Shown here in pieces: positions 1 through 64,000 of a DNA stretch of 64,000 nucleotides. The first letter of the stretch is position 1. Each line of letters begins with the position of its first letter. A program made the translations under genes and the position numbers. The notes under the pieces were generated by a model. The model had not been told where the DNA came from, ran no database searches, and was given only the letters and a program-made list of their open reading frames with translations. The stretch is taken from NCBI RefSeq assembly GCF_004010195.1, contig NC_057715.1:120447673-120511672 (forward strand). The letters run 5' to 3'. The DNA comes from Chiloscyllium plagiosum (taxonomy: Eukaryota).

Positions 1-757
1 TATCTGTCCATGACAGTATCGGTAAGAGTGACCAACACGCAGTCCTTGTGGAGACAAAGTCCCACCTTCACATTGAGAATGCCCTCCATCGTGTTGTGTG
101 ACACCATCACCATGCTAAATGGGACAGACTTCAAATAGATCCAGCAACTCAACAATGAGCACCCTTGAGGCACTGTGGGCCATCAACAGCAACAGAACTG
201 TACTCCAGCACAATCTGTAACCTCATGGCCCGGCACATCCCCCACTCAACCATTCCCATCAAGCCAAGGGATCAACCCTGGTTCAATGGAGAGAGCAGGA
301 GGGGCTTGCCAGGAGCAGCGCCAGGCAGACCTGAAGGTGAGGTGTCAACCCGGTGAAGATACCAAACAGGACTATTTACATGTCAATCAGCATAAGGAGT
401 AAGTGATAGACAGAGCTGAGTGATCCCACAACCAACAGATCAGATCTAATCTCTGCGTCCTGTCACATCCAGTCGTGAATGGTGGGGGACAATTAAACAA
501 CCCACTGAAGGAAATATCCCCCTCCTCAATGATGGAGGAGCCCAGCACATCAGTGTAAAAGATAAGGCTGAAGCTTTCACAGCAATCTTCAGCCAGAAGT
601 GCCGAGTGGGTGATCCATCTCGGTCTCCTCCAGTGCTCCCCAGCATCACAGATACCAGGCTCCAGCCAATTCGATTCACTCCACGTGATATCAAGAAATG
701 GTTGGAGACACTGGATACAGGTTATGGGGCCATACAACACTCCAGCAATTGTACTGG
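1..757 (+). mobile_element. Older LINE (CR1/L2 group) fragment
   Basis: DQPWFN and KWLETLD-type ORF2 remnants; shares sequence with 4463-4620. Confidence 0.65.
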
Positions 758-759
758 AG

Positions 760-2060
760 ACTTGTGGAAAGAATTCTGAGGGATAGGATTTATGACTATT
801 TGGAAAAGCATTGTGTGATTAAAGGCAGTCTGCATGGCTTTGTGTGGGGCAGGTCATGCCTCTCAAATCTTATTGAGTTCTTTGAGGAGGTGACAAGACA
901 AGTCGAAGAAGGTCGAGCAGTGGATGTGGTGTGTGTGGACTTTAGCAAGGCATTTGATAGGGTTCCCCATGGTCGGCTCATTCATAAAGTTTGGGATACA
1001 GGGAGATTTGGCTACCTGGATTCAGATTTGGCTGGCTGACAGAAGGCAGAGAGTGGTTGTAGATGGAAAGTATTCTGCCTGGGGTCAGTGTTGAGTGGGG
1101 TCCCACAGGGCTCTGTTCTTGGGCCTCTACTCTTTGCAGTTTTTAGAAACGACTTGGATGAGGAGGTGGTTAGTAAATTTGCAGATGACACAAAGGTTGG
1201 AGGTGTCATCATTAGTATAGAGGGCTACTGCAGGCTGCAGCACTGGGCTGAAAAAATGGCAAATGGAGTTCAACCTGGATAAATGTGAAGTGATGCATTT
1301 TAGAAGGTCTAACTCAACTGCTGAATACAGGATCAAAGACAGGATTCTTGGCAGTATGGAGGAACAGAGGGATCTGGATGTGCAAGTTCATAGATCTCTC
1401 AAAGTTGCCACCCAAATGGATAGGGTTGTTCAGAAAGCATATGGTATTTTGGCTTTCATTAACAGGGGGATCGAGTTCAAGAGCCACGAGGTTTTGCTGC
1501 AGCTCTACAAGTCCTTGGTGAGACCACACTTGGAATATTGTGTCCAGTTCTGGTTGCCCTACTATAGGAAAGATAGAGGGCTTTGGAGAGGGTGCAAAGA
1601 AGGTTTACCAGGATGCCGCCTGGACTGGAGGGCTTATCTTATGAAGAAAAGTTGAATAAGCTTGGACTTTTCTCTCTGGAGAGGAGGAGTAAGAGAGGAG
1701 ACCTGATCGAGGTGTACAAAATAATGAGACAAATAGATAGACTCAATAGCCAGAGACTTTTCCCCAGGGCAGGATTGACTGGCAGGAGGGGTCATAGTTT
1801 GAAGCTATTAGAAGGAAGGTATAAAGGAGACATTAGGGGTAGGTTCTTTACTCAGAGTTGTGAATGCATGGAATGCATTGCCAGCGGTGGTGGTGGAAGC
1901 GGAGTCATTGGGGACAGTTAAGCAACTGCTGGACAATCACATGGATAGCAGTGAGTTGAGGGGTGCGTAGGTTAAGTTACTATATTTTACATTAGGATTA
2001 AATCTCGACAACATCGTGGGCCAAAGGGCCTGTTCTGTGCTGTACTTTTCTATGTTCTAT
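760..2060 (+). mobile_element. CR1 LINE, 5'-truncated
   Basis: RT motifs [43 protein letters not shown]; CR1-type 3' tail GGGCCAAAGGGCCTGTTCTGTGCTGTA...TTCTATGTTCTA. Confidence 0.9.
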
Positions 2061-2737
2061 TAACAGCAGCATCAGCTTAATTTCTGCACTCAACTGCTCA
2101 CATGCAGACACACATTTGCTTTAAAAGGAGCAACAATGATGAATACCAAGCTTCACTATAATTGTCTCAATATCCAGGCTTTAAAACAAAAGGTGCCAGA
2201 AATGAGGGTATACTATAAGGCTGTCGAATGAATGAGCCTAAAAGAATACTTTGTTAAAAGGAGTATGTAATCCGAGTTAACCGTTTCTTTAATAGTCTCA
2301 TGAAGACGACAGCAGAGTGAATGCACAGATTAGCTAAGCGTAGTTGTGCCCACTGATTAAGGAACTTTAAAGTGGGAAATATGGTGACCCTTCACAGATG
2401 TCTGAGTGTCTGTCAACTTGAGAATACTTTTTTTTGATGCATGAAAGAAAACTGTCTCAAATAGCTCTTATACAGTATAGAATTGTTGGTGGTTTTGCTT
2501 TCCTTGCATGTAATAACCTTTGATGTTCTTTTCCTCAAAGTAAATTGGCAGCCTTTTGGAAAAACGTTTAATGACTATCAGACTCTGAAAAAAAACTGCA
2601 GAAACAATAGATGGTTTATTAAGCCAGGTTTCATCCTGGGGATGTGATGTCCTGCATTCCCATCTGCTGGTAATACACTTAAAGACATTTCATGTGTAAG
2701 TATAGAACATCTTTATTCAATTCAAGCATCGACCTAC

Positions 2738-2808
2738 CTTGTAAACAAACTTTTAATCCATCTACAAGTTCTTGTCCACGCTCTTGCAAGATGCAGCGAG
2801 AAAACCAC
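2738..2808 (-). CDS. PIWIL1: PIWIL1 PIWI-domain exon ([23 protein letters not shown])
   Basis: 71 nt, CAG/GTAGGT boundaries, phase-compatible with the previous exon; QELVD carries the catalytic Glu finger. Later exons lie before position 1. Confidence 0.95.
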
Positions 2809-3484
2809 CTGGTCAAAGACCACATTAGTTATTATTCTTCAACTTTATTATGTGAAAAGTTGGTGATGCAATCCTTCACACAAGATTGACATTTAAATTC
2901 ATATTTAGCAATGAGTGTGCAGAGGATTAAAAAAAAATTGAAATTAAAATAAAAATCTCCTAAACTGTGTAAAGCAAATATTCCAGTTAAACTCTGCTGC
3001 ATCATTTCTTCAAATTGTATGCATACAGCAATTCCACAGATCTACTTCCTACTAAAAGCTTAAGATTTTCCTTTAGTTTAATTTCTAGCTTTTAAATGTT
3101 GACTAATCGACAAGTCAGGCAAACTGACAATTTTATTCCAGTGTAGAAAATTCTGCTCAGTACAGGAGAACAGAGCTAAACTCCCATCAGCATTTCTGCA
3201 ACCTCACATTTCAGATTTTGGTTGCTATGCCATCCTAGAATGTTGTTTGCAGCTAGGCCAACTTCACAGAAACTTTTATTTCAAACTGCCAAAGACCCTG
3301 AAATGAACAAATCATGTGCCATAGTCAAAATAACTTGCTGAACAGACGAGACCATTTGTAAGAAATTACAACCTTAGAACTAAACACTAAAAACATCAGA
3401 TTAAAAACTGCACGATTGTTTAAGTACTAACTGCTTACTTCATCAACCAACCTTCAGAACATGGCATATTTAGCAGAGGATTTA

Positions 3485-4355
3485 GAGTCAGATGTACAGT
3501 ATGGAAACAGATTAGTTGGTTCAACTCATCCATGCTGACCAGATATCCTAAATTAAGCTAGTCTTATTGCTAGCATTTGGCCTATATCCCTCTAAACCTC
3601 TCTTATTTAATGTATCTATTCTGATTCCTTTTAAAATGTTGTAATTGTAACCAGCTTGACCACTAACTCTGGCAGCTTGTTCCATACATGCACCACCCTC
3701 TGCGTGAGCAAGTTGACCCTTAGGTCCCTTTTAAATCTTTCACCTCTTATCTTAAACCTATGCCCTCTAGTTTTGGACTCCCCCCACCCGGGAGAAAAGA
3801 CACTGATAGTTCACCCTATCCATGCCCATGATTTTATGAACTTCTATAAAGGTCATCCCTTAGCCTTCGATGCTCTAGGGAAATAGCCCCAGTATATTAA
3901 GCCTCTCCTACAATTCAAACCTTCCAACCCTGGCAACATCTTTGCTGAACCCTTTTAGGGTTCACGACATCTTGCCTATGGCTGGGAGACTAGAATTAAA
4001 CACAGTATTCCAAAACTGGCCTAACCAATGTCCTGTACAGCCACAATGTGACCTCCCGATTCCTATACTCAATGCACTGACCAATAAAGGCAAAGTGAAT
4101 CACCTCACACTTAGCTACATTGAACTCCATTTGCCACCTTTCTGCCCAGTTCTGCAGCTTATCTATATCATCTTCACAATCCAGCCTACCTGTGATTCCA
4201 CTTTCAAGTATCTATAAACCTGCACTCCAAGGTCTCTTTGTTCAGAAACACTCCTCAGGACCTTACCATTAAGGCATATACATCCTGCCCGGATTTGCCT
4301 TTCCAAAATGCAGCACCTCACATCTATCTAAATTAAACTCCATCTGCCACTCCTT
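3485..4355 (-). mobile_element. CR1 LINE 3' fragment, rearranged
   Basis: Reverse complement of the CR1 3' end seen at 14400-15270. Confidence 0.8.
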
Positions 4356-4399
4356 GGTTTAGAGGTTGCAGTAAATAAGGTACTCCACCTGAAAGCATC

Positions 4400-7300
4400 A
4401 GGTCAGATGGGAGGTGATGGCCTCGTGATATTATTGCTAGATTATTAATCCAGAAACAGAGGATGATCCATCTCAGCCTCCTCCTGTGGTCCCTAGCATT
4501 ACAGATACCAGTCTTCAGCCAAGTCGATTCACTCCACGTGGTATCAACAAACAGCTGGAGACACTGGATACTGCAAAGGCTATGGGCCCTGGCAACATTC
4601 TGGTAATTAGCACTGAAGACCAGTGCTCCAGAACTTGCCACTCCCCTGGCCAAGCTGTTCCAGTAGAGTTATAACACTGGCACCTAACTATGTGGAAAAT
4701 TCCACAGGTATGTCCTGTACATAAAAAAAGGACAAATCCAACCTGACCAATTACCGCCACAATGTTCTATTCTCAAATCATAGGTAGTGAGATGGATAGA
4801 GTCATCAATAGTGCTATCAAGCCACTCCTGTTCAGCAATAACTTGCTCAGTGACACCTGGCTCCTGACCTCATTACAGCCTTGGTTCAAACAGCGGCATG
4901 ACCCGCTGAAAGCAAAGGATAGGAAAGGCAAGATTCGTGAACCTTGGATGACAGGAGAAATCGTCCGACTAGCCAAGAGAAAAAGGGAAGCGCAGATAAG
5001 GTCCAGGCAGCTAAGAACAGAATGGGCCCTGGAGGAATATCGGGAGAGTAGGACAAGTCTTAAACAAAGAATCAAGCCGGCTAAAAGGGGTCATGAAATA
5101 GCTTTAGCGAGCAGAATTAAGGAGAACTCCAAAGCCTTTTATTCTTATATAAACAGCAAGCGGGTAACTAGAGAAAGGATTGGTCCACTAAAGGATAGGG
5201 AAGGAAGGCTGTGTGTCGAACCCAAGAGAATGGGTGAGATTCTGAATGAATACTTTGCAACAGTGTTCACTGAGGACAGAGACATGATGAATGTTGAGAT
5301 TAGTGATAGAAGTTTGATTACTCTGGATCACGTTGACATAAGTAGGGAAGATGTGTTGGGTAGGCTAGAGGTTATTAAGGTGGACATATCCCCAGGACCA
5401 GATGGGACCTATCCCAAATTGCTGAGGGAGGCGAGAGAGGAATTAGCTGGGGCCCTGACAGATATCTTTGTGGCATCCTTAAACACAGGTGAGGCGCTGG
5501 AAGACTGGAGGGTTGTTCATATTGTGCCCCTGTACAAGGGTAGTAGGGATATTCAGAGTAACTACAGATCAGTGAGCCTGACGTCAATGGTGGGAAAGTT
5601 GTGGAGAAGGTACTGAGGGATAAAATCTATTTATATTTGGAAAAGAAAGAGCTCATCAGTGATAGGCAACATGGTTTTGTGTGGGGGAGATCGTACCTCA
5701 CCAAGAGTTCTTTGAGTGACCAAGATCGATGAAGGAAGTTTCTTGAAATGGAGAAAGGTGACCAGTGGTGTTCCACAGGGGTCAGTGTTGGGGCCACTGT
5801 TGTTTGTGATATACATAAGTGATCTGGAAGAGGGCACTGTTGGTATGATCAGCAAGTTTGCAGATTACAAAGATGGGTAGAGTAGCAGAAAGCATAGAGG
5901 ACCAAGGAATACAGGAGAATATAGATAGACTGGAGAGTTGGGCAGAGAAGTGGCAGATGGAGTTCAATCCAGGCAAATGTGAGGTGATACATTTTGGGAA
6001 GTCTAATTCTAAAGCTAAATTATACAGTAAACAGAAGAGCCTTGGGAAAAGTTGATGAGCACAGAGATCTGGAAGTTCAGGTCCATCGTACCCGAAAGGT
6101 TGTAGCACCGGTGGATAGGGTAGCCAAGGCAGCACATGGTATGCTTGCCTTCATCGGACGGGGTAGTGAGTATAAGAGCTGGCAGGACATGTTAAAGTTG
6201 TACACTACTTTGGTTCGGCCGCATTTAGAACACTGTGTACAGTTCTGGTCGCCACATTACCAAATGGAGAGGGTGCCGAGAAGGTTTACGAGGATGTTGC
6301 CAGAGAGCTTGAGTAGGTTAGGATTGTTTTCATTAGAAAAAAGGTGATTGAGGGGGGACCTGATTGAGGTCTACAAAATCATGAAGGGTATAGACAGGGT
6401 AGATAGAGATAAGCGTTTTCCCAGGGTGAAAGATTCAATAACTAGAGGTCATGCTTTCAAGGTGAGAGGTGAAAAGTTTAAGAGGGATACACGCAAGTAT
6501 TTTAAACAGAGGGTGGTGGGTGCCTGGAACGTGTTGCCAGCAGAGGTAGTAGAGGCAGGCACGGTTTTCCCAGGGTGAAAGATTCAATAACTAGAGGTCA
6601 TGCTTTCAAGGTGAGAGGTAAAAAGTTTAAGAGGGATACACGCAAGTATTTTAAACAGAGGGTGGTGGGTGCCTGGAACACGTTGCCTGGAACGTGTTGC
6701 CAGCAGAGGTAGTAGAGGCAGGCACGGTAGTTTCATTTAAGATGTGTCTGGACCGGTGCATGACTAGATGGGGAGCACAGGGAAACAGATGCTTAGGAAT
6801 TGGGCGACAGGTTTAGAAGGTGGATTTGGATTGGTTCAGGCTTGGAGGGCCAAAGGGCCTGTTCCTGGATTGTAAATTTTCCTTGTTCTTTTTGTTCTTT
6901 GTATGAACAAAAGACCTGAATTGCAGAGGGGAGGTGAGGAAATACCTTGATAACCAAGTGTGGCATTAAGGAGCCCTAGCTGAACTGGAATCGATGGGTA
7001 TCAGGGACAAACTCTCCACTGATTGGAGTCATACCTGGCACATAAGACGGCGGACACGGAATCCTCCATTCTCAACATCCTGAAGGTTCCCATTGACCAG
7101 AAGCTCAACTGGAATCACCACAAACTGAGTGGCTGCAAGAGCAGTTCAGAGGCTAGGAATACTGCAAGTAACTCACCTCCTTATTCCCCAAAGCCTGTCC
7201 ACGATCGACAACTTATTATTACTATCTCATGAACTTAAAAGGCACAAGTCAGGGGTGTGCCTGAACGAGTCCAGCCCCAACAACACAAGCAGCTTGACAC

Positions 7301-7685
7301 TATCCAGAACAAAATAGCCCATTTGATTGGCACTACATCTGTAAGCATCCACTCTTACAATCACTGAATCTCAGGAGTAGCACTGTGTACAAGTTGTGCT
7401 GCAGTAACTCACTAAAGCTGCTTAGATAGCACCTTCTAAACCAGTGCCATCTAAAAGGACAAGAGCATCAGATACAAGGGAACACCACCCCTTCCATGTT
7501 CCTCTCCAAACTGCTCACTATCCTGACTTAGAAATGCATCACCAGGTCAAAATCCTGGAATTCCCTCCCTAATCTTAGATGGTTCAAGAAGGAAGCTCAC
7601 TAGCACCTTAAAGGGCAACTGGTAAGGGCAACAAATGCTGGCCCAGCCAACAATGCTCAAACGCCACAAGTGAATGACAAAAAAA
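4400..7685 (+). mobile_element. Older LINE split by a nested CR1 (about 4895-6900)
   Basis: The older-family sequence stops near 4890 and resumes near 6900. The nested CR1 ORF2 has [30 protein letters not shown] and WQMEFN, with an internal tandem duplication of about 150 bp (6415-6565 and 6565-6727). Confidence 0.85.
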
Positions 7686-8041
7686 ATGCCATAATCTATT
7701 TCATTTCATTCTAACTGCAAGTGCCAAGTTATTAACTGCAGAGTTTTGTATAAAGCGGAAATAGGAAAGTCTGAAGTGGGGTTGGAGAGAAGAAAAGGAA
7801 AAAAAAAGTCAGAAAGAAAAAAAAACAACTTTCACCTTGAGGTTTGATTTGTGTTGTATATTAATACCTTCCAGCTTCCCTCAATGAGTACATTTCCAAA
7901 ACCCCACATATTTAAACTGATTTCAATGCAAACATTAAGGAAGAAATGTCAACTTTATATGGAGAAGGGATATGCTTTCATTGTAACTAATTAGGATAAA
8001 TTTAAAAAGTGTTCTAAAGATACCTTCCACTTGGAACTTAC

Positions 8042-8145
8042 CTTGTTATTGACTGATTAATACTGGCTACAAATCCTGCAATGGACTTCCTCCCAGCAGC
8101 ATTATCATGGTAACAATCTATGCCAACCACCATGAGCTGTTTGAG
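8042..8145 (-). CDS. PIWIL1: PIWIL1 PIWI-domain exon ([35 protein letters not shown])
   Basis: 104 nt, CAG/GTAAGT boundaries; the GIDCYHD motif holds the first catalytic Asp. Confidence 0.96.
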
Positions 8146-8957
8146 CTGTAAAACATTCACCACATTAAGTCACCCATACTTTAGAATGCAATCAAGCCAA
8201 AATCAGTTGACACCACAGCATCTTCCCAAATCCACAAGGGAAATTAACCTCTGTACCAAAGGTTCCATTGTTTTTTAAAAACAAAAGGAGACTATTATAG
8301 ACTCTTCACAATTTTTATTATAGTTATTTTTACTTAAAATCAAACAGACCATCCTATTTGCATGTGATATGCTCCAAGCAATTGAATCACCAAGTTTCGA
8401 TGGTCATTGAACAACTTGAGATCAACAAGCAAGAATGGCTGGTGTTAAATCCAGAAGTGGTCCTAACTCAAGTGAAGATGCTCATTTAACAAGCTGGTGC
8501 AGGCATGATGGGCCAAACAGCCTCCTCCTGCACTGGAAGACCTATGTGTCTGTGAATTGCTTTCAAATCTTTCAAAAAACAAGCTAAGAGCCAGTTCTTA
8601 GATTAATGACCCAAACTTTATCTCATTTCAAGGACTTTCAAGGAAAGAAAAGAAAAAAAAGATCTCGCCAGTCCAAAATGCGAGGAACAAAGAGGCATGA
8701 ATTTGCACTTACAATATAGTCAAATAGGTACTTATACAGGAGTAATATATACTCTAATCCATAATGGACAAAGCACTCCAATACCAATACCTCATTTCAC
8801 CATGTTCCTATTATACAGGTTTGATTTAGTGAAGGGAAGAAGTAAATTATTCTTTAGCATGTGGACAACTCTGGCAGATCTTTAAAAATCAACCAGTGCA
8901 GGACTAAGTTTGCATGTGGGTCTGGCCCAGTGAAAAAGATAGGTTCATTGCTTTGAA

Positions 8958-9051
8958 GAGCTGAAAATGTGTTGCTGGAAAAGCGCAGCAGGTCAGGCAG
9001 CATCCAAGGAGCAGGAGAATCGACGTTTCGGGCATGAGCCCTTCTTCAGGA
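8958..9051 (-). mobile_element. Single-arm copy of the same Penelope-derived repeat
   Basis: GCTGAAAATGTGTTGCTGGAAAAGCGCAGCAGG...GACGTTTCGGGCATGAGCCCTTCTTCAGG. Confidence 0.8.
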
Positions 9052-9489
9052 TTGAAGGCCATCAATGAACTAACTGTGCTTCTACAATAGACCAGCAGCT
9101 TTCATACTAATTTTTCCAGATATAAAGATCAGGAAATTACATTCAATTAAAATGTGTTTACAAAGTCAGATTTGGATTTGAACTGACTACCTCTGATAGC
9201 TAGGTTAGCACCAAAACCATAAGGCCTTCCAATTCAGCGTCACCATTTTGCCTTGCAAGACTATGGACAGCTGATTTGTTACTGCATTCTTGGTTTGATG
9301 GATGTTTAAACCCACAATCCAGGAAACATGAAACAACATTGGTCTCTTTTGCTGTAATACAACAAACCAGTCTTTAATATCAAAGACTATAGTCTGATTT
9401 ACTTAATTAGCGAAAAAAACTGCTAAAGTAATACATCATTTCGCGATACAAAAAAGCATGGAGAGTTCTATTCAAGTGCAAATACTTAC

Positions 9490-9690
9490 TGGAATCTCGA
9501 CACTCCACAGTTCACCACCCATTTTACAGTTTATTTGTAATGCAATTTTTGTTGCAATAGCCATCAATGCTTGTGGCTTACTTAAGGTGCGAGCAACTAC
9601 ACACTGACTTGGGGTTGGGCATTCAACGCACAAGTATTTCTTGATGGTATCATATTTGTCTTTGCGATTAGAAGGAAGGACACAAACAAC
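9490..9690 (-). CDS. PIWIL1: PIWIL1 MID-domain exon with 5'-phosphate pocket ([67 protein letters not shown])
   Basis: 201 nt, open, CAG/GTAAGT boundaries; carries the YxxIKK, PSQCV and QxNCKMGG Piwi signatures. Confidence 0.96.
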
Positions 9691-9769
9691 CTGGTGAGCA
9701 AAAGAATGTAATTTGAAAACAGAATTACCACTTTAATATACTTCATTCAAGACCATCATTGCAATGGAT

Positions 9770-12700
9770 CCATTTTTCCAGGAGCTGAGGACAGAGGTGT
9801 TAAGAGGACAGATAGGAGATTCTGTGGGAATGAGAGAGACTCACAGTTGGCAGCCTCCCAAGTGCCAGGTTTCATGATGTCTCTGATCGTGTTTGAGGGG
9901 GTGGGGGAGCAGCCCCAAGTCATGGTCCACATAGGTAGGAAAAAGGGTGGGGATTTAAGGCAGAAATTCAGGGAGCTAGGGTGGAAGCTTAGGGCTCGAA
10001 CAAATAGAGTTATTATCTCTGGTTTGGTGTCCGTGCTGGCGAGGTGAAGAATAGGGAGAGAGGGGAATTGAACACGCGGCTGCAAGGATGGTGCGGGAGG
10101 GTGGGTTTTGGGTTCCTGGATAATTGGGACTTTTTCTGGGGTAGGTGGAACCTCTGCAAACAGGATGGTCTACACCTAAACCAGAGGGGTTCCAATATCA
10201 TGGGGACAGGGAGGTGAAATTTGCTAATGCTATACAGGAGGGTTTAAACGAATTCAGCTGGGGGGATGGGAACCTAAACTGTAGTTCCAGTGTCCAGTAG
10301 ATTGACAGTTGTGATGTCAGAAACATGGTTTCAAGGTCGACGAGTGCACAACAAGCAGGAAGATGGTCTGAAGTGTGTCCACTTCAACGCCAGGAGCATC
10401 CAGAATAAGGTCGGAGAACTTGCAGCAGGTTGTACTTGGGACTTCGATGTTGTGGCCATTTCGGAGAGACGGATAGAGCAGGGAGAGGAATGGCTGTTGC
10501 TGGTTCCAGAATTTAAATGTTTCAGTGAGAACAGAGAAGATGGGAAAAAGAGGGGGGAGGTGTGGCATTGTTAGTCAAGGACAGTATTAAGGTGGCAGAA
10601 AGGACATTTGAGGACTCGTCTATGAGGGAGTATGGACTGAAGTTTGAAACAAGAAAGGAGGTCACCTGGTTGGGTAGTTTTCTATAGGCCTCCAAATAGT
10701 TCCAGGGATATAGACTAAAGGATTGCAAAGATGGTTCTGGATAACAGCCAGGGTAATAGGGTAGTTGTTATGGGAGACTTTAATTTCCCCAATATTGACT
10801 GGGAATACTATAGTTCAAGTACTTTAGATGAGTCAGTTTTTGTCCAGCGTGCGCAGAAGGGTTTCCTGACAGTATGTAGACAGGCCAACAAGGGGCAAGG
10901 CCACATTGGATTTGGTACGGGTAATGGACCCGGCCAGGTGTTAGATTTGGAGATAGGTGAGCACTTGTGATAGTGACCACAATTCAGTTATGTTTATTTT
11001 CGCGATGGAAAGGGATAGGTATATACCTCAGTGCAAGAGTTTTAACTGAGGGAAAGGCAATTATGATGCAAATAAGCAAGATTTAGGATGCATAGGATAG
11101 GGAAGGAAACTACAGGGGATGGACAAAATTGGAACGTGGAGCTTATTCAAGGAACAGCTACTGCATGACATTGATAAGTATGTACCTGCCAGGCAGGGAA
11201 GTGGTCAAGCGAGGGAAGCTGTGGTTTACTAAAGAAGTTGCACTCTTTTCAAGAGAAAGGCGATGGCTTATGTTAGGATGAGATATGAAAGCTCAGTTAG
11301 GGCGCTTGAGAGTTACAACCTAATCAGGAAAGACCTAAAAAGAGAACTAAAAGGAGCCAGGAGGGGACATGAGAAGTCATTAGCAGATAGGATCAAGGAA
11401 AACCCTAAAGCTTTCTAAAAGTATATATTTTATTTCAGAATGACGAGAGTAAGATTAGGGCCAGTCAGGGACAGCAGTGGGAAGTTGTACGTGGAGTCAG
11501 AGGAGTTAGGGGAAGCTCTAAATAATTTTTTTGTCAGTATTCACACTGGGAAAAAAAACAACAATGTTGTCGAGGAGAATACGGAGCTCCAGACTACCAG
11601 ACTAGACAGGATTGAGGCTCACAAGGAGATGGTGTTAGCAATTCTGGAAAGTGTGAAATAGTTAAGTCTCCTGGGCTGGATGAACTTTATCCTTGGATTC
11701 TCTGGGAAGCCAGGGAAGAGATTGCAGTGTCCTTGGCTTTGATCTTTATGTCATCACTATCTACAGGAATAGTGCCAAAAGACTGGAGGATACCCAGTGT
11801 TGTCCCCTTATTCAAGGGAGTAAAGACAACCTTGGTAATTATAGACCAGTGAACCTTACTTCGGTTGTGGGTTCAAAAAAAGAGTTGGAAAAAGTTAAGA
11901 AATAGGATTTATAATAATTTAGAGAGAAATAATTTGATTAGGGATAGTCAGCATGGTTTTGAAAAGGGTAGGTCATGCCTCACAAACGTTTGAGTTTTTT
12001 GAGACGGTGATCAAACAGGTGGATGGGGGTAAAGCGGTTGATGTGGTATATATGGATTTCAGGAAGGCGTTTGATAAAGGTTCCCCACGGTAGGCTATTG
12101 CACAAATTACAGAGGCATGGGATGGAGGGTGATTTAGCGGCTCGGATCAGAAATTGGCTAGTTGAAAGAAGACAGAGTGGCTGGTTAATGGGAAACATTC
12201 ATCTTGGAGTTCAGTTACTGGTGGTGTACCGCAAGGATCTGTTTCGGGTCCACTGCTGTTGGTCATTTTTATAAATGACCTGGATGTGGGTGTAGAAGGA
12301 TGGGTTAGTAAATTTGCCGATGATACGAAGGTCAGTGGAGTTGTGGACAGTGCTGAAGGATGTTGCAGGTTTCAGAGGGACATAGATAAGCTGCAGAGAT
12401 GGCAAATGGAGTTTAGTGTGGAAAAGTGAGGTGATTCACTTTGGAAGGAGCAACATGAATAAGCAGTACAGCACTAATGGTAAGATTCTTGGTAGTGTGG
12501 ATGAGCAGAGAGATCTGTGTCCATGTACATAGATCCCTGAAAGTTGCAACCTAGGTTGATAGGGTTGTTAAGACGGCATATGGCTTTTATTGGTCGAGGG
12601 AGTGAGTTTCGGAGCCATGAGGCTATGTTGCAGCTGTACAAAACTCTGGTGTAGCAGCACTGTGTACAATTCTGGTCACTGTATTATAGGAAAGATGTGG

Positions 12701-13250
12701 AAGCAAAAATTTCCAGCTCGGCAAACAGAACCACAACAACGAGCACCCGAGCTACAAATCTTCACCCAAACTTTGAGATGTGGAAGCTTTGGAAAGGGTT
12801 CAGAGGCAATTTGCTGCCTGGTATGGAGGGAAGGTCATATATGAGGAAAGGCTGAGGGACTTAAGGCAGTTTTCATTAGAGAGCAGGTGGTCGAGAGTTG
12901 ACTCAATTGAGACATACAAGATAATCAGAGGTTTAGATAGGGTGGACAGTGACAGCCTTTTTCCTCAGATAGCGATTGCTAGCACAAGGGGACATAGCAT
13001 CAAATTGAGGGGTGATAGATATACGACAGATATCGGAGGTAGTTTCTTTACTCAAAGTAGTAGGGACGAGGAATGCCCTGCCTGCAACTGTAGTAAACTT
13101 GCCAACTTTCAGGGCATTTAAATGGTCATTGGGTAAACATATAGATGAAAATGTAATAGTATATGATAGATAGGCTTCAGATTGATTCCACAGTTTGGCG
13201 CAACATCGAGGGCTGAAGGGCCTGTACTGCGCTGTAATGTTCTATCGATT
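9770..13250 (+). mobile_element. Long decayed CR1 LINE (ORF1 esterase remnant, ORF2 endonuclease and RT)
   Basis: SGNH-like DGLHLN remnant; APE motifs FNARSI.NK and VMGDFNFPNIDW; RT motifs KFADDTK; CR1 tail at about 13200-13250. Confidence 0.9.
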
Positions 13251-13819
13251 CTTTGTGACTGTTTCCATCTTTGTTATTTATTCAATCCATTTAATTTTAT
13301 CTAATATTTGGAGAGGTTTTATACAGGAGACCATTACTAAAAAATTAGAACGCTCCCTGTACCTATCACACAACCATCTCATTTTTTGTCATCAAAACCC
13401 TTCAAAATCTTGAATATTTTGAAACCTACAGAACATCACAATTCTCATAAGCCTCCATTACTGAGATCTGATGACAAAAGCTTTGGCATAAAATCAGGAG
13501 TGAATTTTTCAGTAATCTTTAAAGGATAGTACCCAAAACCAGAAACAATATTCTAACTCTAGCTCAACCAGCGATATGAGCAGGATTTGCATTGCTGCTA
13601 GTTGTATACTTGATACCGAATCACATTTTAAGGTCATATAAACAAAACTCTTTTGCAGTTTGTTCATTTATCCCTCTACTTCTACAGATTTCAGATTTTT
13701 TACTTTTCCAAAGGGTCACATGGCTCCATAAAAAATAAATTCTCCCGTCATTAATTCCCATGCTACACAACTGAAAGGAGCAAGGTAAAACTGGATTAAA
13801 TCTTTAAATATGTTCTTAC

Positions 13820-13892
13820 AATTCTTGTGGACTGAGTAACATTAGACTGCAAAGCCTTCAAAAATGCCTCACTGCGATCTTCTACCTCAATC
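13820..13892 (-). CDS. PIWIL1: PIWIL1 MID-domain exon (IEVEDRSEAFLKALQSNVTQSTRI)
   Basis: 73 nt, TTTTAG acceptor and GTAAG donor, starts in phase 2 and ends in phase 0; resembles PIWIL1 [24 protein letters not shown]. Confidence 0.92.
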
Positions 13893-14199
13893 CTAAAATA
13901 AAAAAAGTCAGTTTATTTTTTTTTTAAAAAACAAATAAGTGACCAAATTAAATTGATAGCAATTAGCTAACTTTGCAAAATACAGCCACAGAAAGTAGTC
14001 ACGGGAGGATCCTGCCCATGTAACAATTCCAATAATGCCTATAAATACTCACCAAAATTGCTACTCATCTGTACAGGCTTGACCTCGTACAGAAATGAAC
14101 GGTTGAAAATACTCAGTTAAACTTTCTAGTCAGTTCCTCTGACAACCATCCATTCAGGTGATTGGGGAATATATTCCATCATGGAACACAGACAGAGCT

Positions 14200-15270
14200 C
14201 ACCATTGGGTAGAGAACTGGCTCAAAGGTAGAAGACAGAGGGTGGTGGTGGAGGGTTGTTTTTCAGACTGGAGGCCAGTGACCAGTGGAGTGCCACAAGG
14301 ATCAGTGCTGGGTCTACTATTTTTCATCATTTATATAAATGATTTGGATGTGAGCACAAGAGGTACAGTAAGTAAGTTTGCAGATGACACCAAAAGTGGA
14401 GGTGTAGTGGACAGCAAAGACTCCGATTACAACGGGATCTTGACCAGATGGGCCAATGGGCTGAGAAGTGGCAGATGGAGTTTAATTTAGATAAATGTGA
14501 GGTACTGCATTTTGGGGAAACAAATCTTAGCAGGACTTATACACTTAATGGTAAGGTCTTAGGGAGTGTGGCTGAACAGAGAGATCTTGGAGTGCAGGTT
14601 CATAGCTTCTTGAAAGTGGAGTCGCAGGTAGATAGGATAGTGAAGGCGGTGCCTGGTACGCTTTCCTTTATTGGTCAGAGTATTGAGTACTGGGAGGTCA
14701 TGTTGCAGCTGTACAGGACATTGGTTAGGCCACTGTTGGAATACTGTCTGCAATTCTGGTCTCCTTCCTTTTGGAAAAATGTTGTGAAACTTGAAAGGGT
14801 TCAGAAAAGATATACAAAGATGTTACCAGGGTTGGAGGATTTGAGCTATAGGGAGAGGGTGAATAGGCTGGGGCTGTTTTCCCTGGGGTGTCAGAGGCTG
14901 AGGGGTGACCCCTTATAAAGATTTATAAGATCATGATGGGCATAGTTAGGGTAAATAGACAAAGTTTTTTCCCTAGGGTGGGGGAGTCCAGAACTAGAGG
15001 GCATAGGTTTAGGGTGAGGGGAAGATATAAAAGTGGCAACTTTTTCAAACAGAGGGTGGTACGTGCATGGAATGAGCTACCAGAAGAAGTGGTGGAGGCC
15101 GGTACAATTACAACATTTAAAAGGCATTTGGATGGGGACATGAATAGGAAGGGTTTGGAGGGGTATGGGCCAGGTGCTGGCAGAGTGGGACTAGATTGGG
15201 TTGGGATATCTGGTCGGCATGGACGAGTTGGACTGAAGGGTCTGTTTCTGTGCTGTATATCTCTGACTAT
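14200..15270 (+). mobile_element. CR1 LINE, 5'-truncated
   Basis: [27 protein letters not shown] and RPLLEYC motifs; CR1 tail. Confidence 0.9.
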
Positions 15271-15893
15271 GGATGGGAAGTAAGGTGAGCCATTCACCTC
15301 AAAATACATAGTCTTTGATCTCGTCACACAACAGGGAAATTATGTAATTGTTCAGGTTGAGTTTCTGATTCCCAGCAGGAAATTAGACAGAGTAATGCCA
15401 GTAAAATATAGACTCTCTCTAGGTGGAAACAAACAGTCATTGTCCGACAAGTTATTTGCCAACTGAAGCTTGGATGCTGTACAGAGCTGGTTACCCATGG
15501 TCATAGGCAGTTATTACATGGAGAGTCACCAGTGGAACAGACATCACTGAAAAAGTAAATTTGACGGAATGTAGCCACTTTGATACCAGCTGCAGACAAT
15601 AGTCCCTGATCAAGTTGCTGTTCATTGATCTTCTCCAAAGACAGACCATCTGATCAATTTCCTTTGTTTCGTATCCAACATAGAGTCATAGAGATGTACA
15701 GCATGGAAACAGACCCTTCAGTCCAATAACAATGCAAAGATGTTCATTTTTCTTCACTGGAGTAGGAATTCTAAGTGAGACCCAGTGCAAGGGACTAATT
15801 CCATGTTAATTAACTATGCTAGTCTTCTAATGCTTGAGTCTGGCACTGACACCACTTCATTACAACAAGAGAGAGTGTTGTGAATGAACTATA

Positions 15894-16052
15894 CAGAGGA
15901 ATCTCAATTATCCGGCATTCAATTATCCAAATTTTGGATTATCTGGCAAGATTGCAACGTCCCAATGCTTGGCTAAACGGTGTCATCCACCATTAGGTTA
16001 TCCGAACAAAATGCTCCCTGCCCGAGTCGTTCGAATAATCGAAGTTCCTCTG
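15894..16052. mobile_element. Tc1/mariner/pogo-type MITE
   Basis: Imperfect terminal inverted repeats CAGAGGAATCTCAATTATCCG / CGAATAATCGAAGTTCCTCTG flanked by TA on both sides. Confidence 0.75.
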
Positions 16053-17118
16053 TATGAAGATGGAGAACTTGGCTTTCCATCAGAGAAATAATAAATTAAA
16101 TCTAATCATGTTTACAACTTGGAGCTGCCTTGGGCACAAACTAAATGTTGTCATTTAAATTTTCAAGTATTTGTTTCCCCCGTTGCTACAACATTTACAG
16201 TTTCAGAATGTATGAGCAGGCTTAAAATACAAAAATCAAAACCATAATCATTATATTGTTTCACTAGGTGTGATATTGATGAGGAGTGTTAAGAGACAAA
16301 TCTTTCAAAGCTTGTCGCCATCCCCTTGGGTTTCATTTTTTGGTGTTGAATTTCCTTGCATCTATGATAAAGTTCAACAATGCAGATCAGGCACTTATGG
16401 ACAACCAGTTACACTGACAGGAGAATCTAATAAGAGCTTTCACTTGTATGGATTTATTTCTGTAACAGACTGGACATAGAATCTCTTCCACTGGCTCAGC
16501 AACCTAGGAGTAAGGGAAGAACAACTTAAAACTCAGCTTGATCTCTTAGGAATTCAGCTGTTTTTTTTAAAATTCATTCATCCATTAGCATTGCTGCTAC
16601 ATGGGCACCACTGACTGGGCCAGCAATTACCGTCCATCCCTTGAGGGGATGCCCTGGAGAGCTGTCTTCTTGAACCACTGCAGTCATTTGATGTCATCAT
16701 TTTAGATGGAAGTGGTCATGGGTTTGGAAGGTGCGATCTAAGGAACCATATAATCTTGCAAAAGTATACCGCTGTTACTGAGCACTGGTGGAGGAGGGAG
16801 TACATTTTTGTGGATATGATGCCAATCAAACGGGTTGTCAATCCTGGAGGGTGTGAACACTATTTGTCACTTATCAACCCAAACATGTCTCCCTACATTT
16901 GGACGTGGACTGTTACGGTATGCATTGTGAATAGTGCAGTTATTAATCAAATTGTAGAAATCATAGAATCCCTATAGTGTGGAAACAGGCCATTCAGCCC
17001 AAAGTCCACACCGACCATCCAAAGACCATCCCACGCTATACCTGTAACCCTTAACTTCCCCACACTCAATCCACCTAACCCGCACATCTTTGGTTGAAAC
17101 TTTATTGCTGGAACAGCA

Positions 17119-17618
17119 NNNNNNNNNNNNNNNNNNNNNNNNNNNNNNNNNNNNNNNNNNNNNNNNNNNNNNNNNNNNNNNNNNNNNNNNNNNNNNNNNN
17201 NNNNNNNNNNNNNNNNNNNNNNNNNNNNNNNNNNNNNNNNNNNNNNNNNNNNNNNNNNNNNNNNNNNNNNNNNNNNNNNNNNNNNNNNNNNNNNNNNNNN
17301 NNNNNNNNNNNNNNNNNNNNNNNNNNNNNNNNNNNNNNNNNNNNNNNNNNNNNNNNNNNNNNNNNNNNNNNNNNNNNNNNNNNNNNNNNNNNNNNNNNNN
17401 NNNNNNNNNNNNNNNNNNNNNNNNNNNNNNNNNNNNNNNNNNNNNNNNNNNNNNNNNNNNNNNNNNNNNNNNNNNNNNNNNNNNNNNNNNNNNNNNNNNN
17501 NNNNNNNNNNNNNNNNNNNNNNNNNNNNNNNNNNNNNNNNNNNNNNNNNNNNNNNNNNNNNNNNNNNNNNNNNNNNNNNNNNNNNNNNNNNNNNNNNNNN
17601 NNNNNNNNNNNNNNNNNN
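17119..17618. other. Assembly gap (500 N, likely placeholder size) inside PIWIL1
   Basis: N run. Other gaps lie at 45435-46391, 50619-51118, 52071-52076, 60637-61133 and 62741-63580. Confidence 0.99.
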
Positions 17619-17819
17619 AGACTACCGCAGCAAACGTTTTCTTAAATCATAGCATGTGGCAGGAACTGGTTGGGCCAGCATTTATTGCCCATCCCTAGTT
17701 CCTCTTGAGAAGGTAATGGAAAACTGCCTTCTTGAACTACTGCAGTCCATGTGGTGTAGGCAAACTCAACAGGATGAAAGATATCTATTAACCTATGGGA
17801 GGGAGTTCAGGAGTATTGG

Positions 17820-18420
17820 ATAACAAAGTCCTCTACAAGTGAACGGATGTCCTAGTGTACAAAATAGCCGTTGTTATCACACTCCTGTGCTACAATAGTC
17901 CTGGACTGTGCACTAGCAACACATAAAAGCATTAGATAAATTCCACTACCAATGACTCTACCTCATTCTCTGGATTCAACAAGAGGGCCAAACAAATATT
18001 AACGTTAGACTCAAAGCTAGCCCCACTAGCAGTCAGACAGAACTCCCGCACATTCAACTAGGATGGACTGAGCATTGTGTCCTGATGACTAAAACAGTTA
18101 CCCTGCCAGGTCCCACTTTCACAATCCTAAAATGACCAGCATTTCAGGCAGGTCAAAGAAAATACTTGAACAGCATTCACAAGGTCTTCTTAAAGTATGG
18201 CAGCATGGATCAGGAGCAAATTGCTACCAGTAAAAATGGCAATAAATTGTCCATCAAGCTGTATTATTCAGGTCCAAGAATCTTGATGTTTAACCAAAGC
18301 AGCAGAGAGGGAGAAGCAAATCCTGCATCCCAAATTCCACTAGCTCATTGGATATCCTGCCAGTTCAGACCCTCTGCAGAAACTCATGACCGAGTAAATG
18401 GCACTCTCGAATTAAGGAGA
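17820..18420 (+). mobile_element. RTE-clade LINE 3' remnant
   Basis: Decayed VY..V...TLL...WTV...HIKALDKFH...LILWIQ pattern typical of the RTE ORF C-terminus. Confidence 0.55.
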
Positions 18421-18639
18421 GCTGCTAACATGTACAGATAGAATCTGACCAAGGCTTGGTTCAACTTTAGATTTAGATTACTTAGTGTGGAAACAGGCCC
18501 TTCGGCCCAACAAGTCCACACCGACCTGCCGAAGCGCAACCCACCCAGACCCCTACATTTACCCCTTACCTAACACTACGGGCAATACACCACACATGTA
18601 CAGATAGAATCTGACCAAGGCTTGGTTCAACTTTAGATT

Positions 18640-18932
18640 TAGATTACTTACAGTGTGGAAACAGGCCCTTTGGCCCAACAAGTCCACACCGACCTGCCGA
18701 AGCGCAACCCACCCATACCCCTACATTTACCCCTTATCTAACACTACGGGCAATTTAGCATGGCAATTCACCTGACCTGCACATCTTTGGACTGTGGGAG
18801 GAAACCGGAGCACCCGGAGCAAACCCATGCAGACACGGGGAGAATGTGCAAACTCCACACAGTCAGTCCCGAGGCGGGAATTGAACTCGTGTCTCTGGCG
18901 CTGTGAGGCAGCAGTGCTAACCACTGTGCCAC
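18640..18932 (-). mobile_element. HE1-like tRNA-derived SINE
   Basis: A-box GGTGGCACAGTGGTTAG and B-box GAGTTCAATTCC, central TGTGTGGAGTTTGCACATTCTCCCCG domain, CR1-like tail GGGCCAAAGGGCCTGTTTCC with (AATCT)n. Confidence 0.9.
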
Positions 18933-19149
18933 CTGAAGCATTACTATCTCATTGGTGTATGCCAAACCCTTTGGACAAAGCCAAAATTCCATTACATAAC
19001 CCATGAATGTATACAAAACAGGCAGTTCAACATTCTTGCTAATAATGGATTAACTATTGGCACAGACATGGGAGCAAGAAACAAGTGTAGGTTTCAAACA
19101 TTGGCTCACAATTTGAGCAAGATTAGCCAAGGAAAAGTTGCACTCAATG

Positions 19150-19925
19150 GTCAACACCAACCTCACCTTCCCATATAACCACAGAAAGTGCAACACCTAC
19201 CCATTCACCTCTTTCCTACTCACCATCCAAGGGCCAAAACAGTCTTTCCAGATGAAGCAGCATTTCACTTGTACCTCCTCCAATCTGGTCTATTGCATTT
19301 GCTGCACCCAATGTGGTCTATTCTACATTGGAAAAACCAAACGCAGACTGGGTGGCTGCTTTACAGAACACCTGTGATTTGTGCACATGACCCCAACTTC
19401 CCTGTAGCCAGACGTTTTAACACAGCATCCTTGTCATGTGCACAATGTTTGCCCTCAGCGGTTTTACAATGCTCCAGCGAATCACACAAGAACTGGAAGA
19501 ACATCATATCTTCAGGCTAGGCACTTTACAACCTTCTGGACTTAATATGGACTTCAACATCTTCAGATTGTGAACTCTCTCTCTCTATTCTTTCCCTTTC
19601 TTTAAGCTTTACTTGTTGGATTCTGTCACCATAGCCTCTCTCCCATCCCCTCACTATCTGTCCTTTCCAATTTGGCAGTTAGACACACCATTGTTCTAAC
19701 ATTCCAATCACTTAATCTGCAGCATCAACATCCTTTTGCCCCTAGCACTTCCACCCACTATTGCATAAATGCTACCCCCTCCACACTTCATGTCAGCTGG
19801 TATCTAGACTTGAAACATTAGTTTCCTCACTCTCTCCACAGATGCTGCCTAAGCTGCTAAGTTTTCCAGCATTTCTTGTTTTCAGTGCTAATTCCAGCAT
19901 CTGCAGTAATTTGCTTTTGCAGAAC
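19150..19925 (+). mobile_element. Penelope-like 3' fragment (GIY-YIG)
   Basis: FTCTSSNLVYCICCTQCGLFYIGKTKRRLGGCFTEHL in ORF 19138..19377, followed by a decayed version of the Penelope-type tail. Confidence 0.8.
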
Positions 19926-21548
19926 TCAAGTACCTGTACTTCAATGCCAAAAGGGGGTCACACTGGGCTTGAAATATTTTCTCACTTCACAGATTCTGCC
20001 AGACCAGAGTTTCTCCAGCACGTTTTGGTTTTAATTCAGAATTACATCTCCCACAGTGGTTTGCTTTTGACAACACATTTCCTTGAAGCTGCAATTTCAT
20101 CAAAATCAGATAGGGAACTTATTCCATTACTTAAGGGGACTACACTGGGTTTTATTCCATGGATTACAAAGCCTTATAATACAGTAAAATTTGCATTTAA
20201 CATTTGCAAGAACTGTTAGAACCACTGTACTGCAAATATAACAGTCTGGCTTTTCCAGGCAAAAATGCTAAGATGGCAAAAGAAAAATACTGCAGATGCT
20301 GGAAATCTGAAGTAGATTTAATATTCAACAAGCCAGGCAGCATCAGTGAAGAAAAAGTGAGCTAATGCTTCAGGTCCATTAATTTTGATCACAACCTTCT
20401 ATCAAGGACTTAAAAAGTTAGAATCAATTTTGACTTTCTGGTATCCCAGCTACAAGACTGGGTGTTGAGAAGCAGAAGGGTGTATGACAAAATAAGCACA
20501 CACGAAGGATCGGAATTGGAGGGTGGGGGAGAAACATGTTTTCAAATCGGTGCAATGGACCAAACAAAAGCTGGAACACATCAAGCCACATTCATTCACC
20601 AGAACAAAAGGAGGACAAAAGAAAACTATGAAGATAAAGCACAAATATACAACTCTATATTTGGAAATAAAAATAAAAATAAGCTTTCACCACACATTTA
20701 AAAAAGACAAATCGTTAAGTTGTAAAACTACAGCAGTGAAACAGGGATAATCTTCTTACCAAAATTAACTGATGGAAGCTGTTTTATGATAAAACAAATT
20801 TTTAAAACACCATTAGTCTCACTCAAAAATTTTTTAAAGTTACAGTTTGTTGAATAAGGTGCAAATGGGTTTTTAAATGATTTACTGCCATTTGCTGAAT
20901 CACCTTTTTGACCTCCACAGTAGTAGCGTTTATGCCTTTAAAACATTTAATGAAGAGTCACGTAAACAAGGACAATTGACACTTTTTACTTCCTTCTTTG
21001 CAAGGAGAACTTTTTAAATGTGCTTAGCTATTTGGCCTACGTAAAGGCATACTATTGTTGGAATCCAGAGATCCTATGAGAACGAAATTAGAAGCCACAC
21101 GACACCAGGGCATAGTCCAACAGGTTTATTTGAAATGAAGTTTTCAGAGCACTGCTTCTTTGTCATAACCTGACAAAAGAGCAAACCAAAAGTTTGCGGT
21201 TTTAAATAAACTATTGGACTATGACCTGGTGTCATATTGATTTCTGACATTGTCCATCCCAGTCCAACACCAGCATCTCCACATCAGGAGAAAGATGTCC
21301 TCACCCCAAGTCATTGGCTTTTTGTGGGCAGCTTTCTTCTACATTAAATGGTAAGTTCTGATACTGCTAATGAGTGCAAAATCCAAGCCTGAAACTAAGT
21401 CTGAAGAATTTCAAAACTTTTCCTCAAAGATCAGTTTTCCTGGTAACAAATGACAGCTTCCAATGAACAGTTTTGCAAAACACATTTGATATGAACTATA
21501 GCATTACTAGGCAAAATTTAAAATACATGTATAAGCAAATTTACTTAC

Positions 21549-21629
21549 TAGCCTTGGAGCAACAGGCTGGGTGCTTGCTTCAGGGACACGAGCCCGCCCT
21601 CGGGCCCGAGAACGTGCTCTTCCACTCAT
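21549..21629 (-). CDS. PIWIL1: PIWI-like protein 1, first coding exon (MSGRARSRARGRARVPEASTQPVAPRL)
   Basis: Manual reverse-strand translation gives the RA/RG-rich N-terminus typical of PIWIL1 (MTGRARARARGRAR). GTAAGT donor follows; a pyrimidine-tract CAG acceptor at 21667-21668 makes the exon 21549-21666. Confidence 0.9.
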
Positions 21630-22140
21630 TTTTTGTCAATTCAATGTCCTACAGTTTTTTTCCTGTCTGAGGAGGGAAAAGTAATGTAAACTCAAACTCC
21701 CCAGATCAGCATTAAGGTGTTAAAAGATCTCAAGAGACACAGTTAGAGATCAGACAAATTTCTTGAAAGTCATTTGCTGGTCAGCATCCATGGCACAGCA
21801 AAATGTCAAGTTTTCGCATTTACTCTCCAGCAAAAAGATCAGCTAACACTGTTGGGAGAAGGTGAGGAATGCTGCTTTTCAGATGGGGCCAGTTTTGGGT
21901 GTAAGGCAGGTGGGCAAAGAATGAAGAGAGGAGGAGAAGGAACATAAATGAGGTCCAGCTCAGGGGTACGGGGGGGAGACAAAGGGAAGGGAGGAGGGTT
22001 GGGGGATGAAGGGGGAGAGAGAGAGAGGCAGAGGACCATCTGGGAAAGTGAAGAGGAAGAAAGCAAAGGAACACTTTGAAAAGTTTTGGGAATTATGGAA
22101 GAAGAATCAAAAAGGTCAACTTGTTTGGGGGAAGGGAGGC

Positions 22141-22230
22141 AAAAAGAGACCAGTTATAGAAGGAGAGGGCAAAAAGAGACCAGTTATAGAAGGAGAGGGC
22201 AAAAAGAGACCAGTTATAGAAGGAGAGGGC
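22141..22230. repeat. Three exact 30-bp tandem copies (AAAAAGAGACCAGTTATAGAAGGAGAGGGC)
   Basis: Direct inspection; lies in the putative PIWIL1 intron 1. Confidence 0.95.
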
Positions 22231-22329
22231 ATGAGAGATAAACATAAGACTTCTTTGGAGGGAAACTCGAGAGGAGTCTGAGGCCGTAACAATTCCAGAC
22301 CTTAAGCTCGCAACAAATAACAACCAATA

Positions 22330-22810
22330 ATCCCTTCCCGCGCAGATGTCTTCGCCAACACTGTGGCGAAGTTATCATTAAATATAACGACCGTTCATCG
22401 CCCTCACCGTGAACTGACAGTAACGACACCGAGCAGCCCTCCCCCCGTCCCGGAGCCACCCCGCGTGGCGACTAACCGCCTTCCCCCTGAACTTCCCAAC
22501 ACAGGCACGCGCTACTACCGCATCACCGCAATCCCTCCGCACAGATCTCACAGTTGGTGCTTCAATTCACATTTGTAGCAATAATATATATCCTAATGCA
22601 ATACCTTCGCACATACCTGTAGCACCAAGCATAAATATTTTGATTTAGTTGTTATTTAGCAGTCTGGATCTATTTGACACGTGATCAGTGGAAGGATTTT
22701 TGTGTAGAGTTAGAGGAGGAGCGCGGTTTCACAAGTAGAGCGCATGCGCAGTGTTAGGCGGGAAAAAAGGCAGGTTTCAGCGCGTGGGCACAAGAGAAGC
22801 GACGTCAATT
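22330..22810 (-). promoter_or_regulatory. CpG-rich PIWIL1 promoter and putative non-coding first exon
   Basis: Local CpG enrichment; candidate GTGAG donor at 22403-22407; CACGTG at 22678-22683, GCGCATGCGCA (NRF1-like) at 22740-22750, GGCGGGAAA (E2F/E2F6-like) at 22757-22765, GACGTCA (CRE-like) at 22801-22807. Confidence 0.65.
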
Positions 22811-22869
22811 CAGCAGAAAATTCAAACTTATTGTTTGTTTTGTCTCAATTGTATGTTCATGTGAAGGAA

Positions 22870-23310
22870 TTATTTATTCACCTGTCTTTTGAACTTGCGG
22901 GGATGGTATTCCCATGAGACAGCTGCTCTTGTCCTTCTAGATGGGAGTGGCCGTGGGTTTGGAAGGTGCTGTCTGAGGGTCTTTGGTGAGTTTCTGCAGT
23001 GTATCTTGTAGATGGTGCTCACTGCTGTTACTGAGCGTTGGTGGGATGCTTGTGGATGTGGAGCCAATCAAGCGGGGGCTGCTTTGTCCCAAATGGTGTT
23101 GAGCTTCTTGAGTGTTGTTGGAGCTGCCCCCATCCAGGCAAGTGGGGAGTATTCCCTCACCCTCCTGAGTTGTGCCTTGTAGATGGTGGACAGGCTTTTG
23201 GGGAGTCAGGGTGAGAGGTACTTGCTGCAAGATACCCAGTCTCTGACCTACTCTTATAGCCATTGTGTTTATGTGGTGTGTCTGGTCAATAGTAGTCCCA
23301 AGGATGTTGA
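22870..23310 (-). mobile_element. Older LINE 3' fragment (same family as 7100-7680, 33030-33530, 16560-16960)
   Basis: Reverse complement of the motif ACAGCACCTTCCAAACCCA...TCTAGAAGGACAAGAGCAGC shared among the copies. Confidence 0.65.
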
Positions 23311-24612
23311 TGCCCTGTATTTTTTATGTGAAGACATGCAAGGATAGTGCAAAATAAGGGATATTACTCTAAAGGATGTGCAAGAGCAGAGACGTGAGTG
23401 GTTATGTGCATAAGTTGTTAAAGGTGACAGGCCAGGTTGACAAAGTTGTTAAGGTGTTGCTGAACTTGTACAAGGCACTAATTAGACCTCAGGTGCAGTA
23501 ATGTGTACTGAATGAAATGGTCATTTCGAGAGCCAGACATACACCATGGGCCAAATGGCCCCTCTCTGTACCAGAACAACCCTGATTTTAAGTAGTTAAA
23601 TTATATTTTTTGGAATACTTTAAACCAAGGAACTGTGTAGAAGATGTTAGTTATTAAACATTTACTGGAACTCATTGAGAGTTGAATCCAGAATGCTGCC
23701 TTACTTTTGAAGTGAGACAACCTGCTAGACATCTCAACTCACTGTGACTGTCTTTTGATGGTTTATTTAAAATCAGGATCAAGAGTGCTCTGCATAGTAA
23801 CAGTTTCTTGATTAGTTCTTCAAGGAGTGGTTACAGCTTTGTATTTGGACAACACAGCAGAAACATTCAGCCTGTGACGGAGAAAGCACCTAAATCTCTT
23901 GGTGACTTTCTCTCTCACCCTTCAAGAATGGAGAAGTAAAAGAAAACGGCTAGTTCTTCTCGGTCTTCCTGACAGTAAGCTTGGTTGTTTTGATTGTTAG
24001 AGATCAAAGGAATGTTCAGATTATTTTACACATTTTTGGTAAAGCATCTTCGCTTTTACAAGTGGCAATTTCTGGGTTTGTCCTGTGTAAGCACCATGGG
24101 TGGAATATTCTAGTCTCAGAAAAGGCAAGGTAGGAGGCACAATGGGTAATTATTTCAATAGGGAGGGTACATACCCAATCCCTATTCCTCTTGCCTCCAC
24201 TGGTATTATAGTTATTGATGGGAAATATCATTGACCTTTAGTCCAATATTAATTGATTTCATTTTATTGAGGGTGGGGTGGGGTTGGTTCTCAATCAAAA
24301 GCACTCTGCCCTGAGTATCCCAACATCACAAAGATGTTGGGGGTATTGGATTGTAAAAGCACTGCTGTCAGCTGTTCTGAGTTGGAATCAAGGATAAAAT
24401 GGTAAGCATTTCTACCTAGTTACAAGTTTAATGTGTGTCATGTTACTGGGGAACAGAACTGAGAAAGTCAATTTGAGCTCAGATTACGTGCTTCTTTGCA
24501 ACTCACTGAATATCCCAGACAGAAGGCAGCAGGTCTACATGGAGAGAAAAGGGTAACTTGAATTTGCAAGCTGCTACAAATGATAAGGATGGAAGACTGT
24601 CTTTAGACAAAT

Positions 24613-24817
24613 ATGATGTGGAGGTGCCGGTGTTGGACTGGGGTTGACAAAGTTAAAAATCACAACACCAGGTTATAGTCCAACAGACTTATTTGGAAAT
24701 ACTAGCTTTCAGAGCGCTGCTGCTGCTTCTAGTTACCTGATGAAGAAGTTGCACTCTGAAAGCTAGTATTTCCAAATAAGTCTGTTGGACTATAACCTGG
24801 TGTTGTGATTTTTAACT
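24613..24817. mobile_element. Second family of palindromic Penelope-type short element (related copy at about 21090-21285)
   Basis: Inverted arms AGTTAAAAATCACACAACACCAGGTTATAGTCCAACAG...CTGTTGGACTATAACCTGGTGTTGTGATTTTTAACT around a CTGATGA...GAAA core. Confidence 0.75.
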
Positions 24818-25151
24818 CCAGAAAAATACACACATCTTTTGACATTCTGTGGATTTCAGATGGTTTGTTTGGCAGGACTGGAGAAGAAGAATCACCAAGA
24901 TAGGTTTTACTGCTGGGGTTGGATTTAAAGAATTCTCCAAAAAACTACAGATATCACCTGAGAACAGTCACTTGAAGTTACTTCTCAATGTACCAAGGTC
25001 ACAAACCTATTGTAAGATAGGAACAAAGATGGACTGTCAGCTAAAAGGACTGCATTTCCATCGAGTGTATGATGGCTGATGAGTATAAATTGTGGAATGT
25101 TCCATTTTGTGATTTAAAGTATATAGTGCTGACAAACATAAATAATATTTG

Positions 25152-25435
25152 AGGAGAAAGTGAGGACTGCAGATGCTGGAGATCAGAGCTGAAAATGTGT
25201 TGCTGGAAAAGCGCAGCAGGTCAGGCAGCATCCAGGGAACAGGAGAATCGACGTTTTGGGCATAAACCCTTCTTCAGAAATTAGGAAAGTTTGTCCAGCA
25301 GGTTAAGATACCTTTTATCTTACCTTTTATCTTAGCCTGCTGGACAAACTTTCCTCATTCCTGAAGAAGGGCTTATGCCCGAAACGTCGATTCTCCTGTT
25401 CCCTGGATGCTGCCTGACCTGCTGCGCATTTTCAG
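25152..25435. mobile_element. Palindromic Penelope-derived short element with hammerhead-like core
   Basis: Two inverted arms; CTGAAGA-AGGGCTTATGCCC-GAAAC-GTC at 25361-25388; 15-bp TSD CATAAATAATATTTG at 25137-25151 and 25436-25450. Confidence 0.85.
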
Positions 25436-25541
25436 CATAAATAATATTTGGTCAATTGTGTTTCTAATCACTTGTTTCAGTAAGTGTTTAAAAATGTGAA
25501 ACTTGCTGTGTCATTCTTTCAGTTTCCAGTCTTGCAACTGG

Positions 25542-26048
25542 ATGGTGGCTCAGTGGTTAGCACTGGTGCTGTGAAGCACCAGTGTTCCAGAATCGATTCC
25601 AGCATCAGGTGACTGTCTGTTTGCACATTCTCCCTATGTCTGTGTGGGTTTCATCCGGGTGCTCCGGTTTCCTCCCACAGTCCAAAGATGTGCAGGTCAG
25701 GCGAATTGGCCATGTTAAATTGCCCATAGGTATGTTAGTAAGAGGAGAAAGTGAGGACTGCAAATGCTGGAGATCAGAGCTGAAAATGTGTTGCTGGAAA
25801 AGCGCAGCAGGTCAGGCAGCATCCAAGGAGCAGGAGAATCTACGTTTCGGGCATGAGCCCTTGGGCTCATGCCCAAAACGTCGATACTCCTGCTCCTTGG
25901 ATGCTGCCTGACCTGCTGCGCTTTTCCAGCAACACATTTTCAGCACGTTAGTAAGAGGGAAATGTGTCTGGAAGGGTTACTGTTTGGAGGGTTGGTGTGG
26001 ACTGGTTGGGCCGAAGGGCCTGTTTCCACACTGTAGGGAATCGAATCC
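25542..26048 (+). mobile_element. HE1-like SINE interrupted by a palindromic Penelope-derived insert
   Basis: SINE head at 25542 and tail at about 26010-26048; insert at 25746-25946. Confidence 0.85.
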
Positions 26049-26199
26049 AAACTGGAAGTTCTAAACTCTATGAATTATAGATCTCCATGGCGATCATACC
26101 ACAACTCTATTTAAAGAAGATTTGGACAAACCATTTGAACAGGAAACATGTAAATAGATACAAGGACTGGACAGAAGAAGGCTTTGTTCAAGATACCAT

Positions 26200-29100
26200 G
26201 TGGTATCTGGACCTCTACATGAAGGATGGGCTGTACGTGAATTAGAGGGTCATTCCTATCTTGGGTGGGAGGTTTGCTAGAGCTCTTTGGGAGGGTTTGA
26301 ACTAAATTGGCAGGGGAGCGGGAACTGGAGCTATGGATCAGATGGAGTTGGTAGTGAATAGCCAGATATAGCATGAAGAGAGCCTGTGAGGAGGGATAGG
26401 CACTTGATAGGGTAAAGTCAGTGTGATGGGTTGAAATGTGCCAATTTTGACGCATGAAGTATCAGAAATAAAGGTGATGAACTTAGACCATGGATCAGTA
26501 TTTGGAACTATGATGGTGTGGCCATTGTGGAGACTTGGATATCACAGGGACAGGAATGGTGGTTGTTGGATGTTCCAGGGTTTAGATGTTTCGAAAGGAT
26601 TGATGGAGGAGTGACATTGCTAATTAGGGAGAATATAACAGCTGCAGAAAGGGAGGTCATGGAGGAGGATTTGTCCATAGTCAGTATAGGTGGAGCAGTT
26701 TTTGTCAGGTCATAGAGTCATAGAGATGTCCAGCACCGAAACAGACAATTCGGTCCAACTCATCCATGCTGACCAGATATCCCGTCCCAATCGAGTCCCA
26801 CCTGCCAGCACCTAGCCCATATCCCTCAACCCTTCCTATTCATATACCTATTCAGATGCTTTTTAAATGTTGCAATTGTACCAGTCTCCACCACTTCCTC
26901 TGGCAGTTCATTCCATACACGTACCACCCACGGTGTGAAATGGTTGCCCCTTAGGTCTCTTTTATTAGCTTGCCCCTCTCACCCTAAACCTATGTCCTCT
27001 AGTTCTGGACTCCCACCACCCCAGGGAAAAGACTTTGTCAATTTACCCTATCCATGCTCCTCACGATTTTATAAACCTCTATAAGGTCACCCTCTCAGAC
27101 TCGGATGCTCCAGGGAAAACAGCCCCAGTCTATTCAACTTCTTCCCTGAAGCTCAAATCCTCTGACCCTGGCAACATCCTTGAAAATATTTTCTGAACCC
27201 TTTCAAGTTTCACAATATCTTTCTGATAGGAAGGAGACCAGAATTGCACGCAATATTCCAACGGTGGCCTAACCAATATCCTGTACAGCCGCAACATGAC
27301 CTCCCAACTCCTGTACTCAATACTCTGACCAATAAAGGAAAGCATACCTAACACTGCCTTCACTATCCTATCTACCTGCGACTCCACTTTCGAGGAGCTA
27401 TGAACCTGTACTCCAAGGTCTCTTTGTTCAGTGACACTCCCTAGGACCTCACCATTAAGTTTATAAGTCCGGCTAAGATTTGCTTTCCCAAAATGCAGCA
27501 CCTCGCATTTGTGTGTATTAAATTCCATCTGCCACTTCTCAGCCCATTGGCCCATCTGATCAAGATCTCATTGTAATCTGAGGTGACCTCTTCGCTGTCC
27601 ACTACACCTCCAATTTTGGTGTCATCTGCAAACATACTAAGTATACCTCTTATGCTCACATCCTATATATATATAATATTCTAATATGGCAAAAAGTGTG
27701 TTCAGGAAGGGTTCCTGATTCAGTATTTAGAAAGGCTGACTAGAGGGGAGGTCATTGGATTTGGTGCTTGGCAATGAACCAGGCCAGATGTCAGATCTCT
27801 TGGGACAGCATTTCGGTAATACTGATCACTACACCTTGACGTTTACTGTACTCCTGGAGAGGTATGGAAAAGTATCTAATAAAGGGTAGGGGAATTAGAA
27901 TATTTTTAGGCAGGAACTGGGTCACCTAAATTGGGAAAAAATGTTCTCTGGTAAATGTGACCAGAAAGGTGGAGGTTGTTTAGGAAGCACTTGCTGATAG
28001 TGCTAGACAGGTTTGTCCTACTGAGGAGAAAGTGAGGTCTGCAGATGCTGGAGATTAGAGATGAAAATGTGTTGCTGGAAAAGCGCAGCAGGTCAGTCAG
28101 CATCTAGGGAACAGGAGAATCGACGTTTCGGGCATTAGCCCTTCTTCAGGAAAGAAGGACATCTGCAAACATACTAAGTATACCTCTTATGCTCACATCC
28201 TATATATATATTCTAATATGGCAAAAAGTGTGTTCAGGAAGGGTTCCTGATTCAGTATTTAGAAAGGCTGACTAGAGGGGAGGTCATTGGCTAATGCCCT
28301 TGTCCTACTGAGGCAAGGAAGGGATGGTAGATTGAAGGAACCTTTGGCGACAAGGGATGTTACTTAAGGTTAAGGAGGCAAGGATCAGATAGGGCTTTAG
28401 AGGGTTACAAGGTAGCCATGAAGGAACTGAAGAATGGACTTAGGAGGGTGAGAAGGAGGCATGAAAAAGTTTTAGCAGGTAGGATTAAGGAAAACCCTAA
28501 GGCATTCCACACTTGCGTGAGGAACAAGAGAATAGCCAGAGTGAGGGTAGGGCTGATCAGGGATAATGGAGGGAATTTGCCTGGAGTTGGAGGAGGTAGG
28601 AGAGGTCCTTATTGAATACTTTGCTTTGGTATTCACTACTGAGAGGGACTTTGATGTTTCTGAGGACAGTGTGAAACAGGCTGTTATGCTTGAACAGGTT
28701 GATGTTAAGAAGGATGTGGTGGGCTGTTGTAGGATGCAATGGGATACTGACAGGATGCAGAACTGGGCTGATAAGTGGCAGATGGAGTTCAACCTGGAGA
28801 AGTGTGAAGTGATTCACTTTGGGAGGTCGAATTTGAATGCTGAATACAGGGTTAAAGGCAGGATTCTTGACAGTGTGGAGGAACAGAAGGATCTTGGGGC
28901 CCATGTCCATAGATCCCTCAGAGTTATCACCCAAGTTGATAGGATTGTCAAGAAGGTATATGATGTGTTGGCTTTCATTAGAAGGGGGATTGCGTTTTAA
29001 GAGCCATGAGGTTCTGCTGCAGCTCTATAGAGCCCTGGTTAGACCAAGCTTGTAATATTGTATTTGGTTCTGATCACCTCATTATGGAAGGATGTAGAAG

Positions 29101-29545
29101 CTTTAGAGAGGGTGCAGAGGAAATATCCAAGATGCTGCCACGATTGGAGGGCAGGTCTTACGAAGAAAGGTTGAGGGAGTCTAGGACTTTTCTCATTGGA
29201 GCGAAGAAGGATGAGGGATGACTTAAGAGGTGTACAAGATGATGAGGCATGGATAGACTGGATAGCCAGAGACGTTTTCTCAGGACGGAAATGCGTATCA
29301 TGGAGGGGGACATACTTTTAAGGTGATTGGAGGTAGGTTATGGGGAGATGTCAGAGGTAGGTTCTTTACACAGCGGTGAGTGAGTGAAATGCAGTGGTAG
29401 TAGAGTCAGATACATTCGGGACATTCAAGCGACTCTTGGATAGGCGCATGGAAGATAGTACAATGAAGGGTACGTGGGTTAGTGTGATCTTAGAGAAGGA
29501 TAAAAGGTCATCACAACATCGAGGGCTATGGGGTCTGTACTATTA
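26200..29545 (+). mobile_element. Decayed, internally deleted CR1 LINE interrupted by a minus-strand CR1 and a Penelope-derived insert
   Basis: Esterase and endonuclease remnants at 26200-26700; continuation from about 27690; KENPKAF and WQMEFN motifs; tail at about 29520. Confidence 0.85.
26710..27662 (-). mobile_element. CR1 LINE 3' part, nested
   Basis: ORFs 27130..27555 and 27441..27659 (FADDTK, WQMEFN); (CATAGAGT)n tail at about 26710. Confidence 0.9.
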
Positions 29546-31574
29546 TGTTATACAGAAAAGCCAGCACTTGCATAGGTGAGGCTGGATTAAGTAGTCTTCT
29601 ATTAAATTATCTATGATTCTATTATCTTTAGGATTTGTGAGAGCTCTAGAGTGTCTTATTTTAAAATAAAGATTTGAGCTCACACTAAGATTTAAAGCTT
29701 CCCATTAATGAAGTAGCACTCCAGACACCAATCCAATCTGCATTATATGGACCTGTGAATGGTTGAGTGCCCAACATGCTAGTTGTGTCAATATACCAAG
29801 CAAACACCCATATCTGTTTATTTGCTGTAATCACAGGGCTACACCGGAATGACACAGACACCACTTCAGCTTACACCGGTCTCTCTTGGATCAAACATGT
29901 TTTCTTTTGTAGTTGAGTAATTTATTATGTTAGACTGAAGTGGTCCTTTGTGTGGTCAATCCACTATTTAAAATTAAAGCAAAAAAACAAAATATGTATT
30001 CATTAACATTTTTATCATATTGTACCATTTCATTCACCATTTTCCTTTCTCATTCTCTCCAACACATTCCAGGATTCAGCAAGGGGGTAAGAATACAGAA
30101 CATAATCTGACACACAGGATCTGGTGAAGCTAATTAAAAAGACCTGCACACTTCTGCCATTGCATCAAGAATTAATGACTCCTTTAATTAAAGCTATTGG
30201 TTTCTCTTTGTTCTCCCTGCCAGATGGAGAGGGCTGATACGAATTTGAATTCCTGGTCAGCAATTCACCCTCCCCTAGCTGAATAAGAAACAAGTTAGTC
30301 TTTGTGATTGTATTTGGCCAAATACCTTGGAACCTCTTTTGACCATGGGGGACATGAAAATGTTTTTACACAATGAGTTGTGAACTGGAAATGCATTACC
30401 TGAATGGACAGTGGAAGTAGACTCAGTGGGGACTTAAAAGGAAGTTGAACAAATAATTAAACCGATTTTTAAAAAAATCACAGCTGTATGAATGAGCAGA
30501 GGGTGAGTGTAATTGAATTGCTCTTTCAAAGAATTAGCAGAAGTACAATGGGCTAAATGGTTTCCTTTTGTACTGAGCCAGGGTGAAAAGGAATTTCCCA
30601 AATTCCTTCCTCAATTATTCTTAGAATCTTTTTGATGTTATGTTCCACCCCTCACTGTCAATCAGATTGCTATATGGGAGTTATGGCAAACCAGGTTAGG
30701 AGAGTTGTTTGTATCAAGCTTTACAGTGGAAGATACTTTTAACATTCCAGTAGTACTAAAGAATACAGGGGAGGAATTCAATGTCTTTTCACTGTCCACT
30801 GCACTTCCAATTTTGGTGTTATCTGCAGACATACTGACCATGTCTCCTGTATTCACATCCAAATAATTTTATATAAGTGACAAAAAACAGCCCTTGTGCT
30901 ATAGAGCAATATGGAGGACTTTGCTTCCCTACAGCTAATTTGAATGTTTGACATTAGCTCTGCTACAATATCCAACTTCAGCAGCAATACTCTTCTCTAT
31001 GGGGAACATATAGTTCTTCCTGTTGCTCATGTCTCTTATTCTCATTCTGTCTAGCATCTTTGTCTAATTTGGAAGCAGTCCATCTAAAGCTGAGAGGATT
31101 TCTAGTAGTTGATATGGATTCAGCACGTTCAAATTTAAGGTCAGATGACAGTAATGGACTGTTTCAGTTTGAATGATATGTAATTCTGTAAATTTACTGA
31201 AATATTTTTAAAATTGCATACAACACAACTTTACAGTGATGAACTTTATTAGGCATAACATATTTACATGATGCAAATTGTAAACCAGAGTCAGAACAAA
31301 TGATCAAACTGTTAATGAATGAACAGCATCTGCAACATTTTGCTTTTAACAGTTAATGTGTGTGTATAAAATAATTCTAATGCAAAATGTTTTGATCTGA
31401 TTCACAGTTAACTTCACAGATGGCAGTTAGTCAGCTCGGCACATTGAGGCTCAGTACAGTCATTTCTCACTCTTCCTTATGCCATTGTTGAGATGCCATT
31501 CCAAGGAGGATTTATTTGTAAAGTTTCTGTCTTTCGGTTCCTGAGCCATATGATATAATCAATGAAAAGTCATT

Positions 31575-31784
31575 TCATGCCATCCCACCGTTCATACTGT
31601 GCTCAGCAGACAAGGTTGTTTCAATTTGGAAAGAAAGAAAGTGACTTTTCTTGTGCTTTTTAGTTGTTGAGTTGGTGTTTCCTGGAAACACTTCCTCGCT
31701 GGCAATGAACCCAGTTCCTTTCCTGGCTTTCCTCTTTGCGTTCTTTTTTTCCCGTTTGTGAGCTGCAGCCATGTTAGCAATCAC
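31575..31784 (-). CDS. GIN2: GIN2-like exon 8, terminal (VIANMAAAHKREKKNAKRKARK...SMNGGMA*)
   Basis: TAG acceptor at 31785-31786, phase 0, stop at 31575-31577; basic NLS-like tract; minus-strand AATAAA at 31511-31516 and 31245-31250. The eight exons total 1212 nt, 403 aa plus stop. Confidence 0.8.
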   Translation of the reverse strand: MIANMAAAHKREKKNAKRKARKGTGFIASEEVFPGNTNSTTKKHKKSHFLSFQIETTLSAEHSMNGGMA

Positions 31785-32789
31785 CTAAAGAGGCAAACAC
31801 TTTCATTTTCCTCTTTTAAAACTTCTGACATCAACCTATCTCAAAGTCAGCTGTTAGATACCAATTTTTAACATTTTGCAGCAAATGTGAAAATAGGGTA
31901 CAGAACAATAAGTAGCTAACATCTAAGTTCATTAAATATTCTTCAAATACAGACCTTTTTTGTAAAATGTGCATAGATCAATTTGTTTTTTTCTGCATGG
32001 ATGGGGAACAGAGGGAGGAAGTGCATGAAATGGGAGTTTCAATCAATAAGATAACTCTTTCAACCTGTTTTAAAATCTTTAAACTAAAGCCATGAGGACA
32101 TTTGTGCATGTACAACGTGTTTGCCCTGAGAGGTGCTGTTTTTTACGTAGCCCCAAACCTTTCTTCTGTATCATTTCTTGTAGCCACATGAAGAGCTGCT
32201 GAAGCTGCTAATTCTCCACAAGAATAAGCAGCCAAATATTATGGGCATAAATATCAGAATTATATTGGTTACCATGCATGTTTACTAAAAATATAATAGC
32301 AATACATTTCTCTCCATTCTAATTTGAATTTTACTTTGAAAAGATGAGAAAGCTTTGATGATAAGTAAATCTACAGGTACATCTATAACAATGTTATATC
32401 GTCAGATTAACAAAATGGCTTTCCAAAAAATGTCTATTTTTGGCAGCTTTGTTTTAAATGTTAATTGCAATATGGTAATAGCATGACCCACACTTGATTA
32501 ACTATTTATGATTTTATTTCTACCTCAAACTAGAGAGAATTTAGAAAAAATATTTCCACAATGATATTTTGGTGTAATTCATATTTTAACTGTGTTTGTG
32601 TGAATGAAACTCAACTCATCTAGACATCCCTTGCTCACTAATGTTGTAAATGATCTTGACTGTTCCTTTGGTGCAGCAATCATCAAAATATTCAGGCTTA
32701 TTCCAGCATCCAGTCTTTATTAACTGATGCCAACAATCAAATGGAAACTAACTCTGCTTTTTTTGGCCTTACCAAGCTCTGTAACTTAC

Positions 32790-32906
32790 CATTTCTTTAA
32801 CTGCATTTTGCTGCTCACTCACAGAATTAGTAAACTCGTCTATGCTTTCTGTTTTGATGCCACAAGTTTCTGGTGACCTGTACTCATTAGCAATTTCAAG
32901 TTTTCC
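32790..32906 (-). CDS. GIN2: GIN2-like exon 7 (GKLEIANEYRSPETCGIKTESIDEFTNSVSEQQNAVKEM)
   Basis: 117 nt, open, strong TTTTTCAG acceptor and GTAAGT donor, phase 0 to 0. Confidence 0.8.
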
Positions 32907-33729
32907 CTGAAAACACATGAACATAAACATTTAAGGATATTTAACTTACATTTGGTGTGGTTCAAACTGCTTTCTTAAATCTACCAAAAATATATAATAT
33001 TTGATAGATAAAGTAAGCCCCTTTTACACATGTGGGCATCACTGGCTAGGTCAGTAGTTATTGCTCATGCTTAGTTGCCCCTTGAAAATGGGGGTGAGCT
33101 GCCTTCTTGGATGGCTGCAGCCCATATGTTGTAGGTAGACCCACAATGTCCTTAGGGAAGGAATTTCAGGACTTTATCCCAGTGACAGTGAAGGAACAGT
33201 GATATATTTCCAAGTCAGGATGGTGAGTGGCTTGGAGGGGAACTTGCAGAGGGTAGTGCTCCCATGTATCTGCTGTCCTTGACCTTCTAGATGAAAGTGG
33301 GCATAGGTTTGGAAGATGTTGTCTAAACAGCCTTGTTGAGTTACTGCAGTGCATCTTGTAGACTGATCATCCGTGGTGGAAAAAGCGAATGCTTGTGGAT
33401 CACGTGCCAGTTAAATCGGCTGCTTCATCCTGAATGGTGTTGACCTTATCAAGTATTGACTATGTCACACTTAGTCAAATGTAGCCTTCATATCAAAGGT
33501 GGTCACTTTCACCTCCCCTTTGGAATACAGCTCTTTTTTATTTACTTTTAACTTTCAATTTATGCTTATTAGCCCACTATCTCTTACTGAGAATTTACTA
33601 GAACTCTTTTTTTTTTAAAGGTTAGGATGACTGACAACCTTGAACATTTTCAGCTGATCAGAGTGAGCATGGATACATAAAGGTAAGTCAGGTATAGTGA
33701 ATCGGATTAAATATTTTCAAGAAGCAACC

Positions 33730-34500
33730 AAAGCACAGAAAGGGGAAATGTCTACAGATGTTAATTTATACTGACTTTCTGAAGGCATTTGATAAAGTTC
33801 TTCATAAAAGAATGTTGGCTAAAATAGAAGCTTGTCGAATTCAGGAAAGGTTATTGACCTGGTTAGGTTACTAGTTTAGTGGAAGTAGTCAGATCTGAGA
33901 TACTAGGAAGGACAACACAAGGATCTGTGTTGGGGACTCAACCGCTCACTGCATGTATCCACAACTTAGATGATAAAATAGAAACTTTAATTTTCAAGTT
34001 TGCTCAGGTAATACAGTAAGCATTGTAAGTGGAAGCATAAAATTACTCTGACCTTGCTGGTTTACAGAAGGGTGGAATGGTGATAAATGGATTTCAATGT
34101 AGAAAGGTATGATTCCATCTGCTTTGAATCTTAATCACATGTAACAGAGGAGGCCCAAATAGACTTGGGGATTCCAAATAAGATCTTTTGAAGTCTCAAA
34201 AGATGATACAGAAGGTAATCAAATATTTTAAGAAATTCTAGCCTTTATATCTAAAAGACTAGAATACAATGAGATGGGAGTCATATTTCAGCTGCACAGA
34301 CGCCTGGAGTTTTTGGGAGAAATAATAGGCAATGCACATTATGAAAGATATAACTGTCCTTGGAAGAAACAGTGCAGATTCACCAGAATACCTGGATCCA
34401 AAAGGTTAAAATTACCAGGAACAAACTGCATTCTCTGTAATTTAGAAAATTAAAGTGATTTTGATGGAGGTTTTCAATATAATAATGGGAACTGATAGAG
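33730..34500 (+). mobile_element. Highly decayed CR1 fragment
   Basis: Residual KAFDKV, QGSVLG and MDFNV-like DNA. Confidence 0.6.
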
Positions 34501-34877
34501 TTCTTTGAAATAATGGCTGTGGGATCTTTACTGTCCATTTGAAAAGGCAGGTCTTAGCCTTAGTTTAAGACATCATCCAAGACATAGCAGTTCTGACAGC
34601 ATAGCACAATGCAGTGCTAGACCATCCTTCACAAGATTGGGTCAAGGACTCATCCTTCTCACTGAAAGCTGCTCGAGCTTTTTGGAGTATTCCCAGCATT
34701 TTAAACTTTCATCTAGTCATGGCTTCGGTTTCTTGACAACATGAAGCTTCTGGTATTCATGGAAAGTTACCAGTCTTCACTTGGAGCAAGACCTTGCAAA
34801 GCAGAACAGCAAAAACCCCATCCTGGGGATGGTCTCCAAGCTCAGATTCTCCACATCCAGGTAACAATTTAAAACAT

Positions 34878-35108
34878 GCTGAAAATGTGTTGCTGGAAAA
34901 GCGCAGCAGGTCAGGCAGCATCCAAGAACCAGGGGAAACGACGTTTCAGGCATGAGCCCTTCTTCAGGAACTTTCCTCATTCCTGAAGGGCTTATGCCCG
35001 AAACGTCAATTCTCCTGTTCCTTGGATGCTGCCTGACCTGCTGCGCTTTTCCAGCAACACATTTTCAGCTCTGATCTCCAGCATCTGCAGACCTCACTTT
35101 TTCCTAAA
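34878..35108. mobile_element. Palindromic Penelope-derived short element in GIN2 intron 6
   Basis: Inverted arms; 12-bp TSD AATTTAAAACAT at 34866-34877 and 35109-35120. Confidence 0.85.
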
Positions 35109-35374
35109 AATTTAAAACATCCCTAATTTACTTTAGTGCGTTAACTGTTAGTGACATTAGTGTAACAAAAGAAAAATGCTGGAAACTCCCAGTAGGTTAG
35201 GCAGCACCTGCACACTGAAGATTGTCAACTTAATGCTTCAGATCAAAGATGTTTTGGCAGAATCCATTGCGGAGATTAGCAAAGAAATATCTTGTTGCAC
35301 CACATATAAGCAATTAATTAACAACCCATAGTGGATTCATAACAACTGGAGGCTAACAACAGTTTCAGTCCTAC

Positions 35375-35632
35375 CTCAGATAACAGCCGAGCTTCTCTAT
35401 TATAGAGTAGAAAGAAAGGTGTAAACTTAGTACTTGAATTTACTGATGTCCGAAACTCAAACAGGACAGGGTCCAAACAGTCATCCCATTCCGTCTGCTT
35501 GGAGTTTACTGTATTTCTAATTGCTGCTTTTAATATTTCATTGGTTCTGTCATCTAGTCCAGTGTGCTGAAAATGTTCAGCAGGAGTCACTTTGTGATTA
35601 ATGTTCCATCTTTCAAAAAGGTTTTTGCTGAC
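35375..35632 (-). CDS. GIN2: GIN2-like exon 6 (VSKNLFERWNINHKVTPAEHFQHTGLDDRTNEILK...WDDCLDPVLFEFRTSVNSSTKFTPFFLLYNREARLLSE)
   Basis: 258 nt, phase 0 to 0, TAG/GTAGG boundaries; aligns to HPQTNGLxERxN, WD and TxFTPFxLLY integrase motifs; overlaps ORF 35318..35590. Confidence 0.93.
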
Positions 35633-36759
35633 CTACGATAAGTAAATAAAGCAAATGTTTAGAATGTAAGGCTAGAGAAGAACTGATTCTAACCCAGCAC
35701 TATAAATATTTCAGACCAAAAAAATCATAAAATCCCTACAAGTGTGGAAGCAGGTCATTCAGCCCATTGAGTCCACGCCAACCCTCTGAACAGCATCTCA
35801 CTCAGGCTCATGTGTCTATACTATTGCTGAGTTCCTGCTGCTGTGAGGCAGCAGTGCTAATCACTGAGCCCACTGAGTGTTGTCCTAACGGGCCCAGAAT
35901 ATTTCAACATGAAAAGAACTGTTCCAATAAACATGTACAAAACTGCCTGATGAGAAACCAGAAAACAACTGATCAAATTAATGTTGTAATTTCAAATTCC
36001 TGATCTGTGGAATATACACAAGTGTCGAGGCAAGTTTCCACACGGGTACAGGGGTGGGGAGAAAGAATGTAACAAACTTGACATGCAGGGGACTCTTCCA
36101 ATTATGACGGTAAAGAAGATCTATTAGACATAGGAAGACAAGGAGCCCATTCAGCCCCTTGATCCTGTACAACCAGTGAATGAGATCACAGCTGATCTGT
36201 GACTTAACTCTATCTACCCATCTTTGCTCCATTTCTCTTAGCCCGTTTAAATAAAAACTGTATTTTACCAAAAACGATGATCAAACAAAATTCTGGGGAA
36301 ACTTGACTGTTTTGCAGCATCTATGAAGAGATAGTAGTTAATGTTTCACGTGTAATGTCCCTTTTTCAGAAGACCAGGTTGGACAGATTTCTGATGAACT
36401 AGTGAATTCAGGGTTATAAGGGGCAGACAGGAAAATAGAACTGAGGCCACGATCAGTTCATCCATGAGCTTACAAAATTGCAGAGAAGGTTCTGTTTCCT
36501 GATCCTGATTTTTCTGTTATGTTCAAACGGAACTTTATCCAGCTAGAAACCAGACCATGTCATCCATTGGAATTAAGAGCATAACAGTCACACTGACCAT
36601 CACATGGTTAGGGAAAGAGAGAAGGAAGAAGTCTACTTTGTTGAGCAACAAGTATGTTGACTGAAGGCATGATTTAACCTATCTTGACTTTCCAGTTTTA
36701 TTCCAGTGTCTATGTAAACACGCAGACAGAAACAACAACCATATGAAAGGACACATTAC

Positions 36760-36814
36760 CTCATCACAAAATACTCTGCTTTCATTGGAGAATATGTCTT
36801 TTGAAGCCCCAAAC
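36760..36814 (-). CDS. GIN2: GIN2-like exon 5 (FGASKDIFSNESRVFCDE)
   Basis: 55 nt, phase 2 to 0, CAG/GTAAT boundaries; aligns to the FGxPxxIxSDQGxEF motif with D replaced by N. Confidence 0.88.
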
Positions 36815-37976
36815 CTGTATCAAATAAATAACATTTCATGAAGCAAATAATTGCTCAATGTAGGGATGAAGAGATCAAATAGCACTGATGTTCAAGACAA
36901 GCTCGAGATTTAGAAGCAAGCTCAACAGAATGGAGACTTGCTTCTGCTGCTGCCATCAACTACCTCAAAACAGCCATGAGGGAGATGGCATAAATAAACA
37001 GTGTTCACTGTGTGAATGTTACCAATTTCTAAAAATGTTAAATAGAACATTGGAACAGCAAGCAAAACAAAATAAAGTATTTTTTAAGGTGCAATTTGAA
37101 AACTGATATAATGGAATAACTGGGAATAGCATAGGATGTAACCAGCAGGTGGTCCTTGCACACAGTCTGTTTTTGAGACTCCTTGAGATCCTGAAAATGG
37201 CCATGAAACCTGGGTGGCCCTATTCAATTGGTGCTGAGATGTCGACACACCACCTCATCCTATAAGTTTTAGAAGAAGAAACAGGAATACCTCCATTCAG
37301 CACCTTGAGCTCTCTGTCTGTCATTCAAGACAATCATAGCTGATCTACATCAACTCCATGCCCTGCCTGACCCCATATCTTCAATTCATTTAGTGTCCAG
37401 GAATCTATCCATTTCAATACAGACTATGTTCAAAAATGAAATGTCTACCTCAGCCTTCAGTAGAGAATTCCAATGATGCACAATCCACTTGAAGACATTG
37501 TGCCTAAACTCAATTCAACATAGCTGCCCCTCATTGGTGATCCTGCATTCCAGCCAGGGGAGGATGGGGGAAACAGGGTCTACCATATTTCAACCCTTCC
37601 TAAATGTTATGGATTTTGATGAAGTTACCCACCATTCTAAACAGTTGGGAACATCAACTCCATCTCCTCATTGAACAGCCCCATCACCCCTGTATTTCTT
37701 GGGGTCTGGAAGATTTCAAAAGAACTTCATGCCAAATCTGAATAAATCCTAAAATGAGAATTATAAGATCTGCATTTGCAGTTAGTGTTATGTGAAAAGC
37801 AGTGGGCCTTTATTCCCAACTCTGAAGGACACATCTCAGACTTTGCATCAAGAGTAAACTTTCACCCATCCCCAACTACAATGAGAAGTTTACCCACCTC
37901 AAGTAAAACAAATAACTTATGTTACATTGAGAACATAAGAAAAACCAGACAGATTAACATATTTTGAGGAAAATAC

Positions 37977-38115
37977 CTGTAAAAAGTGGCAGCCAACCCC
38001 TTGGCTACTGACAAAGCATCTTTCTTCTGTATTGGAATTGCTTCAACCCACTTTGTGAAATAGTCACTAACCATCAGTACATAGGTATTTCCGCAGGTGG
38101 TTTCTGGGAACGGAC
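37977..38115 (-). CDS. GIN2: GIN2-like exon 4 (GPFPETTCGNTYVLMVSDYFTKWVEAIPIQKKDALSVAKGLAATFYR)
   Basis: 139 nt, phase 1 to 2, CAG/GTATT boundaries; GPFP..GNxY...DYFTKWVEA integrase core motif. Confidence 0.93.
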
Positions 38116-38795
38116 CTGTGAGGACAGCGAGGCAGAATCATAAAATTGTTACAGTGCAGAAGGAGGCCATTCGGCCCATTGTGCCTGCACTAGCTCATTT
38201 AATGAGCATCATTACCTAGTGCCCATCTGCTTTCTCTCCATATCCCTGAATGCTATTTCTATCCAAACAGTTACCCAATACCACTTTCAATACCCAAATT
38301 GAACCTGTCTCTACCACATTTGCAAGCAGAACATTCCATGCCCTAACAACTTGCTATGCCAAGCCAAGTTTCTCCTAACTTCAGCCTTGCTTCTTTTTCA
38401 GATCACTTTAAATCTGTGCCCTCTACTTTTTGCTCCTTTTATGAGTGGAAACAGCTTCTTTCTATCTACTCTATTTAGCCTGTTCAAAACATTGAAAGCC
38501 TCTATCAAATAATCTCCTCTCAGCCACCTTCTCTCCAAGGAGAACAGTCCCAACTTCTTCCGGTCTATGGTCATCACCGAAGTTTGTCATCCCTGGAACC
38601 ATTTTGTTAAATGCACTCTCTCCAATGTGTTCACATTTTTCCTATAAGGTGACGCTCATAACTACATAATATTCTGGCTGAGGTCTAACAAGTGTCTCAT
38701 ACATGTTCAACATCACCTCTTGCTCTTGTACTCCATCAGTTTACTTACAGAAAACAAACATTAGGGAACAATTCACAACTGAAGAGCTGCCTCAC

Positions 38796-38907
38796 CAATG
38801 AGATTAAAGCTGAGAATTTCCCACGGTCTGGTAACTTTCAAGGGTGGGAATTTACGGTTCACGTTCTTGTAGTGTTCTGCATGCTGGCAGGTCTCACACA
38901 ATTTAAT
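38796..38907 (-). CDS. GIN2: GIN2-like exon 3 (IKLCETCQHAEHYKNVNRKFPPLKVTRPWEILSFNLI)
   Basis: 112 nt, phase 0 to 1, TAG/GTGAG boundaries; CxxCQ completes the HHCC finger; Asn sits at the first catalytic position. Confidence 0.92.
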
Positions 38908-39746
38908 CTACAATTCCAACACAAAAATCAGAATTGGTGCTTTAGGAAAATTACTTCTCAAAAAATCAAAAATTAAAACAATCACTTTAGGGAAAACCTT
39001 GCACAAAGTTATGTCCAGAGTTTGGAGAAGGTAAAATTAGTCTTTGAAGAGATAAGCGTTTGGATTAATTTGATCAGATTCATGAATAAGTAAGGAGAAA
39101 TTGTTTTAATTGACATAGGAGCTGGTATTTAGAGGACAAAATATTTGGGATAATTACCAAAAGAAGCAGTGGGGGTTGGGGTTTGGAGGGGTGTAGTGGC
39201 TGCTAAGATCTTCAACACAAGGAGGTATGATTTAGAACACACTGCCTGAAAGTGGGGTGGAAGCACATTCAACAGGAACTTTCAAAAGGAAATTGGATAA
39301 ATACTTGAAAGGAAGAACATTTGCAAGATCATAAGGTAAATGAAGAAGGACTTGAAATTGAAGAGCAAAGAAAACTCTCAGTGACGTTCAGAAAAGAGAA
39401 TGGCAGTATGTTAGCTATTTGAAAGTCTGCAGGCATCTCTCCTACAAGTAAAGTGCAGGGCAGCAGAAAGAGGGTAGGCCTGGAATGACAAACATCACAG
39501 TAGTTACAGTTGGGTGACAATGGATGTTTGAGAATGGCACAAGACAGATGAGTATTGCATACCATGATAGCAGATCCCCTGGCATAGATTGAATGGGATA
39601 ATGGGGTAGATGGCTCTCTCAAAAATTTGGCAAAGGCATGATGGGCCAAATAACCTTTTTCTGAGCTGCAAAGTTCTGTTGCAAAAACTTAATTTTAAAG
39701 AAAAGAAATTGGCGATTACGGATTATTTTGTGCATTTTTTGCTTAC

Positions 39747-39940
39747 CCAGTCAACAACATCCTTTACAATCCCCAACCAATAATATCGGCTTTGAATTCT
39801 GTGCACGGTCTTTTTCTGGCCCAAGTGGCAGCCAATATCAGAGAAATGACATTCCAAGAATATCTGTCGTCGCTTCTCACGATCTGCCACCACTTCTCTC
39901 TTCTCGTCCTTCTTTGGCCCCACATAGTACAAACAACCAC
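39747..39940 (-). CDS. GIN2: GIN2-like exon 2 (GGCLYYVGPKKDEKREVVADREKRRQIFLECHFSDIGCHLGQKKTVHRIQSRYYWLGIVKDVVDW)
   Basis: 194 nt, phase 1 to 0, AAG/GTAAG boundaries; the two His of the HHCC zinc finger plus the HLG..KT...I..RYYW motif. Confidence 0.92.
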
Positions 39941-40454
39941 CTTAAAATGACACAATATACGTCACTACAAAAGACTGCACACCAACCAATAATACAGCTG
40001 GGCATTAATCTGCGATAGGTCTTTGATCAGGGATCAATAAACGTTTTATGTTATTGACTCTATTCCAAATTTTTTTCACAAATACTTACACAAATAATGT
40101 TACAATGAAATGTCAAAGATTCCCCTCCATTCCCAGCAGCTTATGAAATTGTCTACACAACACTCCCAAACTTCTGCTCTAAAAGAACTCTTCTTTAGAC
40201 CCATTCACCTGACACACTTCATTTTCCTGAAGTGAATCAAGTAATGCATCTTTTTTCCTAATGTACAATAGATGAAGGGCTGAATAGCTGGCTGTTGTCC
40301 ATGTTTGTGTCCAGATCACAATTTTCCCCAACAACCGCAATAAATTACTTAAATATGATTTCCCTTTGGCACAGCCTAATTACCTTGAACTTAACCACTG
40401 TCTTGTTATAACATCTTCAAGAATAGTTTCTAACGTTGTCCCTATGACAGGAAT

Positions 40455-41035
40455 GTATGTGTAGTTCTGGTTGCCACACTATACGAAGGACAAGATTGCA
40501 TGGGAGAAGGTGCAGAGGAGATTCATCAGGATGTCATCTGAGATGAAAAGTCTCAGTTACAAGGAGAGACTGGACAGGCTGGGTTTCTGTTTTCCTGGAT
40601 CAGAGGACGACGAGCTGGAGCTGGACCGGGAAGGTGATCTGATTTTGAGAGGCATAGAGAGAGGAGATTGTGCGAATCTCTTCCCCATGGCAAACGTGTA
40701 GAGGGGATCTGAGGAACATAGAACAATACAGCACAGAACAGGCCCTTCGGCCCACGATGTTGTGCCGAACATTTGTCCTAGCGTAAGCACCTATCCATGT
40801 ACCTATCCAAATTGTTTTTCACAGAGGACGGTAGATTATGGAACACGCAGTCTGAGAGGGTGGTGGAGGCAGGTACTCTCACAATATTTAAGAAACCTCT
40901 GGATGAGCACTTAAACTGCCAGTGTATCGCATGCTACAGATTAAACACAAGTGAATGGGATTAGTATAGTTTGGTGTTTGTTAGTCAGCATAGACATGGT
41001 GGGCTGAAGAGCCTGTTCTGTGACTGTATACTGTG
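40455..41035 (+). mobile_element. CR1 3' fragment with a nested inverted CR1 tail (about 40713-40810)
   Basis: WEKVQRRFIRM and LSYKERL remnants; the nested segment is the reverse complement of 43465-43562. Confidence 0.7.
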
Positions 41036-41701
41036 AGCCAAAGTGTCAGAGAAGTGGAAGCTTCACTAAGTGGTCTGTACAAGATAATTAGGATAAACAT
41101 GGAATTGTTTGCATCACATGAATGCTGCAACTCAAAAGAGAGAAAGTACTGGAAATACTCAGAACCTGAAACATTAATACTATTGCTTTCCCTGTAGATG
41201 CTGCCAGAATTGTCAGCATCTCTGGCATACACCTGAGCTGCTGGAGGAGGTGGTATGAAAGTGGCTGCTTAGAGTAAACTGGAAATAAACCCAGAGAGTG
41301 GTGAGGATTTGGAATCCACAACCTGAGTGTAGTTGAGCTGAATATTTTGGATGGATTTAAAGAGAGCTGAACATAGTTACAAGGAGAAAGGAACTGAAGA
41401 TTAAATTGATTGGAGTGAGATGAAGTGGGAATGGAAGGATGTTAGTGTGTAGCACAAGCAAAAACCAGAAGGGCCAAATGGTCGTCTGTTTGGGAGCAGT
41501 TACTGAATGCGTAAAGATTTAACTGTTCACTTATCATAGGGGGAGAGAGAGATTAACACAGAGATATCAAGCATCAAAACAAGGGACAGAAACACTTAAT
41601 TCTCGTCAACAAAGCATAGACCAGAAAACCAGTGAAAATGAAAAGATGCTTTCATCAGAATGAATTTTATTTCAGATGATTTGAATTTATTGGAGCTTGG
41701 G

Positions 41702-41938
41702 GGGACACGGTGGCACAGTGGTTAGCACTCAGCCTCACAGCGCCAGAGACCCGGGTTCAATTCCCGCCTCAGGCGACTGACTGTGTGGAGTTTGCACATT
41801 CTCCCCGTGTCTGCGTGGGTTTCCTCCGGGTGCTCCGGTTTCCTCCCACAGTCCAAAGATGTGCTTTGGCGGGTTGGTGTGGACTTGTTGGGCCGAAGGG
41901 CCTGTTTCCACACTGTAAGTAATCTAATCTAATCTAAT
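41702..41938 (+). mobile_element. HE1-like SINE in GIN2 intron 1
   Basis: GGTGGCACAGTGGTTAG...GGGTTCAATTCCC head; (AATCT)n tail. Confidence 0.9.
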
Positions 41939-42256
41939 CCCTCAACCCTATACCTGACCCCTCCCTTGGGAGGATCCCTGGAGGGACCCCCCGCATCAGC
42001 ATCAGCCTTCCATTGAGACACCACTGGATTAACCCCCTGCCCTGAAGGAGTCTGCCCCACACAGACCAGGGGAATCCCCATTCCCATTCCCATTCCCATT
42101 CCCACCTCTGAGACAGCTCCACCGAGGGGTCACCCCTCCATACACTGAGGGGAACATCCCCCCCCCCCGAGGGGGACACATTCCGCCCCCTCACCGAAAC
42201 CCTGAGGGACACACAGTGTTCCCGTCGCCGCCCACCCCCCGGACAGTGTCTCTCAC

Positions 42257-42383
42257 CTTCCAGCTGGAATTTCTGTGCATACCGCTTCAGGTTCTTCTTC
42301 TTCGCCGGGCAGAAGGTGGAGGGGAAGCGGCCATCGGACAGGTACCGCTGGATGTCCCCAAACTTACTGCCCGGCTCGGCCAT
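42257..42383 (-). CDS. GIN2: Gypsy integrase-like gene (GIN2-like), exon 1 (MAEPGSKFGDIQRYLSDGRFPSTFCPAKKKNLKRYAQKFQLE)
   Basis: GCCATGG Kozak context inside a CpG island; 127 nt; GTGAG donor; YL..GxFP...K..LKR.A.KF resembles the N-terminal motif of GIN/Ginger integrases. Confidence 0.85.
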
Positions 42384-42545
42384 GGCGACTCCGGCCTGGA
42401 GGGGGCGGACCCCTGCTCGATTCCCCGCCCTCCAGCGGAGCCCGGAACTCTTTCCGAGCGGACCGGAAACACCCGGATGGGTTTCGCCGTCGCACAGCCG
42501 GAAGTGAGCGAGGAATCGTCGCCTGAGCAACGGGGTAGCCAGTGT
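42384..42545 (-). promoter_or_regulatory. CpG-island promoter and 5' UTR of the GIN2-like gene
   Basis: GC/CpG-rich segment with clustered CCGGA cores, including CCGGAAGTG (ETS/GABPA consensus) at 42498-42506, and a GGGGCGG GC-box. Confidence 0.65.
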
Positions 42546-43319
42546 GACCAGACTTGCATTCCTGTAGCCTCCCCAAATTACGTCTCAGACAAAATAAAAA
42601 TCATAGCTACAGAAATATTTTTAATTCCTTCAGACAGAGAAACCCCATGTCTCTAGTTCAAACTTCAAAAGTCCAAAATGTACAATATATGATCAGACCT
42701 TTCCCCAAAGAAGAATGAAAATGAGTCTTTAACAGGTATTTTCATTACTCAAAAATTGTCTTAACATTATTTCTATGTCACATCAGCAAAAGTAACAAGT
42801 TGACATTAAACATAATGAGTTACACAGCAACCATATTTCAAACTAATTCATGGGCCCTACATCACTCGGTGCCTTTCACATGTCTTTTCAATAAATGATC
42901 CCCTATAACATTGTCTTTTCCAGGCACGTGAATAAGTTTCAAATTACACGATTGAAAAATTACACAAGTTGATCTGTGACAGATTGTGAGTGTCCAATTC
43001 ATTGAACTGAAATAGTTGTCAGTTTTTGTGCTGAAATATTCCTAAGATGATCAAAGGATTGTGGTCCATATAACTAATAGTTTCTTCAATATTGTTGATG
43101 TAAATTTCAAAATGATGGAGAGCTATCACAAGATTCATTTTTCTCCTTTACCGCTACATAACTGACTGGCTGGTTGATGTCCATCTTGCCATAAAACAGC
43201 CCCTACACCAAGGTCACTGGCATTAATGGTTTGAATGGCCTTATAATTTGGCATGGCTAAAACTGGCATGTTATCACATCTTTTAAGTTTTCAAAAGCAC
43301 TTTGACACTCATGTCTATT

Positions 43320-43575
43320 CAAGGGGACATAAATTTAAGGTGAAGGGTGGAAGGTATAGGGGAGATGTCAGGGGTGGGTTCTTTACCCAGAGAGTGGTGG
43401 GGGCATGGAATGCGCTGCTTGTGGGAGTGGCAGAGTCAGAATCTTTAGTGACCTTTAAGCGGCAATTGGATGGGTACATGGATGGGTGCTTAAGCTAGGA
43501 CAAATGTTCGGCACAACATCGTAGGCCGAAGGGCCTGTTCTGTGCTGTATTGTTCTATGTTCTATCTATGTTCTA
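43320..43575 (+). mobile_element. Young CR1 3' end nested in the Gmr1 RT/RH region
   Basis: RGHKFKVKGGRYRGDVRGGFFTQRVVGAWNAL and a (TTCTATG)n tail. Confidence 0.85.
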
Positions 43576-45100
43576 ACTCTCTGCCTTTTTTTGAACAAAT
43601 ATCTATTAAAGATGTAACTCTGGTACTGAAGTTCACAATAAACCTACTATAAAATGCACTCATGCCATGTTTCATCCTCAGCACAGGAAATCCAAAATAG
43701 CCCATACTCTCACTTCTCTAGAGGCTACTTGGTATTGGACTACAATGTGGCCGAAATAAGTCACTTTTGCCTTGGCAAATCCACTTTTCACCAGTTTTAC
43801 AACCAAATTAACTTTCTGTAGCCAATTAATCGATTCAGTCAAGTGGTATAAATGTTGTCCTAAAGTTTGGCTAAAAACAACCATTACACAGTCCTTTAAT
43901 TAGTTCATTGGTTAATTATTATTTAATTATTGAAACAGTGTTGGTACATAGTCCATTCGCAACGGCATGATTTTACATTGATAAAGTCCATCTGGTGTTA
44001 CAAAAGCTGATATTTCTTTAGCTCACTTAGTCAACCAAACTTGCAAGTATAATTTTTGTGACAAATTGTGAATGTCCAATTCATTCAATGCAGTCTTCCA
44101 GTCTCGGAAGAGGATAGAAGACTGTTTTTGTTACAATATTGACTTTGTGATAATCAATACAAAATCTTTGTGATCCATTCAGTTTGGCACCATCCCAGTA
44201 GGTGAGGTTGAGCTATGACTTCAATCACTTATATAATTGTCCATCACATACTTAATCTTTTCCATCACTTGAGCTAATCTGAGTATATCGAGTCTGAACG
44301 GGTGTAGTTTTATAGGTAGTGCATCTCTCACATTATCAGGAACAGTCAAAAAGATTTTTCCAAGCATATTTATGATGCTGTAATAGCCTTCGAGAGTCAC
44401 CTCAATAGCATCAGATTTGATTCTTTAAGCATGTTTCTAATCTGATTATCAGAGGATCAAATTTTGACTTTTCATTTTCTGATTCATTATCTAATTATTC
44501 TGATATTTCTATTTCACTCTATTTCTTTCACCAAATAAAATACACTTTTCTCCTCACTATCCTTCTGTCACAATTTATTTTCATGAAATCAACATGGCAC
44601 ACTTTCTGAATCGTTCTCTTGTCTGGAATATTCATTATGTAATTCACATTATTGCGTTTCTTTTTGATTCTAGAAGGTCCAGTTAAACTTGCCTTATTTC
44701 TTCCCCAAGACTAACACTTTGCCTCCTGTGACAAAATTTTTAACTTTGACCTGTTCATCTGGTGTAGCTTTTGTTGTGATTAGCACCCTTGAAATATTGT
44801 CTAGCCAACCCTCATATTCTAGTCAGATTCTCTCTGAAACAGGGTTGGAAGCGTAGTCACTGAGGTTCATCTCTTTAATAAATTTAAGCGGTCATCTTCC
44901 ACATCCATGTATTACTTCAAAAGAACTAAATCCATTGTATTCATCCAGAGTGCCCCTAAAGATAAATAGCAATGTTGGAATTCCTTTATCCCATTCATTA
45001 TGATATTCTTGCCAATAAGCTCTAATCATGGTCTTCAAAGTTTGATGCTATTGTTCCAGTGCACCTTAATATAGTGGGTGGTAAGCAAAAGATGTATGTT

Positions 45101-46591
45101 ATCACCTTATCATCACCATGGACATCCAGTACCTATACACCTCCATCCCCCATCACAAAGGACTCAAAGCCCTCCGCTTCTTCCTTTCCCGCCGACCCAA
45201 CCAGTACCCTTCCACTGACACTCTCCTTTGACTGACTGAACTGGTCCTCACCCTGAACAACTTCTCTTTCCAATCCTCCCACTTCCTCCAAACCAAAGGA
45301 GTAGCCATGGGCACCCGCATGGGCCCCAGCTATGCCTGCCTCTTCGTTGGATATGTGGAACAATACATCTTCCGCAGCTACACTGGCACCACCCCCCACC
45401 TTTTCCTCCGCTACATCGTTGACTGTATCGGCGCNNNNNNNNNNNNNNNNNNNNNNNNNNNNNNNNNNNNNNNNNNNNNNNNNNNNNNNNNNNNNNNNNN
45501 NNNNNNNNNNNNNNNNNNNNNNNNNNNNNNNNNNNNNNNNNNNNNNNNNNNNNNNNNNNNNNNNNNNNNNNNNNNNNNNNNNNNNNNNNNNNNNNNNNNN
45601 NNNNNNNNNNNNNNNNNNNNNNNNNNNNNNNNNNNNNNNNNNNNNNNNNNNNNNNNNNNNNNNNNNNNNNNNNNNNNNNNNNNNNNNNNNNNNNNNNNNN
45701 NNNNNNNNNNNNNNNNNNNNNNNNNNNNNNNNNNNNNNNNNNNNNNNNNNNNNNNNNNNNNNNNNNNNNNNNNNNNNNNNNNNNNNNNNNNNNNNNNNNN
45801 NNNNNNNNNNNNNNNNNNNNNNNNNNNNNNNNNNNNNNNNNNNNNNNNNNNNNNNNNNNNNNNNNNNNNNNNNNNNNNNNNNNNNNNNNNNNNNNNNNNN
45901 NNNNNNNNNNNNNNNNNNNNNNNNNNNNNNNNNNNNNNNNNNNNNNNNNNNNNNNNNNNNNNNNNNNNNNNNNNNNNNNNNNNNNNNNNNNNNNNNNNNN
46001 NNNNNNNNNNNNNNNNNNNNNNNNNNNNNNNNNNNNNNNNNNNNNNNNNNNNNNNNNNNNNNNNNNNNNNNNNNNNNNNNNNNNNNNNNNNNNNNNNNNN
46101 NNNNNNNNNNNNNNNNNNNNNNNNNNNNNNNNNNNNNNNNNNNNNNNNNNNNNNNNNNNNNNNNNNNNNNNNNNNNNNNNNNNNNNNNNNNNNNNNNNNN
46201 NNNNNNNNNNNNNNNNNNNNNNNNNNNNNNNNNNNNNNNNNNNNNNNNNNNNNNNNNNNNNNNNNNNNNNNNNNNNNNNNNNNNNNNNNNNNNNNNNNNN
46301 NNNNNNNNNNNNNNNNNNNNNNNNNNNNNNNNNNNNNNNNNNNNNNNNNNNNNNNNNNNNNNNNNNNNNNNNNNNNNNNNNNNNNNNNNNNNTATCACCC
46401 TCACCTTGACCTCCTTCCACCTATCGCATTCCCAACGCCCTTCCCCCAAGTCCCTCCTCCCTACCTTTTATCTTAGCCTGCTTGGCACACCCTCCTCATT
46501 CCTGAAGAAGGGCTTATGCCCGAAATGTCAATTCTCCTGCTCCTTGGATGCTGCCTGACCTGCTCCGCTTTTCCAGCAATACATTTTTCAG
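45101..46591 (+). mobile_element. Penelope-like element inserted into the Gmr1 integrase (interior in a gap)
   Basis: RT motifs MDIQYLYTSIPH, QTKGVAMGTRMGPSYACLF and FLRYIVDCIG; 3' end carries CTGAAGA-AGGGCTTATGCCC-GAAA; TSD AAGATG(T/C)ATGTT at 45089-45100 and 46592-46603. Confidence 0.85.
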
Positions 46592-47757
46592 AAGATGCAT
46601 GTTGTTTTATTCCCACTTAGTCATTAGTTGTTTGAGTATTTGTGACATATTCCTTGATCAGACAACATTCTTTGGAGTACCATAGCTTGCAAAACTTTGA
46701 ACTAACTTTTACACTACCGTATATAGTAATTTTCCATAAAGACACTGCACCCAGAAATATTTCGGAAACATCCATAATTATTAGAAAACCCTGGTTTTAG
46801 GCAGGGCTGTACACAATGTATTAAGACCCTGCCAAACTGTTTTTCAGAAGTTAGTATTAGAACTAAAGGTGCAGGTTTAATTGAAAATTGAAGTTTCCCT
46901 ACTACTTGGTATGGCTGGCTAAATTTGATTACACCTTTATGTAATCCTGGACAATAAAATGTTTTAATATTTTAGCGTGTGTCTTCCCAACATCCAAATT
47001 GGAATATGTGAAACACTTGTAAAATATTTTTACGAACCACCACCTGATGGACCATTGCCCATTGCTCTTGGCTGGTATTTGAGGTAGTTGCTGTTTTCTC
47101 ACTAATACTTTGTCTTTCAAATCATGACACTCAGGTATTGTTTGTGATTCAGTTTCTGAGTCAGCCGTTTCATATAACTGTCAATTCCAAATCCGTTTGT
47201 TGCATTTCTATTAAAGAAGATTAGCTAAACATGGCAGCCTCATTCACTTTACCTTTATTCTGTTATATTAAATTTTCAAAAACTGTATCAAATAACTGAA
47301 TTTCAAAACCAACTCCCTGTTTCAGACTCCTTTAGTTCCTGTCTAATTCTACAGGCCTGAGATCTAGGCACAACAGAATTAGTAGTAATCAGGACGTTCC
47401 TCTTGTAACATTCATTGGTTGTTCTGCTGCTCTTGCTGAAGCCAATATTCTTGAACCTGCCAGATCATTCCTCAAAATAAAATAAATTCCTTTTTTTAGG
47501 AATTCACTTTACTACTCCTAATACAACTTTTCCATTCAACAAGTCACTCTGTAATCAACTCTGTATAATGTTTTTTCTTAATTTCCATGTATACCTTTCA
47601 TTAAATTTTTCTTCTTCTTCAACCCCCTCTAGAAAACAAATAGAACTATCAGCCAGGACTTCTTGTAGTCCTAAATTTTAGCTGATAAATGTCAGACTCA
47701 AGCTCATAAGCATTGAGTATTGCCTCTTTAATATACTCTGCAGATTAGTTTTACAAC

Positions 47758-48693
47758 TGTTACATGGTAAGAGTTGTACTTGTCAAAACACTGCAGAGAC
47801 TGTAACTCTACTTTTCTTTATTTTTCACTGGGGACCCTTTTGGGAAAAGGACTATGTTACAGAAAGGACCAAGGAAGGAGTTGCTGTACTTTTGTAAAGC
47901 ATGTAACTGAAACTCATTGTTGGTGGTGTTTACACTGCTGCTTTATTCAAGCAGCAGGGGAAGATATGGATAGATGGTTCAACTCTGGAGGTCTGTGTAG
48001 ACAGTGAGTTTTGGCTGGTAACAGGTTGCTGATTGGTTTGTGGAATTGTGATCAGTTATGGATAAAGCCATCAGCTTGACAACCATCTGATTGGCTCCCG
48101 TGCAGTTGAACAGCTCGTGGATGTGAACGATAATGGCAGAAGCTTTTGGATTGCTGCCAGAGCAGATGACATGCCTCTCTCTCCAATAAACACCTAAAGC
48201 CTGAATAAAACCTGTTTATTTTGTCCTACCAATTGCTGTAAACTTACTGAGACTTTATAATTTGTGAATCAATTGTTCTTTGTCTCCTGCAAATAAGTAA
48301 AATAACTGAAGGATTTGAGAAATTGAGGAACTCCTCCATCCAATCCTGAGGACTTGTGCCATTGAACTGCTTCCTCAGTTTTTTTACCTTCCACATTTTT
48401 ATGTGTGTCTCTATGTATGTGTGAAGGGGGTTTCAGAATGGAGTTTAGGTTTTAACTAGTAGAGTTATCAGTTGACATTTCACTGTTGTTTCCGTCTTTA
48501 GAATCAATATATGTAATAAATAGTAATTCTTGTTAAGTACACAGTCACTTTGTCTGTACTTTCTGTTAAGCTGGGTATCTTTTACAAGTAATTGAGGGAT
48601 TTTTGTGGAGTTAGATAAAATCTTTAACTTTTGTGATGAATACAGGAATATTGGGGCTTGATTTCCAGTGGTCTACCCCAGTGAGGTGTAACA
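47758..48693 (+). mobile_element. Probable solo LTR nested in the Gmr1-type element
   Basis: Terminal inverted TGTTAC...GTAACA, about 940 bp, internal AATAAA signals, no coding capacity; no clean TSD. Confidence 0.5.
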
Positions 48694-51118
48694 ATATTCT
48701 AACGTTAAAGGTCAAACCTCTTCTGGCTACTTCACCGGTCCGGCTACCTGAGGTAAATAAATTTTGACACTATCCTCCATAAATTTAGATACAAATAATA
48801 GATTCTTGATTATATCAAATTCCTCACTGGAATCACAATAACCTCTGAGCTACTACCTCCTTCATCCTTCCTTATTCTAAGCTTTACTTTAGCCAATTCA
48901 TGTTGTAGAAAGTTCTCTTTGCAGTTAAAATTTTTAAAAATGCTAGATTCCTTTTCACTTCTCTCTGCTTTGTTTTTCATTAATTTCCTTTATCCTTCAT
49001 TTTTCCTTTCTTTCCATTTTAAGTTTTCTTAACTCTATGTCTCTTACGCTATGTTGGTACTTTCATTTCTAACAATATTTTAGCTAATTCCAGTCATGAC
49101 ATCTTAATTTCAGGTCTCCTTTCTTCCAGTTATAAATGTTGATAATCACTGAAAACACCTCAATTGAAAAATATCCTGCTTTTATTTCTACCTTCAATGT
49201 ATCACCAATTCTCAGCTTAGCTTTAGTCAAAAGTTTTAAATAATTCTTTTTATATCTTCCACTTCGAGAACTTAGCAACGTTCAAATCCACATTCAAATT
49301 CCATACCTTGGAACTTCACCACAATATAGCAGCTTTATGTCCAGAACTGCCACCCACTCATTACTTTTAAAAAGAAAGCTATAGACCTGTCTGAATTCCA
49401 GCAAATTCAAAAATCCAACCAAGAGTTCCCAACCGTTATGACCCAGCTGATGTTATTACTGGATGAGTCAAATTCGAGTCTGAAACCTGGCCTGGTAGAT
49501 CACATTCTATTTTGGTTTTAATCACATGATCTTTCACTGGAACACAAACACGAAATGCTGTAGATTCAGGTTTAACAATAAAACAGAAGTTTATTACACA
49601 AAAGAAATGAAGATTAAAAAAAGAACACACTACTTACATATATCACAATTTTAGAGATTTTGGAACAGTGAGGTATAATCCACATCAATCCTTAAAGCCT
49701 TTCTTTACAGTACTCACACCAAAGAGAATTTATTTCTATTTCATACCTTTAAGGTTTTATTTAACAGGGGCTTCAATGCCCTGTCTCTTCAGCCTCTTCC
49801 TGGAGTCTTCTTACAATTGAGTTTAGACATTTTCAGTTTGAAATGACTCATCTAAGGTTTTAATCAAACAGTTCTGGTCTCAAACTTTTAAACTAAACTC
49901 CTTAAATGGCAATAACTTCTTCCTTAGCAGTTCTCAACAACCTCCCTTTCTCAAGAGCAACATATTCAGCTTCAGCCAAGACTTCGGCAAACTGCCTCAA
50001 ATTTAAACCAAAATGCTTTTTACTCCATGTTATGTTTTCCCAAGTCCCCAAAAAGTTTCCAGAACCTTCTATTTGAAACCTAATGCACTATGCTGTTTAA
50101 TTTGTTCTCTTGTATTCTTTCTCAAATTAAACCAATTCCTATTATTCTCTTGGAACTATGTCTCACAGATAGTTTTAAAACAAAGAAATCATCGTGGTTA
50201 CAGAAATACTTGGAATTTAATCATAAAACCATCTTCAGGCACATAGAAGACACATATACCACTAGTCCAACATTCAAAAGTCCATAATAAACCAAATTAA
50301 AATATATATTAATCACATATCTTACATCACATCTGCCCACTGTAACCAAGCCCCTCATTATTTTGTACCCCTCAATTAAGTCACCTCTCAGACTCTTTTC
50401 TTAGGAAAACAACCCGTAAAATATCAAATCTGTTCTCATGGATACAATTTTCAAGTCCTTGTGACATTCTTGTAAATCTCCTCTGTACACCTCCTACAGC
50501 AATCACAATTCTCCTGTAATTCAGGCAGTGCACAAAACTCCAGGTGTGGTATAATGGTTTGTTTATACAATTCCACCATTACATCCCTGCTTTTGTATTT
50601 GATAACTTGCTTTTTGAANNNNNNNNNNNNNNNNNNNNNNNNNNNNNNNNNNNNNNNNNNNNNNNNNNNNNNNNNNNNNNNNNNNNNNNNNNNNNNNNNN
50701 NNNNNNNNNNNNNNNNNNNNNNNNNNNNNNNNNNNNNNNNNNNNNNNNNNNNNNNNNNNNNNNNNNNNNNNNNNNNNNNNNNNNNNNNNNNNNNNNNNNN
50801 NNNNNNNNNNNNNNNNNNNNNNNNNNNNNNNNNNNNNNNNNNNNNNNNNNNNNNNNNNNNNNNNNNNNNNNNNNNNNNNNNNNNNNNNNNNNNNNNNNNN
50901 NNNNNNNNNNNNNNNNNNNNNNNNNNNNNNNNNNNNNNNNNNNNNNNNNNNNNNNNNNNNNNNNNNNNNNNNNNNNNNNNNNNNNNNNNNNNNNNNNNNN
51001 NNNNNNNNNNNNNNNNNNNNNNNNNNNNNNNNNNNNNNNNNNNNNNNNNNNNNNNNNNNNNNNNNNNNNNNNNNNNNNNNNNNNNNNNNNNNNNNNNNNN
51101 NNNNNNNNNNNNNNNNNN

Positions 51119-51422
51119 ACCTTCCAGCCTGAAGTTAGCGGCGAGTCTCCGGACGCTCCTCCGCTGCTGGGGGCCCAGGGCCCGGGAGTAGACCCCCCGG
51201 GACAGGTATTTATAAACGGCTCCGTCCCGCCCCCGGCCGAGCCTCCGTCTCGGTGCACACGCTGAGCTTTCCGTTCGACATGGCGGCGGGAGGCCGGGGG
51301 ACGGACGGACGGACGGACGGACACACTCCCCCCGGAACGCGTTTGGTGCTGCACCTCCGCGTTGTTTATCTGGTTGTCGGGCCGTCCGCGGGGTGTGATT
51401 GAAGCTCGGGCGGGCGGGCGGC
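51119..51422 (+). promoter_or_regulatory. OGFOD2 CpG-island promoter and 5' leader
   Basis: CpG-dense; TATAAA at 51211-51216; ACATGGCGGC (YY1-like) at 51278-51287; (GGAC)n microsatellite at about 51299-51322. Confidence 0.6.
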
Positions 51423-51548
51423 ATGGAGGGGGCGGGCGGGAGGCCTGCGCTCGGGCCCTTCTTTACCTGCCGCTGTTTTTACACCGACAACATCTTCCTG
51501 GAAGATTTCAGGCTCCACGTCCGCTCGACGGAGCCACAACTGGAATCT
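51423..51548 (+). CDS. OGFOD2: OGFOD2 exon 1 (MEGAGGRPALGPFFTCRCFYTDNIFLEDFRLHVRSTEPQLES)
   Basis: GGCATGG start in a CpG island; CxCFxTDN...LHVR motif of the OGFOD2 N-terminus; GTAAG donor. Confidence 0.88.
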
Positions 51549-51985
51549 GTAAGATATAAAATAAATAATATTATGATTAACATCATTCACGACCAGAAAG
51601 ATTGTGAAAAGGGGGAATGTCCCGGGGCTGGCGGTGTGGAGGGGGCTAGCACGGGGGCGACGGGCCGAATGCGTCCCCTGTCTACACCAGTGAGACTAAC
51701 CATTACTTTCGGGAAATTAAAGTGTCCTGACTCACAGTTTGTGGGAAGGACCTGAAGCGGTTTACTGCCAGGACGGTCCCAGTGTGATCCTCTCCCACAC
51801 CTGCAGCGCTCCCTGAGTTTATTATCGCTCCAGGTTCCCAGGCCCTCGGTTCGCTCTTACTTCAGAGTCTGGTGTGAGGGACTGTGACTGTACAGGATCG
51901 GGGAGAATCCCTCAGCCCGGCCCCAACCTGGCAGCTTTGGGTTTCCACACAACATTCAGCTGCTTCCTCAACAAATACACAAAGC

Positions 51986-52149
51986 AGCTGGGTCAGACCT
52001 GCCCCCCCCCCCTCAGCTACACCCCACTTTAGCTGGGTCAGACCTGCCCCCCCCCCCCCTCAGCTACACCNNNNNNGCTACACCCCACTTTAGCTGGGTC
52101 AGACTTGCCCCCCCCCCAGCCCTAGCTACACCCCACTTTAGCTGGGTCA
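51986..52149. repeat. Tandem repeat of about 45 bp with poly-C (AGCTGGGTCAGACCTGCnTCAGCTACACCCCACTTT), 3-4 copies
   Basis: Direct inspection; includes a 6-N gap. Confidence 0.85.
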
Positions 52150-52399
52150 CCCTTGGTATGGGCTGCTGGCAGTGACTCTGAGGTCTGGGGCAAATTCCAC
52201 GTTGTAAAATTTCAAACATGTTCAAAGGGACTTCACGGAACATTGCCAGGTAAAATTTGTCCTGGTTCCACAGAAGAGGTGACCAAAAGCTTGGTCAAAG
52301 AGTTAGTTACTCAGTAGGAATGAAAGATGATGAGGTTGACGGAGGTAATCCGTCTGGTTTCATTTTTTTGGAAGTCGGTCTTATTTATTGATAGACCCG

Positions 52400-54078
52400 G
52401 CCCCACAACTAGAGAACTGAATCACAGTCCTACTCAAAAGAAAATTTAGAAATTTGGAGAAATAAATAAGACCGACTTCCAAAAAATGAAACCAGACGGA
52501 TCCAACATTCCACGCTTCTACAGATTACCCAAAATTCACAAACCAGGAGACCCCCTCAGACCCATAGTCTCACTACTTGGAACACCAACTTACAGATTGG
52601 CCAAGGACCTACACCAAAGACTAAAACACTTAGTAGAAGGCTCACGCCACTCCATCCACTCCACCCAAGAATTCCTGAAGACAATTAAAGACACCAAGAT
52701 AGAAGAGGTTGAAATAATAGTCTCCTTTGGGTAACAGCCCTATTCACATCTATCAACATCAATCTGGTCAAGGAAACACTGACTACATTATTAGAAGACC
52801 CAAAGACACATACACCAAACATCACCAACTGCATCAGCAAGGACAATACTGTCAAGCTAGTGGTCCCATGCCTTACCACTCACTTCACCTTCAACAACAA
52901 AACTTACAGACAAACTAACGGAACACCCATGGGGTCTCCAATAATTGGGTTGTTAGCAGAGGCAGTAATCCAGAGACTCTGATAAACAGCACTGCCAACC
53001 ATCCAACCCAAACTTTGGGCCCGCTACATGGATGACACCTTTGTCATCACTAAATGAAACAAATTAGAGGAAACCTTCAAGACCATCAATAATACCCTTA
53101 CTGGCATAAAGTTCACTAAAGAGGAGGAAAACAACAATAAACTGCCACTCTGAGATGTCGCAGTAGAGCGAACAGCCAATGGGGAACTTCAAACCAGCAT
53201 CTACAGGAAAACAACACATACGGACCAAATATTGAACTACAGAAGCAATCACCCCAACATCCACAAACGAAGCTGCATCAGAATGTTATTTCAATGAGCC
53301 ACCACACACTGCAGCACAGAGGAACTATGCAGAGCAGAGGAAAATCACATATACGGTGTATTCAAAAAGAACGGGTACCCACTGAACACAGTCCGCCTAT
53401 TTCTGAGCAACAAACCCAAACAAGCAGACAAAACGCATCCAAAAACCCTCGCCACTCTCCCCTACATCAAAGACATCTCGGAAATGACTGCCAGACTACC
53501 CAGACTCCTTGGTAGCCCACAAACTCACTAACACAATAAAACAGCAGCTAATGAAATTGAAAGACCCTATACAGACAACAAGCAAAACTAATGTCATCTA
53601 CAAAATACATTGCAATAACTATAACAAACACTATGTGGACAAAGAGGCAGAAAGCTAGCTACCAGGATACATGAACACCAACTAGCCACAAAAAGACATG
53701 ACCCTGTCTCACTAGTATCCTCACATACAGATGAGGAAGGACACCAGTTCGACTGGGACAACACATCCAGGACAAGCGAAACAGAGACATGCACGAGAAT
53801 TCCTAGAAGCATGGCATTCCAACTGGAACTCCATCAACAAATGCATTGACTTGGATCCCATTTATCACCCCCTGAGAAAAAGAACAGAAAATTACATTGC
53901 CAACCTAAGGAAACCCAAACATATAAATAGAAAACGGTCTACACCACCAGTGCTTCATTCAGAGGCTCACTGAAGATGTTACCTAGTATGGTGACGAAAC
54001 GTCTGAAAATGAACCTTTCAGCTCAGCGAGCAAACCTATATCCAGAACCTCAACCTGAGCTACAAATCTTCTCAAAAC
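52400..54078 (+). mobile_element. Penelope-like retroelement (RT and GIY-YIG endonuclease), decayed, in OGFOD2 intron 1
   Basis: PRFYRLPKIHKP..PLRPIVS, GTPMGSP, RYMDDTF, and NVIYKI.C....HYV(G)..RKLATRIHEH (GIY-YIG); hammerhead-like core at 53970-54003. Confidence 0.9.
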
Positions 54079-54226
54079 ATGAAACTCCTGTTTTTACATA
54101 CTAGTAGATCATTGACCACTCAAACACACTGACCCCAGGGACACTGCCACAGTCAAACCTTTCACTATTCTGCAGCAAGTTATAAATTGGGTTCTTTCAG
54201 TGACTCAACATTTGCTCTTGTTTCAG

Positions 54227-54283
54227 ATTTTAAGAAGCAAGGGATGCAAGACCGAAGAACAATTCAGAAAGGTTCAAGCTAAG
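54227..54283 (+). CDS. OGFOD2: OGFOD2 exon 2 (ILRSKGCKTEEQFRKVQAK)
   Basis: 57 nt, TTTCAG/GTAAA boundaries; resembles ILRSRGC. Confidence 0.9.
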
Positions 54284-54325
54284 GTAAAACTGACAAACCA
54301 ACAGTACCAGCCTATGTGTGCTGCA

Positions 54326-54528
54326 GCTGAAAATGTGTTGCTGGAAAAGCGCAGCAGGTCAGGCAGCATCCAGGGAACAGGAGAATCGACGTTTCGGGCA
54401 TAAGCCCTTCTTCAGGCTTATGCCCGAAACGTCGATTCTCCTGTTCCCTGGATGCTGCCTCACCTGCGCTTTTCCAGCAACACATTTTCAGCTCTGATCT
54501 CCAGCATCTGCAGACCTCACTTTCTCCT
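54326..54528. mobile_element. Palindromic Penelope-derived short element 42 nt after OGFOD2 exon 2
   Basis: Inverted arms; 15-bp TSD CCTATGTGTGCTGCA at 54311-54325 and 54529-54543. Confidence 0.85.
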
Positions 54529-55409
54529 CCTATGTGTGCTGCACACCATTATACTCACGGTCACACTCAATAATACCCAGACTCTGAATTTAACTTTCAG
54601 TTTGGCCACTTCTTACTCATGCTGTTCAGTGACAGTGCAACAAACAGCAGAAAATGTGATGATGGGTTTCCTGCAGAGCTTCGAGTTAGATAGTTACTCT
54701 TACAGTTGTGCAATCAATGCTGTCACAGTTAGAGAGTCAATGCTGAGGGAGTGCTACACTATTGTAGCTTCATGAGGTTGAAAGTCTCTGGTCCCTAGGG
54801 TTAGGGCTGAGTGGGGAAGAGTTTAATGAGACTTGGGTGGACAGGTGACCTCACTGAGAGAGAAATAGCAGATGGATTATTCATAGATTCTTACTTTAAA
54901 CTGAAAGCATAGAACCAAGAGATTTGGGAGGAATTTAGTGAAGAGTAACTTTAGGGCCATAGTAATTGTGATTTGGGAAATATGGTTAAATACCCATAAA
55001 AGATGATTGGAAACAAAACATCTTGAATTGTTTGATGCAGCCATTAAGGATGTTTATATTTCCATGACTGGTGAATAGTTTTATTTCTTGGGATGTGGGT
55101 GGCACTGGCAAGACTAGCAATTGTTGCCCTAATTACTGCTCGAGTGCCTTGCTGTGTGATTATAACACCCGTGTTATTGCAACATTGTGTGTCCAGATGT
55201 CCACAAGATGGCTGTGAGCAAACAATAAAGCTATTCGATTAGCGCTATTGGGGCCCAGTGGTGTGTCCATATCTCTGGACCAGCAGGCTTAGGTTCAAGT
55301 CCCACCTGCTCTAGAGGTGGGTCCTACCATCTCTGCACAGGTTTAATTAAAATAAACAATAACTATTTGATAACCATCAAGTCACACTAAGTCATTTTGT
55401 CTCCCTCAG

Positions 55410-55520
55410 ATTGATGAAGAAGTTCAGAGAAGAAAGTTGCTCCATCAGAAAAGTTTGGAGAGAAGAAGCATTATTTCTGCATGTTACAAGCCACTGAATC
55501 CTGCAGTCTATGTTTTACAG
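55410..55520 (+). CDS. OGFOD2: OGFOD2 exon 3 (IDEEVQRRKLLHQKSLERRSIISACYKPLNPAVYVLQ)
   Basis: 111 nt, CAG/GTAGG boundaries, phase 0 to 0. Confidence 0.9.
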
Positions 55521-55746
55521 GTAGGAACTGTCTCTGTTGATTCACTGAACAGCATTAGATTCACCATAAAAGGCGTTAGTGAGATTGTACCATGAATATT
55601 GAGTATGGTTTTGGTCACCTTATTAAAGAATGGCTTTCTTTGTATTAGAAACAATCCAGCAATGATCCACTGGCTGATTCCTGGAATGAAGGACTGGGTT
55701 TGGGGAGTGATTAAATAGGTTGGACCGTAGCTATTGGTGTAGGGAT

Positions 55747-57180
55747 TGTGATGAGGTTAGCCAGCCTAGACCTCAGAAAGAGTGTTTCCTAACAGGGGCT
55801 GTTACTCTGGTCCAATCATGGAGCCCTGACAGACACAAAAAGGGACATGTGAGAGATGCTGATACTCTGGTCCCTGACTCTGAATGAGGCCATATTAAAG
55901 TTAAGGACTGTTTACGTATAAATAAAGGGCGACTTGGTGATGGGAGCTATTTCAGTGGCAATGGGAGTAATGCGTGATCTTGAAGAAACTCATTTGCAGT
56001 AGTCATCTTTGAGTTGGGGTAAGCATTTCTTGCATCATTTGTTGGGAAGCTTGATTCATTTGACTCTGCTGTCGAGGGCAGGGCCCAGTACGTGGGAAGA
56101 ATGCGTTCATTTTTCTGGGCAGATGAAAAACAACAAGTAAGTCTTCTGACAGCTTGTGGAGCTGCAGCGTTTTTGATTATTAGGAGCCAAACGTTCCCTG
56201 AGCTACCACATACCAAAATGTTTCTAGAGTTGATGGGTTTAGTTAAGGAATATTATAACCCCAAGCCGCCTCTAACTCTCTGAGATGCGATCCGTTTTAC
56301 ACAGCAGTTCGAGAACCGGGGAATCCATGTCAGGATTTTTGACGAGGTCAAGACGCCTGGCAGAGGCGTGTAACTTTGGTTTAACCCTTAATGAGATGCT
56401 GACACACTGTTTGGTATGTGGGATTAATGATGTCACCATGCAAAAGTGCCTACTAGTGAAGCCCAATTCAAACAGGTACTACAACTGGCTTTGTCATTAG
56501 AAATGTGATAATTGGAGCAAATGAGTTACAGGGTACGCTGATGGAAGTGGACATCCTCCCAGTCCAACTGAACTTGGGGAACACTACTTGAGTGAAAGCA
56601 ATTGCATCGCCACACTTGGGCATATCCTGGACAGAGAGACTCTAGGTCAGCCCACAGCAAAACCCAAAACAAAGCCAAGCCTCAGACAAATAGTTCACAT
56701 TTTCCTCAGGATCCTGGCTGGCAAACCAGTGTAGTTGCTGCCAGGATGTGGACTCAGTTCAGCCCAGTGGGACTCATTTGCTGTCTTGAGTAAGATAACT
56801 CCTAGGCTGATATCCAGGAGTGTTCATACTTTGGGAATCCACCTATATCTAGTTTGGAACAGTTAAATTGCTTAATGACCTCAAAATCAGAACCAGTCAA
56901 GATAAAACATCTGGTTAAATGATCACTTGGTTCTAATGGAGGTTGATATCACTGTGGCTGTTTCAGTAATCGCAGAACCAGTCTTTAACAAAATTCACTC
57001 TGGACTCCAGCATTTAACTTTGCTTGACTGAGAACCTGTACCGGGCAACCTTTACAGATTAAAGGTGCAACTTCAGTTCCGGTCTTTAATGAGAAGCAGC
57101 TGATTCAGTTCCCACTGAGTGTAATACAGGGCTTGGGCACAGGCTTGATGGGGTGAAATTGGTTGCGAGTGATTATATTT
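55747..57180 (+). mobile_element. Ty3/gypsy LTR retrotransposon 5' fragment (LTR, gag, protease remnant) in OGFOD2 intron 3
   Basis: TG-initiated LTR-like segment with AATAAA; gag remnants LLTACG, LVKEYYNPKP, GESMSGFLTRSRRLAEACNFG..LVCGIND; protease-like MEVDITVAVSVI at about 56936. Confidence 0.75.
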
Positions 57181-57910
57181 GATGATGGGACCATTGCACA
57201 TACAGTTGCAGGGATAGCACTGACAGAGTTGCCACTGGGGAGGAGTCTCTGCACCAGGTTAAATCTGATCTTATAGATAGCTAGATACTATTCCTGATAG
57301 TCTGGGAACATAGGGTTCATTGTCAGAAAGATTAGAGTCAGACCATTCAGAGGGAAACTTAGAAAACATTTCTTCACCAAAGACAGGGGAAGGAAGGTGA
57401 AATGCCAGTGCTGGACACAAGCCTCAGCCGAGTGAGAGAGAGAGTTTGGTGTAGGAATCACAGGAGTGGCCCTACATGGGTAAGAAGCTTGTTTTTATTT
57501 TGAAGAAGAACAGTGATGTTCTCTGCAGTGTCTTGATAAATATTTGTTCTTCAATCAACATCATCAAAATCAGATTATCTTGTTGTTATCACAGTGCTGT
57601 TTTGGGAGTTTTCTGCGAGCATATTGGCTGATGTGATTTTCACATTGTTCACTGATTATGGTTTAGAAATGTGCTCAAAGAGTCTTTGGGATTGTCCTGA
57701 GGTTATGAAAGGAATGATGACGTGTAGTCTGGCTTTCTTTACTTGTGATCGAAGAGTTGATATGCTATTAACTCTCAGTAACCGCATGTTCATGGGTCAA
57801 ACAGCAGGGGTATCTGATGTTTATGGTGACCTGCACATTCTGTGGTCAGTCTTGTATTAATGAAATTGGTGCAGTGTGAAAAACAATGTTGTGGTTTGTT
57901 TTTTTCCCAG

Positions 57911-58010
57911 GAATCCTTCCTTGCTCCAGAATTCCATGAAATAGTTGCCTACTGCAGAAGTGAGGATGCTGACTTTGAAGGATTGCTGGACCGCATTCAC
58001 TCACTGCCAG
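57911..58010 (+). CDS. OGFOD2: OGFOD2 exon 4 (ESFLAPEFHEIVAYCRSEDADFEGLLDRIHSLP)
   Basis: 100 nt, TTTTTCCCAG acceptor and GT donor, phase 0 to 1; LAPEF motif. Confidence 0.9.
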
Positions 58011-59459
58011 GTCTGTCTTTAAAGGTTTTGTTCAAGCGCAAAAATGTAGGATTCAATGTTTTATACAAATGTACAAATAAACAGGGTCGTTAAATATTTC
58101 AGCAGGAATTTAGTATAGCTTGAGGAAAAACGAGGTGTGAAATGACACTTTAACAGTCACAGCAGACCAGTACCCCATGTCCTGGGTGAGCGATGTTGTG
58201 CTGTCACATGTTTATATAGTCTGTACAGCTTGTGTAACTTCCTGCCTGAGTCTTGCAAATTCTTATGTTCTTTTAAGGATCAATTAGAAAAATGAAACAA
58301 AGCGACCTCATGAAATCTAGAAATTACAAAAACAAGTCCTTTTTCAGATGCACAAATCTCTTGTTAGACTGCTGCTGAATTCCAGGGAACAATTCTGGGA
58401 CTAAACCTTGGAAATTAGGAGTGTGCTTTGATCAGGTTTCTCAAAATATTGATAGATAACTAGATACTATTCCTGATAGTCAGTCTAGGATTCATTGTCA
58501 GAAAAATTAGAGCCAGACCATTCTGAAGGAAACTTCGAAAACATTTCTCCACCAAAGGATAGTAAAAGTTTGGAACTTCCTTTCACATGAGGCAATTAAT
58601 GCTCAAGCAGTGGTTTACTTCTAAGAGAGGGTAGATTTTGATGAGCTCGGTGTATTAAAGAATGCTGGGCAAAGTATATAAAGTTAATTGCTGGACAAGC
58701 ATGATCTCATTGATTGGTGGAACAGGCTAAGGCTAAATGACTTCCTCTTGTTCCAATTTTCCATTGATTCCTATGTGTCTCTGAGAACATTAGGAACAAA
58801 CTTAGTGCAGAATAAATTATTCTTGAGAAATAAATGTTGTTGCTGGTTAGAAAAATAATATGTAATCCCCATTAGTCTTTACTCCAACTCAACAAGATTC
58901 TGTAATCTTTAAAACTAATAGAAGGTTTTATGAAACAGTCATCAGCCGAGTGATGATAAAATAACTGGTACTAAGGGCAGCCTAGACGGAGTATGGAGTG
59001 TGTAATCCACAGGGATTCCTGACTGAATCTCCAGTGGTTTCCAGGCAGCATGCTCCCTAGGGAATCTCACTGTATGGATGAAGGCAGAGGGACAGAATTG
59101 ATCAATAAACAGATTGATTTTTATTTAAGGAGCTTCATTCTTTGTCACCCTAAACTCCTCCCCTCGCAGAATTCTAACACATCTTCCTCGTAAAAGTAAT
59201 GGAGTCAGTTGAAAATTTCAAAACAGAGGTTGAGAGATTATTATTGATAGTTAAGGATATTACGGAAATAGGATGAGATATAATACAGAGATCAGCCATG
59301 ATCTAATTGAATGATGAGACAGGTTTGCAGGGGCTGAACAGTTTCCTTATTTATCTGTGTTCTTATTGCGTTTGAGTTGGTTTACAGATTAAATGGTTTA
59401 ATGTATACAAACAGTTTATTGAATGTTCCTTCCTTCTGTCTTTCCATCCTTCCTTCTAG

Positions 59460-59584
59460 CTGAGAGAGTCTATTCAATCCCAGTATTCACTGAGCAATTC
59501 TGTGGCCAGTTGATTAGAGAGCTGGAGAATTTTGAACAGTCTGAAATGCCAAAAGGCAGACCCAACACCATGAACAACTATGGG
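59460..59584 (+). CDS. OGFOD2: OGFOD2 exon 5 (AERVYSIPVFTEQFCGQLIRELENFEQSEMPKGRPNTMNNYG)
   Basis: 125 nt, TAG/GTAAG boundaries, phase 1 to 0; PKGRPNTMNNYG signature. Confidence 0.95.
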
Positions 59585-60277
59585 GTAAGATGTGAAGAAG
59601 AGCTTGGTGAACTCGCTTGGTTAGGTGTCAAGTGTGTGTTTTGGAATAACGCTAACTATACAGGTACAATTCCCCCTTCTGGCTGATGTACACTGGGACC
59701 TGCCTATTCACCTGCTCCATGCTTGATGCAGAGTGGCATTCTCTAGCTATAGATCCAATTGTGTGTCTCTGTTGGAGACAGATGACTCATGGTTGATGAT
59801 CTGCCTATTCAGTTGCAGTCACAGACACTGTCACCGCCGCCCCCCCCCCCCCCCCCCCACTCACATACTGCCATGCCATCACAGGCAGTAAAACCAGGGC
59901 TTTATAGGCAACTTCCTGGGTCTGAGCTTATAAACTGTTACAAACTTTGACAGAATCCCTGACAATGTTCTCTGCAGCTAGTGAAACTAGTTAAAGTCAT
60001 GTTTGTGCGTGAAAGCGAGAGAGAGCCAGATAGATAGACTGACAGATCAGAGAGGGGTGGAGAAACTGACAGAAGAGAGAGATCTCAGAGAAGGAATATA
60101 AGAAGAAACAACATGATTTAAAATAGGAACTCAATTCAAAGAGCATTCATGAAGCAAATGATACTGGTTCCAGTGACAGCAATCTATTTAATTATTGAAT
60201 CATTGGCTCTGTTACTCCTCACCCTGTAAACCTTCCAATGAAGGCACAATCTAGAGAATTAGCAACATGGAGGCCAG

Positions 60278-61430
60278 TCATAGAGTCATAGAGATGTACA
60301 GCATGGAAACAGACCCTTCAGTCCAACCTGTCCATGCCGACCAGATATCCCAACCCAATCTAATCCCACCTGCCAGCGCCCGGCCCATATCCCTCCAAAC
60401 CCTTCCTATTCAAATACCCATCCAAATAAGCCTCCACCACATCCTCTGGCAGCTCATTCCATACACGTACCACCTTCTGCGTGAAAAAATTGCCCCTTTG
60501 GTCTCTTTTATATCTTTCCCCTCTCACCCTAAACCTATGCCCTCTAGTTCTGGACTCCCTGACCCCAGGGAAAAGACTTTGTCTATTTATCCTATCCATG
60601 CCCCTCGTAATTTTGTAAACCTCTATAAGGTCACCCNNNNNNNNNNNNNNNNNNNNNNNNNNNNNNNNNNNNNNNNNNNNNNNNNNNNNNNNNNNNNNNN
60701 NNNNNNNNNNNNNNNNNNNNNNNNNNNNNNNNNNNNNNNNNNNNNNNNNNNNNNNNNNNNNNNNNNNNNNNNNNNNNNNNNNNNNNNNNNNNNNNNNNNN
60801 NNNNNNNNNNNNNNNNNNNNNNNNNNNNNNNNNNNNNNNNNNNNNNNNNNNNNNNNNNNNNNNNNNNNNNNNNNNNNNNNNNNNNNNNNNNNNNNNNNNN
60901 NNNNNNNNNNNNNNNNNNNNNNNNNNNNNNNNNNNNNNNNNNNNNNNNNNNNNNNNNNNNNNNNNNNNNNNNNNNNNNNNNNNNNNNNNNNNNNNNNNNN
61001 NNNNNNNNNNNNNNNNNNNNNNNNNNNNNNNNNNNNNNNNNNNNNNNNNNNNNNNNNNNNNNNNNNNNNNNNNNNNNNNNNNNNNNNNNNNNNNNNNNNN
61101 NNNNNNNNNNNNNNNNNNNNNNNNNNNNNNNNNTATTCCATGAGATCTAATCTTGCTAATCAGTCTCCCATGGGGAACCTTGTCAAACGCCTTACTGAAG
61201 TCCATATAGATCACATTTACTGCTCTGCCCTCATCAATCTTCTTTGTTACTTCTTCAAAAAACTCAATCAAGTTTGTGAGACATGATTTCCCACGCACAA
61301 AGCCATGTTGATTATCCCGAATCAGTCCTTGCCTTTCCAAATACATGTACATCCTGTCCCTCAGGATTCCCTCCAACAACTTGCCCACCACCGAGGTCAG
61401 GCTCACCGGTCTATAGTTCCCTGGCTTGTT
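60278..61430 (-). mobile_element. CR1 LINE in OGFOD2 intron 5 (spans a gap)
   Basis: PGNYRPVSLTSVVGK, QHGFVRGKSCLTNL, DFSKAFDKVPH; CR1 tail. Confidence 0.9.
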
Positions 61431-61727
61431 TTTAATGTCACGGTGATGCTTCACTTGAGCTCTCTCCCAAACAACAGAGTCTTGACTCTCACCTGAAAAG
61501 GTATTACAGATGGATCTGGTGTGTGAGATATTCATACCAAACCTGGGGCTTGAATGAATTTGCAATGGCGAAGACCTGCTGTTATTGATACTGGGGTAAA
61601 TTATATGATGATTTTTGTTTACTTCAATCTGATTTGAACGTTTTAGATATGAACTAATTTCTGCTTATTGTCCAAATACATGCTGACTGAACTGCACAGA
61701 TTAAAACATTTCCATCATCTGATCAAG

Positions 61728-61985
61728 GTACTTTTAAATGAACTTGGATTTGATGAAACTTTTATTACACCGCTGCGTGAGGATTATCTTCAGCCAATCA
61801 CATCACTTCTTTACCCAGACTATGGAGGTTGCAGGTTGGACAGTCACAAAGCATTTGTTGTGAAATATGCTGTAAATCAAGACCGGGATCTATGCTTCCA
61901 TTACGACAATGCTGAAGTCACTCTCAATGTGTCACTTGGGAAAGATTTTGGTGAAGGGAATCTCTGCTTTGGAGACATGAGACAG
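61728..61985 (+). CDS. OGFOD2: OGFOD2 exon 6, 2OG-Fe(II) dioxygenase core (VLLNELGFDE...LDSHKAFVVKY...FHYDNAEVTLNVSLGKDFGEGNLCFGDMRQ)
   Basis: 258 nt, AAG/GTACT boundaries; HxD iron-binding motif (HYD). The final exon is not visible in the window. Confidence 0.95.
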
Positions 61986-62214
61986 GTACTGTAGAAATTT
62001 TCGTTAATTTAAGCAAAAACTTAGTCCATCATACTTCCCTCACAGTTACTGGATGTGACTCAATTTCCTTCCTTCCTCCAGTACCAGTCACCTTTAACCA
62101 GTAACTGTGACATCCCTCAACTATGACTGACTTAGTGCCTCTCTGAGCTCAGAGTGGCTTCTGGTTCCACTTCTGCAATTTTAGAACAAAGTCCAGACTG
62201 AGATACACCAAACG

Positions 62215-62740
62215 TGCTGTGGGTCAGTGCTGAAGGAGTGCCGCACTGTGAGAGGGTCAGTACTGAGGGAGTGCTGCACTGTCGTAGGGTCAGTACTGAG
62301 GGAGTGCTGCACTGTTGAAGGGTGAGTACTGAGGGAGTGCCGCACTGTGAGAGGGTCAGTGCTGAGGGAGTGCCGCACTGTGAGAGGGTCAGTGCTGAGG
62401 GAGTGCCGCACTGTCGTAGGGTCAGTACTGAGGGAGTGCTGCACTGTCGTAGGGTCAGTACTGAGGGAGTGCTGCACTGTCGTAGGGTCAGTACTGAGGG
62501 AGTGCTGCACTGTCGTAGGGTCAGTACTGAGGGAGTGCTGCACTGTCGTAGGGTCAGTACTGAGGGAGTGCTGCACTGTCGTAGGGTCAGTACTGAGGGA
62601 GTGCTGCACTGTCGTAGGGTCAGTACTGAGGGAGTGCTGCACTGTCGTAGGGTCAGTACTGAGGGAGTGCTGCACTGTCGTAGGGTCAGTACTGAGGGAG
62701 TGCTGCACTGTCGTAGGGTCAGTACTGAGGGAGTGCTGCA
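62215..62740. repeat. 33-bp minisatellite (GTAGGGTCAGTACTGAGGGAGTGCTGCACTGTC)n running into a gap
   Basis: About 16 head-to-tail units with no unique spacers; produces the 11-aa periodic ORFs in the track. Confidence 0.95.
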
Positions 62741-63580
62741 NNNNNNNNNNNNNNNNNNNNNNNNNNNNNNNNNNNNNNNNNNNNNNNNNNNNNNNNNNNN
62801 NNNNNNNNNNNNNNNNNNNNNNNNNNNNNNNNNNNNNNNNNNNNNNNNNNNNNNNNNNNNNNNNNNNNNNNNNNNNNNNNNNNNNNNNNNNNNNNNNNNN
62901 NNNNNNNNNNNNNNNNNNNNNNNNNNNNNNNNNNNNNNNNNNNNNNNNNNNNNNNNNNNNNNNNNNNNNNNNNNNNNNNNNNNNNNNNNNNNNNNNNNNN
63001 NNNNNNNNNNNNNNNNNNNNNNNNNNNNNNNNNNNNNNNNNNNNNNNNNNNNNNNNNNNNNNNNNNNNNNNNNNNNNNNNNNNNNNNNNNNNNNNNNNNN
63101 NNNNNNNNNNNNNNNNNNNNNNNNNNNNNNNNNNNNNNNNNNNNNNNNNNNNNNNNNNNNNNNNNNNNNNNNNNNNNNNNNNNNNNNNNNNNNNNNNNNN
63201 NNNNNNNNNNNNNNNNNNNNNNNNNNNNNNNNNNNNNNNNNNNNNNNNNNNNNNNNNNNNNNNNNNNNNNNNNNNNNNNNNNNNNNNNNNNNNNNNNNNN
63301 NNNNNNNNNNNNNNNNNNNNNNNNNNNNNNNNNNNNNNNNNNNNNNNNNNNNNNNNNNNNNNNNNNNNNNNNNNNNNNNNNNNNNNNNNNNNNNNNNNNN
63401 NNNNNNNNNNNNNNNNNNNNNNNNNNNNNNNNNNNNNNNNNNNNNNNNNNNNNNNNNNNNNNNNNNNNNNNNNNNNNNNNNNNNNNNNNNNNNNNNNNNN
63501 NNNNNNNNNNNNNNNNNNNNNNNNNNNNNNNNNNNNNNNNNNNNNNNNNNNNNNNNNNNNNNNNNNNNNNNNNNNNNNNN

Positions 63581-63735
63581 TGACTGTGGGAGGAAACCGG
63601 AGCACCCGGAGGAAACCCACGCAGACACGGAGAGAATGTGCAAACTCCACACAGACAGTTGCCTGAGTCGGGAATTGAACCCGGATCTCTGGCGCTGCGA
63701 GGCAGCAGTGCTAACCACTGTGCCACCGTGCCGCC
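63581..63735 (-). mobile_element. HE1-like SINE 5' half (rest in gap)
   Basis: GGCACGGTGGCACAGTGGTTAG...GGTTCAATTCCC on the minus strand. Confidence 0.88.
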
Positions 63736-64000
63736 CATGGGGTTTCAAGTACAGAAATCTTTCTCAGTGGCAAGATAAGTTAAGAAGGCTTTTAAGCAAC
63801 AGTGTGTGGGCACCATGACTTTATTTGTGAAAACGTAAAGCGTAAAAGCAAGTCGGTTTTAGTAAACCTTTTATAAAACACTGAGGCCTCAGTTGTAGTA
63901 TTGTCTTTAACCTGGACACCACACTTTAGGACAAGTGTCATAACCTTGGAGAGGGTGTAGAGGCATTTTCTTAGAAGAGACTGAAATACTTCAATGACAT

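Follow-up and report, generated by a model that had tools for sequence, protein, structure and literature searches.

The integrase-derived gene GIN2 of the bamboo shark Chiloscyllium plagiosum: loss of the middle catalytic aspartate and an ancient alternative first exon

What is an intact, spliced gene for an integrase-like protein whose catalytic triad has been substituted, and what may its product still do? The question is raised by a locus in a window of 64,000 nt (the whole stretch of DNA analysed here, from contig NC_057715.1) of the bamboo shark Chiloscyllium plagiosum, the features of which are collected in Table 1. All seven introns between the eight minus-strand coding exons are of the GT-AG type (phases 1,0,1,2,0,0,0), and the spliced exons (1212 nt) code for 403 amino acids plus a stop codon, with zero internal stops. 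This protein shows 0 differences to XP_043548542.1, annotated as C. plagiosum zgc:113436 isoform X2; the annotated isoform X1 (364 aa) skips exon 7. A sequence-only reading of the locus had proposed exactly such an open frame of eight exons joined in phase, and every motif which it had quoted (HHCC and others) is found in the spliced protein at its given place. For splicing in C. plagiosum, as well as for the state of exon 1B, the basis is database gene models; a search of sequencing runs with the last exon and the 3' UTR gave no RNA run among the matches listed. Exon 1A sits in a CpG-rich patch (GC 0.64, CpG o/e 0.69) and, given the homologous first exon 1B, the gene probably extends past the span of these eight exons.

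Table 1. Positions of GIN2 and neighbouring features within the window
Feature	Position	Strand	Basis or remark
GIN2 coding exon 1A: holds the start codon and the larger part of the YPYY motif (N-terminal extension module)	42257..42383	-	phase-1 GT donor; motif name from PMC2836005
GIN2 exon 2: rest of the YPYY motif and the two histidines of the HHCC zinc finger	39747..39940	-	Integrase_H2C2, E 2.4e-13
GIN2 exon 3: CxxC, linker and first catalytic site (N142, where active integrases have D)	38796..38907	-	splicing and PFV alignment
GIN2 exon 4: core beta-sheet with invariant structural D162	37977..38115	-	splicing and family alignment
GIN2 exon 5: second catalytic site (N201; not acidic in any GIN2 examined)	36760..36814	-	splicing and alignment
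GIN2 exon 6: third catalytic site (D237, where active integrases have E) and a large part of the dimer interface as predicted	35375..35632	-	splicing, alignment, dimer model
GIN2 exon 7: spacer of low conservation, and the first part of the long helix	32790..32906	-	splicing, conservation, structure model
GIN2 exon 8, coding part: basic helix, remains of a degenerate GPY/F and the stop codon	31575..31784	-	splicing and hhalign
Two candidate polyadenylation hexamers in the GIN2 3' UTR (at 31516 and 31250)	31245..31516	-	sequence only
Alternative GIN2 first exon (1B), a paralogue of 1A	51121..51281	-	phase-1 donor as in 1A, GT at 51120-51119; abuts an N gap
CpG island in which exon 1B and the putative first exon of OGFOD2 start in divergent directions	51119..51700	.	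GC 0.62, CpG o/e 0.99
Putative OGFOD2 first coding exon	51423..51548	+	no Pfam match
Open frame with an exon of OGFOD2, the neighbour gene that serves as synteny marker	61653..61991	+	PF25238 OGFOD2-like, E 6.9e-9, above cut-off
Relic of a decayed LTR retrotransposon (Gypsy type), located between 1B and 1A	43138..45095	-	stops and frame breaks

In the tree, GIN2 forms a clade with a support of 0.996, apart from GIN1 and from the Ginger transposases. Together with the annotation as zgc:113436 this bears out the proposal of a domesticated, Ginger1-derived GIN2 gene, and the gene in the window is the known GIN2. The published descriptions (zebrafish zgc:113436; PMC3424704, PMC2836005) agree with the window gene in its eight coding exons, the kept HHCC finger, the DDE triad that is not conserved and OGFOD2 as a neighbour, and they count cartilaginous fish among the carriers; XP_043548542.1 is an annotated GIN2 member. 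Since the exon number, the intact finger and the decayed triad already stand in the 2012 paper (PMC3424704), the triad decay is a rediscovery of that report. GIN2 is, at about 450-500 million years, an old gene without known function, and our literature searches found no functional study of it.

The claimed neighbourhood with OGFOD2 was recovered as well, in divergent orientation, by the PF25238 match. The more proximal exon, which we take as putatively belonging to OGFOD2 by its resemblance to OGFOD2 N-termini, starts 141 nt from exon 1B on the opposite strand, and the CpG island around both starts is likely to act as a bidirectional promoter. ABCB9, the other published neighbour of GIN2, gave no match within the window with the alligator ABCB9 as query and may lie past the left window edge. 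In the Gypsy-type relic between exons 1B and 1A the integrase piece lies upstream of the RT and RNase H pieces; this relic is an insertion unrelated to GIN2. Ginger1 transposases may themselves contain introns (PMC2836005) and the trees place GIN2 among Ginger-like proteins that lack RT and mostly have an intact DDE; both would suit an active or recently active intron-containing Ginger1 transposon at this locus. Such an element is, however, extremely improbable and already largely refuted: the triad is dead (N/N/D), neither an OTU nor a Ulp1 domain was found in the window protein by Pfam search, the gene sits next to OGFOD2 as published, and orthologues occur throughout jawed vertebrates. Flanking terminal inverted repeats, named beforehand as a sign of a transposon, were not found either, as none of the 11 inverted pairs in 28000-54000, a region with N gaps, brackets the coding exons. 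A Lingula protein (P0218) was rejected as sister of GIN2, being placed there by FastTree and not by IQ-TREE.

In the alignment with PFV integrase (phmmer, E 1.8e-14), D128, D185 and E221 correspond to N142, N201 and D237 of GIN2, and among 168 relative stretches that cover all three columns, 142 have D/D/E there. The replacement of D/D/E by N/N/D claimed for the window protein is thus fixed by the foamy-virus integrase and by DDE relatives, and the Pfam search suggested as a check gave Integrase_H2C2 with E 2e-17, but rve only with E 0.0033, below its cut-off. Among 136 GIN2 proteins, site 1 is acidic in 124 (14 of 17 for cartilaginous fishes), site 3 in 117 and site 2 in none, where T, S, N, C, A, K, G and others are found; the family pattern is (D/E)-x-D, and all 136 keep HHCC. 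The middle aspartate is the only triad residue lost throughout GIN2. Asparagine at site 1 occurs in 8 of the 136 proteins (seven from bamboo or epaulette sharks, one from gar) and in 3 of the 17 cartilaginous fishes, all of them bamboo or epaulette sharks, so that in this position the window protein differs from published GIN2 by a state of these sharks. The view that conservative changes at all three sites are a selected feature could not be upheld, with site 1 usually acidic and site 2 variable, and conservative triad substitution was rejected as a family trait.

According to the established chemistry of DDE enzymes, the middle aspartate is needed for two-metal catalysis, and its loss would end such catalysis in GIN2. 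With this residue missing in 136 of 136 proteins, GIN2 is very probably not a canonical integrase, in agreement with the earlier claim of a non-catalytic protein; natural variants lacking site 1 too (bamboo sharks, frogs) argue further against catalysis. An alternative is that GIN2 keeps a non-canonical nuclease or recombinase activity through other acids, as reported for PGBD5, the activity of which needs distinct aspartates (PMC4625184). This could draw on the mostly acidic sites 1 and 3, on D162, present in 135 of 135 GIN2 proteins, and on nearby conserved D/E residues noted in parts of PMC3424704, but we consider it unlikely: the acid of site 1 is lost in frogs, bamboo sharks and gar while the gene is otherwise intact, the Asp four residues after site 2 has become V, I or A in many sharks and rays, and the PGBD5 activity itself appears disputed. 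D162 was rejected as a replacement catalytic residue; since 133 of 142 DDE-intact rows have D in the same column, it is ancestral and not compensatory. The acids at sites 1 and 3 of most GIN2 proteins could keep one metal site.

The strongest conservation of GIN2 lies in the YPYY and HHCC modules. In 85 GIN2 rows the mean top-residue frequency is 0.88 for HHCC, 0.81 for YPYY and 0.71 for the core, and 17 of 29 K/R columns conserved at 90% or more fall in residues 30-131. In solved intasomes, the YPYY/HHCC and the basic C-terminal regions contact DNA. The conserved basic residues of GIN2 might instead serve protein contacts or nuclear import. Regarding the C-terminus, the statement that no obvious GPY/F or chromo module exists was right to the letter, as the 403-aa protein has no SH3 or chromo match in Pfam, but residues 315-396 hold a degenerate GPY/F remnant. 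They align with the region of the helix, F-x-V-G-D and KKL-xxx-W-x-GP(Y/F) in relatives whose DDE is intact (E about 2e-4 by hhalign, against E 0.046 or worse in 11 control windows; residues 345-396 alone give only E 0.18). Because of this alignment the basic C-terminal tract is at least partly ancestral.

The AlphaFold model of GIN2 (pLDDT 74) finds its best Foldseek match in the PFV intasome (E 3.7e-16), so that the fold is, as had been supposed, preserved in the prediction; the C-terminus is modelled as a helix followed by disorder. For a homodimer of residues 5-352 the prediction scored 0.76 (best of three controls 0.00), which expresses likeness and not binding, because integrase core dimers are already solved. 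The predicted contacts are made by the core only, the runs agree in at least 65% of them and the partner pLDDT is at least 71. Of the solved pairs, 21 of 30 attain the mark set for this score, and of the single chains 0 of 23; for eukaryotes the figure is 17 of 29, but only 1 of 7 where there is no older solved relative.

A dead triad within an intact fold, the dimer interface retained in the model and gonad expression in fish (PMC3424704) would also be compatible with a restriction factor of the dominant-negative type, acting on Gypsy or Ginger elements by poisoning their integrase multimers or by occupying their ends, much as the sequence-only reading had considered. This proposal is weakened by the state of the Y-H-P-Q...N loop, the residues of which are kept in 129, 119, 139, 128 and 117 of 142 DDE rows, whereas in 85 GIN2 rows Y is outside the five commonest residues, H is found 16 and N 17 times; the GPY/F module, too, is degenerate. 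Restriction factors usually change fast, unlike GIN2 with its very slow evolution (67% identity between shark and coelacanth). Such a role therefore appears improbable.

Exon 1A and the start of exon 2 align with the YPYY motif of relatives, upstream of the zinc finger, and exon 1B is a second copy of this module. For nine species the databases hold 1A/1B isoform pairs, all of them gene models, with identical bodies and the first exon alone different. The two modules split at UFBoot 100 into clades which each span jawed vertebrates, and the mean net charge is +7.3 for 1B vs +3.7 for 1A; judged by these sequences, the exon duplication predates the jawed-vertebrate radiation. Within the protein-cluster members used, which are a sample and not a census, the 1B form was not seen in birds, lizards, frogs, marsupials and most teleosts; when homologues were sought with the isolated turtle 1B region, the query itself was the one sequence retained of 18 candidates. 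As assembled, exon 1B of C. plagiosum has 161 nt, compared to 169 expected from C. punctatum, and is out of frame beside a gap, so this copy appears to be either mis-assembled or recently lost, and only form 1A is secure for this species. A second first exon was not mentioned in the literature found by our searches on GIN2, and the passages of PMC3424704 considered name neither it nor a TQT motif.

This motif, TQT[ED], is present in 17 of 21 1B proteins, which are related and represent about three lineages, vs 0 of 157 1A proteins, and occurs 0 times in 157,844 aa of relatives. TQTE is carried by the 1B forms of sharks, rays, coelacanth and turtles; it is missing in four of four 1B proteins of ray-finned fish and in a sturgeon tandem model, and the window's exon 1B reads TET where its relatives read TQT. 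At 7 of 8 positions the turtle motif agrees with the LC8 consensus obtained by phage selection (PMC3078936), and the leader that bears it (residues 1-24, pLDDT <50) is probably disordered. A TQT anchor, an acidic +2 position and a disordered segment, the marks of an LC8 client, are combined in 17 of 21 1B forms of relatives, not in the TET copy of the window. The 1B leader is therefore likely, by prediction, to dock the hub protein LC8; many TQT peptides fail to bind it (PMC6607443).

We consider it moderately probable that GIN2 is a catalytically dead homodimer which binds nucleic acid or chromatin via its basic YPYY region and zinc finger, and that a second promoter swaps in an LC8-docking N-terminus. 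Lacking the triad, GIN2 would form a non-catalytic core-core homodimer with an integrase fold, the conserved basic YPYY/zinc-finger surface of which would bind DNA, RNA or chromatin. The 1B promoter, presumably common with OGFOD2, would provide the alternative N-terminus, and LC8 might clamp two 1B leaders and thereby stabilise the dimer or change its location. A scaffold for protein-protein contacts or RNA binding without a DNA role, with the fold as dimer platform and LC8/dynein leading it to the cytoplasm, seems rather unlikely to us, even though the end-binding loop is eroded, the core alone makes the predicted dimer, LC8 partners are diverse and PMC3424704 leaves DNA versus RNA binding open. 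It has to account for the near-invariant basic residues clustering in YPYY and HHCC and for the basic C-terminal tract that has been kept. Returning to the nucleic acid- or chromatin-binding homodimer, one may tentatively extend it to a history, which is possible but somewhat doubtful: the YPYY exon would have been duplicated before jawed vertebrates, giving two promoter-switched pseudo-integrases, and the form under the OGFOD2 promoter would have gained an LC8 motif, found from sharks to turtles, as an LC8-clamped chromatin scaffold, followed by losses of the motif (ray-finned fish), the exon, or the gene (placental mammals). For a gene without known function this offers a testable picture with specific isoforms, a partner and residues, in which the conserved basic N-terminal module is present as a pair of ancient copies that are used alternatively, one of them with a probable LC8 site.

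Compared with known systems, 1B resembles the LC8/DYNLL TQT clients (PMC3078936, PMC6607443) in carrying TQTE within a segment predicted to be disordered, in a protein predicted to dimerise, and departs from them in ray-finned-fish 1B and all 1A forms, which have no TQT, and in the TET of the window copy. Ginger1 elements combine YPYY, H2C2, DDE and GPY/F with OTU or Ulp1 and have terminal inverted repeats of 40-270 bp (PMC2836005). GIN2 shares with their transposases the YPYY motif, H2C2 finger, integrase core and introns, but is without DDE, protease domain and terminal inverted repeats, has a degenerate GPY/F and stays at a fixed locus. GIN1, the amniote gypsy integrase-1, is likewise a host gene of Ginger1 origin that has YPYY, HHCC and an integrase core; its example from tenrec (XP_075397464.1) differs by D/D/D, an intact W-x-G-P C-terminal module and its place in another clade. 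Databases name GIN1 and GIN2 alike. The closest solved sequences and folds are the PFV and Ty3 integrases (PDB 3l2q, 4bac, 7q5b), which, unlike GIN2 without its triad, are active enzymes with a folded C-terminal domain.

The eight in-phase GT-AG exons proposed in the sequence-only reading were borne out by splicing: joined, they give 403 codons and a stop, and the product is identical to XP_043548542.1, the zgc:113436 isoform X2 of Chiloscyllium plagiosum. Of the two Pfam domains expected, Integrase_H2C2 was recovered (E 2e-17), the rve match staying below threshold. The naming of the gene as GIN2, beside OGFOD2, also holds, by the PF25238 exon of the latter and by trees in which GIN2 forms a single clade (support 0.996) nested among Ginger-like proteins lacking a reverse transcriptase (RT), with a GIN1 example outside it; the gap filter retained 150 of 235 rows overall, 15 of the 16 selected GIN2 rows among them. 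According to PMC3424704, GIN2 is an eight-exon gene flanked by OGFOD2 and ABCB9, which ranges from cartilaginous fish to marsupials and is missing in placentals; its protein retains HHCC and has no conserved DDE. PMC2836005 traces Gin-1 and Gin-2 to Ginger1 transposases, and YPYY is its name for the motif that precedes the zinc finger. The gene and the decay of its triad are already known. Within the window no match to ABCB9 was detected, and left of GIN2 (1-31000) no further host gene was recognised. This part and the introns hold many decayed LINE-like fragments (CR1/L2-type, by eye) and short interspersed repeats. In 28000-54000, a region with N gaps, none of 11 inverted repeat pairs brackets GIN2, and that the locus is an active transposon is extremely improbable. 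The annotated isoform X1 (364 aa) skips exon 7 in frame, and two models of other sharks, P0002 and P0013, lack parts of the core. Database entries for GIN2 orthologues widely bear the name 'gypsy retrotransposon integrase-like protein 1' or 'GIN1', which hides the distinction between GIN1 and GIN2.

Aligned to prototype foamy virus (PFV) integrase, the window protein places N142, N201 and D237 on D128, D185 and E221. A profile alignment of the window protein with the best 150 representatives comprises 242 stretches; of the 168 that span all three triad columns, 142 read D-D-E there. Since both agree, the earlier assignment of N/N/D to the true catalytic sites was right. The further idea, that conservative substitution at all three sites is a meaningful trait, was not supported by a survey of 136 GIN2 proteins, isoforms counted too. 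HHCC is intact in all 136. Site 1 carries D in 100 proteins, E in 24, N in 8 and something else in 4; no protein has an acidic site 2 (T 51, S 33, N 22, C 7, A 6, besides rarer residues); at site 3, 112 have D and 5 have E. Among 17 cartilaginous fishes, site 1 is D in 13, E in one and N in three, the latter being Chiloscyllium and Hemiscyllium. By these counts N/N/D is a local variant of the family pattern (D/E)-x-D, and the diversity at site 2 suggests relaxed constraint rather than chosen mimicry. By established two-metal DDE chemistry, loss of the middle Asp should end catalysis. A non-canonical nuclease, as claimed for PGBD5 (the precedent cited, from PMC4625184), is improbable, and the lineages that also lost the acidic site 1 (bamboo sharks, gar, frogs) argue against hidden activity. 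The invariant D162 of GIN2 is ancestral, since 133 of 142 DDE-intact rows also have D there. Preceding site 3 is the Y-H-P-Q...N loop, which engages element ends in intasome structures; near-invariant in these rows, it is eroded in GIN2. A dominant-negative restriction factor is given the same low standing as the nuclease.

Conservation, taken as mean top-residue frequency over 85 GIN2 rows, is highest in HHCC (0.88) and YPYY (0.81), followed by core (0.71), long helix (0.70) and spacer (0.38). The conserved lysines and arginines are concentrated in residues 1-131. The basic YPYY and HHCC modules may hold nucleic acid or chromatin; a scaffold without DNA binding seems unlikely, if less so than nuclease or restriction factor. 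The AlphaFold model (pLDDT 74, pTM 0.50) shows the integrase elements together with a helix (315-352) and a tail predicted to be disordered; among solved structures it resembles the intasomes of PFV and Ty3 most. By hhalign (E about 2e-4, against 0.046 or worse for controls), residues 315-396 match the helix and GPY/F region in 42 relatives that carry W-x-GP(Y/F), 'SF' falling on 'PY/F', with the stretch after 345 not significant when aligned alone. When residues 5-352 were modelled in two copies, the score was 0.76 and the best control gave 0.00; the interface is core-core, runs agree to at least 65% and pLDDT is at least 71. Among solved pairs 21 of 30 come up to the score mark, among single chains 0 of 23. 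Because integrase core dimers are already solved, this predicted dimer shows likeness only.

Features of the GIN2 locus in the window
Feature	Position	Strand	Remark
GIN2 coding exons (n=8)	42383 to 31575	minus	7 introns, all GT-AG
GIN2 exon 7	32790-32906		
Exon 1A	42383-42257	minus	first coding exon
Decayed Gypsy-type LTR-retrotransposon relic	43138-45095, probably to about 49500	minus	between 1B and 1A
Exon 1B	51281-51121	minus	tblastn with second N-terminus type
Start, presumably of OGFOD2	51423		label by likeness to OGFOD2 N-termini, without Pfam match
OGFOD2 exon	61653-61991	plus	PF25238, E 6.9e-9

GIN2 proteins in the databases carry two distinct types of N-terminus, and the first exon is duplicated. 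Exon 1B sits 8.7 kb upstream of 1A and shares its phase-1 donor; the CpG island around it has an o/e of 0.99, and the putative OGFOD2 start, with which its promoter may be common, diverges from it at a distance of 141 nt. In the Gypsy-type relic between the two exons, the integrase piece comes 5' to those of RT and RNase H, an order known from the Gmr1 clade. Isoform pairs with identical bodies and either module exist as database models in nine species (C. punctatum, Hemiscyllium, Heptranchias, Narcine, Hemitrygon, Latimeria, Gopherus, Lepisosteus, Amia). Likeness among the 35-residue modules is 59% and 66% within the two types and 28% across them; the module tree, on a short alignment, splits 1A and 1B with a UFBoot of 100, and both clades span cartilaginous, lobe-finned and ray-finned lineages. 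The order 1B-then-1A is confirmed by two gene models, of a shark and a sturgeon, which string both modules. A crocodile model is an off-frame reading of 1B (29 of 35 residues compatible, at most 17 in 20 shuffles), and a 2,659-nt Logan contig encodes, without introns, a complete 1B-type protein, which hints at a spliced transcript. Among 197 GIN2 proteins, 157 have 1A only, 21 have 1B only, two have both and in 17 no N-terminus could be classified. Elopomorph fishes have two GIN2 loci with bodies 70-79% identical (Synaphobranchus P0104 and P0187, Megalops P0048 and P0185). Of the two models in Synaphobranchus, one opens with 1B and its counterpart with 1A, which may reflect partitioning that followed the teleost genome duplication. 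The two-exon arrangement is present silently among database isoforms; our search of the text of accessible papers found no description of it.

The motif TQT[ED] occurs in 17 of the 21 1B-only proteins, all of them shark, ray, coelacanth or turtle sequences; the four ray-finned 1B proteins and the 157 1A-only ones lack it. The turtle motif fits, at 7 of 8 positions, the LC8-binding consensus of PMC3078936; many TQT peptides fail to bind LC8, according to PMC6607443. Modelling of turtle 1B gives residues 1-24 a pLDDT <50 and a module that folds like 1A. Against the LC8 reading in C. plagiosum stands the window exon itself, which has 161 nt instead of 169, is out of frame, reads TET for TQT and abuts an N gap, by either assembly error or real loss; neither listed isoform (X1, X2) uses it. 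We lean, by a modest margin over even odds, towards a catalytically dead integrase-fold homodimer, bound to nucleic acid or chromatin via YPYY and HHCC, whose N-terminal module would be swapped by promoter choice, LC8 likely clamping the 1B form. The gene's anatomy, the lost triad and the duplicated exon are directly demonstrated; the fold and the dimer come from prediction, and the hold on nucleic acid, the common promoter and the docking of LC8 are inferred. Slightly less likely than not is the fuller reading in which the first exon, duplicated before the jawed-vertebrate radiation, gave promoter-switched isoforms of which 1B became an LC8-clamped chromatin scaffold.

For lamprey, PMC3424704 reported the absence of GIN2. 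The Petromyzon marinus protein P0246 (UniRef S4RWZ6) combines YPYY and HHCC with a dead D-N-R triad. Its identity to the shark protein is 33%, and IQ-TREE places it, on a long branch, as the sister of GIN2 (UFBoot 100); this could make it the missing orthologue, or could be a long-branch artefact. Two invertebrate Ginger-like proteins, P0218 of Lingula anatina and P0242 of Oratosquilla oratoria, have altered triads and repeated YPYY-HHCC modules, in P0218 additionally fused to C2H2 fingers. They are independent reuses of the module that GIN2 conserves and duplicated.
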